A program made the position numbers and the translations under genes. From positions 58,991 to 122,990 of the forward strand of contig JBDLIE010000004.1 of the NCBI GenBank assembly GCA_039715015.1: a stretch of 64,000 nucleotides of DNA, given 5' to 3'. Below the pieces are notes generated by a model. That model did no database searches and was not told where the DNA came from. It was given only the letters and a program-made list of their open reading frames with translations. Source of the DNA: Thermodesulfobacteriota bacterium. Its GTDB lineage: Bacteria > Desulfobacterota > Desulfobulbia > Desulfobulbales > SURF-16. Below are positions 1-64,000 of the stretch, piece by piece (the stretch's first letter is position 1; each line of letters begins with the position of its first letter).

Positions 1-1470
1 ATGGTGGATGAGTATCAGGACACCAACCGTATCCAGGCAGAGATTGTTTCCCTGATCAGCAGCAGCCATAATAACGTTATGGTGGTGGGTGACGATGCCC
101 AGTCCATCTATAGCTTCCGTGGCGCTGATTTTAAGAATATCATGGAGTTTCCTGATCTTTTTCCCGGCACCAAGATTGTCCGCCTGGAGGAAAACTACCG
201 TTCGGCGCAGCCCATCTTAGAGGCCACTAATGCCATTATTGCCCAGGCCGCTGAGAAGTATGCCAAAACTCTTTTTTCCAATATTCCCGGCACGGAAAAA
301 CCTTATCTGTTTCGTGCCCGGGATGAGCAGGAACAGGCCCGTTATCTTGTTGAGAAGATAGAGAGTTTTCAAAAGGAAGGGGTGTCTCTTAATGAGATGG
401 CCGTTCTGTTTAGATCTGGTTTCCACTCCTACAAGTTAGAGCTGGAGCTTGCCAACCGCCAAATTCCTTTTGAGAAAAGGGGCGGCATGAAGCTCACCGA
501 ATCGGCCCACATCAAGGATGTCCTGGCCTATTTGCGGATTATCTGCAACCCGGCAGATCATCTGTCCTGGAACAGGATTCTCCTGCAGATTGAAAAGGTG
601 GGGCCAAAGACTGCCGAGAAGATGCTTGCCGCTGTCCGTGCTGCCGGCAGTCCCCTGCAAGCTCTAGAGATGTATAAGGCCGGTAAGAGCTGGCAGCAGG
701 GCTTGGAGAGGCTGGTGGATTTCCTCCGCAGTCTCGCCAGGCTGGATCGGCCCGGGGCTCAGCTTGAGCATGTTTTGAGCTATTATCAGCCGATCTTTGA
801 ACGTATCTATCACGATGATTATCCGAGCCGTAGCCGGGATTTGGATCAGCTCTCCGAGCTGTTGACTGGCTATGAAGCCCTTCAGGATTTTATTGATGAT
901 ACGGCCCTTGATCCTCCTGAAGAATCACGTTTGAAAGATGGCGGCGCTGACCGGCTTGTTCTCTCCACCGTTCATTCTGCCAAAGGTCTGGAGTGGAAAA
1001 AGGTCTTTATCCTTAATCTGGTGGAGGGGAAATTCCCCTCGGGCCAGGCCCAGCTCCCAGAAGAACGTGAGGAGGAACGTCGCCTGCTCTATGTAGCTGC
1101 TACCCGGGCCCAGGAACATCTCTTTCTTATTGCGCCTCGACTCACTGCCGGGCCTGATCGTATGCCGCAATCAGCCATGGTCAGTGAGTTTGTCTCTGAG
1201 TTGCCATCCGGCCTTTTGGCCGGGCCCGCCATGGGGCAAGCCATGCCATCCTTTTCATCGCCCCCGGTTTTGAGCACGGAAACCGAGAGTGGTCCAGGAA
1301 GCGACACCCTTACCATCGATGAGTTTGCAACGGGCCGGGGGGTCCGCCATAATTTCTTCGGCGAGGGCAAGGTTATAAAGGTATGTCCTCCCAAGACAGT
1401 GGAGATTTTCTTTCCCCGCCATGGTCTGAAAAAATTACATCTTGATTATGCCAAATTGGAAGTTTTATAA
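1..1470 (+). CDS. ATP-dependent DNA helicase, UvrD/Rep/PcrA family (5' part lies outside the window)
   Basis: Motifs VDEYQDTN, VGDDAQSIYSFRGA, LEENYRS, STVHSAKGLEW, EERRLLYVAATRA; C-terminal VRHNFFGEG Tudor-like tail. Confidence 0.93.
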   Translation: MVDEYQDTNRIQAEIVSLISSSHNNVMVVGDDAQSIYSFRGADFKNIMEFPDLFPGTKIVRLEENYRSAQPILEATNAIIAQAAEKYAKTLFSNIPGTEKPYLFRARDEQEQARYLVEKIESFQKEGVSLNEMAVLFRSGFHSYKLELELANRQIPFEKRGGMKLTESAHIKDVLAYLRIICNPADHLSWNRILLQIEKVGPKTAEKMLAAVRAAGSPLQALEMYKAGKSWQQGLERLVDFLRSLARLDRPGAQLEHVLSYYQPIFERIYHDDYPSRSRDLDQLSELLTGYEALQDFIDDTALDPPEESRLKDGGADRLVLSTVHSAKGLEWKKVFILNLVEGKFPSGQAQLPEEREEERRLLYVAATRAQEHLFLIAPRLTAGPDRMPQSAMVSEFVSELPSGLLAGPAMGQAMPSFSSPPVLSTETESGPGSDTLTIDEFATGRGVRHNFFGEGKVIKVCPPKTVEIFFPRHGLKKLHLDYAKLEVL

Positions 1471-1505
1471 GGGGCGCCTTTCACATTTTCCTTGGAGGTG
1501 CAGTG

Positions 1506-1679
1506 ATGAAAGAAGAGCGCAAGAATTTTCTGAGCATCCTTACGGTTGTGGCCCTTATCGTGGTGGCTTATATTCTCAGCGGCATTTTTATGAAACCGGA
1601 ACCAGGTAAGCCGGGTAATGAGCTGCGGCCGCCAGTGAATCGGATTGAAAAGATTAGAGAAGGATTTGTAGAGAAATAA
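1506..1679 (+). CDS. Small single-pass membrane protein, 57 aa (not in ORF track)
   Basis: GGAGGT SD before ATG 1506; MKEERKNFLSILTVVALIVVAYILSGIFMKPEPGKPGNELRPPVNRIEKIREGFVEK*; fills the helicase-folC gap. Confidence 0.7.
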   Translation: MKEERKNFLSILTVVALIVVAYILSGIFMKPEPGKPGNELRPPVNRIEKIREGFVEK

Positions 1680-1774
1680 GATCTCTGCTTTGATCCTAAA
1701 CTCCTTAAAAAAAATCTACTTGAAATGCCCATATTGATGAATTGCATACTTGCCCACGGAGAGGCCCACCCTTG

Positions 1775-3088
1775 ATGGACTATCAACAGGCCTGGGCCTA
1801 TCTCGACAATCTCCAATTTTTTAAGATCAAGCTTGGCCTGGACTCCATGTCTGAGTTCCTAGGGCGGGTGGGTAATCCTCAGGACAAGCTGCAATGTATC
1901 CATGTGGGCGGCACCAATGGCAAAGGTTCGGTCGCCATGAACCTGCTTACCCTGTTAAAGGCAGGGGGCTACAGGGTAGGTCTCTACACCTCTCCTCATC
2001 TGAGTTCGGTTCGGGAACGTTTCCGGATTAATGACGATTATATTTCAGAGGAGGATTTTGCCGCCATTGCCACAGAGATTGCCACTGTTCTTGGCGACAG
2101 TCAGATCACCTATTTTGAATTCACCACAGCCTTGGCCCTTCTGTGGTTTGCCAACCAGAAAGTTGACCTCGTTATTCTTGAGGTGGGGCTTGGTGGCCGT
2201 CTTGATGCGACGAATGTTGTCAAACCGCTGGTCTCGGTAATTACCAATGTCTCCATGGACCATGAGGCCTATCTGGGCACGACCTTGTCGGAGGTTGCCT
2301 TTGAAAAGGCCGGCATTATTAAGCCCGGAGCATCGGTGGTGAGCGGCGTTGATCAAGATGTCAGTAGGGAGGTTGTTACGGCCCGTTGTGCTGAGATGGG
2401 GGCAGAGCTTTGGATATTCGGCCGGGAATTTAGCCATGAAGATAATGGTGATGGGAGCTGGACCTATCAAGGTGTCAGTAAAAAGATATCCGGCCTCAAA
2501 TGTGGGATGCGCGGCGATTACCAGCGCGATAATTCATCCCTGGCCCTGGCTGTGTGTGAGCTTCTTGAGGGCAAAGGCTGGCCCCTTGGCGACAACGTTG
2601 TCCGGGCCCAGCTCAGCAAGGTTTATTGGCCTGGTCGCCTGGAGTATTTTTGTTTGGATGAGGAGGGGCGGCGGCTGAACGAGGAGACGCTGACAGCACG
2701 TGGCAGAAAATATTTGCTTGATGGCGCCCATAACCCTGCGGGGATGGAGAGTTTGTGCACCAGCCTGCGCAATGAATTTTCCTATAAACGCCTGATTTGT
2801 GTCTGGGCTGCCATGGCGGATAAGGATCTTGGCACCACCCTGGCTGCTATCTCCCCCTTTTGCGACATCATCATCTTTACCCGGCCTGAATCGGAGCGCT
2901 CTGCCACTCTGGAGCAATTACGTGGGGCCTTGGAGGATTTTGACGGCGAGATTTTTGAAGAGCCGCAGGTAGAGGGGGCCTTGCAGAGTGCTCAGGATCT
3001 GGCAGAGTGCGAGGATCTCATCCTGGTTGCCGGTTCCCTTTATCTGGTGGGAGCGGCCCGCAGTCAGCTGCTTGGGGAGATTGTCTGA
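1775..3088 (+). CDS. folC: Bifunctional folylpolyglutamate synthase/dihydrofolate synthase
   Basis: HVGGTNGKGS, YTSPHL, EVGLGGRLDATN, LDGAHNP, GSLYLVG. Confidence 0.96.
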   Translation: MDYQQAWAYLDNLQFFKIKLGLDSMSEFLGRVGNPQDKLQCIHVGGTNGKGSVAMNLLTLLKAGGYRVGLYTSPHLSSVRERFRINDDYISEEDFAAIATEIATVLGDSQITYFEFTTALALLWFANQKVDLVILEVGLGGRLDATNVVKPLVSVITNVSMDHEAYLGTTLSEVAFEKAGIIKPGASVVSGVDQDVSREVVTARCAEMGAELWIFGREFSHEDNGDGSWTYQGVSKKISGLKCGMRGDYQRDNSSLALAVCELLEGKGWPLGDNVVRAQLSKVYWPGRLEYFCLDEEGRRLNEETLTARGRKYLLDGAHNPAGMESLCTSLRNEFSYKRLICVWAAMADKDLGTTLAAISPFCDIIIFTRPESERSATLEQLRGALEDFDGEIFEEPQVEGALQSAQDLAECEDLILVAGSLYLVGAARSQLLGEIV

Positions 3089-3399
3089 TGACTCATTTCT
3101 ATTTTGACGGGGTGGATGAAACCATTATCCGCCAGGAACGGGACAAGGCCCGTAAACTCCGTAAAAGCGGCTGGTGGCAGAAGAAGATTGCCAGTGGTCT
3201 CTGCCATTACTGCGGTGGGCAGTTTAAGCCCAAAGAGTTGACCATGGATCATCTCACCCCCGTTGCCAGGGGAGGTGCGAGCAATAAGGGGAATCTGGTT
3301 GCCGCCTGCAAAGAGTGTAATAATAAAAAGAAGAACCTGCTGCCCTATGAATGGGATGAGTACATGGAGACGATCCGGCAGGGCAGCGAAAAAGAGTAG
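3088..3399 (+). CDS. Small zinc-binding HNH endonuclease
   Basis: CHYC...DHLTPVARGG...NLVAACKECNNKK; TGATG overlap with folC stop. Confidence 0.88.
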   Translation: MTHFYFDGVDETIIRQERDKARKLRKSGWWQKKIASGLCHYCGGQFKPKELTMDHLTPVARGGASNKGNLVAACKECNNKKKNLLPYEWDEYMETIRQGSEKE

Positions 3400-3500
3400 G
3401 CAATTTTGAAAAAATGCACTGTCAGGCACGCTGGAGGATTGCCCCGCTAGAGTACCTTCCCATTCGGCACATTTCTGGTTGTTGACAAGAAATGAGATGC

Positions 3501-4652
3501 TCAAGTTGTTTGAGTTTGGCAGGCAAAACCGTTTGCCGACTTCTCAGTGCTCCCCAGTTCACCGACTTCCCCCATGCAGATACCGATCTCCCGGGCGGTT
3601 TTTACCCGGTTACCATCCCGTGGCACCTGTTTCCTGTTTCTTATTGCATCGGCCAAGGGCACGGATGTCATGGCATCACCGGTCAGAGCCACCATGTGGT
3701 CAAATTTTCCTTCTTCAACAAGGCGGACGGCCATGGCCCCGAAACGAAGGGCCAGCAACCTGTCAAAGGTGGTTGGCGATCCACCCCGTTGGAGATGACC
3801 CAAGACCAGGGAACGGGTGTCCTTGCCGGTGCGGATGTTGATCTCTCTGGCAACCCACTCGCCGATACCGCCTAGGACCTTTTCCGCCCTGCCTATCTCA
3901 CCATTTCCTTTATGGATAACCTCTTGGTTCTGGGCCCTGGCCCCTTCGGCCACGACAACGATTGCATAGTCCTTGCAATGCAGCTCATTATCATCAAGCT
4001 TCTTACAGACCTCGTCCATGTTAAAGGGGATCTCTGGAATAAGAATAATATCAGCACCACCGGAAATGCCGGAGTTCATCGCTATCCAGCCGGAATCTCG
4101 GCCCATGACCTCCACCACCATGACCCTGTCGTGCGATTTTGCGGTGGAGTGGAGTTTGTCCAAGGCCTCGGTGGCTGTTGAAACCGCTGTGTCAAAACCA
4201 AAGGTGAGCTGGGTGGCCTCAAGATCATTGTCAATGGTCTTGGGAACTCCGACAACCGGCATGCCTTTTTCCTCAGCAAAACGATGGGCGATTTCCAGGC
4301 TGCCATCACCGCCCACGGCAATATGGCAGCAGAAGCCCATGCGTTTAAAATGTTTCACAACCCGTTCTGAAACATCATGGATCTCAATCTCACCGGCCAG
4401 ATTCTCGATGGGCATGGCAAAGGGATTGCCCTTATTGGTCGAGCCAATAATGGTGCCCCCGGTGGAGGTGATGTCTTCAACCATCTCAGGGGTCAAGCGG
4501 ATCATCTCTTCAGAATTTAAAAGACCGAGATAGCCGCTGCGGCTGCCGTACACCTCCCAGCCCCGCGCATGGGATGCTTTAACCACAGCATAGATAACGG
4601 CATTAAGCCCTGGTGCATCGCCACCGCCGGTGGAAATCACAATTTTTTTCAT
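3501..4652 (-). CDS. pfkA: 6-phosphofructokinase (PfkA family; GGDGS points to ATP as donor)
   Basis: TGGGDAPGLNA, GGDGS, PKTIDND, VEVMGR, LGHLQRGG. Confidence 0.93.
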   Translation of the reverse strand: MKKIVISTGGGDAPGLNAVIYAVVKASHARGWEVYGSRSGYLGLLNSEEMIRLTPEMVEDITSTGGTIIGSTNKGNPFAMPIENLAGEIEIHDVSERVVKHFKRMGFCCHIAVGGDGSLEIAHRFAEEKGMPVVGVPKTIDNDLEATQLTFGFDTAVSTATEALDKLHSTAKSHDRVMVVEVMGRDSGWIAMNSGISGGADIILIPEIPFNMDEVCKKLDDNELHCKDYAIVVVAEGARAQNQEVIHKGNGEIGRAEKVLGGIGEWVAREINIRTGKDTRSLVLGHLQRGGSPTTFDRLLALRFGAMAVRLVEEGKFDHMVALTGDAMTSVPLADAIRNRKQVPRDGNRVKTAREIGICMGEVGELGSTEKSANGFACQTQTT

Positions 4653-4810
4653 AACAATCACCCAGTACGAAATTCTATGCAAAAAAAAGGAATGTATATA
4701 AAGGGAAAGGGTACCCTTACGTAGTTACTTCTTTGCAAAGTATAAAGAATGCTTGCAGGTCAGACAAACCTTAAAAGCAAAAGAAGGCAAAATAATAACT
4801 TTTTGTTGTA

Positions 4811-4848
4811 GTCAATTGATTGACATCGTTTAAGTTTCCTCTTAAATT
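4811..4848 (+). promoter_or_regulatory. Putative sigma70 promoter for the hesB-like gene with a palindrome over the -35
   Basis: TTGACA (4820-4825)-N17-TAAATT (4843-4848); GTCAAT-TG-ATTGAC inverted repeat at 4811-4824. Confidence 0.5.
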
Positions 4849-5010
4849 GCTATAAATTGATGAATGGGGGGTTGCTTCTGACGAACAATGGATTATTGTA
4901 TGTCATTATTAAATGCAACAAATGTGTTGTTGTTGGCAATTCTCTTTGTTTGCTGTAAACGACGAAAATAATATGAACATGCCATGGTTGGCAATTCATA
5001 GGAGGATTTT

Positions 5011-5346
5011 ATGTTAAAGATTACCGATATGGCTATTGAGAATTTAAAGTCCTATCTGGAGCAGAATAGTATTGATTCTGCCATCCGGATAGCGATGATG
5101 CAGGGCGGCTGAGCTGGCCCTTCATTGGGATTGGCTCTGGATGAGCCAAAAGATAATGACGAAGTTGTAGATCAGGATGGCCTTAAGTTTCTTGTTGAAA
5201 AAGGCCTGCTGGTCACCTGCGGCGAGATTCTCGTTGATTTTGTCGAGGCTGGACCCCGTTCTGGATTTTCCATTACCTCAAAGATCCCCTTGGCAACCGG
5301 TGGTGGTTGCAGCAGCGGTTCTTGCAGCAGTGGCTCTTGTGGTTAA
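5011..5346 (+). CDS. IscA/HesB-like selenoprotein, 111 aa, in-frame TGA at codon 34 (5110-5112) read as Sec
   Basis: GGAGG SD, ATG 5011; MLKITDMAIENLKSYLEQNSIDSAIRIAMMQGG-U-AGPSLGLALDEPKDND continues in frame into ORF 5125..5346; U sits at the conserved HesB GGC-x-G Cys; hairpin 3' of UGA. Confidence 0.9.
5131..5149 (+). promoter_or_regulatory. Candidate bacterial SECIS element of the HesB-like gene
   Basis: TTGGCTC-TGGAT-GAGCCAA, 7-bp stem with G-containing loop about 26 nt after the UGA. Confidence 0.7.
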
Positions 5347-5372
5347 GTAGCAAGATCTATTTCTTTTTGGAT

Positions 5373-5413
5373 AAAAAAACCCCCGGTCTGTTTTCAGACC
5401 GGGGGTTTTTTTT
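5373..5413. terminator. Bidirectional rho-independent terminator
   Basis: A7-CCCCCGGTCTG-TTTT-CAGACCGGGGG-T8 between two convergent genes. Confidence 0.9.
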
Positions 5414-5630
5414 ATGGTTTATCTTGGTTGGCCAACTCTTGGCAGATTCTATCCTGCCATTGTTCAATCTGCTCTCTGTAAAGTTTGGCACCAGACTCCA
5501 TCCCGCAGGACCTGCAGGTTATGGTGGCATGTGCTCAACGCCCCTTTAGAATTGCCTGTCCTCCGCAGAAGAGGCATTGTAAAGAGTTTTCCAGATCGGC
5601 TGTTGTTCGGTTGTTTTTTGGGCTGCTCAT
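5412..5630 (-). CDS. Small dual-CxxC putative selenoprotein, 72 aa, in-frame TGA at codon 32 (5535-5537)
   Basis: MSSPKNNRTTADLENSLQCLFCGGQAILKGR-U-AHATITCRSCGMESGAKLYREQIEQWQDRICQELANQDKP*; the frame stays open past TGA, supplies a second CxxC and stops at the terminator; SECIS-like hairpin follows. Confidence 0.78.
5498..5524 (-). promoter_or_regulatory. Candidate SECIS element of the dual-CxxC gene
   Basis: Minus strand CCAU-AA-CCUGCAG-GUC-CUGCGGG-AUGG starting 11 nt after UGA; apical GCAGGUCCUGC resembles E. coli fdhF GCAGGUCUGC. Confidence 0.7.
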
Positions 5631-5687
5631 AGGGGGGATAGTAGAATAAAAAAGGCTCTTTGGCGAAGTCCGGGAAATGTTGCTTAT

Positions 5688-5752
5688 CAAACACAAAGGC
5701 ACAAAGGCACAGAGGTCTTCTTCATAATAATCCCTCTGTGCCTTTGTGTTTG
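5688..5752. repeat. REP-like palindrome made of 8-nt units
   Basis: CAAA-CACAAAGG-CACAAAGG-CACAGAGG ... CCTCTGTG-CCTTTGTG-TTTG. Confidence 0.7.
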
Positions 5753-5863
5753 GAAAAATGGTTAGGTACAAGTTGGAAGGCTAAAGTTTTTCCACTTTAT
5801 GCCGGTTTTTCCGTGGATTCCGCGGCAAAAAACAAAGTCATTCCTGCCAATCGACGAAGAACC

Positions 5864-5905
5864 AAAAAAAAAAGGGATCACAGGTCAAAACCTGTAATCC
5901 CTTTT
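5864..5905 (-). terminator. Terminator downstream of tRNA-His
   Basis: Imperfect stem GGGATCACAGGT/ACCTGTAATCCC followed by T10 on the minus strand. Confidence 0.75.
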
Positions 5906-5915
5906 GATATTTTAA

Positions 5916-5993
5916 TGGGGTGAGCGATGGGACTTGAACCCACGACCTCCGGAGCCACAATCCGGGGCTACCACCAGCTGAGCTACGCCCACC
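5916..5993 (-). tRNA. tRNA-His (GTG)
   Basis: G(-1)GTGGGCG...CCGGA-TTGTGGC-TCCGG...GTGGGTTCAAGTCCCAT-CGCTCAC-C-CCA; G-1:C73 identity pair and encoded CCA. Confidence 0.95.
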
Positions 5994-6053
5994 ATGCTTT
6001 TTCGCTGCCAAGGCATGCGAAAAGAACAATCCGTTTATAATAGATTGGTTTTC

Positions 6054-6734
6054 TTATGGCAAGGAGAAATCGCTCTCCTGGAACTCCTTGCCGCAGTGTT
6101 TACACTTGATGGCCTTGTTCTTGACAATCTCCATACAGTCAGTGCATTCCTTCAGGAAGTTGTTTTTGAGAAGCTCGGTAATGGCCAGGTTTTTCTGGTG
6201 CTCCAGGTTGCCGTCCTTGTATTCTATGTTGCGTAGGGCATCAATACAGGAGGTGTCGTTGAGGGGCACAAGGAGGCGGCAGGCCTTCATCCTGTTTTCC
6301 AGGCTGGCCTTCTCGTCAAGAAGGATACCCATAACCGGGGTAAGATTCTTATCGGCAACACAGGTGTCAAGCTCTTCGACCCATTCTTTCTCCTGCTGAT
6401 AACGTTTGTTGGATGCGATGATTACATCTGGATCCAGGATACTGCCGGTGAAGGCCATTTTGTTACCCACCATCATCAGTTCGCCTTTTTCTTCGTTGTG
6501 CATTCGCATATAGCGATAGGAACCGACATGGCCGTATGATGCTTCAATATGGTCCCAGCCTTTAACAAAGGGTGGGCATTCATCATTCAGGCAGACGAAC
6601 ATCACCTCGGCGCCCCAGCCCAGGCCGTCGCCAATATGGAACGGCGGAGTTTCGCAGGGGGAAAGTCTGGTGTCGCAATGGGGGCAATAAAACTCCATTT
6701 CACAGTAACGTAAACAGTCGTCTGCGCTGAGCAT
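6054..6734 (-). CDS. Zinc-ribbon domain protein of unknown function
   Basis: CPHC...CLNDEC near N-terminus, CTDC...CKHC at C-terminus; GAGGAG SD. Confidence 0.75.
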   Translation of the reverse strand: MLSADDCLRYCEMEFYCPHCDTRLSPCETPPFHIGDGLGWGAEVMFVCLNDECPPFVKGWDHIEASYGHVGSYRYMRMHNEEKGELMMVGNKMAFTGSILDPDVIIASNKRYQQEKEWVEELDTCVADKNLTPVMGILLDEKASLENRMKACRLLVPLNDTSCIDALRNIEYKDGNLEHQKNLAITELLKNNFLKECTDCMEIVKNKAIKCKHCGKEFQESDFSLP

Positions 6735-6944
6735 GGATAAATCTCCTCGTGGTGGGCCCGTTTATAAGGGCCTCAATGTATGTAAAACCTTCCTAAATGC
6801 GTAGCAGAACATTCTGTCATCGGATGCAGAAGGCGCAAGAATTTTTGATAATAAGCATTGAAATCTACTTGATCAAGCCTGGAATAGCAATAAGAGGGGC
6901 AAAAAGGGCAGGGAGAGTCGAACGGGCTAAAAGAGGTAGAATCC

Positions 6945-7334
6945 CTAGTATGACGTCGGTCTATCGTTTAAAAGGACAGTGTGAACAACAAAATATGATA
7001 ATTGCTTTATCTGGGAAGAGGTGAGGTCGTCAAACATCACTCCGGCCTCTCGAGTAAAAAGATTGATAGAGTTGATAGATGGGAAGATGGGCTCTGAATC
7101 TTCAAAAGAGACAATTTTACAGGGCAGGTTGTCAATATAGCGGTCCCCGGTATTATTAAGGAGTGATATGCTAAAAGAATGTTCAAATAAGTCGTTGGGG
7201 CGGAGTAGGTATTCTATCCGCAGACCGCCCATACTCAAATTGATGACCTGCCCTAAATTCATGGTGTTGATAGCAATAATGTTGCCCAAAGAGTCAAAAC
7301 GATGATGATGCCGCCGTTCTTTTTTTATCTTCAT
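6945..7334 (-). CDS. PilZ domain protein
   Basis: RRHHHR (RxxxR) and NLSMGG (D/NxSxxG). Confidence 0.82.
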   Translation of the reverse strand: MKIKKERRHHHRFDSLGNIIAINTMNLGQVINLSMGGLRIEYLLRPNDLFEHSFSISLLNNTGDRYIDNLPCKIVSFEDSEPIFPSINSINLFTREAGVMFDDLTSSQIKQLSYFVVHTVLLNDRPTSY

Positions 7335-7574
7335 CGGAATGTCTCCAGGCTAAAAAGGAAGTATTAAAGAAATATAGGTAAAATAATAAAGCAAGCATAG
7401 TTAAAGATCAACCCGCTTGTTAGAAGTTCCGTGTGACCATAAAAAAATCCGTGTCTATCAGCGGATGGTAGGTAAGGCTGGTAATAGCGGCCTTTTTTGG
7501 AAATGGAAAAAAGGTCAAATCTCCAGGCAGCATGTGCGGGGGGGGACAGTTTGAAGTTTCTGTATGAAAGAAAT

Positions 7575-7940
7575 CTATGCGCTAGGGACGCTGTTATAAA
7601 TGAGAAAATGATCCAACAGATCTTTTTGGGCTGGAGTTAAGCCAAGAAACATGACGCCAGCTTCCCGGATGAAGAGGTTGAGAGGCGGACATATAGGCCC
7701 AGAGTCGGTAATATTGACAACTTTACAGGATAGTTTGTCAATATAGTGATCAGCGGAGTTGTTGAGCAGGGAAATTTCAAATGATTTATGAAAAGGATCA
7801 TTCCGGCGCAGAAGATATTTGATCCGCAGACCTCCCATGCTCATATTGATCACCTGGCCAAAGCTTAAGGCATTTAAGGCAAGAACATTATCCTGAGCTT
7901 GAAAACGTTTATGTTTTCTGCGTTCTTCCAGCGTATCCAT
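7575..7940 (-). CDS. PilZ domain protein, paralog of the neighbouring gene
   Basis: RRKHKR and NMSMGG; shares GQVIN-SMGGLRI-YLLR, ISLLNN, REAGVMF. Confidence 0.85.
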   Translation of the reverse strand: MDTLEERRKHKRFQAQDNVLALNALSFGQVINMSMGGLRIKYLLRRNDPFHKSFEISLLNNSADHYIDKLSCKVVNITDSGPICPPLNLFIREAGVMFLGLTPAQKDLLDHFLIYNSVPSA

Positions 7941-8071
7941 AGGGCCGCCGTAAAAATCTCGTCCTGAAAATGTATGTTAAAGGAAATCATATTAAAATTG
8001 CCCGCCGGAATCAAATTGTTTGTCAGGGGCGCTTTGTGATGGCAAGGTGTTAAGGGTGTTTGGGAGTGATA

Positions 8072-8608
8072 ATGCTTACAATATCAAAGTTCTTGGCGCT
8101 TTTTGCCAGTCTGAACAAGTGGCAGAGCAACGATTTCAGGAGTTGGATTTTTGAGGCGGGAATGAACTATGGTGACCAGGAATTTTGGTGGCCGTCACAG
8201 AGACAAAAACGTCCTGCCAGTCATGAAGGAATCGATTTTTTCTGTTATGAAGATGCTCACGGCGGCAAAAGATTCTTAGATCAGGCCAAGGTGCCCTGCC
8301 CATCTGACGGGCAGGTTGTCGCTGTCTGTAAGGATTTTCTTGGCGAGACTGTTTTTGTGGCTACTGCCGACCAGACTGACCCCATTGACCTGTTTGTCTT
8401 TGCCCATCTCGTTCCCCGGATAGAATTAGGACAGGCCGTGCGAGGCGCTGACGCTGTTGGTGTCATCGCGCCGGGTTCAGATAAGGTGCCTGGCCATCTT
8501 CATGTCTCTGCCTTGCAGGGAGATTGGCATGATTTGCCCCGGGATTTAAGCTGGCCAGCCCTTAACGCGCAAAAAAAGCTTCAGTTTGTTTACCCCTTTT
8601 TACAATAA
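8072..8608 (+). CDS. M23-peptidase-like protein
   Basis: HEGID (HxxxD) and HLH zinc motifs, DGQVV and FAHL segments. Confidence 0.6.
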   Translation: MLTISKFLALFASLNKWQSNDFRSWIFEAGMNYGDQEFWWPSQRQKRPASHEGIDFFCYEDAHGGKRFLDQAKVPCPSDGQVVAVCKDFLGETVFVATADQTDPIDLFVFAHLVPRIELGQAVRGADAVGVIAPGSDKVPGHLHVSALQGDWHDLPRDLSWPALNAQKKLQFVYPFLQ

Positions 8609-8632
8609 TTTCAGATATGGACTTGTTAAATT

Positions 8633-9121
8633 ATGGCGGATGATAAGAGAAAAATTGAGAGGAAGTTTATTCCCAGCCTGCGGGAAGGGGTTGATGTGGT
8701 GCGGATGATTTTCTTTAAGCAAATGCGCGATCATTTTGCTGAAACGTCCCCAGGTCAGGAGCCACAATTCTATGGGATGTTGGCTGGCGCTGTAATGAAT
8801 GAGCTTTTTGGTACCCCTAATCCCGAAAAGACATTTAGCGCTTTTGTTGCTGAGAATAAGGAGAGAATTGATGAGGAACTCTCCAACCTGGCCACGAATT
8901 TCAAGGAGCTGCGTATTCCTCTCACAGATGCCTTACGCATCCATTATTTATGTAATTACCAGGAAGAAATTGATGGCGATGAGGCCGCTGTGCTGGCGCG
9001 GGCGCGGGACATAGGCGTTCTCATGGAAGAACGTGATGTTCCCCTTCCCAAGGGTTTTATGGAACTTGTCTACAGGGTTGGCAAGGCCCATGGTCTCATT
9101 AAAGAACAGGCTCCCTCCTGA
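8633..9121 (+). CDS. Hypothetical helical protein
   Basis: 162-aa ORF with typical codon usage that fits between neighbours. Confidence 0.7.
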   Translation: MADDKRKIERKFIPSLREGVDVVRMIFFKQMRDHFAETSPGQEPQFYGMLAGAVMNELFGTPNPEKTFSAFVAENKERIDEELSNLATNFKELRIPLTDALRIHYLCNYQEEIDGDEAAVLARARDIGVLMEERDVPLPKGFMELVYRVGKAHGLIKEQAPS

Positions 9122-9140
9122 GAAAAGAGGAGGCGCGAAA

Positions 9141-10955
9141 CTATTGTTCCTGGGCCTCCAGGCCTGCTTGTAGTTTCTCCAATTCGTCCCAGCGCACGTA
9201 AAGATTATCAACCTTTTCCTGCCAGGTGGTGAGTTGGCTGCACCAATGCCCGAGGCTTTCTGGGTCAGCCATCACCTCCGGGTCCTCAACCTTGTTCTGG
9301 CAGGATTCTAACTCCTGCTCTGCTTTGAGGATAACGTCTTCTATTTCATCCAGCTCCTTTTGTTCTTTGTAGGAGAGCTTTTTCTTAGGGCCCTGTTTCT
9401 TCTTTTTGACAACAGGCTTTTTGGCCTTTGGCCGCGACTCATCTTGTTCAAGACTTGTCAACCATTGGCGGTAATCACCAAAAAGGTCAGCCTTATGGCC
9501 CTGCCTGCTGAAACCAATAATCTGGTTTGTAATATTATCGAGGAAGGTTCGGTCATGACTGACCAGGACCAAAGCGCCGGGGAATTCAAGAAGGCTTTCT
9601 TCAAGGACGTTTATCGAGCTGATATCCAGGTCATTGGTGGGTTCATCAAGAAGGAGGATGTCTGCCTCTTTTAGCATGAATCTGGCAATGAGGATACGGG
9701 CCTGCTCGCCACCTGAAAGATGGGAAACAGGCATTTCCAGCTGGTCTGCTTGGAAAAGAAAACGTTTTGCCCATCCCGCCACATGAATGCTCCGCCCCTG
9801 GTAAATGACGCTGTCCCCATCAGGGGCCAAGGCTCGTCGCAACGACTGATCTTGGTCAAGATCTTCGCGTTTTTGGTCAAACAGGGAAACCTTGAGGCCA
9901 TCTGCCCGGCTTATCTGGCCCCTGTCGCACTCAACTGTGCCAAAAAGAATATTCATCAAGGTTGTTTTGCCGCAACCATTGTTGCCGGCCAGGCCCAATC
10001 GAGTACCTGGACCAAGGTCAAAAGAGAGGCCTGAGAACAGGATATTTTCCCCCACCTTTTTTTCTATTTCCTGGGCAGAGAGGAGTTTTTTAGTCCGGCG
10101 TCCTGTTCCGCTGACATCGATTTGCAGTTGTTTTTCCGACTGATTGCGCTGACGCACTTGTGAGAGTTCGTCCTGCAGACGGTGTGCCTCATCAATACGA
10201 TATCTGGCCTTGGTTGTGCGTGCCTTTGGTCCGCGCTGTAACCATTCCACCTCCCTTCGCACCTTATTGGCAAGGCTGGCCTCCATCTCTTGCTGCGATT
10301 CCAGAAAGAGGCCACGTTTTTCTAAAAAATGGCTGTAGTTGCCTGGAAAGCTGAGAAAGCCGTCAGGGTAGCAACGGTTAAGTTCAATGATTCGGTTGCT
10401 GACATTTTCCAGGAAGAGACGGTCATGACTGACAAGAACAAAGGCAAAGGGTGCATCGTGCAGTATTTTCTCAAGCCAGAGAATAGAGCTGATATCCAGG
10501 TGGTTTGTGGGCTCGTCGAGAAGAAGAAGATCCGGTTCCTGGGCCAAAGCCCGGGCAATACTTAAGCGCTTGAGCCAGCCGCCAGAGAGTGATGACACCT
10601 TAGCCTGAGGATCAGGAAATTCAGCCTGGCTTAAAGCCATCCGGGCCATGAGTATCCTTTGATCATCTTCCTGGTCGGCAAGAGACTCTTCAATAATCTC
10701 AGTAACGCTTTTGACATTATCGAAATCTTCATTTTGGCTGAGGTAGACCACTCGCATTTGTTTTGATAAGAAAAGGTGGCCATCGTCTGGTTCAATGATA
10801 CTGGCCAGAATGGCAAGGAGGGTCGATTTGCCGGAACCGTTGGGGCCGATCAGGCCGGTTTTCGTTTTGAGCTCAAAGCTGAGCGAAATACCAGTAAACA
10901 GAGTATGGGCGCCAAATGATTTTTTGATGTTTTGGCAGCTAAGTATATGGGACAT
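9141..10955 (-). CDS. uup: ABC-F family ATPase, Uup-like
   Basis: Two ABC cassettes (GPNGSGKST/LSGG/LDEPTNHLD; GNNGCGKTT/LSGGE/LDEPTNDLD), WLQRGPKARTTK linker, KLSYKEQKEL C-terminal domain. Confidence 0.88.
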   Translation of the reverse strand: MSHILSCQNIKKSFGAHTLFTGISLSFELKTKTGLIGPNGSGKSTLLAILASIIEPDDGHLFLSKQMRVVYLSQNEDFDNVKSVTEIIEESLADQEDDQRILMARMALSQAEFPDPQAKVSSLSGGWLKRLSIARALAQEPDLLLLDEPTNHLDISSILWLEKILHDAPFAFVLVSHDRLFLENVSNRIIELNRCYPDGFLSFPGNYSHFLEKRGLFLESQQEMEASLANKVRREVEWLQRGPKARTTKARYRIDEAHRLQDELSQVRQRNQSEKQLQIDVSGTGRRTKKLLSAQEIEKKVGENILFSGLSFDLGPGTRLGLAGNNGCGKTTLMNILFGTVECDRGQISRADGLKVSLFDQKREDLDQDQSLRRALAPDGDSVIYQGRSIHVAGWAKRFLFQADQLEMPVSHLSGGEQARILIARFMLKEADILLLDEPTNDLDISSINVLEESLLEFPGALVLVSHDRTFLDNITNQIIGFSRQGHKADLFGDYRQWLTSLEQDESRPKAKKPVVKKKKQGPKKKLSYKEQKELDEIEDVILKAEQELESCQNKVEDPEVMADPESLGHWCSQLTTWQEKVDNLYVRWDELEKLQAGLEAQEQ

Positions 10956-11202
10956 GAATTGCGAAGTAAGAAAAAGAAGAATTGGCTATAGGCTTGGAGT
11001 GCCATGAGCAGGGAAATATTTACCTGAAATGTAAATATTTTTTTTGTCCACTGCCATAATAAAGTAGAATAAATTACTGATTGCCACTCAATTCTGCGAA
11101 GGAGCCCCATTTTTATGGGCGTTTGTTTGGCGGTTTTGAGAAAAAAGAGAGAAACGCTCTTAAAAGAAAAAGGTTTTATAAAGAAAAAATTCCGAGGAGA
11201 CC

Positions 11203-11742
11203 ATGGCAGAACCAACCGTTACCATCGATGTCATAGCGAATATTTTTGCCCTTGCAGCTAAAAAGACCTTAGAAAAGAGCACCAAAAAGAAGATTACCTA
11301 TTCTTCCACGTTTGTTGCTGTTCCAAAGGTGTGCTTGAAACCGGATCTTGGCAGTTTTGTCCAATTTTCAGGAGACTATATGGGGTTGGTGGTCATGAAT
11401 TTTACAGCTGAGGCGGCATTGGATCTCTATCGCAGTTATATGCTGACCATGGGACTTCCGGAGAGTGAACTTGCCAAGGAGGCCACCTCAAGCGAGGTGG
11501 TGGATACCATTGGTGAGCTTACCAACCAGATCATGGGGCGTGCCATGCAGATGGTGGAGGCGAAATTTGACCTTACCTCCTATTTTGGCCAGCCCAAGGC
11601 ACTTTCCTTAAACAGTGCCATTACCCTAACGCCTGATCTCGATTATCAGGATAACCGCCGGGTGGCCATGAATATTGCCACCAACCGCTTCCAAATCGAA
11701 CTGGCTTTGGAAAAACTCGAATTTATCGCCACTGGCAAATAG
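11203..11742 (+). CDS. CheX/CheC-like protein (DUF3334-like)
   Basis: FVQFSGDYMGLVVMNF and DTIGELTNQIMG (ExxN motif). Confidence 0.7.
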   Translation: MAEPTVTIDVIANIFALAAKKTLEKSTKKKITYSSTFVAVPKVCLKPDLGSFVQFSGDYMGLVVMNFTAEAALDLYRSYMLTMGLPESELAKEATSSEVVDTIGELTNQIMGRAMQMVEAKFDLTSYFGQPKALSLNSAITLTPDLDYQDNRRVAMNIATNRFQIELALEKLEFIATGK

Positions 11743-11794
11743 AATATTAGCTTTAAAGATAAAAGTTGTCCCTGCGGAAGACAACTCTGTGAAC

Positions 11795-11829
11795 CCGGCT
11801 TTGGGCAATGACTCAAGCCGGTTTTTTTT
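11795..11829 (+). terminator. Rho-independent terminator
   Basis: CCGGCTT...AAGCCGG-T8. Confidence 0.7.
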
Positions 11830-12161
11830 ATGCATTTTTTTCATCGCCATGGGCCCAGAAAATGGCTGGACAATAAACGTTATTGTCTTATTGTTGAATG
11901 ATCTGATAATTGGTGCATTTATGATGGTAAGACCTTGTTTTAGCTATTTTAAAATAGGTAAGAGTGCAGTATATTTTCCCCACGTGAATCAAATGGCTGT
12001 AATTTCAGGTCATTACCAATAATTCGAATTCAATTTTTTTATTTTTAGGCCCCTGCTGCACAGGTCCCAGGAAGGACTTAAAAAGGTCTTTTCGGGGACT
12101 GTGCCAAAATGCCCAGTTAGATAGGGCCTTAGGGTCGATACTTTTTTTAGGAGGTAGTACC

Positions 12162-13112
12162 ATGGCAGGATGTGGAGGCGGCTCCAGTTGCGATAGCGGC
12201 AGCTGCGGTTCGGTAGACGCAAGTATAGCCCAGCAGGACATGGCAATTTCGTCATCCCTCGGGCGCATTAAGAATAAAATACTGGTTATGAGTGGTAAGG
12301 GCGGGGTGGGAAAATCCACTGTGTCTGTCAACCTTGCCCTTGGCCTGGCTAATCGCGGCTATAAGGTGGGGCTGATGGATGTTGATCTCCATGGGCCTGA
12401 TATCTGCCGGATGCTCAACCTCACGGAGCGGCTGATGGATGCCAATATCAAAAAGGATGGCTTGCTCCCTCCTATGATGTATGGCGAAAATCTCAAGGTT
12501 ATTTCCCTTGAGTATATGATGGAAAATCGTGATGACCCTGTTATCTGGCGCGGCCCTTTAAAGGTGCAGGCCATCAGGCAGTTTATTGCCGATCTCGACT
12601 GGGGTGATCTTGACTATCTGGTCATTGATGCTCCTCCAGGAACCGGCGATGAGCCTCTTTCCGTGGCCCAAAATATTAAGGATGCCCAGGCCGTTGTTGT
12701 TACTACTCCTCAGGAGGTAGCCCTGGCAGATGTCCGCAAATCTTTGAACTTCTGTAAGCACGTCAAGATGGATGTCGTAGGTATGGTTGAAAATATGAGT
12801 GGTTTTGTCTGCCCCCATTGCAGCAAGACCGTGGAAATCTTCAAGAGCGGTGGCGGTGAAAAAACAGCCAAAGATTTCAAGTTGAATTTTCTCGGTAAGA
12901 TTCCTGTGGACCCAAAGGTAGTAGTTGCCGGTGATGATGGCGCCCCCTATCTGAGTTCAAAGGGCGACAGCCCTGCCATTACCGCCTTCACACATGTTGT
13001 TGATAATGTCGAAAAGGTGTTTAGTAAGAAAAAAGTGTCTCTGGCCATGGCTGACTCTGGTTCCGACTGCGGCTGCGGTGGCACCTGCAACCCCGATACC
13101 TGCGACTGTTAA
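12162..13112 (+). CDS. mrp: Mrp/ApbC/NBP35 Fe-S cluster carrier ATPase
   Basis: SGKGGVGKST, DVDLHGP, VIWRGP, DAPPGTGD, ENMSGFVCPHC. Confidence 0.93.
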   Translation: MAGCGGGSSCDSGSCGSVDASIAQQDMAISSSLGRIKNKILVMSGKGGVGKSTVSVNLALGLANRGYKVGLMDVDLHGPDICRMLNLTERLMDANIKKDGLLPPMMYGENLKVISLEYMMENRDDPVIWRGPLKVQAIRQFIADLDWGDLDYLVIDAPPGTGDEPLSVAQNIKDAQAVVVTTPQEVALADVRKSLNFCKHVKMDVVGMVENMSGFVCPHCSKTVEIFKSGGGEKTAKDFKLNFLGKIPVDPKVVVAGDDGAPYLSSKGDSPAITAFTHVVDNVEKVFSKKKVSLAMADSGSDCGCGGTCNPDTCDC

Positions 13113-13138
13113 AGTCGATTTCGTACGTAGGTTTTTCC

Positions 13139-13178
13139 GGCCACCAGGCAGATAAAGTTCTTTATCTGCCTGGTGGCC
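13139..13178. repeat. Perfect 19-bp inverted repeat between mrp and the MBL gene
   Basis: GGCCACCAGGCAGATAAAG-TT-CTTTATCTGCCTGGTGGCC. Confidence 0.8.
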
Positions 13179-13212
13179 TCTTCAATTTTTAAGTTCTAGA
13201 GGTGAAAAGACC

Positions 13213-13848
13213 GTGTTGATCAGACAGAAAGTGGTGGGGTCCATGGCCGTATGCTGTTACGTCCTGGGCTGTGAGGAAACCAAAAAGGGAGTCGTTGTTG
13301 ATCCAGGTGGTGATGAGGAGAGTATCCTTGCTCTTTGTGAGCAGGAGGGCTTGAACATTGAATATGTCATTGCCACCCATGGCCATCCTGACCATGTCTG
13401 TGGTAACCGGAAAATAAAAGAGGCCACCGGCGCCCAGATCATTATGCATGGCGACGACGACGCTTTTTTTGGCAAGCCGGAGGTTCAGCAATATTTTTCA
13501 ATGCTGGGGCTTGAGGCTTCACCACCCGCCGACATTCTCGTAAAGGATGGCGACACCATTACCTTTGGCAACCAAAGCCTTAAGGTCTTTCACACCCCGG
13601 GCCATACCCCTGGAGGCATCTGTCTATACAGCGGCACCGATCTTTTTACCGGTGATACCCTTTTTGTCGGGGCCATTGGCCGCACCGATTTCCCTGGTGG
13701 CGATATGGGGCAATTCATGAAATCCATCCAGGAAAAGCTTCTCACCCTTCCTGACGACACCGTGGTCTGGCCCGGGCATGGCTATGGCGGCTCCAAATCC
13801 ACCATCGGAGAGGAAAAACGCTCCAACCCCTTCATAACCGGAGCTTAA
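13213..13848 (+). CDS. Metallo-beta-lactamase-fold hydrolase (glyoxalase II/YcbL-like)
   Basis: THGHPDH, HTPGHTPG, FTGDTLF, GRTDFPGG, PGHG. Confidence 0.92.
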   Translation: MLIRQKVVGSMAVCCYVLGCEETKKGVVVDPGGDEESILALCEQEGLNIEYVIATHGHPDHVCGNRKIKEATGAQIIMHGDDDAFFGKPEVQQYFSMLGLEASPPADILVKDGDTITFGNQSLKVFHTPGHTPGGICLYSGTDLFTGDTLFVGAIGRTDFPGGDMGQFMKSIQEKLLTLPDDTVVWPGHGYGGSKSTIGEEKRSNPFITGA

Positions 13849-13849
13849 G

Positions 13850-15763
13850 ATGCGGGAGATCGTCCTTGGCACAGCCGGTCATGTTGACCATGGCAAGACA
13901 AGTCTTGTCCGGGCCCTGTCTGGCATTGAGACCGACCGTCTTAAAGAGGAAAAAAAGCGCGGAATCACCATTGAGTTGGGTTTTGCCTTCCTTGATCTGC
14001 CCTGTGGCCACCGGCTGGGAATTGTTGATGTGCCTGGCCATGAAAAGTTTGTCAAAAACATGGTGGCCGGTGCCAGCGGCATTGACCTGGTGGCCTTTGT
14101 CATTGCTGCCGATGAAGGCATTATGCCCCAAACCCGGGAGCATTTTGAGATTTGCCGCCTGCTGGGTGTTGATAAGGGGCTCATTGTTGTCACCAAAAAG
14201 GATATGGTTGAGCCTGATTGGCTGGAGCTTGTTGAAGAGGAGATTCGTGATTTTTTCAACGATACCTTTCTCGAAGAGGCGCCCCTGGTTACAGTTTCTT
14301 CAACCACGGGCGATGGTATTGATGATGTAAAGAGTGTCCTTGATTCCCTGGTGTCCCAATGTGATTTTACAGAGGCCCATGGCCCTTTTCGTCTTCCTGT
14401 GGACCGCGTTTTTGCCATGAAGGGTTTTGGCGCTGTTGTCACTGGTACTTCGATCAGTGGCCGCATCAATGTCGGTGATGAGGTGGAGATTTTTCCCCAT
14501 CATCAATATGGTAAAATTCGCGGTATTCAGAGTCATAGCCAAAGCGTTGATATGGTGGAGGCCGGCAAGAGAACCGCCATCAACGTCCAGGGTGTCGAGA
14601 AGGAGCATATCCATCGCGGCAATATGTTGGTGACGCCCGGTTGCTTGGAACCCACCTATATGCTTGATACCAGTTTTCTCTATCTCTCATCCTGTGAGAA
14701 ACCCCTGAAAAACAGGACCAGGGTGCGTGTTCACCTGGGATCTGCAGAGATCATGGGCCGGGTGGTCTTGCTCGAAGACGAAGTGTTGGCCCCAGGTGTG
14801 GAAACAAATGTCCAGATCCTGCTTGAAGAGCCCGTTGGTGTCTGGCCTGGGGATCATTATGTGGTCCGCAGCTACTCGCCGGTGGCCACCATTGGCGGTG
14901 GCGTGGTTTATTCCGTATCGCCTCGCAAGCGTCGCCGTTTCAAACCGGAAAATGAGCAGGCCTTTAAGGTCTATGGCCAGGATGACCAGGAAGAACTCTT
15001 TCTTCTTCACCTGCGGGAAAGCGGCTATAAAGGCCTGACCATGGCTGAGCTTGGTGTCAAAACCGGCATCTTTGGTAATCGTCTCCAGAAAATGCTCAAA
15101 ACACCCATCTCGGCCAGGAAGATTATGGTGATCGACTCCGAGCGTAAGCTCATGGTGAGTCAGGACCGGTTTGACGACCTGGCCCAGGCCATTACCGAGG
15201 CCCTTGCCTTGTATCATCAGGACAACCCCTTAAAAACAGGTCTTGCCAAGGAAGAGCTGCGCTCCAAGCTCTTTGGGGCTCAGGAAAACAAAATTTTTCA
15301 GGCTGTTTTAAATAATCTTCTCAAAAAAGAGGTGATTGCCTCAGAGGATTCCTTGGTTCGCATGGCCGATCATAAGGTGGTCCTTCAAGCCGATGAAAAA
15401 GAGGTGCAGGCCGATATGCTAGCCATGTACGAGAAGGCAGGTCTCACCACGCCCACCTATAAAGAGGTTCTTGCCCGCTTTGCCGACCTTTCCCCTGATT
15501 TTGTCAAGGAGATGGTCGGCGTCCTCGTCAAGGATGGGAAGCTGGTGAAGGTAAATGAGGATCTCTATTTTTATAAGGATCATCTTGGCAAACTGCAGGA
15601 TGATCTTATTGCCTTTATTAAGGCCGAAGGCGACATTGATGCCCCTCGTTTTAAAGGCCTCACCGGCCTGACCCGCAAATTCTCTATTCCGCTCCTTGAG
15701 TATTTTGATAAGGAGAAGGTGACGTTGCGGGTGGGTGATACCCGCATCCTGCGCGACAATTAA
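13850..15763 (+). CDS. selB: Selenocysteine-specific translation elongation factor
   Basis: [30 protein letters not shown]-terminal winged helix [14 protein letters not shown]. Confidence 0.97.
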
Positions 15764-15785
15764 GAGCAGCTCCGGAGATAAGGAC

Positions 15786-17417
15786 ATCGGCAAGATCAGC
15801 GGCAACACATCGGGACTAAAGACTGCCCAGTTACGACGCCTGGAGCGTCTATCCAAGCGAAGAGTTCCCCCGGAACTGGTGATCAGTCCGGAAATGGCGC
15901 GGGAGATGGCAGAGATTTCCACTGAGCTTAACCGCCAGCTTGGGGTTCTTATTTCTCGAAACGGTGAGGTGGAGACCGTCATTTTAGGCGATCACCGTCA
16001 GATTGTTATCCCTATTTTAAGCCATCTGCGCTCCACCAGCGGCCGCTTAAAGGGGGTGCGCTGTATCCATACCCATTTGGCCGGAGAGAAAATCAGTCAG
16101 GATGACCTGATGGACCTTCTCTTTTTACGGCTTGATCTCATGTCTATCATTATGGTCAGCAATGGCCTTCCTGATAAGCTGCATAGCGTCCATCTCGTTC
16201 CCAATCCAGGTCAGGGGGAAGACTGGCATTTTCTGCCTTCGGTTGCCCTCAGCGCCCAAGGCGGCGATGTCCGAGAGCTGATCTCCTCACTGGAACAGGA
16301 GTTTTCCCGCTATAAGCCGATCAGGGAGGTGGATAAAGGCACTGATCGGGCCATTTTGGTCAGTGTTACCACCAGCAGCAAGGCCAAGGCGCAGGAATCC
16401 ATGGATGAACTCTGCGAGTTGGTCCGTTCAGCCGATGTCCAGGTCGAAGAGACAGTTATTCAGCGCCGTCATAAGATTAATCCCCGCCTCATTCTCGGGA
16501 AGGGCAAGCTCAGCGAGATTATGCTTCTTGCTCTGCGTCACAATGCCAATCTGCTTATTTTTGACCAGGAACTTAATCCCTCTCAGGTCAACTCCATTAT
16601 TACCCATACTGATCTGCGGGTTATTGACCGTACCCAGCTCATTCTTGATATTTTTGCAAGCCGAGCCCTGAGCCGGGAAGGCAAACTGCAGATTGAAATG
16701 GCCCAGCTCAAATATCTGCGGCCCCGTCTTGGTCTTCGTGATGATTCACTTTCCCGTTTGACTGGCGGTATTGGCGGCCGCGGACCTGGTGAAACTAAGC
16801 TTGAGATTGACCGGCGCCGTATGAATGACCGGTTGGCACGACTAAATAAGGAGTTAAAGAAGGTTGCCAAAGAGAGATACCGGCGCCGGTCCAGACGGCG
16901 GAAAAAGGATCTGCCGGTGATCAGCCTGGTGGGCTATACAAATGCCGGCAAGTCTACTTTGCTTAACACCCTTACTCAGAGTAAGATCTTAGCGGAGGAT
17001 AAACTATTCGCCACCCTGGACCCGACAAGCAGGCGCCTACGTTTTCCTGAGGATGTTGAGGTCGTGGTCACCGACACAGTGGGTTTTATCCGACATCTCC
17101 CTGATGAGCTGCTGCAGGCATTTAAAGCCACCCTGGAAGAACTCCACGAGGCAGACTTGCTCATCCATGTTATTGATATTTCAAATCCTCGTTTTGCTGA
17201 TCAGATAAAGGTCGTGGAGGATATTCTCCATGATCTCGATCTGGGTGATATCGCTGTGCTGAAAGTTTTCAATAAAATTGATCAGGTGGAATCTTCCTAT
17301 GTCAGGGACCAGCTCCGCATCCATGGCGGTATTGCCATCAGTGCCCTTGATTCCAGCACCTTTACAACCCTGATGCATGAGGCTCGGAAAAGGGTGATGA
17401 AGGAGTGGCTGGCATGA
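15786..17417 (+). CDS. hflX: GTPase HflX, long N-terminal form; probable ATC start
   Basis: GNTSGLK N-terminus, DRTQLILDIF, GGRGPGETKLE, GYTNAGKST, FATLDPT, DTVGF, NKID; start inferred from GGAG-N8-ATC. Confidence 0.93.
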   Translation: MGKISGNTSGLKTAQLRRLERLSKRRVPPELVISPEMAREMAEISTELNRQLGVLISRNGEVETVILGDHRQIVIPILSHLRSTSGRLKGVRCIHTHLAGEKISQDDLMDLLFLRLDLMSIIMVSNGLPDKLHSVHLVPNPGQGEDWHFLPSVALSAQGGDVRELISSLEQEFSRYKPIREVDKGTDRAILVSVTTSSKAKAQESMDELCELVRSADVQVEETVIQRRHKINPRLILGKGKLSEIMLLALRHNANLLIFDQELNPSQVNSIITHTDLRVIDRTQLILDIFASRALSREGKLQIEMAQLKYLRPRLGLRDDSLSRLTGGIGGRGPGETKLEIDRRRMNDRLARLNKELKKVAKERYRRRSRRRKKDLPVISLVGYTNAGKSTLLNTLTQSKILAEDKLFATLDPTSRRLRFPEDVEVVVTDTVGFIRHLPDELLQAFKATLEELHEADLLIHVIDISNPRFADQIKVVEDILHDLDLGDIAVLKVFNKIDQVESSYVRDQLRIHGGIAISALDSSTFTTLMHEARKRVMKEWLA

Positions 17418-18016
17418 GGCTCGGCAGAAGATTCCTGCAAAGAATTTTTCTCATGCTTTTGCTGCTGTTTTCAGTGGCTTTTGCTGAGGCCCAGGGCGCT
17501 GAAAAGGCCCGCATCAAAGAAAGCTTTGTGGTCAACTCGCATACGGAACTGCTTCTCTATTTTACCCTTGATGGGGCCATAAGCTCTGAAATGGAAAAGG
17601 GCATCTTAAATGGTATCCCTGTGACCTTTGCTTTTTTTGTCGAACTCTATGAACATGTGGAGGGCAAAGGCCCTGTGCAGCTGGTCACGAGAAATCTTCA
17701 GCACACCCTCTATTTTGAGACCTTGAAAGAGGTTTTTACCCTGGAGCAAACAGAACAGAGTGGGAAAAGCACTCTTTATAAAAATCTAGACGAGGCCACC
17801 CTGGCCTTGCTTCGGGTTCATGACTTGCCAGTAACTGACCTGGCTCTTTTGAAGCCCGGTTTGACATATAGTATCAAAATCAAGGCTGAACTTGCGAAAC
17901 AGGGAATGCCGGAAAAATTTAAGAACGTCATGACATTTCTGAAGATCTGGTATTTTGAGACAGAGTGGAAGGAAGTTTTATTTACCATGGCGGCCGGAAC
18001 ATCTTCGGAGCAATAA
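17414..18016 (+). CDS. Exported protein, DUF4390-like
   Basis: Signal peptide, GIPVTFAF segment, position before an ntrY-like kinase; ATGA overlap with hflX. Confidence 0.72.
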   Translation: MRLGRRFLQRIFLMLLLLFSVAFAEAQGAEKARIKESFVVNSHTELLLYFTLDGAISSEMEKGILNGIPVTFAFFVELYEHVEGKGPVQLVTRNLQHTLYFETLKEVFTLEQTEQSGKSTLYKNLDEATLALLRVHDLPVTDLALLKPGLTYSIKIKAELAKQGMPEKFKNVMTFLKIWYFETEWKEVLFTMAAGTSSEQ

Positions 18017-18071
18017 GAGCGTGAATGAGAGCTTTTATGGCTCTATGGGCCAAGCAAGCTGAGAAATCATT

Positions 18072-20291
18072 GTGGAGATAAGCGACCTTTCAGGGGAAGA
18101 AGAACAGAGGGCTCACCGCAAGAAAAGACGGATATGGTGGATTATTGCCATCTGCCTTTTGCTCATGGCGGGACTGACCTTTCTTGAGACCAGAATCCTT
18201 GAGCTAGGCACGGTTGATTTTCCGGTAAGCGGTAATGTTCTTGTCTATGTGCTTATCAATTTCAATGTTCTTCTGCTCCTGCTCACCGTTTTTCTGGTAT
18301 TGCGTAATCTGGTCCAGCTTGTTTTTGACCGCAAGCGGCGGATTCTCGGCACCAAGCTCCGGACAAAGCTTGTTATTTCCTTTATGTCCATGGCCCTCAT
18401 CCCCACCAGTATTCTCTTCTTCCTGGCCCTGCAGTTTGTCTCCACCTCCATGGATTACTGGTTCAATATTAATGTTGAACAGGCCCTGGAGGAGTCTCTG
18501 AAAATTGCCAGAAATGTGTATCGTGAGGAGCAGAATGTTGCTGCCCGCCTGGGCAGAAATATTGCCCTGCAGCTGGAATCGAAGCGCTACCGCCAACTCA
18601 CCGATACCTCTCTGGATATTTTTCTGGATGATATTGTCGAAAGCCGGGGCCTTGCTTCCCTGGCCCTGGTCAGCCAGGATCATGGCATCAAGATAATGGC
18701 TTTGTCTGATGAGCTTGATTCTGGTGAAGAACTTCCTCCCATGCCTGATTCCCTTATTCGTAGAGGGCTGAAGGGGGGTAAAAATCTCGATATTATCCAG
18801 AAAATTACCCTGGGCGAACTGGTGCGTAACGTTTCCCTTGTTCGCCTTGGGCGTGAAAGGCAGGAGCGTCATGTCTTGGTGACCTCGCTCCTCATTCCTC
18901 AAGAAAAGATCGAGCAGCTCCATAAGATATCCGGCGGACTGGAGGGCTATCGCCAGCTCATACTTCTTCAGCAGCCCATTAAAACAAGCCTGCTTGTTAT
19001 CCTGCTCATCGTCACTCTGCTTGTGATGTTTTCCGCCATCTGGTTTGGATTTTATGTGGCCGGCGGCTTGACCACCCCCATTGGTAAGCTGGCCGATGCC
19101 ACCCTGCGGGTTGCTGATGGCGAGCTTGATTTTGTAATTGAGAAGGACTCCGGCGATGAAATGGGTACCCTGGTGGAGTCGTTTAATAAGATGACCCGCG
19201 ATCTTCTTGTCGGTAAGAGGAGCCTTGAACAGTTTAACCTGGAGCTGGAAAACAGGCGGCGTTACACCGAGACGATTCTGCAGAATGTACCTGCCGGGGT
19301 TGTTTCTTTAGACAGCAAGGGCCGCATTACATCGATAAATACCTTTGCTGAGAGCCTGCTTAATATTGACCCGGAGCGCCTCCTCGGCCATGATTATAAG
19401 AATGCTCTTGCCCCTCAGCATAGCGCTATCCTCGATCAGTTTTATGAAGAGCTGTCCCGTACCGGCAAGATGTCTCTTGAGAAGCCCCTCCAGCTTTCGG
19501 TGGGTACTGAGAGCTTTTCGCTGCGGGTCAATATCACCCGTCTCCATGACGAGAGCGGTGAAGAGCTGGGCGTGGTCCTTGTTTTTGATAACCTTACTGA
19601 GCTCGAAAAAGCCCAGCGTATGGCGGCCTGGCGCGAGGTGGCCCGCAGGATCGCCCACGAGGTAAAAAATCCCCTGACACCGATCCAGCTTTCTGCCCAG
19701 CGATTGCGCAAGCGATACCTTGACAAATTGGCAGGGGAGGGTGATATTTTTGATCTTTGCACAAAGACTATTATCGGTCAGGTTGATGAATTAAAACATC
19801 TAGTCAGTGAGTTCTCCAGTTTTGCCCGCATGCCTGCGGTTCAGAAAACAGAGAGCTCTCTTGAGGAGATGACCAGGGAAACCCTGGTTATGTACCAGGA
19901 GGGCCATAAAGACGTTGTCTTTAACCTGCTTTGTAATCAGGAGATTCCATCCTTTCTTTTTGATCGCAAGCAGATGGAAAGGGTGCTGATTAATCTCCTG
20001 GATAATGCTGTGGCAGCGGTTGCCGGTAAAAATGGCGAAGTGACTGTGGAGCTTAGAGCAAACCAAAGCCAGAATCAGGTATTTGTCGAGGTCAAGGACA
20101 ATGGTCCAGGGGTTAATGACGAAGACAAGCTGCACCTCTTTGAACCCTATTTTACCACCAAGAAGACAGGAACAGGTCTAGGTCTTGCCATTGCCACCAC
20201 GGTTGTTGCCGATCATGGCGGTTATTTACGTATCAAGGATAATATTCCCACTGGGGCACGTTTTATTGTAGAGCTTCCCCTGGTGGACTAG
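18072..20291 (+). CDS. ntrY: NtrY-like sensor histidine kinase (TM, HAMP, PAS, HisKA, HATPase)
   Basis: AAWREVARRIAHEVKNPLTPIQLSA, NLLDNA, DNGPG, GTGLGL. Confidence 0.9.
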   Translation: MEISDLSGEEEQRAHRKKRRIWWIIAICLLLMAGLTFLETRILELGTVDFPVSGNVLVYVLINFNVLLLLLTVFLVLRNLVQLVFDRKRRILGTKLRTKLVISFMSMALIPTSILFFLALQFVSTSMDYWFNINVEQALEESLKIARNVYREEQNVAARLGRNIALQLESKRYRQLTDTSLDIFLDDIVESRGLASLALVSQDHGIKIMALSDELDSGEELPPMPDSLIRRGLKGGKNLDIIQKITLGELVRNVSLVRLGRERQERHVLVTSLLIPQEKIEQLHKISGGLEGYRQLILLQQPIKTSLLVILLIVTLLVMFSAIWFGFYVAGGLTTPIGKLADATLRVADGELDFVIEKDSGDEMGTLVESFNKMTRDLLVGKRSLEQFNLELENRRRYTETILQNVPAGVVSLDSKGRITSINTFAESLLNIDPERLLGHDYKNALAPQHSAILDQFYEELSRTGKMSLEKPLQLSVGTESFSLRVNITRLHDESGEELGVVLVFDNLTELEKAQRMAAWREVARRIAHEVKNPLTPIQLSAQRLRKRYLDKLAGEGDIFDLCTKTIIGQVDELKHLVSEFSSFARMPAVQKTESSLEEMTRETLVMYQEGHKDVVFNLLCNQEIPSFLFDRKQMERVLINLLDNAVAAVAGKNGEVTVELRANQSQNQVFVEVKDNGPGVNDEDKLHLFEPYFTTKKTGTGLGLAIATTVVADHGGYLRIKDNIPTGARFIVELPLVD

Positions 20292-20298
20292 GAAGAGT

Positions 20299-21690
20299 AT
20301 GGCTAAAAAAATTCTGATAATTGATGACGAAGAAACCATTCGCGAGTCCGTGGCCGGTATCTTAAGCGACGAAGGTTTTGAGCCCCTCACTGTTGCCAGC
20401 GCCCCAGAGGCCTTTGCCGTCCTGGAGTCGGAAGCCGTCAAAGCCGTTCTCCTTGATATCTGGATGCCTGAGATGGATGGTATGGAGGCCTTGCCGAAGA
20501 TAAAGGAGTTGTATCCCAGTCTGCCGGTGATCATGATCTCCGGCCATGGAAATATTGAAACCGCTGTCCAGGCCACAAAAATGGGAGCCTTTGATTTTAT
20601 CGAGAAACCCCCTTCGTATGATAAAATCATCCTGGCCGTGAACAATGCCATGAAGTTTTCTCAGTTGGCCCGGGAAAACGAGATCCTTCGCGCCCAGCAG
20701 AGCAAGAGATCGGAACTTACTGGTATATCTCCTGCTATCACCGCCATCCGTGAACAGATTCTTCGGGTGGCGCCTACACCGGCCTGGGTGTTAATCCGCG
20801 GCGAGCACGGCACCGGCAAGGAGCTTGCTGCCCAGATGATCCATAGCCATTCAGCGGCCAAAGATAAGCCGATGATTGAGGTCAATTGCGCCGCTATCCC
20901 TGAGGAGCTCATTGAAAGCGAGCTTTTTGGCCATGAAAAAGGGGCGTTCACCGGTGCCACTGCCAGCAAACGAGGCAAATTTGATTTGGCCGACGGCTCG
21001 ATTTTGTTTCTTGATGAGATCGGCGACATGAGCCTGAAGACCCAGGCCAAGGTACTGCGTATTATCCAGGAACAGAAGTTCGAAAGAGTGGGCGGTTCCA
21101 AAACTATCACCGTTGATGTCCGGGTCATTGCCGCCACCAATAAAGACCTGGAGGCAGAGATTGAGGCAGGTAATTTTCGGGCTGACCTTTTTTACCGACT
21201 TAACGTGGTACCCATAATCCTTCCTCCCCTGCGTGAACGCCTTGAGGATCTGCCACTCTTAGTGGAAGATCTTATGGAGGATTTCCACAGAAAAGGTTTT
21301 GGCCGCAAGAAATTTTTGCCCGGTGCTTTCCATGCCATGCAACGCCATAACTGGCCTGGCAATGTCCGCGAGTTGCGAAATTTCCTGGAAAGGATCTCCA
21401 TTATGTGCCCGGGTGCGGATGTCTCCGGTGAAGAGATTGTCTCTATTTTGAGAAGTGGAGGGGCCGGTGCTGTCGCCGAGCAAGCCCAGCCGACAATGCC
21501 GCCATCCCTTAGCGACAATGCCGCGTTGGCTGATGATATGACCTTTAAAGATGCCAAGAAACAGTTTGAGGCGGATTTTCTGCAGGCTAAAATTGCCGAA
21601 AATGATGGGAATATCTCAAAAACAGCCGAACAGATTGGTATGGAACGGAGTCATCTTCATAAGAGAATTAAGGCTCTTGGGCTTGATTGA
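20299..21690 (+). CDS. ntrX: NtrX-like sigma54-dependent response regulator
   Basis: Receiver LDIWMP/ISGHG, GEHGTGKE, GAFTGA, WPGNVREL, Fis-type HTH. Confidence 0.9.
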   Translation: MAKKILIIDDEETIRESVAGILSDEGFEPLTVASAPEAFAVLESEAVKAVLLDIWMPEMDGMEALPKIKELYPSLPVIMISGHGNIETAVQATKMGAFDFIEKPPSYDKIILAVNNAMKFSQLARENEILRAQQSKRSELTGISPAITAIREQILRVAPTPAWVLIRGEHGTGKELAAQMIHSHSAAKDKPMIEVNCAAIPEELIESELFGHEKGAFTGATASKRGKFDLADGSILFLDEIGDMSLKTQAKVLRIIQEQKFERVGGSKTITVDVRVIAATNKDLEAEIEAGNFRADLFYRLNVVPIILPPLRERLEDLPLLVEDLMEDFHRKGFGRKKFLPGAFHAMQRHNWPGNVRELRNFLERISIMCPGADVSGEEIVSILRSGGAGAVAEQAQPTMPPSLSDNAALADDMTFKDAKKQFEADFLQAKIAENDGNISKTAEQIGMERSHLHKRIKALGLD

Positions 21691-21748
21691 TCTCTAAAAA
21701 AGTCGGTAGGCGCGCTGTTTGAAACAAGGAATAAGGTCTTCGAGAGAT

Positions 21749-23500
21749 ATGAGTGACGATAAAATGAGCTTGCCCAGCGAAAAAGATTTGGAACGTGAGT
21801 TGGGTGATTATCTCAGTAATAAATATGGTGGCCAGGTGAAGATAGTTTCTGCCGGAATGCTGCCCCTTGCCAAGAAAAAGGATGATGTGGAGCAGCAGGC
21901 CGAGCGCACTGAAGAAGAAGGGTTCAATTTCAACCTCAAGCCTGAAGAGCTGGTGCGCTACCTAGATGAGTATGTTGTGCAACAGGATGAGGCCAAGTCC
22001 GTGCTTGCCACCAAAATATGCACCCATTTTAATCGAATTCGCCATGAGCTTGAAACAGGCCGGGCTGTAAAAAAACAGGTTGGAAGAATTAAGTCCAATG
22101 TCCTGCTTGTCGGCCCTACGGGTGTCGGAAAAACCTATCTGGTGAAGCTTATTGCCCGGCGGCTGGGTGTCCCTTTTGTGAAGGGTGATGCCACCAAGTT
22201 CAGTGAAACCGGTTATGTGGGCGGTGATGTTGAAGACCTGGTTCGTGATCTGGTCCGGGAGGCGGATGATGATATTGCCAAGGCAGAGTATGGCATCATC
22301 TACGTGGACGAGGTGGACAAGATTGCCGCCAGCTCCAATCGTCTTGGCGCTGATGTCTCCAGGGCCGGGGTGCAGCGTGCCTTTTTAAAACCCATGGAAG
22401 ACACGGACGTGGAACTTAAGGTGCCCCATGATCCGGTCTCTCAGCTTGAGGCCATGGAGCATTACCGGTCCACAGGCAAACGGGAAAAAAAGGTGGTCAA
22501 CACCCGAAACATCCTCTTTATCATGAGCGGTGCCTTTGCCGGTCTCACCGAGATTATCAGAAGGAGGAGTCATGAACACTCCATCGGTTTCGGCAGCAAG
22601 GTTGAATCGAAAGATGGCGGCAGCCGTTATTTTCAGGAGGTTATGGCTGAGGACCTTATCGCCTATGGCTTTGAAAGTGAATTCATCGGCCGCCTGCCTG
22701 TGGTCACCGCCTTAAACGACCTGAGCAAGGATGATTTTGTCCAAATTCTCTCCAAACATAATTCTGCCGTAGTTCTTGGTAAAAAGCAGGATTTTAATGC
22801 CTACGGGATCAAGCTCGGCTTCGAACAGGATGCCTTTGAGTCCATTGCCGCCAAGGCGGTCTTGGAAAAAACAGGGGCCAGGGGATTGCTCAGCGTTATG
22901 GAGAAGACCTTGCTGCCCTTTGAAAAAAGTCTACCCTCCACCTCTTTACGATATCTGGTATTGTCTGGGGCCATGGTTGAAGACCCGGTGGCAGCCCTAA
23001 GTGAAATGCTTGCCTCGCAAGAGAGCGATTATCACCAGCAACGCTATAATGAGTTGCGTTTGCAGGAACATGCCTGTCTTGTGGAAAATATTGAGGCTTC
23101 TAATGGTGATTTCCTCCGTGAAGAGGGGGTCGAGATTACCCCGGAAAGACTGGAGATGATGGCAAGTTACTGCCTGGAAGAGTTTGTAGATGTCCGGGAT
23201 GCCTGCCAAGATTTCATCGAGATGATTCATCATATTCGTGATTATGCCGCCACGGTATCTGTGGACTGCAATATCAATATCTTTTTTGAAGAGGCGGCCA
23301 TTGACCGTCTGATGGCAAAGAGCCGTTTGACAATTTCTTCGGTGAATGAGGTCTGTCAGGACGTTTTTGCCGCCCTTGATTATGGTTTGCGATTGATTGG
23401 CCAGAAAAGGCTTGACGGTGAACTCATCATTCCGGTAGAGGGGGTGGAGTCGCCTGAAACCTTTATTAACGAAGTTCTTGATGAGAATTTTAAGTTATAA
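21749..23500 (+). CDS. ClpX-like AAA+ ATPase without the N-terminal zinc finger and with a C-terminal extension
   Basis: GPTGVGKT, ETGYVGGDVE, DEVDKI, IGFG loop, EFIGRLPV, TGARGL. Confidence 0.85.
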   Translation: MSDDKMSLPSEKDLERELGDYLSNKYGGQVKIVSAGMLPLAKKKDDVEQQAERTEEEGFNFNLKPEELVRYLDEYVVQQDEAKSVLATKICTHFNRIRHELETGRAVKKQVGRIKSNVLLVGPTGVGKTYLVKLIARRLGVPFVKGDATKFSETGYVGGDVEDLVRDLVREADDDIAKAEYGIIYVDEVDKIAASSNRLGADVSRAGVQRAFLKPMEDTDVELKVPHDPVSQLEAMEHYRSTGKREKKVVNTRNILFIMSGAFAGLTEIIRRRSHEHSIGFGSKVESKDGGSRYFQEVMAEDLIAYGFESEFIGRLPVVTALNDLSKDDFVQILSKHNSAVVLGKKQDFNAYGIKLGFEQDAFESIAAKAVLEKTGARGLLSVMEKTLLPFEKSLPSTSLRYLVLSGAMVEDPVAALSEMLASQESDYHQQRYNELRLQEHACLVENIEASNGDFLREEGVEITPERLEMMASYCLEEFVDVRDACQDFIEMIHHIRDYAATVSVDCNINIFFEEAAIDRLMAKSRLTISSVNEVCQDVFAALDYGLRLIGQKRLDGELIIPVEGVESPETFINEVLDENFKL

Positions 23501-23513
23501 AAACAGAATGTAA

Positions 23514-23601
23514 AGAAGTTAGAGAAATAGAGACGGTAAAGAAGTCAAAGACCTTCCACCGATACTCTAACTCCTTTAACTTCTCTATTTCTCTAACTTC
23601 T
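23514..23601. repeat. Long REP-like inverted repeat with about 9-nt periodicity
   Basis: AGAAGTTAGAGAAATAGAGA (23514-23533) pairs perfectly with TCTCTATTTCTCTAACTTCT (23582-23601); imperfect inner extension. Confidence 0.8.
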
Positions 23602-23621
23602 GCAAAAAAAGGAGCCCCCCC

Positions 23622-24596
23622 ATGGTTTTTCCTGAATATCGTCCCCGCCGGTTACGCCGGAACGCTCAGCTGCGTTCCCTGGTCAGAGAAACACGACTTT
23701 CGCCGGAACAGTTTATCTATCCGCTTTTTGTCATGGCCGGCAAGGGTAAAAGAGAGGAAGTTCCCTCCATGCCCGGGGTTTTCCGGATGAGTGTCGATCA
23801 GCTCGGTGCTGAGGCCAAGGAATTGCTGGGGCTCGGCATCCAACATGTTATCCTCTTTGGCTTGCCTGAGAAAAAGGATGCCGCCGGATCCGGCGCTCAT
23901 GCCAAGGGCGGCATTATTCAGAGTGCCATCAAAGAGCTTAAGGACAAGGCGCCTCAGCTTATGGTTTCAACGGATGTCTGCATGTGTGAGTACACCGATC
24001 ACGGTCATTGCGGCATCCTTGAAGGTGGCCATGTCAATAATGACGCCACCCTTGAGATACTCGCCAAAATCGCCCTGTCCCACGCCCAGGCCGGTGCTGA
24101 TATTGTCGCACCCTCTGATATGATGGATGGCCGGGTCGCCGAGATCAGGGCGGCGCTCGACGAAAATAATTTCGACATGGTACCCATCATGAGCTATGCG
24201 GTGAAGTATGCCTCGGCCTTTTACGGCCCTTTCCGCGATGCAGCTGAGTGCGCACCCCAGGAGGGCGACAGGCAGGGTTATCAGATGGACCCAGGCAATA
24301 GCCGCGAGGCCTTGCGGGAGGCCACCTTGGATGTTGATGAGGGCGCCGATATTTTGATGGTCAAGCCTGCTGTGGCCTATCTTGATATCATCCGCTCTCT
24401 GCGTGATGAGTTTGATCTACCCATTGCCGCTTACCATGTCAGTGGCGAGTATGCCATGATCAAGGCGGCAGCAGCCAACGGCTGGATTGACGGCGAGCGG
24501 GTCATGCATGAAACCCTGCTCTCCATCACCCGGGCCGGAGCCGATATTATCATCACCTATGGCGCCAAAGAGATGGCCAAGCTTCTTAACGGCTGA
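23622..24596 (+). CDS. hemB: Porphobilinogen synthase, Zn-dependent
   Basis: [50 protein letters not shown]. Confidence 0.97.
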
Positions 24597-24671
24597 TTAA
24601 CTTTTCCCCATCCTGTCCAAACAAACAGGGTGGGGGAGAGCTGCTCTGTGCGGATGCTCTTTCTTGAGTCT

Positions 24672-25607
24672 CTATCCCACAGTCAGGCGATTACGGCCTG
24701 CTTTTTTGCTTTCATAAAGCAGGGTGTCTGCCCGTTTCACAAGGCTGGCAATGGTGTCGTCGTTGCTGACCATGGTGGCCCCTAATGAGATGGTGACTTG
24801 CAGTTTGTCTTTGCCGTGGTGAAGGTAAGAGTTTTGAACAAGGATCCGGAGTTTATTGCCAAGGTGCAGGAGATCCTTGTCCTGGATATTACGGATGATG
24901 CCGATAAATTCCTCCCCACCCCATCGGCCATACAAATCAAAGGGCCGAGAAGATTTGATAAAGGTCTGGGATACGAATTTTAAAACATTATCTCCCACAT
25001 CATGGCCATAGGTGTCATTGAATATTTTGAAATTATCAATGTCAATGAAGAGAATGCCAAAGGAAATTTCAAAGCGTTTCTTTTCCTGAAGCCTCCCCTC
25101 CAGCTCTTTTTCTATATAGTTCCTGTTGGCCAGCTGGGTCAGTTTGTCCAGCATGGCCATTTTCTCAAGCTCTTTTATCCGCAGTTCACTGGCCTTCTGG
25201 TTGCTGATGTCGGTGAATAGCTCCACGCCGCCGATAGTATTGCCAAGATCGTCCTTAACAGCACTGATGCGTACCGAGACCGGAACGCGGTGGCCATCTT
25301 TGTGGTGTAAATAGACCTCAGCTTCACGAGGTTTACCGTCTGCGATGGTCTTGGCCAAGGGGCAGAGGTCAAGGCAGAGAGATTGTCCATCTTCGTCCAC
25401 ATGGGTCAGGATATTCTCCGCGCATGATTTGCCAATGACCTCATCAGCACTAAATCCTGAGATCTGTTCAGCGGCCTTGTTCCAGTAGGTTATTATTCTC
25501 TTGGTATCGACCAAATATAGGCCATCATAAAGGTTGTCGATAATTGCGGAGTAGGACGGGGAAAACATCATCGTCTGCTCTCGCAATTGTGGATTTGTTT
25601 TCTTCAA
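24672..25607 (-). CDS. PAS-GGDEF diguanylate cyclase (start uncertain)
   Basis: PAS (YWNKAAEQISG), DIDNFK, NDTYGH, RPFD I-site, GGEEF. Confidence 0.92.
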   Translation of the reverse strand: MKKTNPQLREQTMMFSPSYSAIIDNLYDGLYLVDTKRIITYWNKAAEQISGFSADEVIGKSCAENILTHVDEDGQSLCLDLCPLAKTIADGKPREAEVYLHHKDGHRVPVSVRISAVKDDLGNTIGGVELFTDISNQKASELRIKELEKMAMLDKLTQLANRNYIEKELEGRLQEKKRFEISFGILFIDIDNFKIFNDTYGHDVGDNVLKFVSQTFIKSSRPFDLYGRWGGEEFIGIIRNIQDKDLLHLGNKLRILVQNSYLHHGKDKLQVTISLGATMVSNDDTIASLVKRADTLLYESKKAGRNRLTVG

Positions 25608-25656
25608 TATTTTGGCACCATGTAATTGTAGTCTGTTGTCGGAATGAATGTTCTTG

Positions 25657-26541
25657 TCATAGTATTCCAGAGCCCTTCATCAACACAAGTTCTCCTTTGT
25701 TTACAGAGATATTGCTCTGTTGGTAGATGTGGGAGCCAACAATGGGACATTTAACCGTAAGTAAAAAATAAAGAGGTGCTGTCACCTCTGAAAGAGTCTC
25801 GTAATTACCCTGACCTTTGCTGAGGATAAGATCTGCATCAGCAAAAATGTCTTGAAACTCTTTGGGACAGCTTGAAAGAGGGGTGCCTGGGCAACCTGTG
25901 CCATTGCTTATAACCCGACAGAGATTAGTAAGTCCGCAGTCGTGAGCGTCTTTTAGTAAGGCGTCATTGATGATGGGGTTCTCTTTGACCACAAAGGTAA
26001 TTTCTTTACCCGGTAATAGATGCTGAATTGTTTCAATAACCAGCCGGTCAAAAATTATCTCACCGGCGTTGTCCCCCAGATAAAGAATGCGAGAACTCAT
26101 CTCGAGGTCTTGGCGTAATTTTGTGTAATCGTTGATGGCAAGGGGACTGGTGAGACATTTTCTGATGGCTTGTTCGGCATCAAAATCCTGTTGGGAGCCA
26201 TAGTCAATAATATTGCCGGCAATGGAGAAGATGATGGCGGTAAAGATGGGGTCTGGGCTTTCAGTAATAGATTTATTGATTTCTGCCATCAAGCCAAGGG
26301 CAAAATTGTTTGATTGGTCTTTAAGGGACAAGAAGGGGTCGGAACATCCTGACAGCCGGGCAATGGTCTCATAAACCGGGATGGAATTTTCAGGTGGAGA
26401 TTTTTCTAAATCAAGGCCGGGCAGGAGGCGGGCAATGGTATTGAGAATTTCTTTTTGCAGATTTGTATCGTCTGTGCTGAGGGAGGCGGCCTTAATGGTT
26501 TGCTGAAGAAAGCAGGGCAGGCAGGGCAGGCTTGATTTCAT
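25657..26541 (-). CDS. DUF89/ARMT1-like damage-control phosphatase
   Basis: CLPC, AGNIIDYG, DNAGE, PIINDA, KGQGNYETL, VKCP. Confidence 0.88.
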   Translation of the reverse strand: MKSSLPCLPCFLQQTIKAASLSTDDTNLQKEILNTIARLLPGLDLEKSPPENSIPVYETIARLSGCSDPFLSLKDQSNNFALGLMAEINKSITESPDPIFTAIIFSIAGNIIDYGSQQDFDAEQAIRKCLTSPLAINDYTKLRQDLEMSSRILYLGDNAGEIIFDRLVIETIQHLLPGKEITFVVKENPIINDALLKDAHDCGLTNLCRVISNGTGCPGTPLSSCPKEFQDIFADADLILSKGQGNYETLSEVTAPLYFLLTVKCPIVGSHIYQQSNISVNKGELVLMKGSGIL

Positions 26542-26542
26542 C

Positions 26543-27286
26543 TCATTTGTCCTTTTCATGCAATGAATGATCAAGGAGATAGTCAGTCTTGACGTTGCCC
26601 AAGGCCGCGAAAATTGTGCCCATGAGCTGAGGGTCTTGTTCGTAAAGTTTAGCCATCATCTCACGGATAGTCTGCCTTTTTGTGCTTTCTGTCAGGGGGC
26701 AAGGGTTGGCAACTGGGGAGAGGTCGAAAAGGTCGGCCACCTCTTGGACCTGTTTTTTCTGCAAAAAGGCCAGGGGGCGGATAATGGCAAGCTTGCCGTT
26801 AAAAAGATCCTGCCGGGGCACCATGGTGGAGAGATTTCCTCCGTAAAAAAGGTTTATGAAAAAAGTCTCAATGATGTCTTCCTTATGGTGGCCAAGGGCC
26901 AGTTTGGTGCAGCCCTTTTCTTTGCCAATATTAAAAAGCTGAGTCCGGCGGTTGCGGGCGCAATGAAAACAGGCTGAGGAATTTCCCCCTTGCAACGCCT
27001 CTTTGCCAATGGTGGTCTTGATGATTTCATACGGTATGCCGATAGCGGCCAGCTCCTTATCCACAAGCTTATGCTCCCCGGAGCCAAAGCCCATATCAAG
27101 ATGGACAGCCTCAATTTTGTAAGAGATAGGAGCTTTTTTTTGCCAGAGTTTGAGGGTGGCAGTCAGGACCAGACTGTCTACTCCTCCGGAAACAGCAACC
27201 AAGACATGATCACCATCCCTCAACATCTGATACGCATGCATGGCCTGACCAATGAGGCGATTAATTGAGTTTGGCAGGTGGAGCAT
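26543..27286 (-). CDS. ttcA: TtcA-family PP-loop tRNA thiolation protein
   Basis: SGGVDS, CFHC, LGHHKED, IIRPL. Confidence 0.8.
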   Translation of the reverse strand: MLHLPNSINRLIGQAMHAYQMLRDGDHVLVAVSGGVDSLVLTATLKLWQKKAPISYKIEAVHLDMGFGSGEHKLVDKELAAIGIPYEIIKTTIGKEALQGGNSSACFHCARNRRTQLFNIGKEKGCTKLALGHHKEDIIETFFINLFYGGNLSTMVPRQDLFNGKLAIIRPLAFLQKKQVQEVADLFDLSPVANPCPLTESTKRQTIREMMAKLYEQDPQLMGTIFAALGNVKTDYLLDHSLHEKDK

Positions 27287-27404
27287 GGAGTAAAAAGGGT
27301 ATTTTAAGGAGTCAGGAGGTTGAAGAGGAGTGTAAGAAAACGAATTTGTTAGCTGCTCTTTCTGGCAGCAGGAAAAAGGACCTGGCAGGCGGCAAGAATA
27401 GAGG

Positions 27405-28046
27405 TCATTCAGCGGCTAGATAAACGCAGGCGCCGAATTTACTCTCCACCCCTTCCCGCAGTAGGGCGTCAGCAGAAACAAATTCGAATTTGCGTTTAGA
27501 GGCCTTGCCAAAGGAGAGAAGATCGGAGAAGAGGGTCTTTTGGGTTTCTTCATAAGTCCCCTTGCACAGGGTCTTGCCGCTTTTCAGGTGGATAAGGCTG
27601 TAATCGAAACTCACGGAGGCTGGTTCATTGGCACCATATTTCTTGCCGTCCAGCTTTCTGTATCTGATGAGTTGGGTAATCAGTACGGCATCCCCTTTGG
27701 CCTGCATGCCTATATAACGGGCTCTTTTGCGGAGGTTGCCGATAAAGGTGCCGGTGAGAGATTCTTGCTGCATGACAGAGAGAATGTTGACGTTCTCCTT
27801 CATGGCAAAATACTCGGCAATAATGGTACTTAACTGCCTGCTGCCTTCTGTGAGATTATGGGCCTCAGTACTGCCGCTTTCATGCTCTGTGGAGTCAAAT
27901 TCGCTTTGTAAAATGACAATGGAATTCAGGGTCAGATCGTCCGGATCGCTTTTGCCCATTTCAGGACTTGGTTGCGATGTCTGGGCAGCACAGGCTGTCA
28001 AAAGAGAGAGTGTGAAAGCAAGGAGAAAACCACGTGGTCGAATCAT
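27405..28046 (-). CDS. Putative lipoprotein
   Basis: Signal peptide ending in lipobox LTAC. Confidence 0.75.
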   Translation of the reverse strand: MIRPRGFLLAFTLSLLTACAAQTSQPSPEMGKSDPDDLTLNSIVILQSEFDSTEHESGSTEAHNLTEGSRQLSTIIAEYFAMKENVNILSVMQQESLTGTFIGNLRKRARYIGMQAKGDAVLITQLIRYRKLDGKKYGANEPASVSFDYSLIHLKSGKTLCKGTYEETQKTLFSDLLSFGKASKRKFEFVSADALLREGVESKFGACVYLAAE

Positions 28047-28072
28047 GACTGTTCCCGAGAAGGTTGACAGGG

Positions 28073-28672
28073 TTATAATGTACCTTTTGAGGAAAGGGTA
28101 CCTTGGACTCTTGGGTCAACGGAAGTGGCTTGATCAAGGGTTCTACCAAGGGCCTTAAAAATTGCCTCGATTATATGGTGCGTATTACTACCATATTTCA
28201 CTTCCACATGAAGTGTCAATCCACAGTTAAAGGCAAAGGCCCTCAGGAATTCTTGGACCATGGTGGTGTCAAAGGAGCCGGATTTCTGATCCAAGGCAAC
28301 AACATCGTAATGAAGAAAAGGTCTGTTGGAAAAATCCATGGTAACCCGGGCCAGAGTTTCATCCATGGGCAGGGCAAAATTCCCGTAACGACTTATAGAG
28401 GAAAAATCACCTAAGGCTTCTTTAAAGGCCTGACCAAGACAGATGCCGATGTCTTCGACGGTATGATGGTCATCGATTTCAACATCACCTGAGGCCTTCA
28501 GGGTAAGGTTGAAGAATCCGTGGACAGCAAGAAGGGTGAGCATATGGTCAAAGAAAGGGACAGCTGTACTGATGTCTGCCTTTCCCTTGCCGTCAAGAGA
28601 AAGCTCAAGATTGATAGAGGTTTCTTTGGTTGTTCTGGTAATGATACTTGTACGGGTGGGGGCAGAAGCCAT
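28073..28672 (-). CDS. hisB: Imidazoleglycerol-phosphate dehydratase
   Basis: RTTKET, FFDHML, DDHHTVED, PMDE, NTHHIIEAIFKA, SSKG; start moved to MASAP. Confidence 0.96.
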   Translation of the reverse strand: MASAPTRTSIITRTTKETSINLELSLDGKGKADISTAVPFFDHMLTLLAVHGFFNLTLKASGDVEIDDHHTVEDIGICLGQAFKEALGDFSSISRYGNFALPMDETLARVTMDFSNRPFLHYDVVALDQKSGSFDTTMVQEFLRAFAFNCGLTLHVEVKYGSNTHHIIEAIFKALGRTLDQATSVDPRVQGTLSSKGTL

Positions 28673-28881
28673 GGCTTTACTTACTCCGAAATTATTAAGG
28701 AAGTGGAATGTGCCTATATAATGATGTAAGGATATGTTTTCTTTCCTCATTCTTATACCAGCATCCTTAAGAGTGTCGCAAGGACAAGATAGGAATATCA
28801 AGGAAAAAGGGGTCTGGGAAAACCCTGGTGGACAAAGTGTTAGACGGCCCTTTTCATGACAGGGAAACCGTAAATTTTTTA

Positions 28882-28910
28882 TTGACAAGGGTAACGAGTT
28901 CCGATATAAC
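28882..28910 (+). promoter_or_regulatory. Sigma70 promoter of tRNA-Gly/rplM-rpsI
   Basis: TTGACA-N17-TATAAC. Confidence 0.8.
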
Positions 28911-28943
28911 TCCCCCTGTTTCGCACTACTAGACAGTAAATAG

Positions 28944-29019
<76 letters not shown>

Positions 29020-29032
29020 TATATACATTAAT

Positions 29033-29061
29033 AAGGTTCGAAGGCTCTTCGAGCCTTTTTT
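29033..29061 (+). terminator. Terminator-like hairpin after tRNA-Gly
   Basis: AAGGTTCGAAG-GCT-CTTCGAGCCTT-TTTT. Confidence 0.65.
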
Positions 29062-29133
29062 CGTCATAGAAACTGGTATGATCCGGGTCTCCCTGGGTTG
29101 GCTTGTTTCTATATTATTTTAGAGGAAAGTATC

Positions 29134-29562
29134 ATGACCACTTACCTGACACCGGTCAAAGAAATTGAGCATAAATGGTATGTCGTTGACGCCCAGAGCT
29201 TGGTTCTCGGTCGTCTCGCATCTGAGATCGCTACCCGTTTGCGTGGCAAGCACAAGCCTAACTATTCAACATTTCAGGATGTTGGCGATTTTGTTGTTGT
29301 TGTTAATGCCGATAAAGTTAGATTGACTGGTCGCAAGCTTGAAAACAAAATATACTATCATCATTCCGGTTATATTGGCGGCCTGAAAGAGTGTACAGCC
29401 CAGGAACTCCTCGATAAGGATCCTGAGCAAGTCGTTTACACGGCCGTAAAAGGAATGCTTCCAAAAAATTCCCTTGGTCGTACTCAGTTAAAGAAACTAA
29501 AGGTATATGCTGGCGAAAACCATCCCCATGAATCCCAGCAGCCTGAAGAGCTCAAGTTATAG
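29134..29562 (+). CDS. rplM: 50S ribosomal protein L13
   Basis: [28 protein letters not shown]. Confidence 0.97.
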
Positions 29563-29573
29563 GCCGGAGAAGA

Positions 29574-29972
29574 ATGATGTCTGAACAGAAATTCTATGCA
29601 ACTGGAAAGCGTAAATCTGCAATTGCCCGCGTTTGGCTCACTGCCGGAGATGGCAGCGTTGTTGTGAACAAGAAGCATACAATGGCCGAGTATTTTGGCG
29701 GATCCATTGACGAGCGTCTTATCCTGAAGCCCTTCGCCCTCACCGATACCAGTGACAAGTTCAACGTCATGGTAACCCTGAAAGGCGGCGGCAAGTCTGC
29801 CCAGTCCGAGGCCCTGCGGCATGGCATTTCAAAGGCACTTACTGAGATTGACCCGGAAAACCGTGGTACCCTTAAAAAGGCTGGTATGTTGACCCGTGAT
29901 TCCCGCGTGAAGGAACGTAAGAAGTACGGACAGAAAGGTGCCCGTGCCCGTTTCCAGTTCTCCAAGCGTTAA
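29574..29972 (+). CDS. rpsI: 30S ribosomal protein S9
   Basis: [30 protein letters not shown]. Confidence 0.98.
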
Positions 29973-30010
29973 AAAAATCCAGCCTGGTTGCTGGTTTTAT
30001 ATTCTTACAC

Positions 30011-30051
30011 AAGGGAAGAGTGATTTTCGGGTCACTTTTCCCTTTTTTTTT
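30011..30051 (+). terminator. Terminator after rpsI
   Basis: AAGGGAAGAGTGA...TCACTTTTCCC-T9. Confidence 0.8.
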
Positions 30052-30113
30052 GCCGAGCAGCATTGTCGTTGCCGTTTTGCTGCATCGGCTTTTCAAGATG
30101 ATAGGTGCAGACC

Positions 30114-31151
30114 ATGTACAAAATTGGAATTGTTGGCGCTTCAGGCTATACAGGCGTCGAGTTGGCCAGACTGCTGGCCAATCATCCTGATGTGGAGCTT
30201 ACTGTTGCCACCTCACGGCAATATGCCGGCCAGAAACTTTCAGATGTTTACCCAAACTTGCGCGGGATTACGGATATTGTTCTGGAAGATGTGGTAATAG
30301 AGGATCTCGTCCAAAGGGCGGATCTTTTTTTTACGGCTGTGCCCCACCAGACGGCGATGAATATCGTTCCTGCTTTTCTTGAGGCCGGCAAGAAGGTGGT
30401 CGATCTCAGTGCTGATTTTCGCATTGACGATGCCGATGTGTATGAAAAATGGTACCAGGCCCATATTGCTCAAGAGTATCTTGCCGAGGCTGTCTACGGT
30501 CTGCCGGAAATCAACCGTGACAAGATCAAAGGCGCACGGCTGGTGGCCAATCCAGGCTGCTACCCGACTAGTATTATCATGGGCCTGGCTCCCCTCTTGA
30601 AAAACGGTATTGTTGACCCTGCTTCCATCATTGCCGATTCAAAATCAGGTACTTCCGGGGCTGGACGAGGTGCAAGTACTGCGACGCTCTACTGTGAAGT
30701 AACCGACGGTTTTAAGGCCTATAAGGTGGGTGGCCATCGCCACACTCCGGAAATTGAACAAGAGATTTGTAAACTTGCCGCACAGGGAGTTACGGTCTCT
30801 TTTACTCCCCATCTTGTTCCCATGGTCCGCGGCATTTTAAGTACCGTCTATGCCGGGTTGGTAAAGGATGTCAGTCAGGCTGAAGTAGATAGCCTGTACC
30901 AGGAGTTTTATAAGGATGAGCGTTTTGTAAGACCCTGTACTCCTGGGACCTTTCCTGCTACTCAGTTTGTCCGCGGTAGTAATTATTGCGATATCGGCTG
31001 CAAGGTGGATCCGCGCACCAAGAGGGTGGTCATCGTTTCTGCCATTGATAACTTGGTGAAAGGTGCTGCCGGACAGGCCGTTCAGAACATGAATCTTGTT
31101 CTTGGCCTTGAAGAGTCTGCCGGCCTCGGTGTTGTGCCTCTTTTTCCATAA
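30114..31151 (+). CDS. argC: N-acetyl-gamma-glutamyl-phosphate reductase
   Basis: [47 protein letters not shown]. Confidence 0.97.
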
Positions 31152-31154
31152 TCC

Positions 31155-31964
31155 ATGCGTAATATCAAGCTTCTCATTAGTTTTGACGGCACCGATTTCT
31201 GTGGTTGGCAGCGCCAGCAAAATCTGCCGACAGTACAAGGTCTTATTGAAGAGACGCTTGCCATTATCTGTAATCAATCCATTATATTACATGGGGCAGG
31301 GCGCACCGACAGCGGTGTACATGCCCTGGGTATGGTTGCAAATTTTTTGACCAGTTCAGATATTGCTTGCTCCGGTCTGCAAAAAGGGCTTAATAGTCTG
31401 TTGCCTGAGGCGATTCGGATTCTGGCCGTGGATGATGTTGGGCAAGATTTCCATGCCAGAAAAAGTGCCCGGGCCAAAACATATTGGTACCATTTTTCAA
31501 CTGAACCCATGGTTCTTGCCACAAGTAGGCTCTATGTCACTTCTCTGCCCGGTCCTTTTGACGGTAAAGAGGTGGGAAGATGTCTTAAGACTATCTTGGG
31601 TAACCATGATTTCTCCTCTTTTGAGGCCACGGGTTCCAGGGATATAAGCCGGACATCGGGGCGGGGAGCGGTGCGCACTATTTTAGATGCTTCCCTGGTT
31701 CTGGGCCAAAATCCTCACCAGTTCAAACTGATGTTGCGTGGGGATGGATTTCTGCGTAAAATGGTGCGCAATATTGCTGGTACGTTGTTTGAGGTTGGTC
31801 AGGGACGGATGACTGCACAACAGTTTCTAGAAGTTCTTGAGGCCAAAGACCGCAACCTGGCAGGACCAACCGCACCGGCATGTGGTCTTTTTTTGAGTCA
31901 TATTGAGTATGACGGGACTGAGGCAGCGAATTCAGCTCCTGTTGCTAACAATAAATTAAAATAA
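31155..31964 (+). CDS. truA: tRNA pseudouridine(38-40) synthase
   Basis: DGTDFCGWQ, GRTDSGVHA, FHAR, FLRKMVR, TAPACGL. Confidence 0.95.
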   Translation: MRNIKLLISFDGTDFCGWQRQQNLPTVQGLIEETLAIICNQSIILHGAGRTDSGVHALGMVANFLTSSDIACSGLQKGLNSLLPEAIRILAVDDVGQDFHARKSARAKTYWYHFSTEPMVLATSRLYVTSLPGPFDGKEVGRCLKTILGNHDFSSFEATGSRDISRTSGRGAVRTILDASLVLGQNPHQFKLMLRGDGFLRKMVRNIAGTLFEVGQGRMTAQQFLEVLEAKDRNLAGPTAPACGLFLSHIEYDGTEAANSAPVANNKLK

Positions 31965-31989
31965 TTTTTCTTCTCTAAAAGGTAGAGCA

Positions 31990-33198
31990 ATGAGCGAGCA
32001 ACCCATCTCCTTGGCAGCCAGGATGTCTCAGATTAAGCCTTCTCCCACCCTGGCAGTAAATGCCAAGGCTAAGGAGATGAAAGCTGCTGGGGCTGATATC
32101 CTTAACTTTAGTGTTGGTGAGCCTGATTTTCCAACCCCTGATCACGTTTGTGAGGGCGGTAAACAGGCCATTGAGGAGAAATTTACCAGGTACACGGCAG
32201 TACCCGGAATTCCAGAACTGCGGGAAGCCATCGTTAAACGTTTTAAGGATGATCATGGCTGGGAGTATGAGGCTGACCAGGTCCAGGTCTCCTGCGGTGG
32301 TAAGCATGGCCTTTATAATATGGCCCAGGCCCTTTTCGGCCCTGGTGATGAGGTGCTTATCCCGACGCCCTATTGGGTTTCCTATCCACCCATCATTACC
32401 CTTACCGGGGCAACTCCTGTGCTTGTTTCCTTGGATGAGAAGGACGATTTTGATCTCACCGAGGAGAATCTTAAGAAATTTGCCACTGAGAAAACCAGGG
32501 GCATTATTCTTAACTCCCCATCCAACCCCACCGGGGCGGTTTTTTCTGCAAAGGCTCTGAGGTTAGTGGCGGATATGGCCCTTGCCAATGGCTGGGTGGT
32601 CATCTCTGATGATATTTATGATACCATTGTCTACGGCGACGAACCCTTGCCCCATATCCTCGATATCGCCCCTGAATTAAAAGATCAGGTGGTTATCTCA
32701 AACGGTGTTTCCAAGTCCTTTGCCATGACCGGCTGGCGTATCGGCTACACCCTTGGCCCTAAGCATATCATTGCGGCCATGAACAAAATTCAGAGCCAGT
32801 CCACCTCCAATCCATCCTCCGTAGCGCAACGGGCCGCTTTAGCCGCTGTTTCCGGCCCCCAGGATTTCCCTGCCACCATGAAGGAGTCCTTTGTGCCGCG
32901 GCTCAATTATATCCTCTCAGAGATGACCTCCATTGAAGGAGTTACCTGTGTGGTGCCAAAGGGAGCTTTTTATGTTTTCCCAAATCTCTCAGCCTATTAC
33001 GGTAAATCGTACGATGGCAAGGTCATTGAGGGGTCGGTGGATATGTCAGCCTATCTTCTAGAAAAGAGCTTCATGGCCACTGTACCTGGTGCCGCCTTTG
33101 GTGCTGACGAGTTTGTCCGCTTCTCCTTTGCCGCTTCCATGGATGATATCAAGGAAGGCATGAAGAGACTGAAAGAGGCCATTGCTAATCTGAAGTAA
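31990..33198 (+). CDS. aspC: PLP-dependent class I aminotransferase (aspartate aminotransferase-like)
   Basis: GEPDF, NSPSNPTG, DDIY, SKSFAMTGWRIG, GAFY. Confidence 0.9.
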   Translation: MSEQPISLAARMSQIKPSPTLAVNAKAKEMKAAGADILNFSVGEPDFPTPDHVCEGGKQAIEEKFTRYTAVPGIPELREAIVKRFKDDHGWEYEADQVQVSCGGKHGLYNMAQALFGPGDEVLIPTPYWVSYPPIITLTGATPVLVSLDEKDDFDLTEENLKKFATEKTRGIILNSPSNPTGAVFSAKALRLVADMALANGWVVISDDIYDTIVYGDEPLPHILDIAPELKDQVVISNGVSKSFAMTGWRIGYTLGPKHIIAAMNKIQSQSTSNPSSVAQRAALAAVSGPQDFPATMKESFVPRLNYILSEMTSIEGVTCVVPKGAFYVFPNLSAYYGKSYDGKVIEGSVDMSAYLLEKSFMATVPGAAFGADEFVRFSFAASMDDIKEGMKRLKEAIANLK

Positions 33199-33221
33199 AT
33201 TTCTGACTGGTCCCAGCACAT

Positions 33222-33261
33222 AAAAAAAGGCGATTCTCAATAAGAGAACCGCCTTTTTTTT
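33222..33261. terminator. Bidirectional terminator
   Basis: A7-GGCGATTCTC...GAGAACCGCC-T-tract. Confidence 0.8.
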
Positions 33262-33292
33262 ATGAATAACGATAATAAGGGCAGAGTAGTTA

Positions 33293-33466
33293 TCAGTCCT
33301 CTTCACTCATCGCCCAAGTCCATTGGTCCAAGGGTTTTGGGTTGGAGACAGGTTTTGAACCGTTGCTCTTATAGCATTGATACACCCAGCTTCCGTCTTT
33401 TGTATAAATTTTAATCAGTCCAAGCGAGGGATGCGTGTACATCCCATCTTTATACGACCCGTCCAT
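33293..33466 (-). CDS. Small hypothetical protein, 57 aa (not in ORF track)
   Basis: CAGGAG SD; MDGSYKDGMYTHPSLGLIKIYTKDGSWVYQCYKSNGSKPVSNPKPLDQWTWAMSEED*; ends just before the terminator. Confidence 0.7.
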   Translation of the reverse strand: MDGSYKDGMYTHPSLGLIKIYTKDGSWVYQCYKSNGSKPVSNPKPLDQWTWAMSEED

Positions 33467-33530
33467 GCTACTCTCTCCTGCTTTTTTCTTTGTTTTACCG
33501 CCTAAAAGGTGGACTCATTTATAGAACAAT

Positions 33531-33565
33531 TCCCTCTCCTTGGAGAGAGGGTCAGGGTGAGGGGG
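33531..33565. repeat. BoxC-like intergenic element
   Basis: TCCCTCTCCTTGGAGAGAGGGTCAGGGTGAGGGGG. Confidence 0.6.
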
Positions 33566-33592
33566 AAATACATTGGCGTAAATCCCTTAAAT

Positions 33593-34096
33593 TTATTCCT
33601 CTTTCTTATCCAGGCATGTAGCGATACATGCAGAGCAATTATCCTTGGTCTGGCCAGTGGCACAGAAATCGCTAAAGCTCTGTATCCAGTCTGCACCACC
33701 TCGGGGGCATTCTTCAACAAATTTTACAAAATTTATCATCCGGTCAATGATTTTTCTGGGCGCGGCATGCTCAATTTTGCAAGCGCCTTCGTCGGCGGTC
33801 TTCTCATCTACAGCCAGCACCTTGATGAAAAAATCTTGAAGGGCCTGGTGACGGCGGATGATGTCAGCACTTACCTCTTCACCTTTTGGGGTAAGGGTAA
33901 TCACTTCGTAGGGGGCGTAATTAATCAGGCCTTTCTTGGCCAGAGAACGGAAAGCCTCAGTCACCGAGGACCGGCTGACGTCAAGTTCAGCGGCAATTTC
34001 CTTGGCACGGGCAACCTGTTTTTCGGCGATGATATGGGCAATGACCTCAAGATAATCCTCAAGGCTGGCACTGAGTTGTTCATCATCCTGCATCAT
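33593..34096 (-). CDS. DtxR/MntR-family metal-dependent regulator
   Basis: LSASLEDYLE, IAAELDVSRSSV, LTPKG, RRHQAL, ACKIEH; Cys-rich C-terminus. Confidence 0.92.
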   Translation of the reverse strand: MMQDDEQLSASLEDYLEVIAHIIAEKQVARAKEIAAELDVSRSSVTEAFRSLAKKGLINYAPYEVITLTPKGEEVSADIIRRHQALQDFFIKVLAVDEKTADEGACKIEHAAPRKIIDRMINFVKFVEECPRGGADWIQSFSDFCATGQTKDNCSACIATCLDKKEE

Positions 34097-34512
34097 GGAT
34101 AACTCCTGTGTTTTGCTCCATTAAAATAATTCCTGAATGATTTACATTACTTTAACTAAGACTACCTGTGCCACAGGATAATTGCTACGATTTTGTCGAT
34201 GATTTTTGAGCATTGTTTTGACAAGAGAAATCGTCATATGACGTTGCAAGTGATTTGTGAAATAGGAGAATGTACTCTTTTTTTATGGGACAATTTTAAT
34301 TTTCATTAAATTATTCTGACTCAGTTTTAATCTGCATTAAAAAACATGAACTCAACAAAAATGATATGCCTGATTTCCTTTGCTTATTAGGAATTACTAT
34401 GAGTAAAATTCTTGCGAATGAGCCGCTGTTTTGTTATAAGTACTTGAAGTTTAGCCTAAAAACACCATGAGTGAGTGGGGCATCATCCTTAAAAATTGTG
34501 AAAGGTGAAAGT

Positions 34513-34980
34513 ATGAATGAAAAAGGTTTTACACTTATCGAACTTATCGTCATTATCGTCATTCTTGGTATCCTGGCGGTGACAGCAATTCCTAAATATC
34601 TCGATATGACAAATGAGGCGCGTACGGCAAGTGTACAGGGTCTTGCTGGAGGATTAGCTGGTGCAAATTCTATAGTTCATGCAGCATGTTTACTTGATCC
34701 GCTTTGCGATGTTTCTATTGCTGGGCAAACCGCTACAGTTAGCGGCCAAGCTGTCACTGTTGATTTTGGATATCCTACAGCTGATGCTGCTGGTATCCTC
34801 GCTGCCATGGATATTACGTTAGGTAATTTCTCCACAACAGTAGTTGCTGGTCCACCAGACAATCTAGTCTTTCACTTAACAGCTGCCGCTGGTAACAATT
34901 GTGAGGCTGTATTTACTGAAACAAATGTCGCAGGTACCGCAGCAACCATCACGACAGATACAACTGTTTGTAATTTCTAA
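34513..34980 (+). CDS. mshA: Type IV major pilin, MshA-like
   Basis: KG|FTLIELIVIIVILGILAVTAIPKY, ARTASVQGLAG, FGYPTA; own terminator. Confidence 0.85.
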   Translation: MNEKGFTLIELIVIIVILGILAVTAIPKYLDMTNEARTASVQGLAGGLAGANSIVHAACLLDPLCDVSIAGQTATVSGQAVTVDFGYPTADAAGILAAMDITLGNFSTTVVAGPPDNLVFHLTAAAGNNCEAVFTETNVAGTAATITTDTTVCNF

Positions 34981-35007
34981 AGTCAAATTTCTCAGACTTG
35001 GATTCAT

Positions 35008-35044
35008 AAAAAAAGCTGCCCCTGTTAAAGGGGCAGCTTTTTTT
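35008..35044. terminator. Bidirectional terminator after the pilin gene
   Basis: A7-GCTGCCCCT-GTTAA-AGGGGCAGC-T7. Confidence 0.88.
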
Positions 35045-35170
35045 ATATCTGATGAACACCTAGATTTTCAATAGGTGTTCTCTTTCTAGCGCCAGAAGTT
35101 AACTGCTGAACAATTGACATATGATCAATAGGTAGTTGGCTCTGGGATTAAATAGCATCGCAGTTTGAGA

Positions 35171-36409
35171 TCACCCCCCCCGCATGACCGACATCAACGA
35201 CCACATGGGAGTGAAGATGGCCAGGGCGATAAAGCCGACCATGATACCCATGAAGAGCAGGAGCATGGGCTCAATGAGGGTGGAGAGATTTTTGATGGTG
35301 TATTCGGTTTCCATCTCGTAATAGTCGGAGACCTTGTCCATCATTTCATCCACACGGCCCGATTCCACACCGACGCTCACCATCTGGGTTATCATTTCCG
35401 GAAAGAGGTGCTGGCGGGCCATGGCCTCATCAAGGGCGATACCTTCCTCTACCTCGGAGGAGATCTCGGCAAGTTGATCACGGAGAATGAGATTCTCCAG
35501 GGCTGCGGAAGAGAGACCAAGTGTTTTGATGATATCAATGCCGCTTCTGGTCAAAACAGCAAAGACCCGGCTGAAACGGGCCATATAGATCTTGGTGTAC
35601 AGATCACCAAAAACGGGCAGGCGGATGGTTATTGAGTCGCGAAAATGGACAAAGTCCCTGTACTGGAGCCCCATGCGGTAAAGAAATACCAAGCCCACCA
35701 CAAAACCGATGATAAGAATATTATAGGTGGCACAAAAATCACTTATAGTGATGAGTAGTCTGGTGGCAAAGGGCAGCTTTACTTTGGCATTGGTAAAGAG
35801 GGTCACAAATTTAGGGACTACATAGCTCATCAGGAAGAAAACAGCGGAGAACAGGGCTATGACAACTATTTTCGGGTAACGGGTGGCTGCCTTGATTCGT
35901 TCCCGGATCTCTTTTTCGTTCTCCATCAGGTCTGCCATATAACCAAAGGAGGTGTCGAGGTTGCCTGACTCCTCACCGACCTTAATAATATTTCTATAAA
36001 GTACTGAAAAGATTTTTGGCTGCTTTTCGAAGGTGTCGCCAAGACTTTCCCCCTGCTCAACCTCAATCCGTATTTTGAAAATTACCTCGCGCAGAAGGGG
36101 ATTGGTGACCTGCTTGCCAAGAATTGTCAGAGTACGAAGCATGTCCACCCCGGCAGAAAGAAGAGTAGAGCATTGCCTGCAAAAGAGGATGTGATCTTCG
36201 AGGTTTATTCCCTGCCATTTCTCAAGGAGGGATACCTTGTGTTCTGCCCCCTCATCAGCTTTGCCATTTTCACCCGCAGCAATGATACTCACCGGAGTAA
36301 GACGTTGGGCCATGAGCCATTTTTCAACGTCCGTGACAATATCGGCCTCGTGGGTGCCGTGCTTGGAGACGCCGCGGCTATCTATGGCTTCGTAGTAGAA
36401 AGCAGGCAT
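35171..36409 (-). CDS. mshG: Inner-membrane platform protein (PilC/GspF/MshG)
   Basis: VGEESGNLD, AATRYP, VVPKF, GVESGRVD, LIEP. Confidence 0.9.
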   Translation of the reverse strand: MPAFYYEAIDSRGVSKHGTHEADIVTDVEKWLMAQRLTPVSIIAAGENGKADEGAEHKVSLLEKWQGINLEDHILFCRQCSTLLSAGVDMLRTLTILGKQVTNPLLREVIFKIRIEVEQGESLGDTFEKQPKIFSVLYRNIIKVGEESGNLDTSFGYMADLMENEKEIRERIKAATRYPKIVVIALFSAVFFLMSYVVPKFVTLFTNAKVKLPFATRLLITISDFCATYNILIIGFVVGLVFLYRMGLQYRDFVHFRDSITIRLPVFGDLYTKIYMARFSRVFAVLTRSGIDIIKTLGLSSAALENLILRDQLAEISSEVEEGIALDEAMARQHLFPEMITQMVSVGVESGRVDEMMDKVSDYYEMETEYTIKNLSTLIEPMLLLFMGIMVGFIALAIFTPMWSLMSVMRGG

Positions 36410-36411
36410 GG

Positions 36412-38043
36412 CTACTCTTTATGCTCCAGAGAAAGACGCAGCACTTCGTCAAGGGATGTGACTCCTGCCAGTACCTTACCCAGGCCTGTTTGGCGTAGAT
36501 TCTGAAAACCTTCAAGGGCTGCCTGGCGAGCAATCGCCCGGGAAGAGGCCTGTTCCATGATCAGTTTTTCGATCTCTTTAGAAAGTTCAAGGATCTCATA
36601 GATCGCTGTTCGGCCCCGATAACCTGTTGATTCACATTTTGAGCACCCTTTTGGGCGATAAATGACAATCTCATCCTGAGGGGTGGTAGGGAAAAGATCT
36701 GTGATTGAGGGAGTGATTTCCTGCCTTTCTTTACAGGAGGGACAAAGCCGTCGTGGCAGACGCTGGGCAAGGACCAGGCCAAGAGATGAAGCGATCAGGA
36801 AGGGCGGGATACCCATATCAATAAGACGAGCCACAGCCCCGCAAGAGTCATTGGTGTGTAATGTGGAAAGTACCAGATGGCCGGTGAGAGCTGCCTGAAT
36901 GGCAATCTCAGCCGTCTCCACGTCACGAATCTCACCAATCATGACAATGTCAGGGTCCTGGCGGAGAATGGAGCGCAGGGCAGAAACAAAGTTGAGACCA
37001 GCTTTGAGATTCACCTGCACCTGGTTGACGCCGGCCAGGTCGTACTCCACCGGGTCTTCAACGGTGATGATATTTTTTTGCGGACTGTTAATCTTATTGA
37101 GGGCGCCATAGAGTGTGGTCGTTTTACCACTACCGGTTGGGCCGGTGACCAGAATAATCTCATGGGGCATGGCAAGATGGTCGCGGAAGATTTTTTCCTG
37201 GGCCGGTTCAAAGCCAAGGGCAGTAAGTTTAATCTTCACCTTGCTTTTGTCCAGCAGGCGCATAACCACCTTTTCGCCGTTTCTCAAGGGGAGTACTGAG
37301 ACCCTGATGTCAAATTCCTTGCCGGAAATGGGAATTTCAATACGGCCATCCTGGGGTTTACGGCGTTCACCAATGTCCAGCTGGGCCATGATCTTGATTC
37401 TTGAGATCAGGTTGGGATGCATTTCCATGGGATAAGAACGGATGTTTTTCAGAAGACCGTCCACCCGGCAGCGCACTCTGACATCCGCGATATCCGGCTC
37501 AATATGAATATCGCTGGCCTCGGCACGAACAGCCTGGATGAGTACATCATTAATGGCGGCCACTGCCTCACTTTCATCACCCTCGCCGGCAGGTATTGTG
37601 CCCGGTAAATCCGCCATACTGCCATACTGTTGATCGATAGCGGTGGCAAGAAGCGACTCCATAGCCACACAGGGAACCAGGGTGCCTTGGAGGTGTTGGG
37701 CAGCTGCGTCAATTGCAAAGATGTTAAATGGGTCAGCCAGGGCGACTAAGATTTCGCCAGTCCTTTTGCCAATGGCCAATAATTTGTTTTTGCGGGCGAC
37801 ACTTTCGGGAATGGTGGCAACAATTTCCGGATCAAGGACAATTTTGTTGAGGTCAACATAAGGGATTTGCAGCTGTCTCGACAGGGTGAGAGCAACTGCT
37901 TCTTCTGTAACAAAGCCCAGGTCAAGAAGGGCCTGGCCCAGCTTGACGTCATTTTCGCGGCCAAACTTCAAGGCCTGCTCTAACTGAGAACTGGTTATCA
38001 GGCCACCATCAACCAGGATGTCGCCAAAACGTTTTTTTGCCAT
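36412..38043 (-). CDS. mshE: Pilus assembly ATPase (PilB/GspE/MshE) with N-terminal MshEN-like domain
   Basis: ASDIHIEP, PQDGR, GPTGSGKTTTLY, EDPVEY, LRQDPD, TGHLVLSTLHTN, two CxxC. Confidence 0.93.
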   Translation of the reverse strand: MAKKRFGDILVDGGLITSSQLEQALKFGRENDVKLGQALLDLGFVTEEAVALTLSRQLQIPYVDLNKIVLDPEIVATIPESVARKNKLLAIGKRTGEILVALADPFNIFAIDAAAQHLQGTLVPCVAMESLLATAIDQQYGSMADLPGTIPAGEGDESEAVAAINDVLIQAVRAEASDIHIEPDIADVRVRCRVDGLLKNIRSYPMEMHPNLISRIKIMAQLDIGERRKPQDGRIEIPISGKEFDIRVSVLPLRNGEKVVMRLLDKSKVKIKLTALGFEPAQEKIFRDHLAMPHEIILVTGPTGSGKTTTLYGALNKINSPQKNIITVEDPVEYDLAGVNQVQVNLKAGLNFVSALRSILRQDPDIVMIGEIRDVETAEIAIQAALTGHLVLSTLHTNDSCGAVARLIDMGIPPFLIASSLGLVLAQRLPRRLCPSCKERQEITPSITDLFPTTPQDEIVIYRPKGCSKCESTGYRGRTAIYEILELSKEIEKLIMEQASSRAIARQAALEGFQNLRQTGLGKVLAGVTSLDEVLRLSLEHKE

Positions 38044-38072
38044 TGTCTACAGGGTATCCAAGTAAATTGTAG

Positions 38073-38930
38073 TCAAACGGAAACCGGCCGCAATCTGCCC
38101 CAGAAGTTGAGAAGAGGTCTCATCTCCAGGGATTCGGCGGCATCTTTAATGCTTTTTTTGTCAATATGCTGGTTACCTGAAGCATAGGACATGAGCAGGG
38201 CACGGGACATCAGCTTGTTAATCAGCCGCGGCGTGCCGTTTGTGTAGCGATGAATTATTTTATGAACGCTGGGTTGAGGAGCAAGGTCTGCTCTGCCAAC
38301 CCTGTTAAGCCTGAAATTAATATAGGCAGCCATTTCACTGCGAGATAAAGGATAAAGCGTCTCAGAAATGGTGATTCGCTGCCGGAGCTGGCGTAGTGAC
38401 GATTTGTATATTTTCTCTTTAAGCTCTGGTTGCCCCACCAGGAGGATTTGCATGAGCTTTTGCTTATCTGTTTCAAAATTCGACAAAAGCCGCAGCTGTT
38501 CGATTGAGTCTTCCGGCAGGTTCTGTGCCTCATCTATGATGACTAAAAGCCTTTTCCCAAGAGGGTTACGGTTTAAGAGGTAGTCGTAAATTTTTTGAAA
38601 GAGTGCCGGGGCGCTTAGGGAGCTTGTGTCCCCGTTAACCTCATCTAGATCTTGCAGGATGGCGAAAAGCAGGTCGCGGGGGGAGAGCTGGGGGGAGATA
38701 ATATAGGCGGTGTCGTAATGGCTGTGCAGGTAGTTGCTCAGCTTACGGAGCAGCATGGTTTTTCCTGTTCCCACCTCACCATAAATGATGAGAAACCCCT
38801 CACCCATATCAAGGCCGTAACGAACAACCTCAGCAACAGCGGAGTGGGACCGGGAAGGAAAATAGAAGTCGCGGTCCGGGGTAAGGCGAAACGGTTCTTC
38901 CTTTATGCCAAAAAAGCTCAGGTGATTCAT
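38073..38930 (-). CDS. mshM: ExeA/MshM-family AAA ATPase
   Basis: PFRLTPD, GEVGTGKT, IDEAQNL, LVGQPEL, LRQRI, GTPRLIN. Confidence 0.88.
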   Translation of the reverse strand: MNHLSFFGIKEEPFRLTPDRDFYFPSRSHSAVAEVVRYGLDMGEGFLIIYGEVGTGKTMLLRKLSNYLHSHYDTAYIISPQLSPRDLLFAILQDLDEVNGDTSSLSAPALFQKIYDYLLNRNPLGKRLLVIIDEAQNLPEDSIEQLRLLSNFETDKQKLMQILLVGQPELKEKIYKSSLRQLRQRITISETLYPLSRSEMAAYINFRLNRVGRADLAPQPSVHKIIHRYTNGTPRLINKLMSRALLMSYASGNQHIDKKSIKDAAESLEMRPLLNFWGRLRPVSV

Positions 38931-38939
38931 TGGTCAAGA

Positions 38940-40316
38940 TTATTCTTCATCTTCCGGTTTTTTATAGGTCTCAGGCAGGAATTTTTTATGGACATCCTTG
39001 CTTAAAGTCTCATCAACAAGTTTGTCGCGCTCCTTGGCCTGGGAAGCAATCTCTGCCATGGAAACTATGGTTGGGGTCAGGAAAATCATCAGTTCATAGT
39101 TCTCCTGGGTACGTTCTTTGTTCTTAAAGAGATTCCCTAGAATTGGGATGGCGGCTAAACCTGGAACACGGCCCTTGTCTATATCATCTCCGCTGACATG
39201 GATGCCGCCAATGACCACGGTGACCTTGTCCTCAAGGAAAAGGTTGGTGGTGATTTCCTGGCGGTTGATGAGGGGCTCACCGCCGACGTCATTGGTCTGG
39301 TCAATGCTGTCGTTGGTAACGCTTACATCTAAATTGACAAAGGCATTCTTGATGATCTTTGGTGTCACTTGCAGGCTGAGGTTGGCCTCTCTGAATTCGG
39401 TGTTAATAACATCTCCTGACTGGGAGGTGTATGGAACTTCTTTGCCTTGCTTAATCTCTGCCTCGTGGCCGTCAAGGACCAGCAGAGACGGCGTTGAGAG
39501 AACATGGAGCAGGTTGTCCTGCGCCAAAGCCTCCAGGTCAATGTTGAGGTTGACGTTATCCCAGATAAAACCGATATTCATGGCCGAGCTGGCTGCAGCA
39601 ACACCAAGATCAGAGACAAGCTCACCAGTGAGGTTGACGGGGGAGCCGTTTTTCCAGCCCACCCTTAAGGGGTGACCAATGTTGTCTGCGCCCCACTTGA
39701 TACCGAGTTGCTGCTTGCCCTCTTTGCTGACCACAACCACCCGTGCTTCAATATGGATCTGGGGAATGGGGCGGTCAATCTGGCTCAACATCTGTTTGAT
39801 GTCCGCAACATTTTCTTCCTGATCCTTAATAATTAAGCAGCTGTCATTATTGGTAACAGTAATGATGCCCTGGTCGCTTAAGAGCTGATCGAGTTGCTCT
39901 TTAAGCTTGGCACTGTTGCCGTAATCTGTACAGATGCGTTCGGTGATAACGCCTTTGCGGGCCTTATCATACTCCTCTGTGGTTTCAACGAAAATGGCGC
40001 TTTTAGTTTCTGAAAAATGAAGTTTTTTGGCCTCTACGATCAGTTCGAAAACGTCGTAGAGAGAGACATTGTTCATCTCAAAGGAGATGGTATCTTTGAT
40101 GGCATCGGAAACGTAGATGTTGATTCCTGATTGGCGGCCAATGGCGCGGAGCAGGGTAGATACTTCAAGATTTTCGCATTGCAGGGTGGCTGGGTAGTCC
40201 CGTAATTTCTCCACCAGGACATTGTCCTGTGCGGCACCAGCAAAGGGCAGAGTGGTGAAAAAGAGAAGAATGGCAAGGCAAGTGCCAAGAGTATAAGAGG
40301 GGTTACTTGGTGTCAT
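38940..40316 (-). CDS. Secretin (PilQ/MshL-like, short)
   Basis: QIHIEARVV, LSLQVTP, VIGG, VPGLAAIPILGNLF, ELMIFLTP. Confidence 0.9.
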   Translation of the reverse strand: MTPSNPSYTLGTCLAILLFFTTLPFAGAAQDNVLVEKLRDYPATLQCENLEVSTLLRAIGRQSGINIYVSDAIKDTISFEMNNVSLYDVFELIVEAKKLHFSETKSAIFVETTEEYDKARKGVITERICTDYGNSAKLKEQLDQLLSDQGIITVTNNDSCLIIKDQEENVADIKQMLSQIDRPIPQIHIEARVVVVSKEGKQQLGIKWGADNIGHPLRVGWKNGSPVNLTGELVSDLGVAAASSAMNIGFIWDNVNLNIDLEALAQDNLLHVLSTPSLLVLDGHEAEIKQGKEVPYTSQSGDVINTEFREANLSLQVTPKIIKNAFVNLDVSVTNDSIDQTNDVGGEPLINRQEITTNLFLEDKVTVVIGGIHVSGDDIDKGRVPGLAAIPILGNLFKNKERTQENYELMIFLTPTIVSMAEIASQAKERDKLVDETLSKDVHKKFLPETYKKPEDEE

Positions 40317-40785
40317 CAATGTTTCCCTTGGCATGAGAAGATCTGCCAAAATCTATATCTAATGTATCAAATTGCATAAGGTGGGCCCTGCCGTTTTTGG
40401 TCAGTGAAACGCGGGTTTCGGTAATATTGACGACCAGCGCTCCATCTACCATGTCTCCGATGGTGGATAGTTGACTGTTAATTACGGCCTGCGGAACCTT
40501 TTTACTCCAGACAATGGCCTGGAGGGTAAAGTCTGCAAAAATATCCTGTTCTGCCTCGGCAATTTGGCGAAGACGGACACGCTGGGTAGGAGGCCAGTTA
40601 AAGGGGTCGCGCTCCGGAGCTTGGCTGGCAGTCATCATGTTGCCCGGCGTAAGTTCTACCATTTTCAGCTTGTCGTTTGAGGCGCCAGTGGCCCAAGACA
40701 AAGGAGCAAATAAGAGCAGGATGCTTGCGCTACTCATCACCGCCCAAAAACCCTTATTGTGCCAAAGCAGGTTCTTAAATATCAT
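40303..40785 (-). CDS. Pilus accessory protein (MshK/PilP-like)
   Basis: Signal peptide, RDPF, LQAIVW, AVIN, GD..DGA; lies before the secretin. Confidence 0.65.
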   Translation of the reverse strand: MIFKNLLWHNKGFWAVMSSASILLLFAPLSWATGASNDKLKMVELTPGNMMTASQAPERDPFNWPPTQRVRLRQIAEAEQDIFADFTLQAIVWSKKVPQAVINSQLSTIGDMVDGALVVNITETRVSLTKNGRAHLMQFDTLDIDFGRSSHAKGNIDDTK

Positions 40786-41434
40786 TAGCAACCTCCAGCC
40801 GGCCCAGATCGACTTTGAAATTCACCTGGGCCTTTACGGCAGGATCATCGGACTGCATTGCCATTTCTACCTTGTCAAGAAAGCCTATTTCAGGGCTTGT
40901 TTCTAAAAAGGAAAGATAAAGAAAAATATTTTCAAAATAGCTCTTCCCCTCAAGGTGAACAGGAAAAAGGGTGAAGCCTCCCATGGAGCGTGATGTCTCC
41001 TGGCTCATCTTAAGAAGGTCCTTTTGCATGTCCACAGGGGCTGAGGTAGCCAGAGTGAAAATTACCTGATGGAAACGGTCATCATTTCCCTGCTTGCTCC
41101 ACTGTTCACGAAGCAGCTTTTCCTGCAGGCTAAGAATTGCCAGGGTGTGCTCTTTTTTCTTGATGTCTGCGGCAAGTTTCTGAAGATGGGCGGCAAGCAG
41201 TTCAGTCTGGCCAGGAGTGGACTGGGATTTAATTTTTTGCACATGGCTTTGCCTTTTGGCCACAGTCTCCTGACGTGGCTCAACAAAAAGAACATAGGCA
41301 CCATAGGCGCAGGCCAGCCCAATAAAGATAGTGAGGATAAGCTGGCGTACCTGCAGGGCAAGTTCCGGGTCGGAACGCATAAGAAAAAAGCCTTTTTTAA
41401 CGGCTCCTGCTATGTCTTGTCCTTTTAGTGCCAT
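40775..41434 (-). CDS. PilO/MshJ-like alignment protein
   Basis: One TM, coiled coil, C-terminal GKSYFENIFLYLSFLE. Confidence 0.65.
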   Translation of the reverse strand: MALKGQDIAGAVKKGFFLMRSDPELALQVRQLILTIFIGLACAYGAYVLFVEPRQETVAKRQSHVQKIKSQSTPGQTELLAAHLQKLAADIKKKEHTLAILSLQEKLLREQWSKQGNDDRFHQVIFTLATSAPVDMQKDLLKMSQETSRSMGGFTLFPVHLEGKSYFENIFLYLSFLETSPEIGFLDKVEMAMQSDDPAVKAQVNFKVDLGRLEVANDI

Positions 41435-41457
41435 AATTTCTGTATTGTTAGCTCCGG

Positions 41458-42015
41458 TTAAGCAAGCACGGCAACAATGGTAAATTCAATTCGTTCTTGT
41501 TCTTTATTAGTCGCCCTATCTGTAACAGAAAGAGAGACCTGTTTGAAAACGTTCAAGCTTTGCATGTTTCTGACCAGCCAGATTAAATCGTCATAATCCA
41601 GAGCTGTACCCTTAATTTCGCCGTTGGAGTCTTTGAAGGTGATAGTTTTACAGCGTACACTCTCAGGAAGCAGTGAAGAGATCAGGCTTAATGGCTGGCT
41701 GAATTTTCTTTTTTGACCCCGTATTTTGGAAAGTGCAGCAATCTGGACACTTTTCTGATCAATGGCCTGGTTTTTATTCTGCAGCCGTTTTTTTAGCGCT
41801 GTAACCTGAGTGCTTAAAGCTGCGGCCTGGTTGGTTTGTTCTTCAATGCGGGCGATGGTTTTATCCAGGTCGGCAAGACGGATATTAAGGATCTGCACCC
41901 ATGAAAAAAAGATAAGCAGAATGAAAACGACCATGCCACCGAAAACAATGGGGATCAGGTCCTTAATTCTTTCCGCTAAAGGTTTCTGGGGAACCAGGTT
42001 TATCCGTTGTTGCAT
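41458..42015 (-). CDS. PilN-like alignment protein
   Basis: RINLVP start, TM, coiled coil, LPESV, IKGTA. Confidence 0.78.
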   Translation of the reverse strand: MQQRINLVPQKPLAERIKDLIPIVFGGMVVFILLIFFSWVQILNIRLADLDKTIARIEEQTNQAAALSTQVTALKKRLQNKNQAIDQKSVQIAALSKIRGQKRKFSQPLSLISSLLPESVRCKTITFKDSNGEIKGTALDYDDLIWLVRNMQSLNVFKQVSLSVTDRATNKEQERIEFTIVAVLA

Positions 42016-42026
42016 AATCTGATCCT

Positions 42027-43148
42027 CTAACTCAAGGCGCCAATGCTGACTGCCTCAAAAAGAGCGTCATCCATTGAGGCCCGTTCCGGGTCTACAAGGC
42101 TTTCAATGTTGAGACCAAGGCTGCTTTCAAGTTCAGCAGAAAGAGCCGGCCATAAACCCTCACCACCGCCTACAAATACAGTTCTTATCTGGTTCCCTTT
42201 AACCACGGAGTTGAAATAGTCACGGGTACGCATGAGCTCCAGGGAGATCTGATTTATATAAGAAGGGCTGCTTTGCACATCTGACATTGAGGCTTGTGGT
42301 TCTTTAAAAAAAATCTGGGAGTCGAGAGATGGTTCTTCCTTTCCAGGAGCTGACGCGACCTCATCAGCTTTGGTCTCAATTAGGAAATTGGCGAGCAGGT
42401 CATCATGGTTTGACTCATAGAGAGAAGGAGATTCTTTTTCAGGCTCTGTTTCCATTTCTGGAATAGTAAGTTCTTGCTCGGAGATCTCGTCGCTTGGCAT
42501 TTCCTCAAGATCTTCCTCCCTGCCCACTTCAGGCTTTTTGGCCTGGACATTACGATTTAAAATCAGGCTCTCTTTGTCGTAAATGGCAATGGAAATTGAG
42601 TGGGGCCAGAGCAAAACAATCATTGTGGCTTCATCGCTGGGAAGCTTGGTGCGGGATTCGAGATATGCACAGGCAGAGAAAACGTCGGGCTCAAGGCTAG
42701 AGGGGGTTAACTTGTAATGCCCTAAGATAGTACGTAAGTCACTGAATGCCTTGGCAGGGTATAGGAAAACGTTAATCTGCAGCGAGTCTTTATGCTCTTT
42801 TACAATCTGCCAGTCATGGATGAAATCTGATAAGGGCTCATCAAGAACTTTGCTGACGTGGAAGGGGAGAATTTTGGCCACGACCTCTCTGGGTACTTTG
42901 TTGATGGAAAGGCTCAGGATTTCAAACTGCTCAAGGGGTAAAGATATTGCCACCTCCCCCTTAGGGTTGGAGATGTTGGCCATGAGCTGATGGATGCTCT
43001 TTGCCTCCTTGAGAGAACTGTCTGCCCATCCTAGAGGAGTGGCCGCAGTAACTCCGGTGGGGCTAGGGGTCTTTGCCGCCAGCAGCGACCGCTTTCTGTT
43101 GCCAACTAAGGCGTAACGGTTCGTATTTTTAGTAAAAGGCCACTGCAT
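42027..43148 (-). CDS. PilM/MshI-like actin-fold protein with acidic insertion
   Basis: LEPDVFS, ISLELMRTRDYF, VFVGGG, IGAL; precedes pilN. Confidence 0.65.
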   Translation of the reverse strand: MQWPFTKNTNRYALVGNRKRSLLAAKTPSPTGVTAATPLGWADSSLKEAKSIHQLMANISNPKGEVAISLPLEQFEILSLSINKVPREVVAKILPFHVSKVLDEPLSDFIHDWQIVKEHKDSLQINVFLYPAKAFSDLRTILGHYKLTPSSLEPDVFSACAYLESRTKLPSDEATMIVLLWPHSISIAIYDKESLILNRNVQAKKPEVGREEDLEEMPSDEISEQELTIPEMETEPEKESPSLYESNHDDLLANFLIETKADEVASAPGKEEPSLDSQIFFKEPQASMSDVQSSPSYINQISLELMRTRDYFNSVVKGNQIRTVFVGGGEGLWPALSAELESSLGLNIESLVDPERASMDDALFEAVSIGALS

Positions 43149-43151
43149 AAT

Positions 43152-43763
43152 TTAATTTTCTTCTATGCCTGGAACCGGCATCGTTTCATAAAAATCCGGG
43201 GGCAGTATCTGCTCGGCAATGGCAAGTTCAATGGCCTGGAGCAGGTAGTCATTCTCTGGGGCAAGCTGGTACGCCTCTTTAAAAATCCGGGCAGCAGGAA
43301 AGCCGAGATCCATCTGTGTCAAAACAATAGCCATATTAACAAGCGGTTCCGGTTGCCCAGGTGCGAGTTTGCTGGCTTTGTCAAAATAATAAAGGGCTGC
43401 CCAGGCATCCCCTCTCTGGGTGAGAGTAACGCCATGATTGTTGAACTGTTCAACCTGCTGCGGGCTGGGAAGGTTTGTCGTCACCGGGATGCGGCTATCA
43501 GCATGGGAGATCATGGGAGAGGGAGTGACGGCAGGGGCAGGAGTGTTCTTATGGATCTTGGCAGGTGATGGCAAAATGCTCTTTTTTGCATGGGGGAAAT
43601 ATTTTATGCCGGCAAAAATGGCAACAATGACAGTTAGACCCACCAAAAAAGGAAGATAACGCCCTGTCTTTTTAGCAGACAAAGGAGAGGCAGCCTGTTC
43701 GGCATGGGGCCGAACATTTTCCTGCTCCTGTATTTTTTCGAGGGTGTCAAAAAGTTTACTCAA
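43152..43763 (-). CDS. MshN-like membrane-anchored TPR protein
   Basis: MSKLFDTLEK start, TM, Pro-rich linker, NNHGV...ALYYFDKA TPR. Confidence 0.65.
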   Translation of the reverse strand: MSKLFDTLEKIQEQENVRPHAEQAASPLSAKKTGRYLPFLVGLTVIVAIFAGIKYFPHAKKSILPSPAKIHKNTPAPAVTPSPMISHADSRIPVTTNLPSPQQVEQFNNHGVTLTQRGDAWAALYYFDKASKLAPGQPEPLVNMAIVLTQMDLGFPAARIFKEAYQLAPENDYLLQAIELAIAEQILPPDFYETMPVPGIEEN

Positions 43764-43825
43764 GGAGTTTTACCTGGCGGTTTAGAAGTCTGGCTATTTC
43801 CTGAGAAACGCAGCTTAAGGGCGGA

Positions 43826-44425
43826 TTAGAAATTTGATGGTTCTCGACCAGAGCCATCAACATTATCTGTGAATGGCCGATCATCATTGACATAGAAAAT
43901 TGCGTCAACAACATGGCCGTTAGCATCACGCTCGTCGCCGGGATAGTAAGCCCATCCAGTGGACTCGCTGGCAATACGGGAGGAGTTGGTGGCCTCGGTT
44001 AAGGAGCGGTCGGCAACACCGGCAGGACGCGTAGCCATGCCCGTGCTCATCTCTGGGAGGTTAACGGTTGGAAGCGCTTTGTCCACCTCGTCGGAGTAGT
44101 CGTTTGTTCTGACAAGACGAAGGTTGCGCAGTGGTTCGGGGCGGGTGGAGAGGACCAAGGCGTTGCGCCTGACCTCTTCCAGGGTGGGCCAGTCAGGATT
44201 GTCGCCGCTGGGACCGGTGTTGACTCCGGAAACTAGAATCTTGGCATGGGCCAGTTCGATTCCTCCCCGGATTGCAGCCAGTTTTCCCTTTACAGAGGCG
44301 ATCTTCGCCTCTTTCTGCATATTGAGATAGTATGGGATGGCCATGGACGAGAGTAGGCCAAGGAGAATGATCACAATGACCATCTCGATGAGGGTAAAAC
44401 CTCGTTCATCTCGGTGAAGCTGCAT
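43826..44425 (-). CDS. Type IV pilin-like protein (MshA/MshB-like minor pilin)
   Basis: RG|FTLIEMVIVIILLGLLSSMAIPYY. Confidence 0.85.
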   Translation of the reverse strand: MQLHRDERGFTLIEMVIVIILLGLLSSMAIPYYLNMQKEAKIASVKGKLAAIRGGIELAHAKILVSGVNTGPSGDNPDWPTLEEVRRNALVLSTRPEPLRNLRLVRTNDYSDEVDKALPTVNLPEMSTGMATRPAGVADRSLTEATNSSRIASESTGWAYYPGDERDANGHVVDAIFYVNDDRPFTDNVDGSGREPSNF

Positions 44426-44596
44426 AGTTGCCCCCTTTCAGCTTAAAGAAATGTATCTAAAGTCTACTACCGCTGTAAATTATCATACTTGAGAAAGAAT
44501 CCCAAGTATTCTTATGGGCTAAGAGGTTGAAAAGGCGAAAAAAGCGCGCATTATGTGCGAATGCACAGAGGCTAACAGGTAAAGGGGGTAAAATGG

Positions 44597-44974
44597 TTAT
44601 TGGAATCTTATTTCAATGGTGCGGCTGATGTTGGCACGGGTAGCCTGGGATATGATTTCTTGGATAGATGAACCGCCGACCGGGGCGGGAAGAGTGACTG
44701 ATGTTGTAAAGGTGTTGATGGTCGGCGAGGCGTTCCAGGGAGGAAAGCCGCTCCAGCCTCCAGGACCACCGCCGTCACTTTCCAGGATACGCAGTTGAGC
44801 GGCTGATTCAGCGGCATAAAGAGCCTGGCTCCAGAGGTAGTCCTCTGCGGACGATTGCGATGAAACCATGGTGTAGCGGGCAATGAGAACCCCGAACATG
44901 GCCACCACCACGATAATGAAAATGGCGGCAATAAGGCCGATCCCGTCTTGATTCTCCAGTGGTTTACGGAACAT
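44597..44974 (-). CDS. mshP: Minor pilin, MshP/PilX-like
   Basis: DG|IGLIAAIFIIVV, QALYAAESAAQ. Confidence 0.75.
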   Translation of the reverse strand: MFRKPLENQDGIGLIAAIFIIVVVAMFGVLIARYTMVSSQSSAEDYLWSQALYAAESAAQLRILESDGGGPGGWSGFPPWNASPTINTFTTSVTLPAPVGGSSIQEIISQATRANISRTIEIRFQ

Positions 44975-45767
44975 TGCGCACCTGTATCTCTTTATGAAAG
45001 TCAATGCTGATTCCGTTGCTGGCCAAGGTGAAATCGATTTGCACCAAGGCGTTTCTGGTCAGGCTGCTTGGAATGTAGGTGAAGAGGATAGGGTTAGGGA
45101 TAGTTGTGTCAAGATTGCTGAGTAGAGGATAACCGGCCAAGGAAGTCAAAGTAGTTTCAAAAGGGTTGGGAGCTAAGGTGACAGATGTCTCTGCACGAAA
45201 GAGAGTGTTGCCGTTACGAAAGTAGCGAATCGCCTTTTCTACAGGGTAGTAGCGCCTGGTGGAGGAGTGGCCTCCAATTACTGCTCTGTCTAAGGTCATT
45301 GAGCCTGGAGGTGCTCCTGTTGTTGTGATGTCATATATCTTTCGTTCCGTATTTAAGTTAGAGGTGAAATCGTTCCAGTTCGTATTATAGATCGATAGTA
45401 GAGTAGAGGCCGCGGGCAACGGGTTGCCACTGAGATCTATAATTTTTGAGGAACCGCCGATTGGATTATATTGGCCGGTGATAGCTGGGGCTGCAGCTGT
45501 CAGAGTGTTCACATCTATAAGGCCAAAAAGAATTGAGTCGCTTGTCGGGGTGTCTACGGCATTGGGCACCATGTGATGGATTTCTCGCTCCATTCGCATC
45601 AGGGCAAGCTTTCCTTCCTCGAAAAGCTCCATGGTGGCATCGGTGTCGGAAAAGCCCCTGAAACTTGAGGTGATGATGTCAGCACCCATCACGCCGATAA
45701 TTCCCAGCAGGAGGATCACGGTGATGATCTCAACCAGGGTGAAGCCTTTTTGGCGAGCGTTTCGCAT
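44964..45767 (-). CDS. mshO: Minor pilin, MshO-like
   Basis: KG|FTLVEI, ALMRMEREIHHMVPN, C-terminal IQVRNVP. Confidence 0.8.
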   Translation of the reverse strand: MRNARQKGFTLVEIITVILLLGIIGVMGADIITSSFRGFSDTDATMELFEEGKLALMRMEREIHHMVPNAVDTPTSDSILFGLIDVNTLTAAAPAITGQYNPIGGSSKIIDLSGNPLPAASTLLSIYNTNWNDFTSNLNTERKIYDITTTGAPPGSMTLDRAVIGGHSSTRRYYPVEKAIRYFRNGNTLFRAETSVTLAPNPFETTLTSLAGYPLLSNLDTTIPNPILFTYIPSSLTRNALVQIDFTLASNGISIDFHKEIQVRNVP

Positions 45768-45784
45768 TATGTCAAGACTGCGCG

Positions 45785-46408
45785 CTAAAAATTGCATTTG
45801 ACCGCCACGAGTTGAAAGGTTTCGCCAAGGGGAGAGGTGACAGTGACAACGATTCGTTTGCTGTCAGTAGCAAGTAACAACGAGTTGCCGTTACCTGGGA
45901 TAGCGGCATCAATGGGATCTGTACTGCTTATAATATAGTTTACTGTCACAGTGCGCTGGAAACCGGTCCAGCTGCCGGGCAGTATATTGCCTGTTTGATC
46001 AAAAAAATTGACGCCGCTCGGTTCTCCTGAGCCATTATAATCATCCACGTCGTCCCAGCCGCTTCGATCGTCAGCGGTAAGATTTTCACCACCATCGGTT
46101 CCCAAGCCTCCTGGGGCGGTGGCGGTGGGGGTAGCTGCCACTGTCCCCCTGGTTCCCGCCAGGGTCTCCGAATTGATAAGCGGTCCTCCGCCGATGGCTG
46201 TGTTCTCGTCCCATCTTCTGGAGAGAATTTCATCCATCATGGCCTGCGCCAGGGCAATGGCTTTTTCTCTGATCACCGGATCAGGATGATGGCTGACGGA
46301 GGTGAGATAGGGCGTAATGATGATAGCAGCAAAAGCCATGATGATGATGGTAAGGATCAGCTCGATGAGAGTGAAGCCACCTGTTTTTTTTGGGAGTTTA
46401 TACTTCAT
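45785..46408 (-). CDS. mshD: Minor pilin, MshD-like
   Basis: GG|FTLIEL, ALAQAMMDEILSRRWDE, WDDVDDYNG, KRIVVTV, ends KCNF. Confidence 0.82.
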   Translation of the reverse strand: MKYKLPKKTGGFTLIELILTIIIMAFAAIIITPYLTSVSHHPDPVIREKAIALAQAMMDEILSRRWDENTAIGGGPLINSETLAGTRGTVAATPTATAPGGLGTDGGENLTADDRSGWDDVDDYNGSGEPSGVNFFDQTGNILPGSWTGFQRTVTVNYIISSTDPIDAAIPGNGNSLLLATDSKRIVVTVTSPLGETFQLVAVKCNF

Positions 46409-46890
46409 CACGGGCACCCTGCATTTTCCACAACATAACCGGTTTGCGGGCAGACAAAGAGGCTGGTTAGAGCTACTGAGCCGGCAATATCGTACTGCAT
46501 GGTGGCAAGGGGAGATCCGCCTCCATCAATGGGCTCTCCCAAGCCGTTGAACCAGAGATCACCTGGGTTACTAAGGGTAATGGTGGTGTCTTCTATGAGG
46601 TTTCTGTTTGCAAAATCGGTAACGATGGTGCCCGTTTGGTTACGGATGGTGTAACGGTTGGTGGCGGCGTCAACCATGAGCCCCCATGCATTGCCCGGCA
46701 CATACTGCCTGGTCATGGCATGGTGCTGGGCATAACGGAGAGCCCGCTTAAATTCTTTGACTGCAGCGTCTTCCCTCATGTCGCCTGGCCATCTTGCTGT
46801 GGCCACCACAGAGATGACGCCGATGAGCAGGATGATGGTGATAAGCTCGATAAGGGTGAAGCCAGGGCAGTGGTGCTGGGTGGAAATCAT
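46408..46890 (-). CDS. mshC: Minor pilin, MshC-like
   Basis: PG|FTLIEL, LRYAQHHAM, FNGLGEP, TGYV. Confidence 0.8.
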   Translation of the reverse strand: MISTQHHCPGFTLIELITIILLIGVISVVATARWPGDMREDAAVKEFKRALRYAQHHAMTRQYVPGNAWGLMVDAATNRYTIRNQTGTIVTDFANRNLIEDTTITLSNPGDLWFNGLGEPIDGGGSPLATMQYDIAGSVALTSLFVCPQTGYVVENAGCP

Positions 46891-49800
46891 TTGACGATCT
46901 CCCGCCAGTTGATGATCCGGTCATTGCCACGATAGATGCCAAAGGTGAAATCACCGCATTTTTCGTTTATCGCCCCGCAACCGGCAAGGGAGGTGAGCTT
47001 AGCAGGGTTTATCGGGCACACCCTTACGATTCTGGAAAAATTAGCCGGATCATGGCCAACAGTTATAGTGCCGGCGCCACTCACAAATGAGCCAAGTGAA
47101 CCTGCGTCAAGGCTGACTGCATGGTTGGCATTATCGGTACAGAAGCCGATGGATGCCTCGGTGGTACAGCTTGTAGCGTCTTCGTTGGTGTTGATGGCCC
47201 ACTCATAATTAGTATCCCAATCAAAGTCATCCCAGTATTGTATTTCGAAAGGTGCAGTGGTGATGTCCTGGGTTTCAGGGCCGAAACTGTTAAAGACCTG
47301 GATTTTGCCATGGCGGAGGTTGGCGCCGGTAATGCCGTTGACGTTAAAGCCTTGGCAACCAGCGCCTGTGTTGTAACAGGTGCCGTCGCTATCGGTGAGT
47401 TGGAGATTGTTAACAGCCAGATCAACGGTTGCCGCAAATGGAATTTTCGGGCTGGCAACCGGAGGCCGGGAATAGCTGAAGGTATCGGTCAGCGGCAGCG
47501 GGACAACGCCGTTGCAGTCGGTTGTGTCAGCACCAATCGGGTTCACACTATTGCCTGCAGGGGTAAAGGTGAGGCCGGAACCTGAAGCGTCGTTGTAAGT
47601 GTAAGCCAAATTCATAGGTGCGGCGAATTTCCAGAAACCGCCGCAGTCGTAGTTTGCAGTCACCGCGGCAGGGGTCGCAGCATTGTATGCTGTGATAATT
47701 ATATTTGGGGTGATGGCATAGGGGAACGGCTCGCCGAGATAGGTGAAGTTGCCGGTGACACAGCTGTCTGTAAATGCAGGCGGACTCGGGTTGATGGTCA
47801 CGTCAAAATAGGCAGGTCTAAAACGACCGACATGGCCTGAGCGCCCCGTGGCCTTACCGGCACCGAGATAGCTGTTGTCGGTGAGATTGGCGATGAGCTC
47901 AATAATACCCACCTCGTCATAACGGACATTACTGGATCCGGCCCCAGCAACGAAGCCTGAGACCGTGGTATTTCCTGCCAGGCCAGGGTTGGTGCCAGCA
48001 GGCAGAAAGAGGTATGTGGTCAATAACACATCTTCAGCGGTGGTTTCCTGGCCGAAGTTGAGAGCAGCTGTATTGTCTAAAAGGTCTACGTTATTGGCCG
48101 GATTAGTGTCGGTATGGTTGTCAGGTATGCCGTCATTGTCGCTATCATCCGCGGCCTCCCAGAGCACGGCGCGGACGTTGGCGGCAAAGGGGGTGCCGGC
48201 AGATGTATATACCGTGCCGACAGCGGTGGTTGTGGCTGGAAGCGGATTGCCGCTGGCTGTCACATCAAAGCCGAAGGGGCGCACCACAAAATTATTGCTG
48301 GAGCCGATCATCAGGTTGCCGGAACCAAGGCCGCTGCCAAGAGGAATATCGTAGCGGGCATGGAGACGAATCTGGCCTACATCAGGGTAGCTCATGGTAA
48401 ATGTTGCTGTTGTGTCTAAGTTGGTGCCGAAATCAAGGGTAACCCCGGTGTATGAGGCCACTGCGCCGTTATTATTGGCGGCAATGTTGGTGCCGCTAAT
48501 ATTGACAAGATTAGCGGTGCAGGTGGTGGGATCAAGGCATTCAAAGCCCAGGTCAATCGTGTTAATGCCCACAAGAGCTGCCTCGCATTGGCCGGTGAGG
48601 TCGTTTGTCCGGATCCCTTCTATCTGCAAAACCTGGTTGCCTGGGGCAGTGCTAGAAGGCTTGGCGCCGATCTGGTTGCCGATGGCATTACCTACGCCAC
48701 CTGCGAGGAAGTTGAAACCGGCCTGGGCAAAGGCGATATCAAGGTCTTCAGTGAGTGGCTCAGCCGTGCCGCTGAGTTCCGTTGCTGTGCCGTCACTGAT
48801 ATTGATGTTCACCGTTTCAACAAAGGTATCTTTGAGGCCCAGCACCACAACGCCTAATTCGCTGCCGTCAAAGGTGTAGGAGCCGTTGCCGTTGCCGATG
48901 TTGACCAGGTTAGACGGATTGCCGCTAATGACCGACCAGTCGCCGTGGCCGCTGCTGGTGGATAGGGTTATGGCACCTGTGTGGCCGGTGAGAACGGCAT
49001 GGGCCGCATCATGGACGCTGATTGTAACCGGCTCTGCCTGGCAGTTGATACCGAATTCATCATGGCCGATTGTATAATGATCAACCCCTGGACAGGGAAG
49101 AAGTGCCGAAATCTCGACAAAATTCACCAGAAACTGTTCGTTACTGCCACCATAACGGCCGGAAACCCGGAACCGTATTCTGGTGTTTACCGACATGCTG
49201 GAATCAACAGTAACGTTGTAGCTTCTCGAACCACTGGTTGCCCCGGATATTCCGGTGAATGTTTCAAGAATGGTCCAGCTGCCACCACCATTATTCGAGA
49301 CTTCAACTACCACCGCATCATTGTTGTCGACTCCAGCAGTGGTCTGATAATCAAATGAAAGAGTAGCGTTGGAGTAAAAGGAGAGATTGACCTCTCTTGC
49401 CAGGCTTGGTTCTCCACCTGTATTTGGACGATCATCCAGAACTAAACTTCCACCTGTAATTTGAACATTGCCAGTTCCGGAGCCAGCGCCTGCTCCGTCA
49501 ACCTCAATCCAGTCCCCTGTCCAGGTGGCGCTGCCATCATTATTGTTAAAGGCACTTACGTTAAAATCATCTCGAAAGGTATCACCTGAGCCTGAAAAGT
49601 TTAGGTCATTATCTTCACCAGGGTCCTCAATTGTTGTTCCGTCAAATATATTGATGTTAACGATTCCAGTTGCAGGGTGGGTGAGACCTAAAATGACCTG
49701 ACTGTTATCCCCTGCTGCAAAAGCATAGGTGCCGTCTCCATTGCCCAAGTTTGTAAGAGTTCCACTGCCTGAAACAAGCGACCAGTCGCCAGTGCCGGTT

Positions 49801-50606
49801 GAGGTGGAGAGAGTAATGGTGCCGGTATAGGGTGTTTGAATATTGTGCAGGTAGTCGTGGAAACTAATGGTGATGTTCTCGGTTTGACAGACGTCGCCGA
49901 TACCGTCGTGGCTAATGGCAAAATGAGCGGCCCGGTAAAAAAGGATGGCATCGCCGTTGCTCACGGTGTTTGAGTTGTAGGAGTACTGGGTGAAGTCGGT
50001 GTCGCTGACTTCGACGCCGATGGTGGCGCTGGAACCATTGGCATTGCCGGCGCCGTATTGGAATTTGAAAGCGTTGCTCGTTTCATAAAGGATGACCTGG
50101 AAGGTGTAGCTACTGCCAGCGCCATAACGGGGAACGCCGAGCCAGGAAACAACAAATTGTCTGTTTGGCGCGCTGCCCATGGTCTCGTAGGTGACTTGGC
50201 CGCCGCCGCTCGGATCCAAGTCTTCCCAGTAGGGGGCAATCACTCGGTCAGCGGCGCTTTCAGCGCAGGGGCCAGCCCCTACCTCTGTAATCGGCATAGC
50301 TTCGTTGGTGTAATCCTTGTGGAAGCCTTGGTCAGCCCCGAAATGGAGAGCGCCATTGCTCAGGATTCGAACCTGAGTATAGTCAATATCTGCAAAATTA
50401 AAGGTAAAGCCAATATTGACCAGTTGTTGGTCGTCATCGGCCAAATACGTTGTGCAGGTGCCACTCCATGTCACATTGGTGGGCGAAGATGACTGCCATG
50501 AATAGGCGACGGTATCATCGTATACATAGGTGGCAGCCCAGCTGGTAGGCGTGAGGGTGAAAAGAATGAGGGCTAGAAAGGTGGAAGCCGTCAGTAAAGG
50601 GGCCAT
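46887..50606 (-). CDS. mshQ: Large pilus-associated adhesin, MshQ-like, 1239 aa
   Basis: Signal peptide; YDEVG, VGRFRP, FTYLGEPF, LRHGK, NSFGPE, C-terminal TFGIYRGNDRIINWRE. Confidence 0.82.
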   Translation of the reverse strand: MAPLLTASTFLALILFTLTPTSWAATYVYDDTVAYSWQSSSPTNVTWSGTCTTYLADDDQQLVNIGFTFNFADIDYTQVRILSNGALHFGADQGFHKDYTNEAMPITEVGAGPCAESAADRVIAPYWEDLDPSGGGQVTYETMGSAPNRQFVVSWLGVPRYGAGSSYTFQVILYETSNAFKFQYGAGNANGSSATIGVEVSDTDFTQYSYNSNTVSNGDAILFYRAAHFAISHDGIGDVCQTENITISFHDYLHNIQTPYTGTITLSTSTGTGDWSLVSGSGTLTNLGNGDGTYAFAAGDNSQVILGLTHPATGIVNINIFDGTTIEDPGEDNDLNFSGSGDTFRDDFNVSAFNNNDGSATWTGDWIEVDGAGAGSGTGNVQITGGSLVLDDRPNTGGEPSLAREVNLSFYSNATLSFDYQTTAGVDNNDAVVVEVSNNGGGSWTILETFTGISGATSGSRSYNVTVDSSMSVNTRIRFRVSGRYGGSNEQFLVNFVEISALLPCPGVDHYTIGHDEFGINCQAEPVTISVHDAAHAVLTGHTGAITLSTSSGHGDWSVISGNPSNLVNIGNGNGSYTFDGSELGVVVLGLKDTFVETVNINISDGTATELSGTAEPLTEDLDIAFAQAGFNFLAGGVGNAIGNQIGAKPSSTAPGNQVLQIEGIRTNDLTGQCEAALVGINTIDLGFECLDPTTCTANLVNISGTNIAANNNGAVASYTGVTLDFGTNLDTTATFTMSYPDVGQIRLHARYDIPLGSGLGSGNLMIGSSNNFVVRPFGFDVTASGNPLPATTTAVGTVYTSAGTPFAANVRAVLWEAADDSDNDGIPDNHTDTNPANNVDLLDNTAALNFGQETTAEDVLLTTYLFLPAGTNPGLAGNTTVSGFVAGAGSSNVRYDEVGIIELIANLTDNSYLGAGKATGRSGHVGRFRPAYFDVTINPSPPAFTDSCVTGNFTYLGEPFPYAITPNIIITAYNAATPAAVTANYDCGGFWKFAAPMNLAYTYNDASGSGLTFTPAGNSVNPIGADTTDCNGVVPLPLTDTFSYSRPPVASPKIPFAATVDLAVNNLQLTDSDGTCYNTGAGCQGFNVNGITGANLRHGKIQVFNSFGPETQDITTAPFEIQYWDDFDWDTNYEWAINTNEDATSCTTEASIGFCTDNANHAVSLDAGSLGSFVSGAGTITVGHDPANFSRIVRVCPINPAKLTSLAGCGAINEKCGDFTFGIYRGNDRIINWREIVK

Positions 50607-50704
50607 GGGAACATCCTGGCTTGCATGATTGTAAAGGCGAACTGGTAATAAAGTAGCCTCTAGGGCCTCTTCGGTAAAGAAAAAAGGCAGTATGTCGCAC
50701 GATT

Positions 50705-51658
50705 CTAAATGTCGTTGTTGAGATTTTTTATGTATGCCATAAGCGCAACAAAACTCTTCTGGTCAAAAATCTTTTTTCTGAAAGTGGAGCTGCCCGGGAT
50801 GCCCTTGATGTATTTTCCAGCGTGATTTTTTATTTTGCCAAGCAATCTCTCGGCAGGTAGGTATTTGTCGATGAGTTGCAGATGACGGTGTAGTGCTTTT
50901 AGACGCAGAGAACGTGAGGGCGAGATGTTGATTTTTGGCGAAAATATCCAGGGCGCGCCCAGGGCGGAGCGGCCTATCATCACCCCGTCGCAGCCGGTTT
51001 CAGCCATCAGCTTTATGCCGTAATCATAGCTGTTGATATCGCCGTTACCGATCACCGGGATGGAAAGGGCCTCCTTGACCTTGCTGATAACCGAATAATC
51101 AACCTCGCCCGAGAAGCCGTCGCTCCAGGTTCGGGCGTGAATGGCGATCGCTGAGGCCCCGGCTTCCTCTGCCATTTTGGCAAATTCTGGGGCGTTGATG
51201 GAGTGGTGGTTCCAGCCAGTGCGGATCTTCACGGTTACCGGTTTTGATGTATTGGCCACCACCTGGCGGATAATTTCTTCAGCAAGGCGCGGTGTCTGCA
51301 TCAGGGCGCTACCTGCCCCTTTCTTGATTACCTTCCTCACCGGACAACCCATATTGATATCGATCATGGCCACCGGTTCTTTATTGATAATGGCGGCGGC
51401 CTGGCCCATGATCTCCGGTTCGCTGCCAAAGAGCTGGAGGGCAAGGGGCTGTTCATCAGCAACCGTGGCAATCATTTCCCTGGTTTTGTTTTGGTCATAA
51501 ACCAGGCCGTGGCAGGAAATCATCTCAGAATAGACCAAGCCCGCCCCAAATTCACGGCAAAGCAAGCGAAATGGCAGGTCTGTGTAGCCAGCCAGGGGAG
51601 CCAAAACAAAAGGATGTTCGATGGCTACCTGACCAATGGTTAAGGATGATGGATTCAT
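50705..51658 (-). CDS. dusB: tRNA-dihydrouridine synthase
   Basis: LAPLAGYTDLPFR, QLFG, DINMGCP, GSALM, PVTVKIR, IHART, GNGDI, VMIGR. Confidence 0.93.
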   Translation of the reverse strand: MNPSSLTIGQVAIEHPFVLAPLAGYTDLPFRLLCREFGAGLVYSEMISCHGLVYDQNKTREMIATVADEQPLALQLFGSEPEIMGQAAAIINKEPVAMIDINMGCPVRKVIKKGAGSALMQTPRLAEEIIRQVVANTSKPVTVKIRTGWNHHSINAPEFAKMAEEAGASAIAIHARTWSDGFSGEVDYSVISKVKEALSIPVIGNGDINSYDYGIKLMAETGCDGVMIGRSALGAPWIFSPKINISPSRSLRLKALHRHLQLIDKYLPAERLLGKIKNHAGKYIKGIPGSSTFRKKIFDQKSFVALMAYIKNLNNDI

Positions 51659-51846
51659 ATTTTTTCACTCGCGACTTCCGGCAATAAGGGGTAAGATGGC
51701 GGCCATTTTTCAAGTATAAAATGCTTTGGATCAGGTTTTTAAACCACAAAGCATCTTTTTTGTATATATAAAGGCGATTATCCTTTGATTTTCACAGGCA
51801 GCCTGCAGAATTTATCGCTGCCGCTCATAAAAATGGAGAAAAAATA

Positions 51847-53781
51847 ATGGCACTGGAGCTGAATCTTCAAAATACAGAGCTCACCGGCGATGAGATTGCA
51901 AAGTTGGCAGAGATTCGTAAAAACTGCGCCCGCCGCATCCTTCTTGCCACATCTCTGGCGTCCTCTGGTCATCCTGGTGGTTCCCTGTCTACCCTGGATA
52001 TGCTTTTGGTTACCTATGGCTGTATCAAGCATAATCCAGCCGATAGCCAGTGGCAGGGCCGTGATCGGGTAGTGATGAGCATCGGCCACGTCTCTCCTGG
52101 TGTCTACTCCGTACTTGCTGAAAATGGTTACTTCACTGAAGAGGATTTCCTCACCGGTTTCAGGCGGGCTGGTTCCGGTTTTCCCGGCCATGTCGAGCGC
52201 GTCGCTCCAGGTGTGGAATGGGATACCGGTAATCTTGGCCAGGGACTCTCCACAGCCGTGGGCATGGCCCAGGCCTTTAAAATGAAGGGGCTGGACCAGA
52301 AGGTTATCTGCTATATGGGTGATGGTGAGCAGCAGAAAGGCCAGATTGCCGAGGCCATGCGCTATGCCAACAAGTATAACCTCAATAACCTTATTGTCAT
52401 TGTTGACCGTAATCATATCCAGATCTGCGGCACCACTGAGGAGATCATGGACATTGATGTCGCTGGTCTTTTTGAGGTGTCTGGCTGGAACGTCATGAAA
52501 CTAGATGATGGCCATGACACCAATAAGTTTTTTCAGACCTTCCGCAAGGCCTACCTCGGTGAGGTTGAAAAGGCTGACAAGCCTACCATGATTGAGGCCC
52601 GGACCGTTATGGCTAAGGGTATTTCCTTTATGGAAGATCTGGCCAAATATCATGGCTCACCCCTCAATCAAGAACAGCTGGCCGAGGCCTTCAAAGAGCT
52701 GGAGGTGGAAAATGATTTTGACAAATGGGCAGAGCTGCGTAAGGCCCCGGTTGCCACCAACACCAAGTTGAAAAATGTCGTCCGTTATCCGGATATCATG
52801 GCCGGCGAAGCGATCACCTACGACAGTAATACTGATTGCCGCTCCGCCTACGGGAATGCTCTGCATAGCCTGGCCCAGGCCAATAATGTTGGCGGCGTCA
52901 TGAAGATCGCCGGTATCTCTTGTGACCTGGAAGGCTCGGTGAAGATGGGAGATTTCCATAAGCATAGCCCCACCGCCTATTTTGAGACAGGCATTCAGGA
53001 ACATCATGCCGCTTCCATGGGCGCTGCTATAAGCCGGGAAGAGGTCGCCTGTTTCTTTTCTACCTTTGGTGTCTTTGCTGTTTCCGAGGTCTATAACCAA
53101 AATCGCATCTCTGATATCAACGAGACCAATTTCAAGGTTGTGGCTACCCACTGCGGGCTTGATGTTGGCGAAGACGGCCCCACCCATCAGGGCATCGATT
53201 ATATCGGCCTTATGCGTAATTACTTCCGCTTTAACGTCTATATCCCTGCTGATCCTAATCAGACAGACCGGGTTATTCGCACAGCTGCTGTTAATCCTGG
53301 CAATGTTTTTGTAGGTATGGGACGCTCTAAGATGGGTATGGTTCTTGCCGAGGATGGCAGCCCCTTCTTTGGTGGCGACTATCAGTTTACCCCAGGCAAG
53401 GGTGACTGGGTTCGGACTGGAAATTCCGGTACCATTATTACCTATGGCGCTGTAACCCCCAATGTTATGGAGGCATGGCAGAAATTAAAGGATGAGGGCG
53501 TTGATGTGGGTGTTCTGGTGATGGCCTCTGTTGCCCCTGTTGATAAGGATGCCATAATTGAGGCGGTTAAAAAGGGGCCAGTTCTCACCGTTGAAGATCA
53601 CCATGTTGACACTGGTCTTGGTTCCATTGTGGCAACGGTTATTGCTGATAATGGTCTGGCTGCCACCTTTAAACGTCTTGGTGTTACCCGCTACGGTGCT
53701 TCCGGTAAGCCTGCAGACCTTTATGCCGCTCAGGGACTTGACGGTGCTGGTATTGTCAAGTCTTTCAAGGAGATGTTGTAA
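51847..53781 (+). CDS. tkt: Transketolase
   Basis: SGHPGGSLS, TGNLGQGLS, GDGEQQKG, YHG, GIQEH, GEDGPTHQ. Confidence 0.92.
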   Translation: MALELNLQNTELTGDEIAKLAEIRKNCARRILLATSLASSGHPGGSLSTLDMLLVTYGCIKHNPADSQWQGRDRVVMSIGHVSPGVYSVLAENGYFTEEDFLTGFRRAGSGFPGHVERVAPGVEWDTGNLGQGLSTAVGMAQAFKMKGLDQKVICYMGDGEQQKGQIAEAMRYANKYNLNNLIVIVDRNHIQICGTTEEIMDIDVAGLFEVSGWNVMKLDDGHDTNKFFQTFRKAYLGEVEKADKPTMIEARTVMAKGISFMEDLAKYHGSPLNQEQLAEAFKELEVENDFDKWAELRKAPVATNTKLKNVVRYPDIMAGEAITYDSNTDCRSAYGNALHSLAQANNVGGVMKIAGISCDLEGSVKMGDFHKHSPTAYFETGIQEHHAASMGAAISREEVACFFSTFGVFAVSEVYNQNRISDINETNFKVVATHCGLDVGEDGPTHQGIDYIGLMRNYFRFNVYIPADPNQTDRVIRTAAVNPGNVFVGMGRSKMGMVLAEDGSPFFGGDYQFTPGKGDWVRTGNSGTIITYGAVTPNVMEAWQKLKDEGVDVGVLVMASVAPVDKDAIIEAVKKGPVLTVEDHHVDTGLGSIVATVIADNGLAATFKRLGVTRYGASGKPADLYAAQGLDGAGIVKSFKEML

Positions 53782-53878
53782 GGGAGCCCTGCAATAGCAG
53801 TAAAAGAATCAGAAAGTTAAATTCACTCATTATGGGGACAAGATCCCCGACATGGGTGAATTGAAATTACCTTGAAAC

Positions 53879-53919
53879 AAAAAGAGCCGGTTGGAGAATT
53901 CTCCAACCGGCTCTTTTTT
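53879..53919. terminator. Bidirectional terminator
   Basis: A5-GAGCCGGTTGGAG-AATT-CTCCAACCGGCTC-T6. Confidence 0.88.
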
Positions 53920-53942
53920 ATGGGTAAAACTATTGTGAGAAT

Positions 53943-54953
53943 CTACCAGGTTTTGATCTCCACCTGATAGATGGTAAGTGGCTCATTGCCATCGCGGTAG
54001 GAGAATTCTACCTTATACCTACCTTGCGATTTAATGAATTGGGAGATGTTTGTCTTAATCGCCTGAACATCGTTGGCTCCCTTAACACCGTAATAATTGG
54101 AGGCCTTCAACTGCTCGGGAGACCAGCTTGCCACCTGGTGACGCTGTCCAGCAGGAGTGATCAAGTAGACTTCGCCGAAGGAGTGGTTGGTTTTCCGGCC
54201 ATAACCGTTAAAAGAGAGCCAGGATTGATTTCCAAAAACCTGGATGTCAAAGGCGTAAATATTGTTGGAAATATTGGAGCCGGAACCGGCAAGACCCTTG
54301 GTGTTGCTTCTATAGCTTTTGGGATTTGTGGCACTCAGCTTGGCAGCAGCCTTCTTGGTCCTCTGCTTCTGGACAGAAGCAGCCTTTTTAACCGGGGCGG
54401 CTTTTTTCCTGGCAACCTTTGGTACAGCGGCTTTTGCGGCAGGAGCAGCAGCAGTAATGCCCATAGATTTATTTCTTTCTGTCTGGACAACAAGAGCACC
54501 GGCCAGTTTGTTTTGGCGAATCAGTTTGTCCTCAAGACGTTTTAGGTCAATGATGTACTGATTTTTGACATTTTTGCTGGACTTGTTTTTGAAGTTGTCA
54601 AAAACTACCTGGTATTTACGCTCTACTGAATTCACAGCCTCTTTTTTCAATGCCATAATCCGCTCGTTGTAGAGTGTCTGGATTTTTTTTATCTCAATAT
54701 CACGGGCATTTTCCAGTGAGGCAACCTTTTTAGTAAAGGCTGGGGACTGCAGGCTTTTGGCCTTAGCACCCTCAAGCTCTTTTTGGAGTTTTTGAAGCTT
54801 CTCGGGAGTGGAAGCATTTTTCATCTGCTTCTCATAGGTCGCTCGCAGTTTTGTGAGCTCAGCGGGCTCTTTGTCGATGGTGAGTATTTCTGCCTGCAAT
54901 GGTGTAGTGAGGCAAAAAAGAGAAATTAAAAGAAAGGAAAACTTTCTATACAT
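53943..54953 (-). CDS. Exported basic coiled-coil protein with Ala/Lys linker and C-terminal beta-rich domain
   Basis: Signal peptide (LQA), heptad-rich N-half, AAAPAAKAAVPK linker. Confidence 0.75.
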   Translation of the reverse strand: MYRKFSFLLISLFCLTTPLQAEILTIDKEPAELTKLRATYEKQMKNASTPEKLQKLQKELEGAKAKSLQSPAFTKKVASLENARDIEIKKIQTLYNERIMALKKEAVNSVERKYQVVFDNFKNKSSKNVKNQYIIDLKRLEDKLIRQNKLAGALVVQTERNKSMGITAAAPAAKAAVPKVARKKAAPVKKAASVQKQRTKKAAAKLSATNPKSYRSNTKGLAGSGSNISNNIYAFDIQVFGNQSWLSFNGYGRKTNHSFGEVYLITPAGQRHQVASWSPEQLKASNYYGVKGANDVQAIKTNISQFIKSQGRYKVEFSYRDGNEPLTIYQVEIKTW

Positions 54954-55223
54954 TATGGACCCCCATGCGTGCGTGTTTTTCTTTAGAGAATGCCGGAGTC
55001 AATTTTAGGACCATAGCAATTTAAAAGAAAATTTTAAGATTGGTTACTAAATTTTAAACAAAAAAAAGGATTAAACTTTTCATTGGTCAGCTCAATAAAC
55101 CAACCTCTTTGTAATGAAAAAAGTGTGGCATAATACATTGTTTTTCCACATTTTGCAAGTGGTAGAACAATGTTGGGCCGGCCAAGATGTCCTGGCGCCG
55201 GAGAAAGTTTTTATCAGCTGAGG

Positions 55224-55844
55224 TTAGTCGAGTGCCTCAATGTCATCCGGAGGGACGAGGTCTTGGCTGCTTTGTGAAATGCCATCCCTGGTGAAGAGAT
55301 AGAAGAGTTGGATATCAATATCGTCTGCAAGGTCCTTGGCAAGTGTAAGGAGGGCAATGTCCTGGTTGCTCTGGGTTTGAACAGCATCACCACCCACTTG
55401 GAAGGTCTCACGCTTTATATATTTATCCTTTTGGAAGATAACCTTGCCTGTTGTGGCCTCCCTGAGCCGGTAGCCAAGTTTCACTTCAGCCCGAACCTCA
55501 ACAGCCCTATCAAAGGCACCATAGGACAAACCTGGAATCTCAACGGAGTAGAGGGTGCCGTCAAGGATATAGTCTGCGCTTGCCTTGTTCTGGGTGAGAT
55601 AGAGCCGGTTTGATTTTGTGAGTACCTGAATGAGACTCTGTTCGACATGGCCCTGGAAGCCAAGCAGGTTAGTGTTGTTGCTCCACATGGCCAGGAAAAT
55701 TCTTATCTTGCCATCGCCGTCCTTGTCAAAAGTTGCGGTTCGGGTATGGGGGGTACTGTAGCCGCAACCTGTTGTGAAGAAAAGAAGTTGGGTAGCAACG
55801 AGGAGAAGGGCCAGGATGGCGAAGGTGTGTTTGGCGGATGTCAT
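55224..55844 (-). CDS. lptE: LPS assembly lipoprotein LptE-like
   Basis: Lipobox TGC-GY, ADYILDG, directly downstream of leuS. Confidence 0.75.
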   Translation of the reverse strand: MTSAKHTFAILALLLVATQLLFFTTGCGYSTPHTRTATFDKDGDGKIRIFLAMWSNNTNLLGFQGHVEQSLIQVLTKSNRLYLTQNKASADYILDGTLYSVEIPGLSYGAFDRAVEVRAEVKLGYRLREATTGKVIFQKDKYIKRETFQVGGDAVQTQSNQDIALLTLAKDLADDIDIQLFYLFTRDGISQSSQDLVPPDDIEALD

Positions 55845-55853
55845 GGGGAGGGC

Positions 55854-58343
55854 CTATACGACAATGCTGATCAGCTTATTTTTAACGATGATGACTTTGC
55901 GGATATCCCTGCCCTCAATGAATTTCTGGACCCTGTCATCGGCCAAGGCCATTTTTTTGATGGTTTCTTCGGCGATTCCGGCCTCTACCTGGAGACGGCT
56001 ACGCACCTTACCGTTCACTTGAACTACCAAGGTAATTTCATCCTCTTTGGCGGCATCTTTATCGAAACTGGGCCAAGGTGTCATTGTCAGCTCTTCTTTA
56101 TGACCGAGGAGTTGCCACAATTCTTCAGTAAAATGAGGCACCATGGGGGCAAGAAGTTGAAGAATAGCATCAACCGCCTCCGTGATAACGCCTTTTTCCG
56201 GGACTTGTTTTTGGTCGCCGCTGGTCATGGAGCTTAAGGTGTTGTTAAGCTCCATGATGGCTGAAATTGCCGTGTTGAAGTGGAACTTGCCATCAATGTC
56301 CTGGCTAACCTTGGCAATGGTTTGGTGGGTCTTACGGTGAAGCGCCTGACCTGCTTTGGATAGTTCTGTTGGCAGGGAAGGGTTGTTCTTAAGCAAATCT
56401 TGATTGCTGATAATAAAACGGTAGACGCGATTTAAAAAGCGGTAGGCGCCGTCCACGCCCTGGTCATTCCACTCCAAATCCTTTTCAGGGGGCGCCGCAA
56501 AGAGGGAAAAGAGACGAACCGTGTCAGCGCCATATTGGCCAATGAGTTCAGCCGGATCAACAACATTGCCCTTGGACTTGCTCATCTTGAAGCCATCTTT
56601 AATGACCATCCCCTGGGTAAGCAGGTTGGTGAAGGGCTCATTAATGGTGAGATAGCCGAGGTCGCGGAGGATCTTGGTGAAAAAGCGGGAGTAGAGGAGG
56701 TGGAGAATGGCATGCTCCACGCCGCCGATATATTGGTCTACCGGCAACCAGTAATCAACAGCCTCTTTTTTCAAGGGGCCGTCCGTATAATCAGGGCAGG
56801 TGTAGCGGGCAAAATACCAGGAGGACTCCACAAAGGTGTCCATGGTGTCTGTCTCCCGCCGTGCTTGGCCACCGCATTTGGGACAGCATGTTTTGTAATA
56901 ACTCTCCAGGGAGTGCAGGGGAGATTTGCCGGAGGAGTCAATGGATACATCCTTGGGCAGGGTGACCGGCAGATCGTCCTTGGGAACCGGTTGTACCCCG
57001 CATTTTTGGCAGTGGATCATGGGGATGGGGCTGCCCCAATAACGCTGACGGGATACGCCCCAGTCGCGCAGTCTGTAGGTTACCTGCTGCTGGCCAAATC
57101 CTTCTTTGTCGGCCTTGGCCGTGATGGATTTTTTTGCCTCTTCGGAGAGCATACCTGAGAAATCGGCTGAGTTGACGAGCTTGCCTGGCCCTTCGTAGGC
57201 CTCTTCCATGCCAGCTGGGTCAAGGGCCTCTCCCTCAGGCTGGATTACAACCTTTATCGGGATATCGTATTTTTGAGCGAACTCAAAGTCCCGTTGGTCA
57301 TGGGCCGGAACAGCCATCACCGCCCCGGTGCCATATTCCATGAGGACAAAATTTGCCGTGTAGATGGGAAGTTTGTCGCCGGTATAGGGATTGATGGCAT
57401 AGGCCCCGGTGAACACGCCTTCCTTGTCTAGCTCCTCGCCGGCTTTTTGCCGCTGCTTGGCGATGGTGGTGCGTTTGACAAAATCTGCAACCGCATCTTC
57501 CTGCGCAGTGCCTTTCGTGAGAGCGGCGACTAAAGGATGCTCAGGGGCGATGGACATAAAGGTAGCGCCATGAATGGTGTCTGGCCGGGTGGTGAAGATT
57601 GTCAAGGTGTCATGACGACCCTCAATGGCAAAATCAACCTGGGCACCGATTGACTTGCCGATCCAGTTGCGTTGCATTGTAAGGACCTTTTCAGGCCAGC
57701 CTTGAAGATTGTCGCATTCGGCCAGTAATTCTTCAGCATAATCGGTGATTTTAAAAAACCAGCCGTTCATCTCCCGCGGCTCAACGCCTTGGTCGCAACG
57801 CCAGCAACAGCCGTCAATAACCTGCTCACGAGCTAGGACGGTCTGACAGGTCTCACACCAGTTGACCACGGTGATTTTTGGGTAAATGAGGCCTTTTTCA
57901 TACAGCTCGATAAAGAAAAGTTGTTCCCAGCGGTAATAATCATCGTTGCAGGTGGCAAGTTCCCGGTCCCAGTCGTAGCTCAGTCCCATCTGGCGAAGCT
58001 GGCCACGCATATAGTCAATGTTTTCGTAGGTCCATTTGGCCGGGTGGGTGGCGTTTTTGATGGCGGCATTCTCCGCGGGCAGGCCAAAGGCATCCCAACC
58101 CATGGGGTGCAGGACGTTATAGCCCTGCATGCGTTTGAAGCGGGCCACAACATCGCCGATGGTGTAATTGCGGACATGTCCCATATGAATCCGGCCGGAG
58201 GGGTAGGGGAACATCTCAAGGAGATAGTACTTCTCTCTGTCTTGGTCTTCACTGACCTTAAAAGTGTTTTCCGTGAGCCATTTTTGCTGCCATTTACTCT
58301 CAATGGCGGCAAAATCGTAATGGGCGGTATCGGCAGTGGCCAT
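55854..58343 (-). CDS. leuS: Leucine--tRNA ligase
   Basis: MFPYPSG, HMGH, MQRNWIG, FTTRPDT, GGVEHA, KMSKS, VQVNGK. Confidence 0.98.
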
Positions 58344-58487
58344 AATATATATCCTTAAAAAGAGGGAGTAGCTATTTTACGAAAGAAAGAGGAACCGCAG
58401 AGCTGGCAGGTCTCTGAATTCAGGCATCTTCTTACCATATCAGCCGTGAAGTGCAACAGCTTGCCCGTGGCAGAAAGACAAAAAAAA

Positions 58488-59858
58488 TCAGCTGGAAGGG
58501 GGGGGCTGGCTATCATGCTGAAAAGCGAGATTCTCAAAGGTGGTATAGCGGCCGATAAAAGCAAGCTCCACCGTACCGGTGGGACCGTTACGCTGCTTGC
58601 CGATAATTAGTTCGGCCAGACCCTTTTTGGGGTTGTCTTCGGACTTATTATAGACCTCATCACGATAGATAAAGCAGATGACGTCGGCATCCTGCTCAAT
58701 GGCACCTGATTCGCGCAGATCTGAGAGTTGTGGCCGCTTGTTGGGGCGGCTTTCCAGGCTACGGTTAAGCTGGGAGAGGGCAATAACCGGGATATCAAGC
58801 TCTTTGGCCATGGCCTTGAGGGAACGGGAGATCTCACTAATTTCCTGTTCACGACTGTCACCTCGGCCTTTCATGAGCTGGAGATAATCAACAACAACAA
58901 GGCCGATATTGTGCTCAATTTTTAGGCGCCGGGCCTTGGCGCGCATCTCAAGAACGGAAATGGCGGCAGTGTCATCGATAAAGATGGGGGCCCGGGTCAA
59001 TTCACCAGTAGCGCGAGTTAGCTTGGGCCAGTCCTGCTCCTTGATGTGACCCGTCCGGATATCGTTGGAGTCCACCCGTCCCACTGAACAGAGAAGGCGC
59101 ATGGCCAGCTGATGTTTCGACATCTCAAGGCTGAAAACACCCACTGGCACATCATATTGCATGGCTGCGTTCTGGACCATGTTCATAGCCAGGGCGGTTT
59201 TGCCCATACTGGGGCGACCGGCAAGGATGATTAGGTCAGATGGCTGCAAGCCTGCTGTCATCCGATCAAAAAGATCGTAAGCCGTGGGGACGCCGGTGAT
59301 GAGTTCCTTGCGTTCAGCAAGCTGAGTCACCTTGTCAAAGGTACCCTTCATGATCGAGGTCAGAGATTCAAATTTAGAACCGCTCTTGCTGCTGGAGATC
59401 TCAAAAACAGTGGTTTCGACATCGTCTAAGAGGCGGTCAATCTCATCTTGCTCGTCATAACATCGCGAGGCAATGGAGGTGGTGGTGCTGATGAGTTGGC
59501 GAAGGATTGATTTTTCGCGAACAATTTTGGCGTAGTGAACAATGTTTGAGGCTAAGGGGACGGTATCAGTGAGAGTGGCTATATAGGCTGCTCCGCCCGC
59601 AGCTTCAATGGCATTGGTACTGGTCAGATGATTGATCACCGTAACCATGTCTTGAGGCTCATTGCGGTCAAAGAGAGTGACCATGGCCTTGAAAATGTTT
59701 TGGTGGTTGTCGAGGTAAAAATCGTCAGGGGTAATGAGGTCAACGGCCTTTGCCATCATTCCTTTTTGCTGAAGAATGGCACCGAGAACACATTGCTCCG
59801 CTTCTTTGTTTTGGGGGGGGAGGCGGTGGCTGACAGGGGAGGTTTCTGGTTGTTCCAT
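58488..59858 (-). CDS. dnaB: Replicative DNA helicase
   Basis: AEQCVLG, GRPSMGKT, FSLEM, VDYLQL, LSQLNR, DLRESGAIEQDAD, KQRNGP. Confidence 0.98.
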   Translation of the reverse strand: MEQPETSPVSHRLPPQNKEAEQCVLGAILQQKGMMAKAVDLITPDDFYLDNHQNIFKAMVTLFDRNEPQDMVTVINHLTSTNAIEAAGGAAYIATLTDTVPLASNIVHYAKIVREKSILRQLISTTTSIASRCYDEQDEIDRLLDDVETTVFEISSSKSGSKFESLTSIMKGTFDKVTQLAERKELITGVPTAYDLFDRMTAGLQPSDLIILAGRPSMGKTALAMNMVQNAAMQYDVPVGVFSLEMSKHQLAMRLLCSVGRVDSNDIRTGHIKEQDWPKLTRATGELTRAPIFIDDTAAISVLEMRAKARRLKIEHNIGLVVVDYLQLMKGRGDSREQEISEISRSLKAMAKELDIPVIALSQLNRSLESRPNKRPQLSDLRESGAIEQDADVICFIYRDEVYNKSEDNPKKGLAELIIGKQRNGPTGTVELAFIGRYTTFENLAFQHDSQPPPSS

Positions 59859-59940
59859 GGGCGTATGGCAAGGGGGTCGGAGAAATCTTGGAAGTGACGA
59901 TTCATACTAGCCGCTACGGATTTTTATGCAAGAGGAGCAT

Positions 59941-59980
59941 AAAAAAAGCGACTCTTTTAATGTAGAAAAAAGAGTCGCTT
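59941..59980 (-). terminator. Terminator after rplI
   Basis: AAGCGACTCTTTT...AAAAGAGTCGC followed by T7 on the minus strand. Confidence 0.75.
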
Positions 59981-60007
59981 AAAAAAAGAACGGAGACAGG
60001 ATAGATA

Positions 60008-60535
60008 CTATTCTTCGGTCCCGGCTTCCTCGACTTCTGGGCTCTCTTCAACAGCCTCAGTCTCGACAGGCTCAGATGCTTCTTCCTGGGCGTTTAAAGA
60101 GGTGATGAGTACTCTGAACTCGCCGACAACCTGGTAACCGGCCTTGTAAGAAACCGTGAATTCACCAAGGCTTTTGAGTGGCTCTTCAAGCATGATCTTG
60201 CGCTTGTCAACAGTGATGCCAAGCTCTTCAAGTTTGGCAGCGATATCAGAAGTTGTTACAGAACCGTACAGCTTGTTGTCTTCGCCGGAACGCATGGTGA
60301 TAGTCAAGGTAGTGCCATCCAGCTTTTTGGCAATGCCTTCAGCGTTACCACGTTCGCTCTCAAGGCGGGCCTGGATAGCGGCCATGTTGCGATCACGTTC
60401 TGTCATGGCTGCTTTGGTGGCAAGCACAGCCTTTCCTTGGGGGATAAGGTAATTGCGGCCATAGCCAGCTTTTACATTGACCAGGGCGCCCTCTTCACCA
60501 AGGGTATCTATTGTTTGTGTAAGAATAAGTTCCAT
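60008..60535 (-). CDS. rplI: 50S ribosomal protein L9 with acidic tail
   Basis: VKAGYGRNYLIP, KLYGSVT. Confidence 0.96.
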   Translation of the reverse strand: MELILTQTIDTLGEEGALVNVKAGYGRNYLIPQGKAVLATKAAMTERDRNMAAIQARLESERGNAEGIAKKLDGTTLTITMRSGEDNKLYGSVTTSDIAAKLEELGITVDKRKIMLEEPLKSLGEFTVSYKAGYQVVGEFRVLITSLNAQEEASEPVETEAVEESPEVEEAGTEE

Positions 60536-60621
60536 AATGGTCACCTCAGGTGTATAAACCTGTTGTCTATTTGATCTCGCAAGCGAGATATGTTTTTTTT
60601 CTCAAAGAGGAGGGCAGTTGT

Positions 60622-61587
60622 TTACGGCGCCTCTTCTTCCTTGTAGATCTTTCCTAAATCTTTCCAGACATCTAAAATCCCAAGAACTGCAAGCAGAACT
60701 ACGGAATAGGTCTGGATAAAGATGAAAAAATATATAAAAAATCTGATAGGTTTTGGAGCATCCCATCTTGCCAGCATGGCAAAAAGTACGGCCAATCCCT
60801 GCAGAAAATAAATGCTTGCCAGGATGAGTAGACCGTTGATGCCCAGGGTTTTCAAGCCTGATACCGGCAGGATCATAAGAATGCCTGCCAGAATCACCAA
60901 CCAAACCAGATTCTCGGGCAGTCTCCAGAAACGGTATGGCGGCCATACCGTGCGTTCCGGGGCATGACGCCCAAGTAATCGATTTCCCAGAGCCATGTTA
61001 AGCCAACTGATAATGATGGCTGACATGATGAGCAATGCCGGGAAAATTCCTGGCAGTTTCTGGCGGGCCTGGTCAAAGCCCCGCTCGATATCTGCCACAA
61101 CATCCGGGGAGAAATCTCCAGATGTCTTGTACATTTCTGCCATGTCGGCAAAGGCCTGGTCCATGGCGTTTAATCCTTCACTATATGGGTTAAGTCCGGT
61201 TGACTGCCAAAAAAGCAGGCCACCAATGAACCACCCCAGAAGGACAAGCAGAGTTGCCGTTAATCCTGCCCAGGCAACTGTTTTTCTTTTTTCCATTGCC
61301 CACGCCAACATCAAACCCACCGGAAAGAGGGTGAGTGGAAAGATGGCGTTGCCGATATCCTTTGCAAGCAATGAAACAAGGCCGGCAATGACAAAGGCAA
61401 TAAGGCAAACGTGACGACCGGCTTTCTGGCCCAGGGATACACTAAAGTAAAAGGGTGCCAGAGGTATAAGGGTGCGGAGCCACTCAAAAACCGGACTTAA
61501 GGCCGGAAGTATACAGAGCAAGGATGTAAGAGCAATCGCTCGCCACTGCTTCTGCGGTTCTGAACCGGTGTTAATCACATCCGGCAC
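60622..61587 (-). CDS. YybS/DUF2232-family membrane protein
   Basis: Multiple TM segments, WRLP, FLQGLAV, LGILD; between rpsR and rplI. Confidence 0.82.
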   Translation of the reverse strand: MPDVINTGSEPQKQWRAIALTSLLCILPALSPVFEWLRTLIPLAPFYFSVSLGQKAGRHVCLIAFVIAGLVSLLAKDIGNAIFPLTLFPVGLMLAWAMEKRKTVAWAGLTATLLVLLGWFIGGLLFWQSTGLNPYSEGLNAMDQAFADMAEMYKTSGDFSPDVVADIERGFDQARQKLPGIFPALLIMSAIIISWLNMALGNRLLGRHAPERTVWPPYRFWRLPENLVWLVILAGILMILPVSGLKTLGINGLLILASIYFLQGLAVLFAMLARWDAPKPIRFFIYFFIFIQTYSVVLLAVLGILDVWKDLGKIYKEEEAP

Positions 61588-61593
61588 GAAGTA

Positions 61594-61833
61594 CTAACCC
61601 TGTGGGTTGCCGGCGTAAGGTAAAAGGGCGATCTGACGCGCTCTTTTAATGGCCTCAGTCATCTGACGCTGGTGCTTGGCGCAGTTTCCATAGATGCGGC
61701 GAGGAATGATCTTGCCGCGTTCAGTAAGATAATTTTTCAGGGTTTTAACGTCTTTATAGTCAATGGTAAGTTCTTTGTCGGCACAAAAGCGGCACACTCT
61801 GCGGCGCTGGAAAATCCTTTTCTTTTTTCTCAT
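61594..61833 (-). CDS. rpsR: 30S ribosomal protein S18, Zn-binding form
   Basis: CRFC, IDYKD, GKIIPRR, CAKHQR, ALLPY. Confidence 0.97.
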
Positions 61834-61887
61834 GGTCTTATCCTTTATCGTAAATGGACTTGGATGTCAGTTTGTTTTGGGGCGCTG

Positions 61888-62247
61888 TTATTGGTCTTCA
61901 GTTTCTGAAGATTCGCTGTCCTCATCCTGATCTGCGTATGACTTGTCTGTCAGGACAAAGTTTTTGTCGAGCTTGATGGTCATGTATTTCAAGACATTGT
62001 CATCAATCTTAAAGATACGTTCCATCTCGTCGATTCCGGCGCCATTGCCAGAGAAAACAGTGTAGACATAGTAGCCGTTGGGCTCCTTTTTAATAGGATA
62101 GGCCAACTGCTTGAGCCCCCATTGGTCTACCTTGAGGATTTCACCGCCGGCATCTTTGATGATGTCCGCGGTTTTGTCACTGATGGCCGCAATGATGTCT
62201 TCGCTGACATTGGGCCTGATGATAGATATTGTTTCGTACTTTTCCAT
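61888..62247 (-). CDS. rpsF: 30S ribosomal protein S6
   Basis: YETISI, WGLKQLAYPIKK, GYY. Confidence 0.96.
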   Translation of the reverse strand: MEKYETISIIRPNVSEDIIAAISDKTADIIKDAGGEILKVDQWGLKQLAYPIKKEPNGYYVYTVFSGNGAGIDEMERIFKIDDNVLKYMTIKLDKNFVLTDKSYADQDEDSESSETEDQ

Positions 62248-62292
62248 AGGTCCTCCTTATGGACGTAAGGCCCCACCAAGGGGCAAGAAGGT
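62248..62292 (-). promoter_or_regulatory. S6:S18-binding ribosomal protein leader
   Basis: CCUUCUUGCCCC-UUGGU-GGGGCCUUACGUCCAUAAGGAGG: anti-SD arm pairs with AAGGAGG around an internal hairpin. Confidence 0.72.
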
Positions 62293-62720
62293 GACGGGTT
62301 AGAAATTCCGATTCGTTAATGAGTTCGAAATTGACCCACATCAAAATATAAAGTTGTCCTAATTACCATGGCTTCATGCTTGCTGTCAAACGGTTTTTTG
62401 GTGGCTGACAGCCTATGGCGACAAAATGAAAAAGACAAATATATTTTCTTGGGAAGAAGTTTAAAAAAAGTTAAGTAACCACTCTCTTTGTTGTATAGTG
62501 TCCTTATGTCATACAATCTGTTGTGTGCTTCATCTTCATAATTTGATTGACTTTTCTTCAGGGGCTGGAGTATTTAGATGTCCTTCTCCTCCCTAAGGAG
62601 TGCCTTAAGGCACAGGACATCTTGTGGACTGTTTCATAAACTTGGTGTCACTCTTAGAGAATTTTTCGGCATCAAAGGCCGAGCAGAGCACATACCAAAT
62701 AATTCAATAACTATAAAAAA

Positions 62721-63770
62721 ATGAGCAATTCATCCTCCTCACGTTACGCAGAAGCCGGCGTTGATATTGATAAGGCAAACGATTTTATCGATCAGATTAA
62801 GCCTCTTGTTTCTTCAACATTTAGACGGGGTGTTTTGACCGATATCGGTGGCTTCGGCGGCCTTTTCGCCTTGGGCGGTGATCGCTTTAAAGACCCTGTG
62901 TTGGTGTCCTCCACTGATGGTGTTGGTACCAAACTCAAGGTGGCCAGTCTCTGTAATGTCCATGATACCATTGGCATCGACCTGGTAGCCATGTGTGTCA
63001 ATGATATCGTTGTCTGTGGTGCACAGCCGCTCTTTTTCCTCGATTATTTCTCGGTTGGTAAGCTTGAGACTGATGTTGCCACCGATGTTGTCAAGGGTAT
63101 TGCCAAGGGGTGCGAGATTTCCAAATGTTCCCTGATCGGTGGCGAAACTGCAGAGATGCCTGGTTTGTATGACGCTGGTGACTATGACTTGGCCGGATTT
63201 GTCGTTGGTATTGCAGAACGTGACAAGCTTATTGATGGTTCTGAGATAAAGGTTGGGGACAAGATTGTCGGTCTTTCTTCCAGTGGAATTCACTCAAATG
63301 GTTATTCCCTGGTGCGCAAAATTTGTTTTGAGGAGCTTGGCCTTAAGGTTGATGATCACGTCGATGAACTCGGCTGCACTTTAGGAGAGGAGCTTATTCG
63401 CCCCACTCGGATTTATACAGAGCCCTTGCTTAATCTTTTTAAGAATTACAAGGTTCGTGGTCTGGTCCATATCACTGGCGGCGGTTTTGATGATAATATT
63501 CCCCGTGTTCTGCCAAAGAGCTGCAAGGCCGTGATTAAAAATGGCAGCTGGCCTATTCAGCCTATCTTCAAATTCCTGCAGGAGAAAGGGAATGTGCCTG
63601 TGGATGAGATGAGGCGTACCTTTAACTACGGTATTGGTATGGCCATAGTTATTGATGAAAGGGTGGTTGATGATGCTGTTCAACAGCTCATTGCCCTGGG
63701 AGAATCTCCCCATATTATCGGCGAAGTTGCTGCCCGTGAGAATGATGAAGAGTCAGTTGTTTTTGTTTGA
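62721..63770 (+). CDS. purM: Phosphoribosylformylglycinamidine cyclo-ligase
   Basis: YAEAGVDID, GGFGG, STDGVGTK, PLFFLDY, GGETAEMPG, SSGIHSNGYSL, HITGGG, TFNYGIG. Confidence 0.98.
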   Translation: MSNSSSSRYAEAGVDIDKANDFIDQIKPLVSSTFRRGVLTDIGGFGGLFALGGDRFKDPVLVSSTDGVGTKLKVASLCNVHDTIGIDLVAMCVNDIVVCGAQPLFFLDYFSVGKLETDVATDVVKGIAKGCEISKCSLIGGETAEMPGLYDAGDYDLAGFVVGIAERDKLIDGSEIKVGDKIVGLSSSGIHSNGYSLVRKICFEELGLKVDDHVDELGCTLGEELIRPTRIYTEPLLNLFKNYKVRGLVHITGGGFDDNIPRVLPKSCKAVIKNGSWPIQPIFKFLQEKGNVPVDEMRRTFNYGIGMAIVIDERVVDDAVQQLIALGESPHIIGEVAARENDEESVVFV

Positions 63771-63791
63771 TCAACGTCTAGGTTGAAAAGT

Positions 63792-63829
63792 AAAAAGGGC
63801 CGCGGAGATTTTTTCTCCGCGGCCCTTTT
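63792..63829. terminator. Bidirectional terminator after purM
   Basis: AAAAAGGGCCGCGGAGA-TTTTT-TCTCCGCGGCCCTTTT. Confidence 0.85.
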
Positions 63830-63846
63830 GTTTGGTTCATCACGGA

Positions 63847-64000
63847 TTACCGTGGAAACGTTGGTTTTAAATGTTTTGGTTTTGTCTTTTCCCCATTCAG
63901 GCCTGAACGAGCAGGGAGCTGGGCAAGGGAAAAGCATTGTGGACTGTCTGAGCGAATGCGAGACATAATGTCTGTCAGCAGAAAATAAATGACCTGCCCC
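63847..64000 (-). CDS. Possible 3' end of a gene entering from beyond the window
   Basis: Open minus frame ...GQVIYFLLTDIMSRIR...KPTFPR* stopping next to the bidirectional terminator. Confidence 0.4.
   Translation of the reverse strand, partial: GQVIYFLLTDIMSRIRSDSPQCFSLAQLPARSGLNGEKTKPKHLKPTFPR

Follow-up and report, generated by a model that had tools for sequence, protein, structure and literature searches.

A conserved in-frame TGA most likely encodes selenocysteine in a small dual-CXXC protein gene of a Thermodesulfobacteriota bacterium

Does the TGA that ends a 31-residue reading frame in a Thermodesulfobacteriota genome terminate translation, or is it decoded as selenocysteine (Sec)? 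The question arises on the minus strand of a 64,000-nucleotide stretch of contig JBDLIE010000004.1 (hereafter the window, to whose positions coordinates refer unless stated otherwise). A frame starts there at ATG 5630-5628 and ends, under genetic code table 11, at TGA 5537-5535; past this TGA, it stays open for 40 further codons up to TAA 5414-5412. Translation through the TGA reproduces the product that had originally been predicted, i.e. a protein of 72 amino acids (5412..5630, minus strand, including the TAA stop) with the motif CxxC-x9-U-x6-CxxC. In this protein, a first CxxC knuckle (C19-L-F-C22, 5565..5576, minus strand) is followed by GGQAILKGR, by the predicted Sec at residue 32 in the motif G-R-U (TGA 5535..5537, minus strand), by AHATIT, and by a second knuckle (C39-R-S-C42, 5505..5516, minus strand). 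Under table 11, the gene falls into two parts, an N-terminal piece of 31 aa and a C-terminal piece that goes unannotated, and a 29-aa ORF runs from an internal ATG at 5501 within the C-terminal part. No Shine-Dalgarno-like sequence precedes ATG 5630, where the upstream bases are TATCCCCCCT; an ATG at the same position and a 72-aa product are present in five same-genus loci. The TAA of the read-through frame lands, as the prediction held, on a terminator. This is a bidirectional intrinsic terminator (5373..5412, serving either strand) with arms at 5373-5390 and 5395-5412 that are 18 bp long and 100% complementary, with T runs on both sides, and it is common to this gene and a convergent HesB-like selenoprotein gene.

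Homologues that span the TGA had been set beforehand as a test of the prediction. Searching 61 related genomes in all six frames (the window's own and 60 relatives), we found a strong homologue (E <= 2e-10) in 41 of them, each match with one TGA inside; the next best match had E = 0.007. In all 41 loci read, the TGA occupies the same column, 13 residues past the first Cys and seven before the third; at one of these loci, a one-residue insertion places it 14 residues past the first Cys. Among 39 aligned full-length reads, for which we chose start-to-stop lengths of 59-104 aa, there is no variation at C19, C22, G30, the U column, C39 and C42, and conservation is at least 90% at R31, A35, Y51, I55 and W58. 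Within the genus, dN/dS is 0.15 over 15 codons upstream of the TGA and ~0.10 over 32 codons downstream of it. The distribution extends beyond the close relatives: an even sample of 401 genomes from the phylum yielded 49 genomes with a match, of which 45 carry the TGA and four have no stop. An in-frame TGA with protein conservation on both sides is one of the standard bioinformatic criteria for a selenoprotein, and this is the pattern that the family displays. Based on these comparisons, TGA 5537-5535 is an evolutionarily conserved codon that most likely encodes Sec.

The codons that replace the TGA point in the same direction. Cys is the classic partner of Sec, and an alternation between Cys codons and TGA at this column had been anticipated. 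Over 101 loci, which include nine groups of identical sequence, the codon is TGA in 97, TGC in three (L084, L085 and L086) and TGT in one (L071); likewise, the four genomes of the phylum survey that lack the TGA carry TGC or TGT, i.e. Cys. One Cys form (in genome G256) belongs to a genus of which the other five matched members carry TGA, and for two Cys forms, databases contain an identical protein (P0013, 68/68 residues; P0018, 62/62 residues). Thus, Cys-containing homologues align at the TGA column in DNA and in protein databases alike. When 1.84 billion representative proteins were searched exhaustively with a profile at a cut-off of E <= 1e-3, 55 matches were returned. Among the full-length matches that we read, eight have C at the column, two of them traced to DNA and six known from protein only, and nine have W. 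Many other matches are C-terminal fragments that start just past the TGA (P0019, P0020, P0022, P0026 and others).

The W forms deserve closer attention. P0015 is identical to the translated locus L089 in 63 of 64 residues, and the sole mismatch is W against the TGA; P0011 is identical to L070 in 55 of 57 residues, with W against the TGA among the two mismatches. Because W in these two proteins coincides with TGA in near-identical DNA, they look like the output of a gene caller that used a table with TGA=W. The remaining seven of the nine W forms are known from protein only and could be real Trp forms. The possibility that the TGA itself is a mutated TGG (Trp) codon was rejected on the TGA-containing matches in 41 genomes, the codon counts at the column and the tracing of W forms to TGA.

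In bacteria, SelB-GTP-Sec-tRNA(Sec) binds a hairpin on the translating mRNA and inserts Sec at the UGA instead of terminating. The original prediction had placed a bulged hairpin from the 11th nucleotide after the UGA, and we locate it at 5498..5524 on the minus strand (CCAU-AA-CCUGCAG-GUC-CUGCGGG-AUGG, 5' end at 5524), where folding and comparative pair counts support it as SECIS-like. Its lower stem pairs 5524-5521 with 5501-5498 and has two bulged A, while its 7-bp upper stem pairs 5518-5512 with 5508-5502; the apical loop GUC lies at 5511-5509, 23 nt past the UGA, and the hairpin as a whole extends 11-39 nt downstream of the UGA. The upper stem and loop coincide with the codons of the second CxxC knuckle. 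As given in the legend of Fig. 2 in the 2026 review (PMC13188914), the bSECIS criteria comprise a loop of 3-9 nt, an upper stem of at least 4 bp, a G in the first two loop positions, a loop 16-37 nt from the UGA and an energy of at most -7.5 kcal/mol; the start of the loop is also given there, in the model of Zhang & Gladyshev, as G followed by G/U. With -13.3 kcal/mol, the loop GUC, a 7-bp stem and a spacing of 23, the element in the window falls within all four bSECIS criteria.

Taken by itself, a 76-nt stretch of the window is no more stable when folded than shuffled versions of it (z = 0.15; a fold of equal or greater stability is reached by 101 of 200 shuffles), and the single sequence therefore proves nothing. 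Once relatives are compared, however, the signal for the predicted element is far beyond chance. When 41 loci are aligned without gaps over 60 columns, the seven pairs of the upper stem (280 cells) are formed in 89.3% of the cells compared to 83.2 +/- 1.0 in column shuffles, none of 500 of which reached the observed value, and controls in which the stem was slid along the alignment were paired in at most 66.4%. The hairpin is conserved among relatives with compensatory changes. For instance, pair 23-39 is CG in 13 rows, UA in 11 and GC in two (unpaired in 12/40), pair 24-38 is CG in 35 rows and UA in three, and pair 29-33 is CG in 20 rows and AU, GC and UG in two each (unpaired in 14/40). Three sequences have Lys or Glu in place of the Gly that follows the second CxxC, and in these the opposite Thr/Val codon is changed such that U-A pairs are kept. 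The loop opens with a base at a synonymous third codon position, where 40 of 41 rows have G. Since the hairpin overlaps invariant Cys codons, its conservation is in part due to the protein sequence that they encode.

Among the distinct Sec forms, 77 of 88 pass the bSECIS criteria, and the other 11 miss them on energy only (-6.3 to -7.3 kcal/mol). By comparison, none of the four Cys forms passes and 212 of 1500 other TGA triplets of the same loci do. The criteria as such are loose, in that 14% of random TGA triplets qualify. The Cys form L071 is informative because it keeps the protein motif and yet yields no hairpin candidate, whereas the five Sec forms retrieved from the same genus pass; the hairpin is therefore not a mere by-product of coding for CxxC. 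The family has two SECIS registers: the loop lies 21-24 nt past the UGA in 68 of the 88 Sec forms and 17 nt past it in 11, and in the 17-nt register a GUGU or GUGC loop sits on the Cys codon itself. A search of 5380-5660 against Rfam at E <= 10 gave sub-threshold terminator-like matches only and no SECIS family, and at gathering thresholds Rfam returned two tRNAs only.

The genome has the machinery that such a hairpin would serve. As predicted, selB is in the window (13859..15757, plus strand; TIGR00475, 373.2 bits against a cut-off of 242.25), where it would act in trans; in genome coordinates, it lies at G000:C4:72849-74747, G000 being the window's genome. Together with selB, the genes for selA (618 bits), selD (361 bits) and tRNA-Sec (70.4 bits) are encoded in this genome, all above their cut-offs, and selD itself contains one TGA. 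Of the 29 ORFs in the window with a length of 250 aa or more, 11 end in TGA, and neither selA nor selB is interrupted by a stop; therefore, the genetic code is standard.

These data bear directly on the first alternative to Sec, namely that the UGA is decoded as another amino acid (Trp, Gly or Cys), by an altered code or by near-cognate read-through, and that the hairpin is a by-product of the CxxCG codons. This reading could draw on the nine database homologues with W at the column, on the overlap between the hairpin and invariant codons, and on the frequency with which random TGA triplets also pass the bSECIS criteria. However, at least two of the W forms are TGA in near-identical DNA, the code is standard, and the natural replacement at the column is Cys. 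Moreover, none of the four Cys forms, which have the same CxxC motifs, passes as a hairpin, a synonymous position in the loop is kept as G in all rows except one, and the genome has the full Sec machinery. We consider decoding as a residue other than Sec very improbable.

It is also extremely unlikely that the TGA is a real stop, with the locus being either a decayed gene or two unrelated micro-ORFs of 31 aa and, from ATG 5501, 29 aa. Gene calling with table 11 yields exactly these pieces, TGA is a normal stop in this organism, and databases hold C-terminal fragments called as separate proteins, P0019, P0020, P0022 and P0026 among them. A word-indexed protein search with the read-through protein likewise found no full-length homologue and nothing in the range of 39-126 aa; this null result is explained by the limit of sensitivity of that search, since the exhaustive profile search later gave its 55 matches. 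A pseudogene, however, would not keep a TGA in one column in 97 of 101 loci together with a downstream dN/dS of ~0.10. Between the TGA and the internal Met lie the invariant C39 and C42 and the near-invariant A35. Other members have Q, L, H, Y, I, F or A in place of the internal Met, which is therefore no conserved start, and homologues with a Cys codon run uninterrupted through the column.

The last alternative, a Lar-type restriction-alleviation protein of prophage origin that incidentally carries Sec, is extremely improbable as well: PF14354 (Lar_restr_allev) is the best Pfam match (26.2 bits, E 9e-6, with 21 of the 39 members matching it at E <= 0.01), TIGR03655 gives E 1.2e-4 and farther matches of the family profile are Lar-like CPFCGG...WN-x-R proteins, but every score falls under the curated cut-offs (PF14354, 26.2 or 25.7 bits against 28.6; TIGR03655, 22.3 against 39.6), the W-N-x-R motif reads W-Q-D-R in the window protein, the flanks read, in which most clusters are unannotated, contain no neighbour cluster that looks phage-derived, and the gene has spread vertically through Desulfobacterota families.

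We therefore suggest that the locus is very likely a genuine 72-aa selenoprotein gene of the dual-CXXC small (seleno)protein family with SECIS-directed insertion of Sec at the UGA, a reading drawn from comparative sequence analysis. The original proposal of a small Sec-containing protein with two CxxC motifs and a SECIS element just 3' of the UGA is supported, as a prediction, by conservation and by the bSECIS criteria. In this model, the codons of the second CxxC knuckle would form a hairpin in the mRNA downstream of UGA 5537-5535. SelB-GTP-Sec-tRNA(Sec) would bind this hairpin, as in the established mechanism, and Sec would then be inserted at the UGA instead of termination. In other words, the same stretch of mRNA would encode the second knuckle and direct recoding of the UGA.

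What might such a protein do? An AlphaFold model built with a 39-row alignment has a mean pLDDT of 79 and shows a zinc-ribbon-like three-stranded sheet (residues 25-29, 36-39 and 45-47) followed by a long helix (48-69). The four invariant Cys form two knuckles, and one metal ion, Zn or Fe, is therefore presumably held between them. In the model, Sec32 is predicted to lie in the turn between the first two strands, within the near-invariant motif G-[RK]-U-x-x-A, and from the order of the strands we infer that it would be placed opposite, or away from, the knuckles. Structural comparisons gave no specific relative: in Foldseek against the PDB, the best match had E 0.22 and matches were to generic zinc ribbons (ribosomal proteins, RNA polymerase subunits and Elf1), in VIA-align wide against the PDB the best Z was 4.2 with nothing specific, and the sequence profile against the PDB reached E 0.0094 with the zinc-ribbon stretch of a phosphatase. 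The proposal that the Cys4 site is structural, and that the exposed Sec/Cys is the reactive group, acting as a redox nucleophile or as a ligand to either a metal or a partner thiol, is one that we regard on the basis of the model as evenly balanced. A Cys in the C-terminal helix, which is frequent and not universal in the family, may work with the Sec/Cys.

A more specific and rather doubtful idea, to which we give a minor share of probability, is that of a "selenol on a stick". Here, a Lar-like Cys4 ribbon would be a scaffold only, carrying one Sec, in the motif G-[RK]-U-x-x-A, at the tip of its beta-hairpin. In its cycle, this Sec would form a selenenylsulfide, either to a partner protein or to the frequent Cys of the C-terminal helix (C63 in the window protein). 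Separately, the SECIS element would have jumped its register by ~6 nt within one motif and be lost on reversion from Sec to Cys. If true, the "selenol on a stick" would be a small redox or chalcogen-relay protein of a new type in sulfate and sulfur reducers, and the register-jumping SECIS would be a compact natural case of a SECIS element co-evolving with its codons.

The genomic neighbourhood adds little to these considerations. Named neighbours in the window are tRNA-His, phosphofructokinase (PFK) and an IscA/HesB gene. Synteny with tRNA-His, a 226-aa Cys-rich ORF, the HesB-like selenoprotein gene and PFK is kept among close kin only (15-17 loci, which include duplicates of the same genomes), and we found no neighbour conserved across lineages. 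Because no neighbour is kept beyond close kin, no operon-based function can be inferred.

The suggestion that the gene may belong to the small dual-CXXC (seleno)protein group agrees with the family searches. The best and almost the only family match of the window protein is NCBIfam NF041197, "dual CXXC motif small (seleno)protein". The window protein, in which U was scored as C, covers positions 1-47 of the 53 in this model and scores 34.2 bits over the full length and 35.1 bits for the core (E ~1e-8), compared to a cut-off of 40. NF041197 is the top match for 92 of 93 distinct members at E <= 1e-5, and all 39 aligned members match it at E <= 1e-3. The cut-off of 40 bits is reached by 34 of the 93 members, including L004 (40.2) and L006 (41.0) from the same genus, and 59 fall below it. 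The window copy itself scores below the cut-off, but it is clearly homologous to members that pass. The model is centred on the R-x-U subtype, and the Cys form L086, with R-T-C, scores 84.7 bits. The window family fits the description of NF041197, namely a small protein in which a Sec or Cys column separates two CXXC motifs. The window's genome also has, on another contig, a second member, which is a Cys form of the core subtype (G000:C18:7260-7418; 68.8 bits). Similarly, a search of the protein Atlas with a natural Cys-form homologue as query returned clusters automatically named "Dual CXXC motif small (Seleno)protein" and generic zinc ribbons. On these matches, the window gene is a predicted divergent member of a selenoprotein family already described in sulfate-reducing bacteria.

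These findings matter in several respects. Table 11 cuts the gene in two, and the score against NF041197 is below the NCBIfam cut-off; therefore, model-based pipelines would probably miss the gene here and in many relatives too. In databases, the family is held as C-terminal fragments and as W forms, at least two of which are TGA, and this is a warning for the mining of protein collections. The family is common in the order to which the window's genome belongs (41/61 genomes) and present in 49/401 genomes across the phylum, where it almost always uses Sec (45/49). A conserved selenoprotein of 60-75 aa is also a tractable target for expression, labelling and knock-out. The kind of protein is already described, as OS_HP3 (2007), as protein DW (2025) and in NF041197. 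What we add to the literature is the breadth of the family and its near-exclusive use of Sec in the window's order, Cys forms in DNA that have lost the hairpin, the existence of two SECIS registers, and the W-for-TGA artefact in protein collections.

Several known systems resemble the window family in part. Lar proteins (PF14354, TIGR03655) share with it a Cys4 zinc ribbon followed by a helix that starts with a conserved aromatic residue and Trp, and a first knuckle of the form C-[PILV]-[FY]-C-G-G. They differ from it in that the window family is sub-threshold for both models, in that most Lar-like matches have no Sec/Cys at the column, and in the W-Q-D-R motif of the window protein and the lack of a phage context in the flanks read. 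The window's RNA element has the loop, stem, spacing and energy ranges of the consensus bacterial SECIS; unlike the consensus, it lies entirely on the codons of the second CxxC, and its family has two registers.

Among selenoproteins, OS_HP3 was described by Zhang & Gladyshev in 2007 (NAR; PMC1976440). In that paper, two OS_HP3 selenoproteins with a predicted SECIS are reported from Olavius symbionts, and no Cys homologue was known at the time. Like OS_HP3 as presented there, the window protein is small and has a CxxC motif on either side of a Sec/Cys column, with a SECIS located downstream; however, the core type of OS_HP3 has R-[TA]-[UC] and another C-terminal part, whereas the window protein has G-R-U, and in contrast to the absence of Cys forms in that 2007 account, the window family has four in DNA. 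According to the 2026 review (PMC13188914), OS_HP3, with the motif R-x-U, is the core of NF041197, and "Hypothetical protein DW", with the motif GxU, is placed under the same model.

Protein DW and OS_HP3 2 are among the closest known systems. The deep-Sep study (mSystems 2025; PMC12013277) lists protein DW from Desulfosarcina sp. BuS5 and "OS_HP3 2" from D. ovata, and presents DW as a selenoprotein that has Cys homologues and for which a SECIS is predicted. Their hosts are Desulfosarcina, whereas the relatives of the window copy are Desulfobulbaceae or Desulfurivibrionaceae MAGs; across the relatives, the MAG labels are Desulfobulbaceae, Desulfurivibrionaceae, Desulfatiglandales and Desulfobacterales. 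The window copy also differs from DW and OS_HP3 2 in that it scores under the NCBIfam cut-off. In the sequences of the supplement, DW and OS_HP3 2 read by eye as CIFCG...GRU...C-x-x-CGME...Y-x-DQIE-x-W. By the same comparison, the window protein is like both in its size class, in the spacing CxxC-x9-U-x6-CxxC, in G-R-U, in C-x-x-C-G-M-E and in the helix start Y-x-[DE]-Q-I-E-x-W.

The dual-CXXC gene faces a second selenoprotein gene. This gene (window 5011-5346, plus strand) belongs to the IscA/HesB family: its product scores 141.3 bits with the NF038090 IscA_HesB_Se model, whose cut-off is 85, and carries Sec in a G-G-U motif. Gene calling with the standard bacterial code (table 11) cuts it into two pieces at the in-frame TGA (5110-5112). 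The IscA/HesB gene and the dual-CXXC gene on the minus strand are convergent and have a bidirectional terminator (5373-5412) in common, and their pairing is conserved in 17 loci of close relatives, a count that takes in same-genome duplicates. On the upstream side, a long inverted repeat (5688-5752) with arms of 20 nt at 95% complementarity, or 23 nt at 87%, lies between the start of the dual-CXXC gene and the gene for tRNA-His (5916-5992, minus strand); this repeat might serve as an upstream terminator or regulatory hairpin, or represent a repeat element. Further upstream, an ORF for a Cys-rich protein of 226 aa with several CxxC pairs (6054-6734, minus strand) has no NCBIfam match and is a conserved neighbour of the dual-CXXC gene in 15 loci from relatives.

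The SECIS hairpin occurs in a second register in ten loci (L077, L079, L083, L089, L091, L092, L094, L096, L099 and L102) from small-genome families of the phylum, five of which are of the same genus. In this register, a GGUAAG/CUUACC stem carries a GUGU or GUGC loop, which falls on the third Cys codon, 17 nt downstream of the UGA compared with 22-23 nt in the usual register. The hairpin is lost in a Cys-form relative (L071) that belongs to the genus of those five.

In nine family members from public protein collections (P0003, P0004, P0005, P0009, P0011, P0015, P0016, P0021 and P0023), the Sec column is occupied by W. Two of these have near-identical counterparts in genome DNA (L070, L089) with TGA at this position, which suggests that short contigs were gene-called with a table reading TGA as W.

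The window's genome encodes a second NF041197 member (G000:C18:7260-7418, i.e. L122:1501-1659; 68.8 bits), which is of the core subtype, has Cys at the Sec column (R-A-C) and is free of internal stops. A second copy of the dual-CXXC gene is also found in a Desulfatiglandales MAG (L053, match at 3001-3108). This copy retains the TGA and both CxxC motifs; because its similarity ends after D-D-Y-R with a stop 7 codons on, it may be a decaying duplicate.

Finally, because selD of the window's genome (G000:C51:11990-12904) contains one in-frame TGA, its product is itself a selenoprotein, a situation that is already known.
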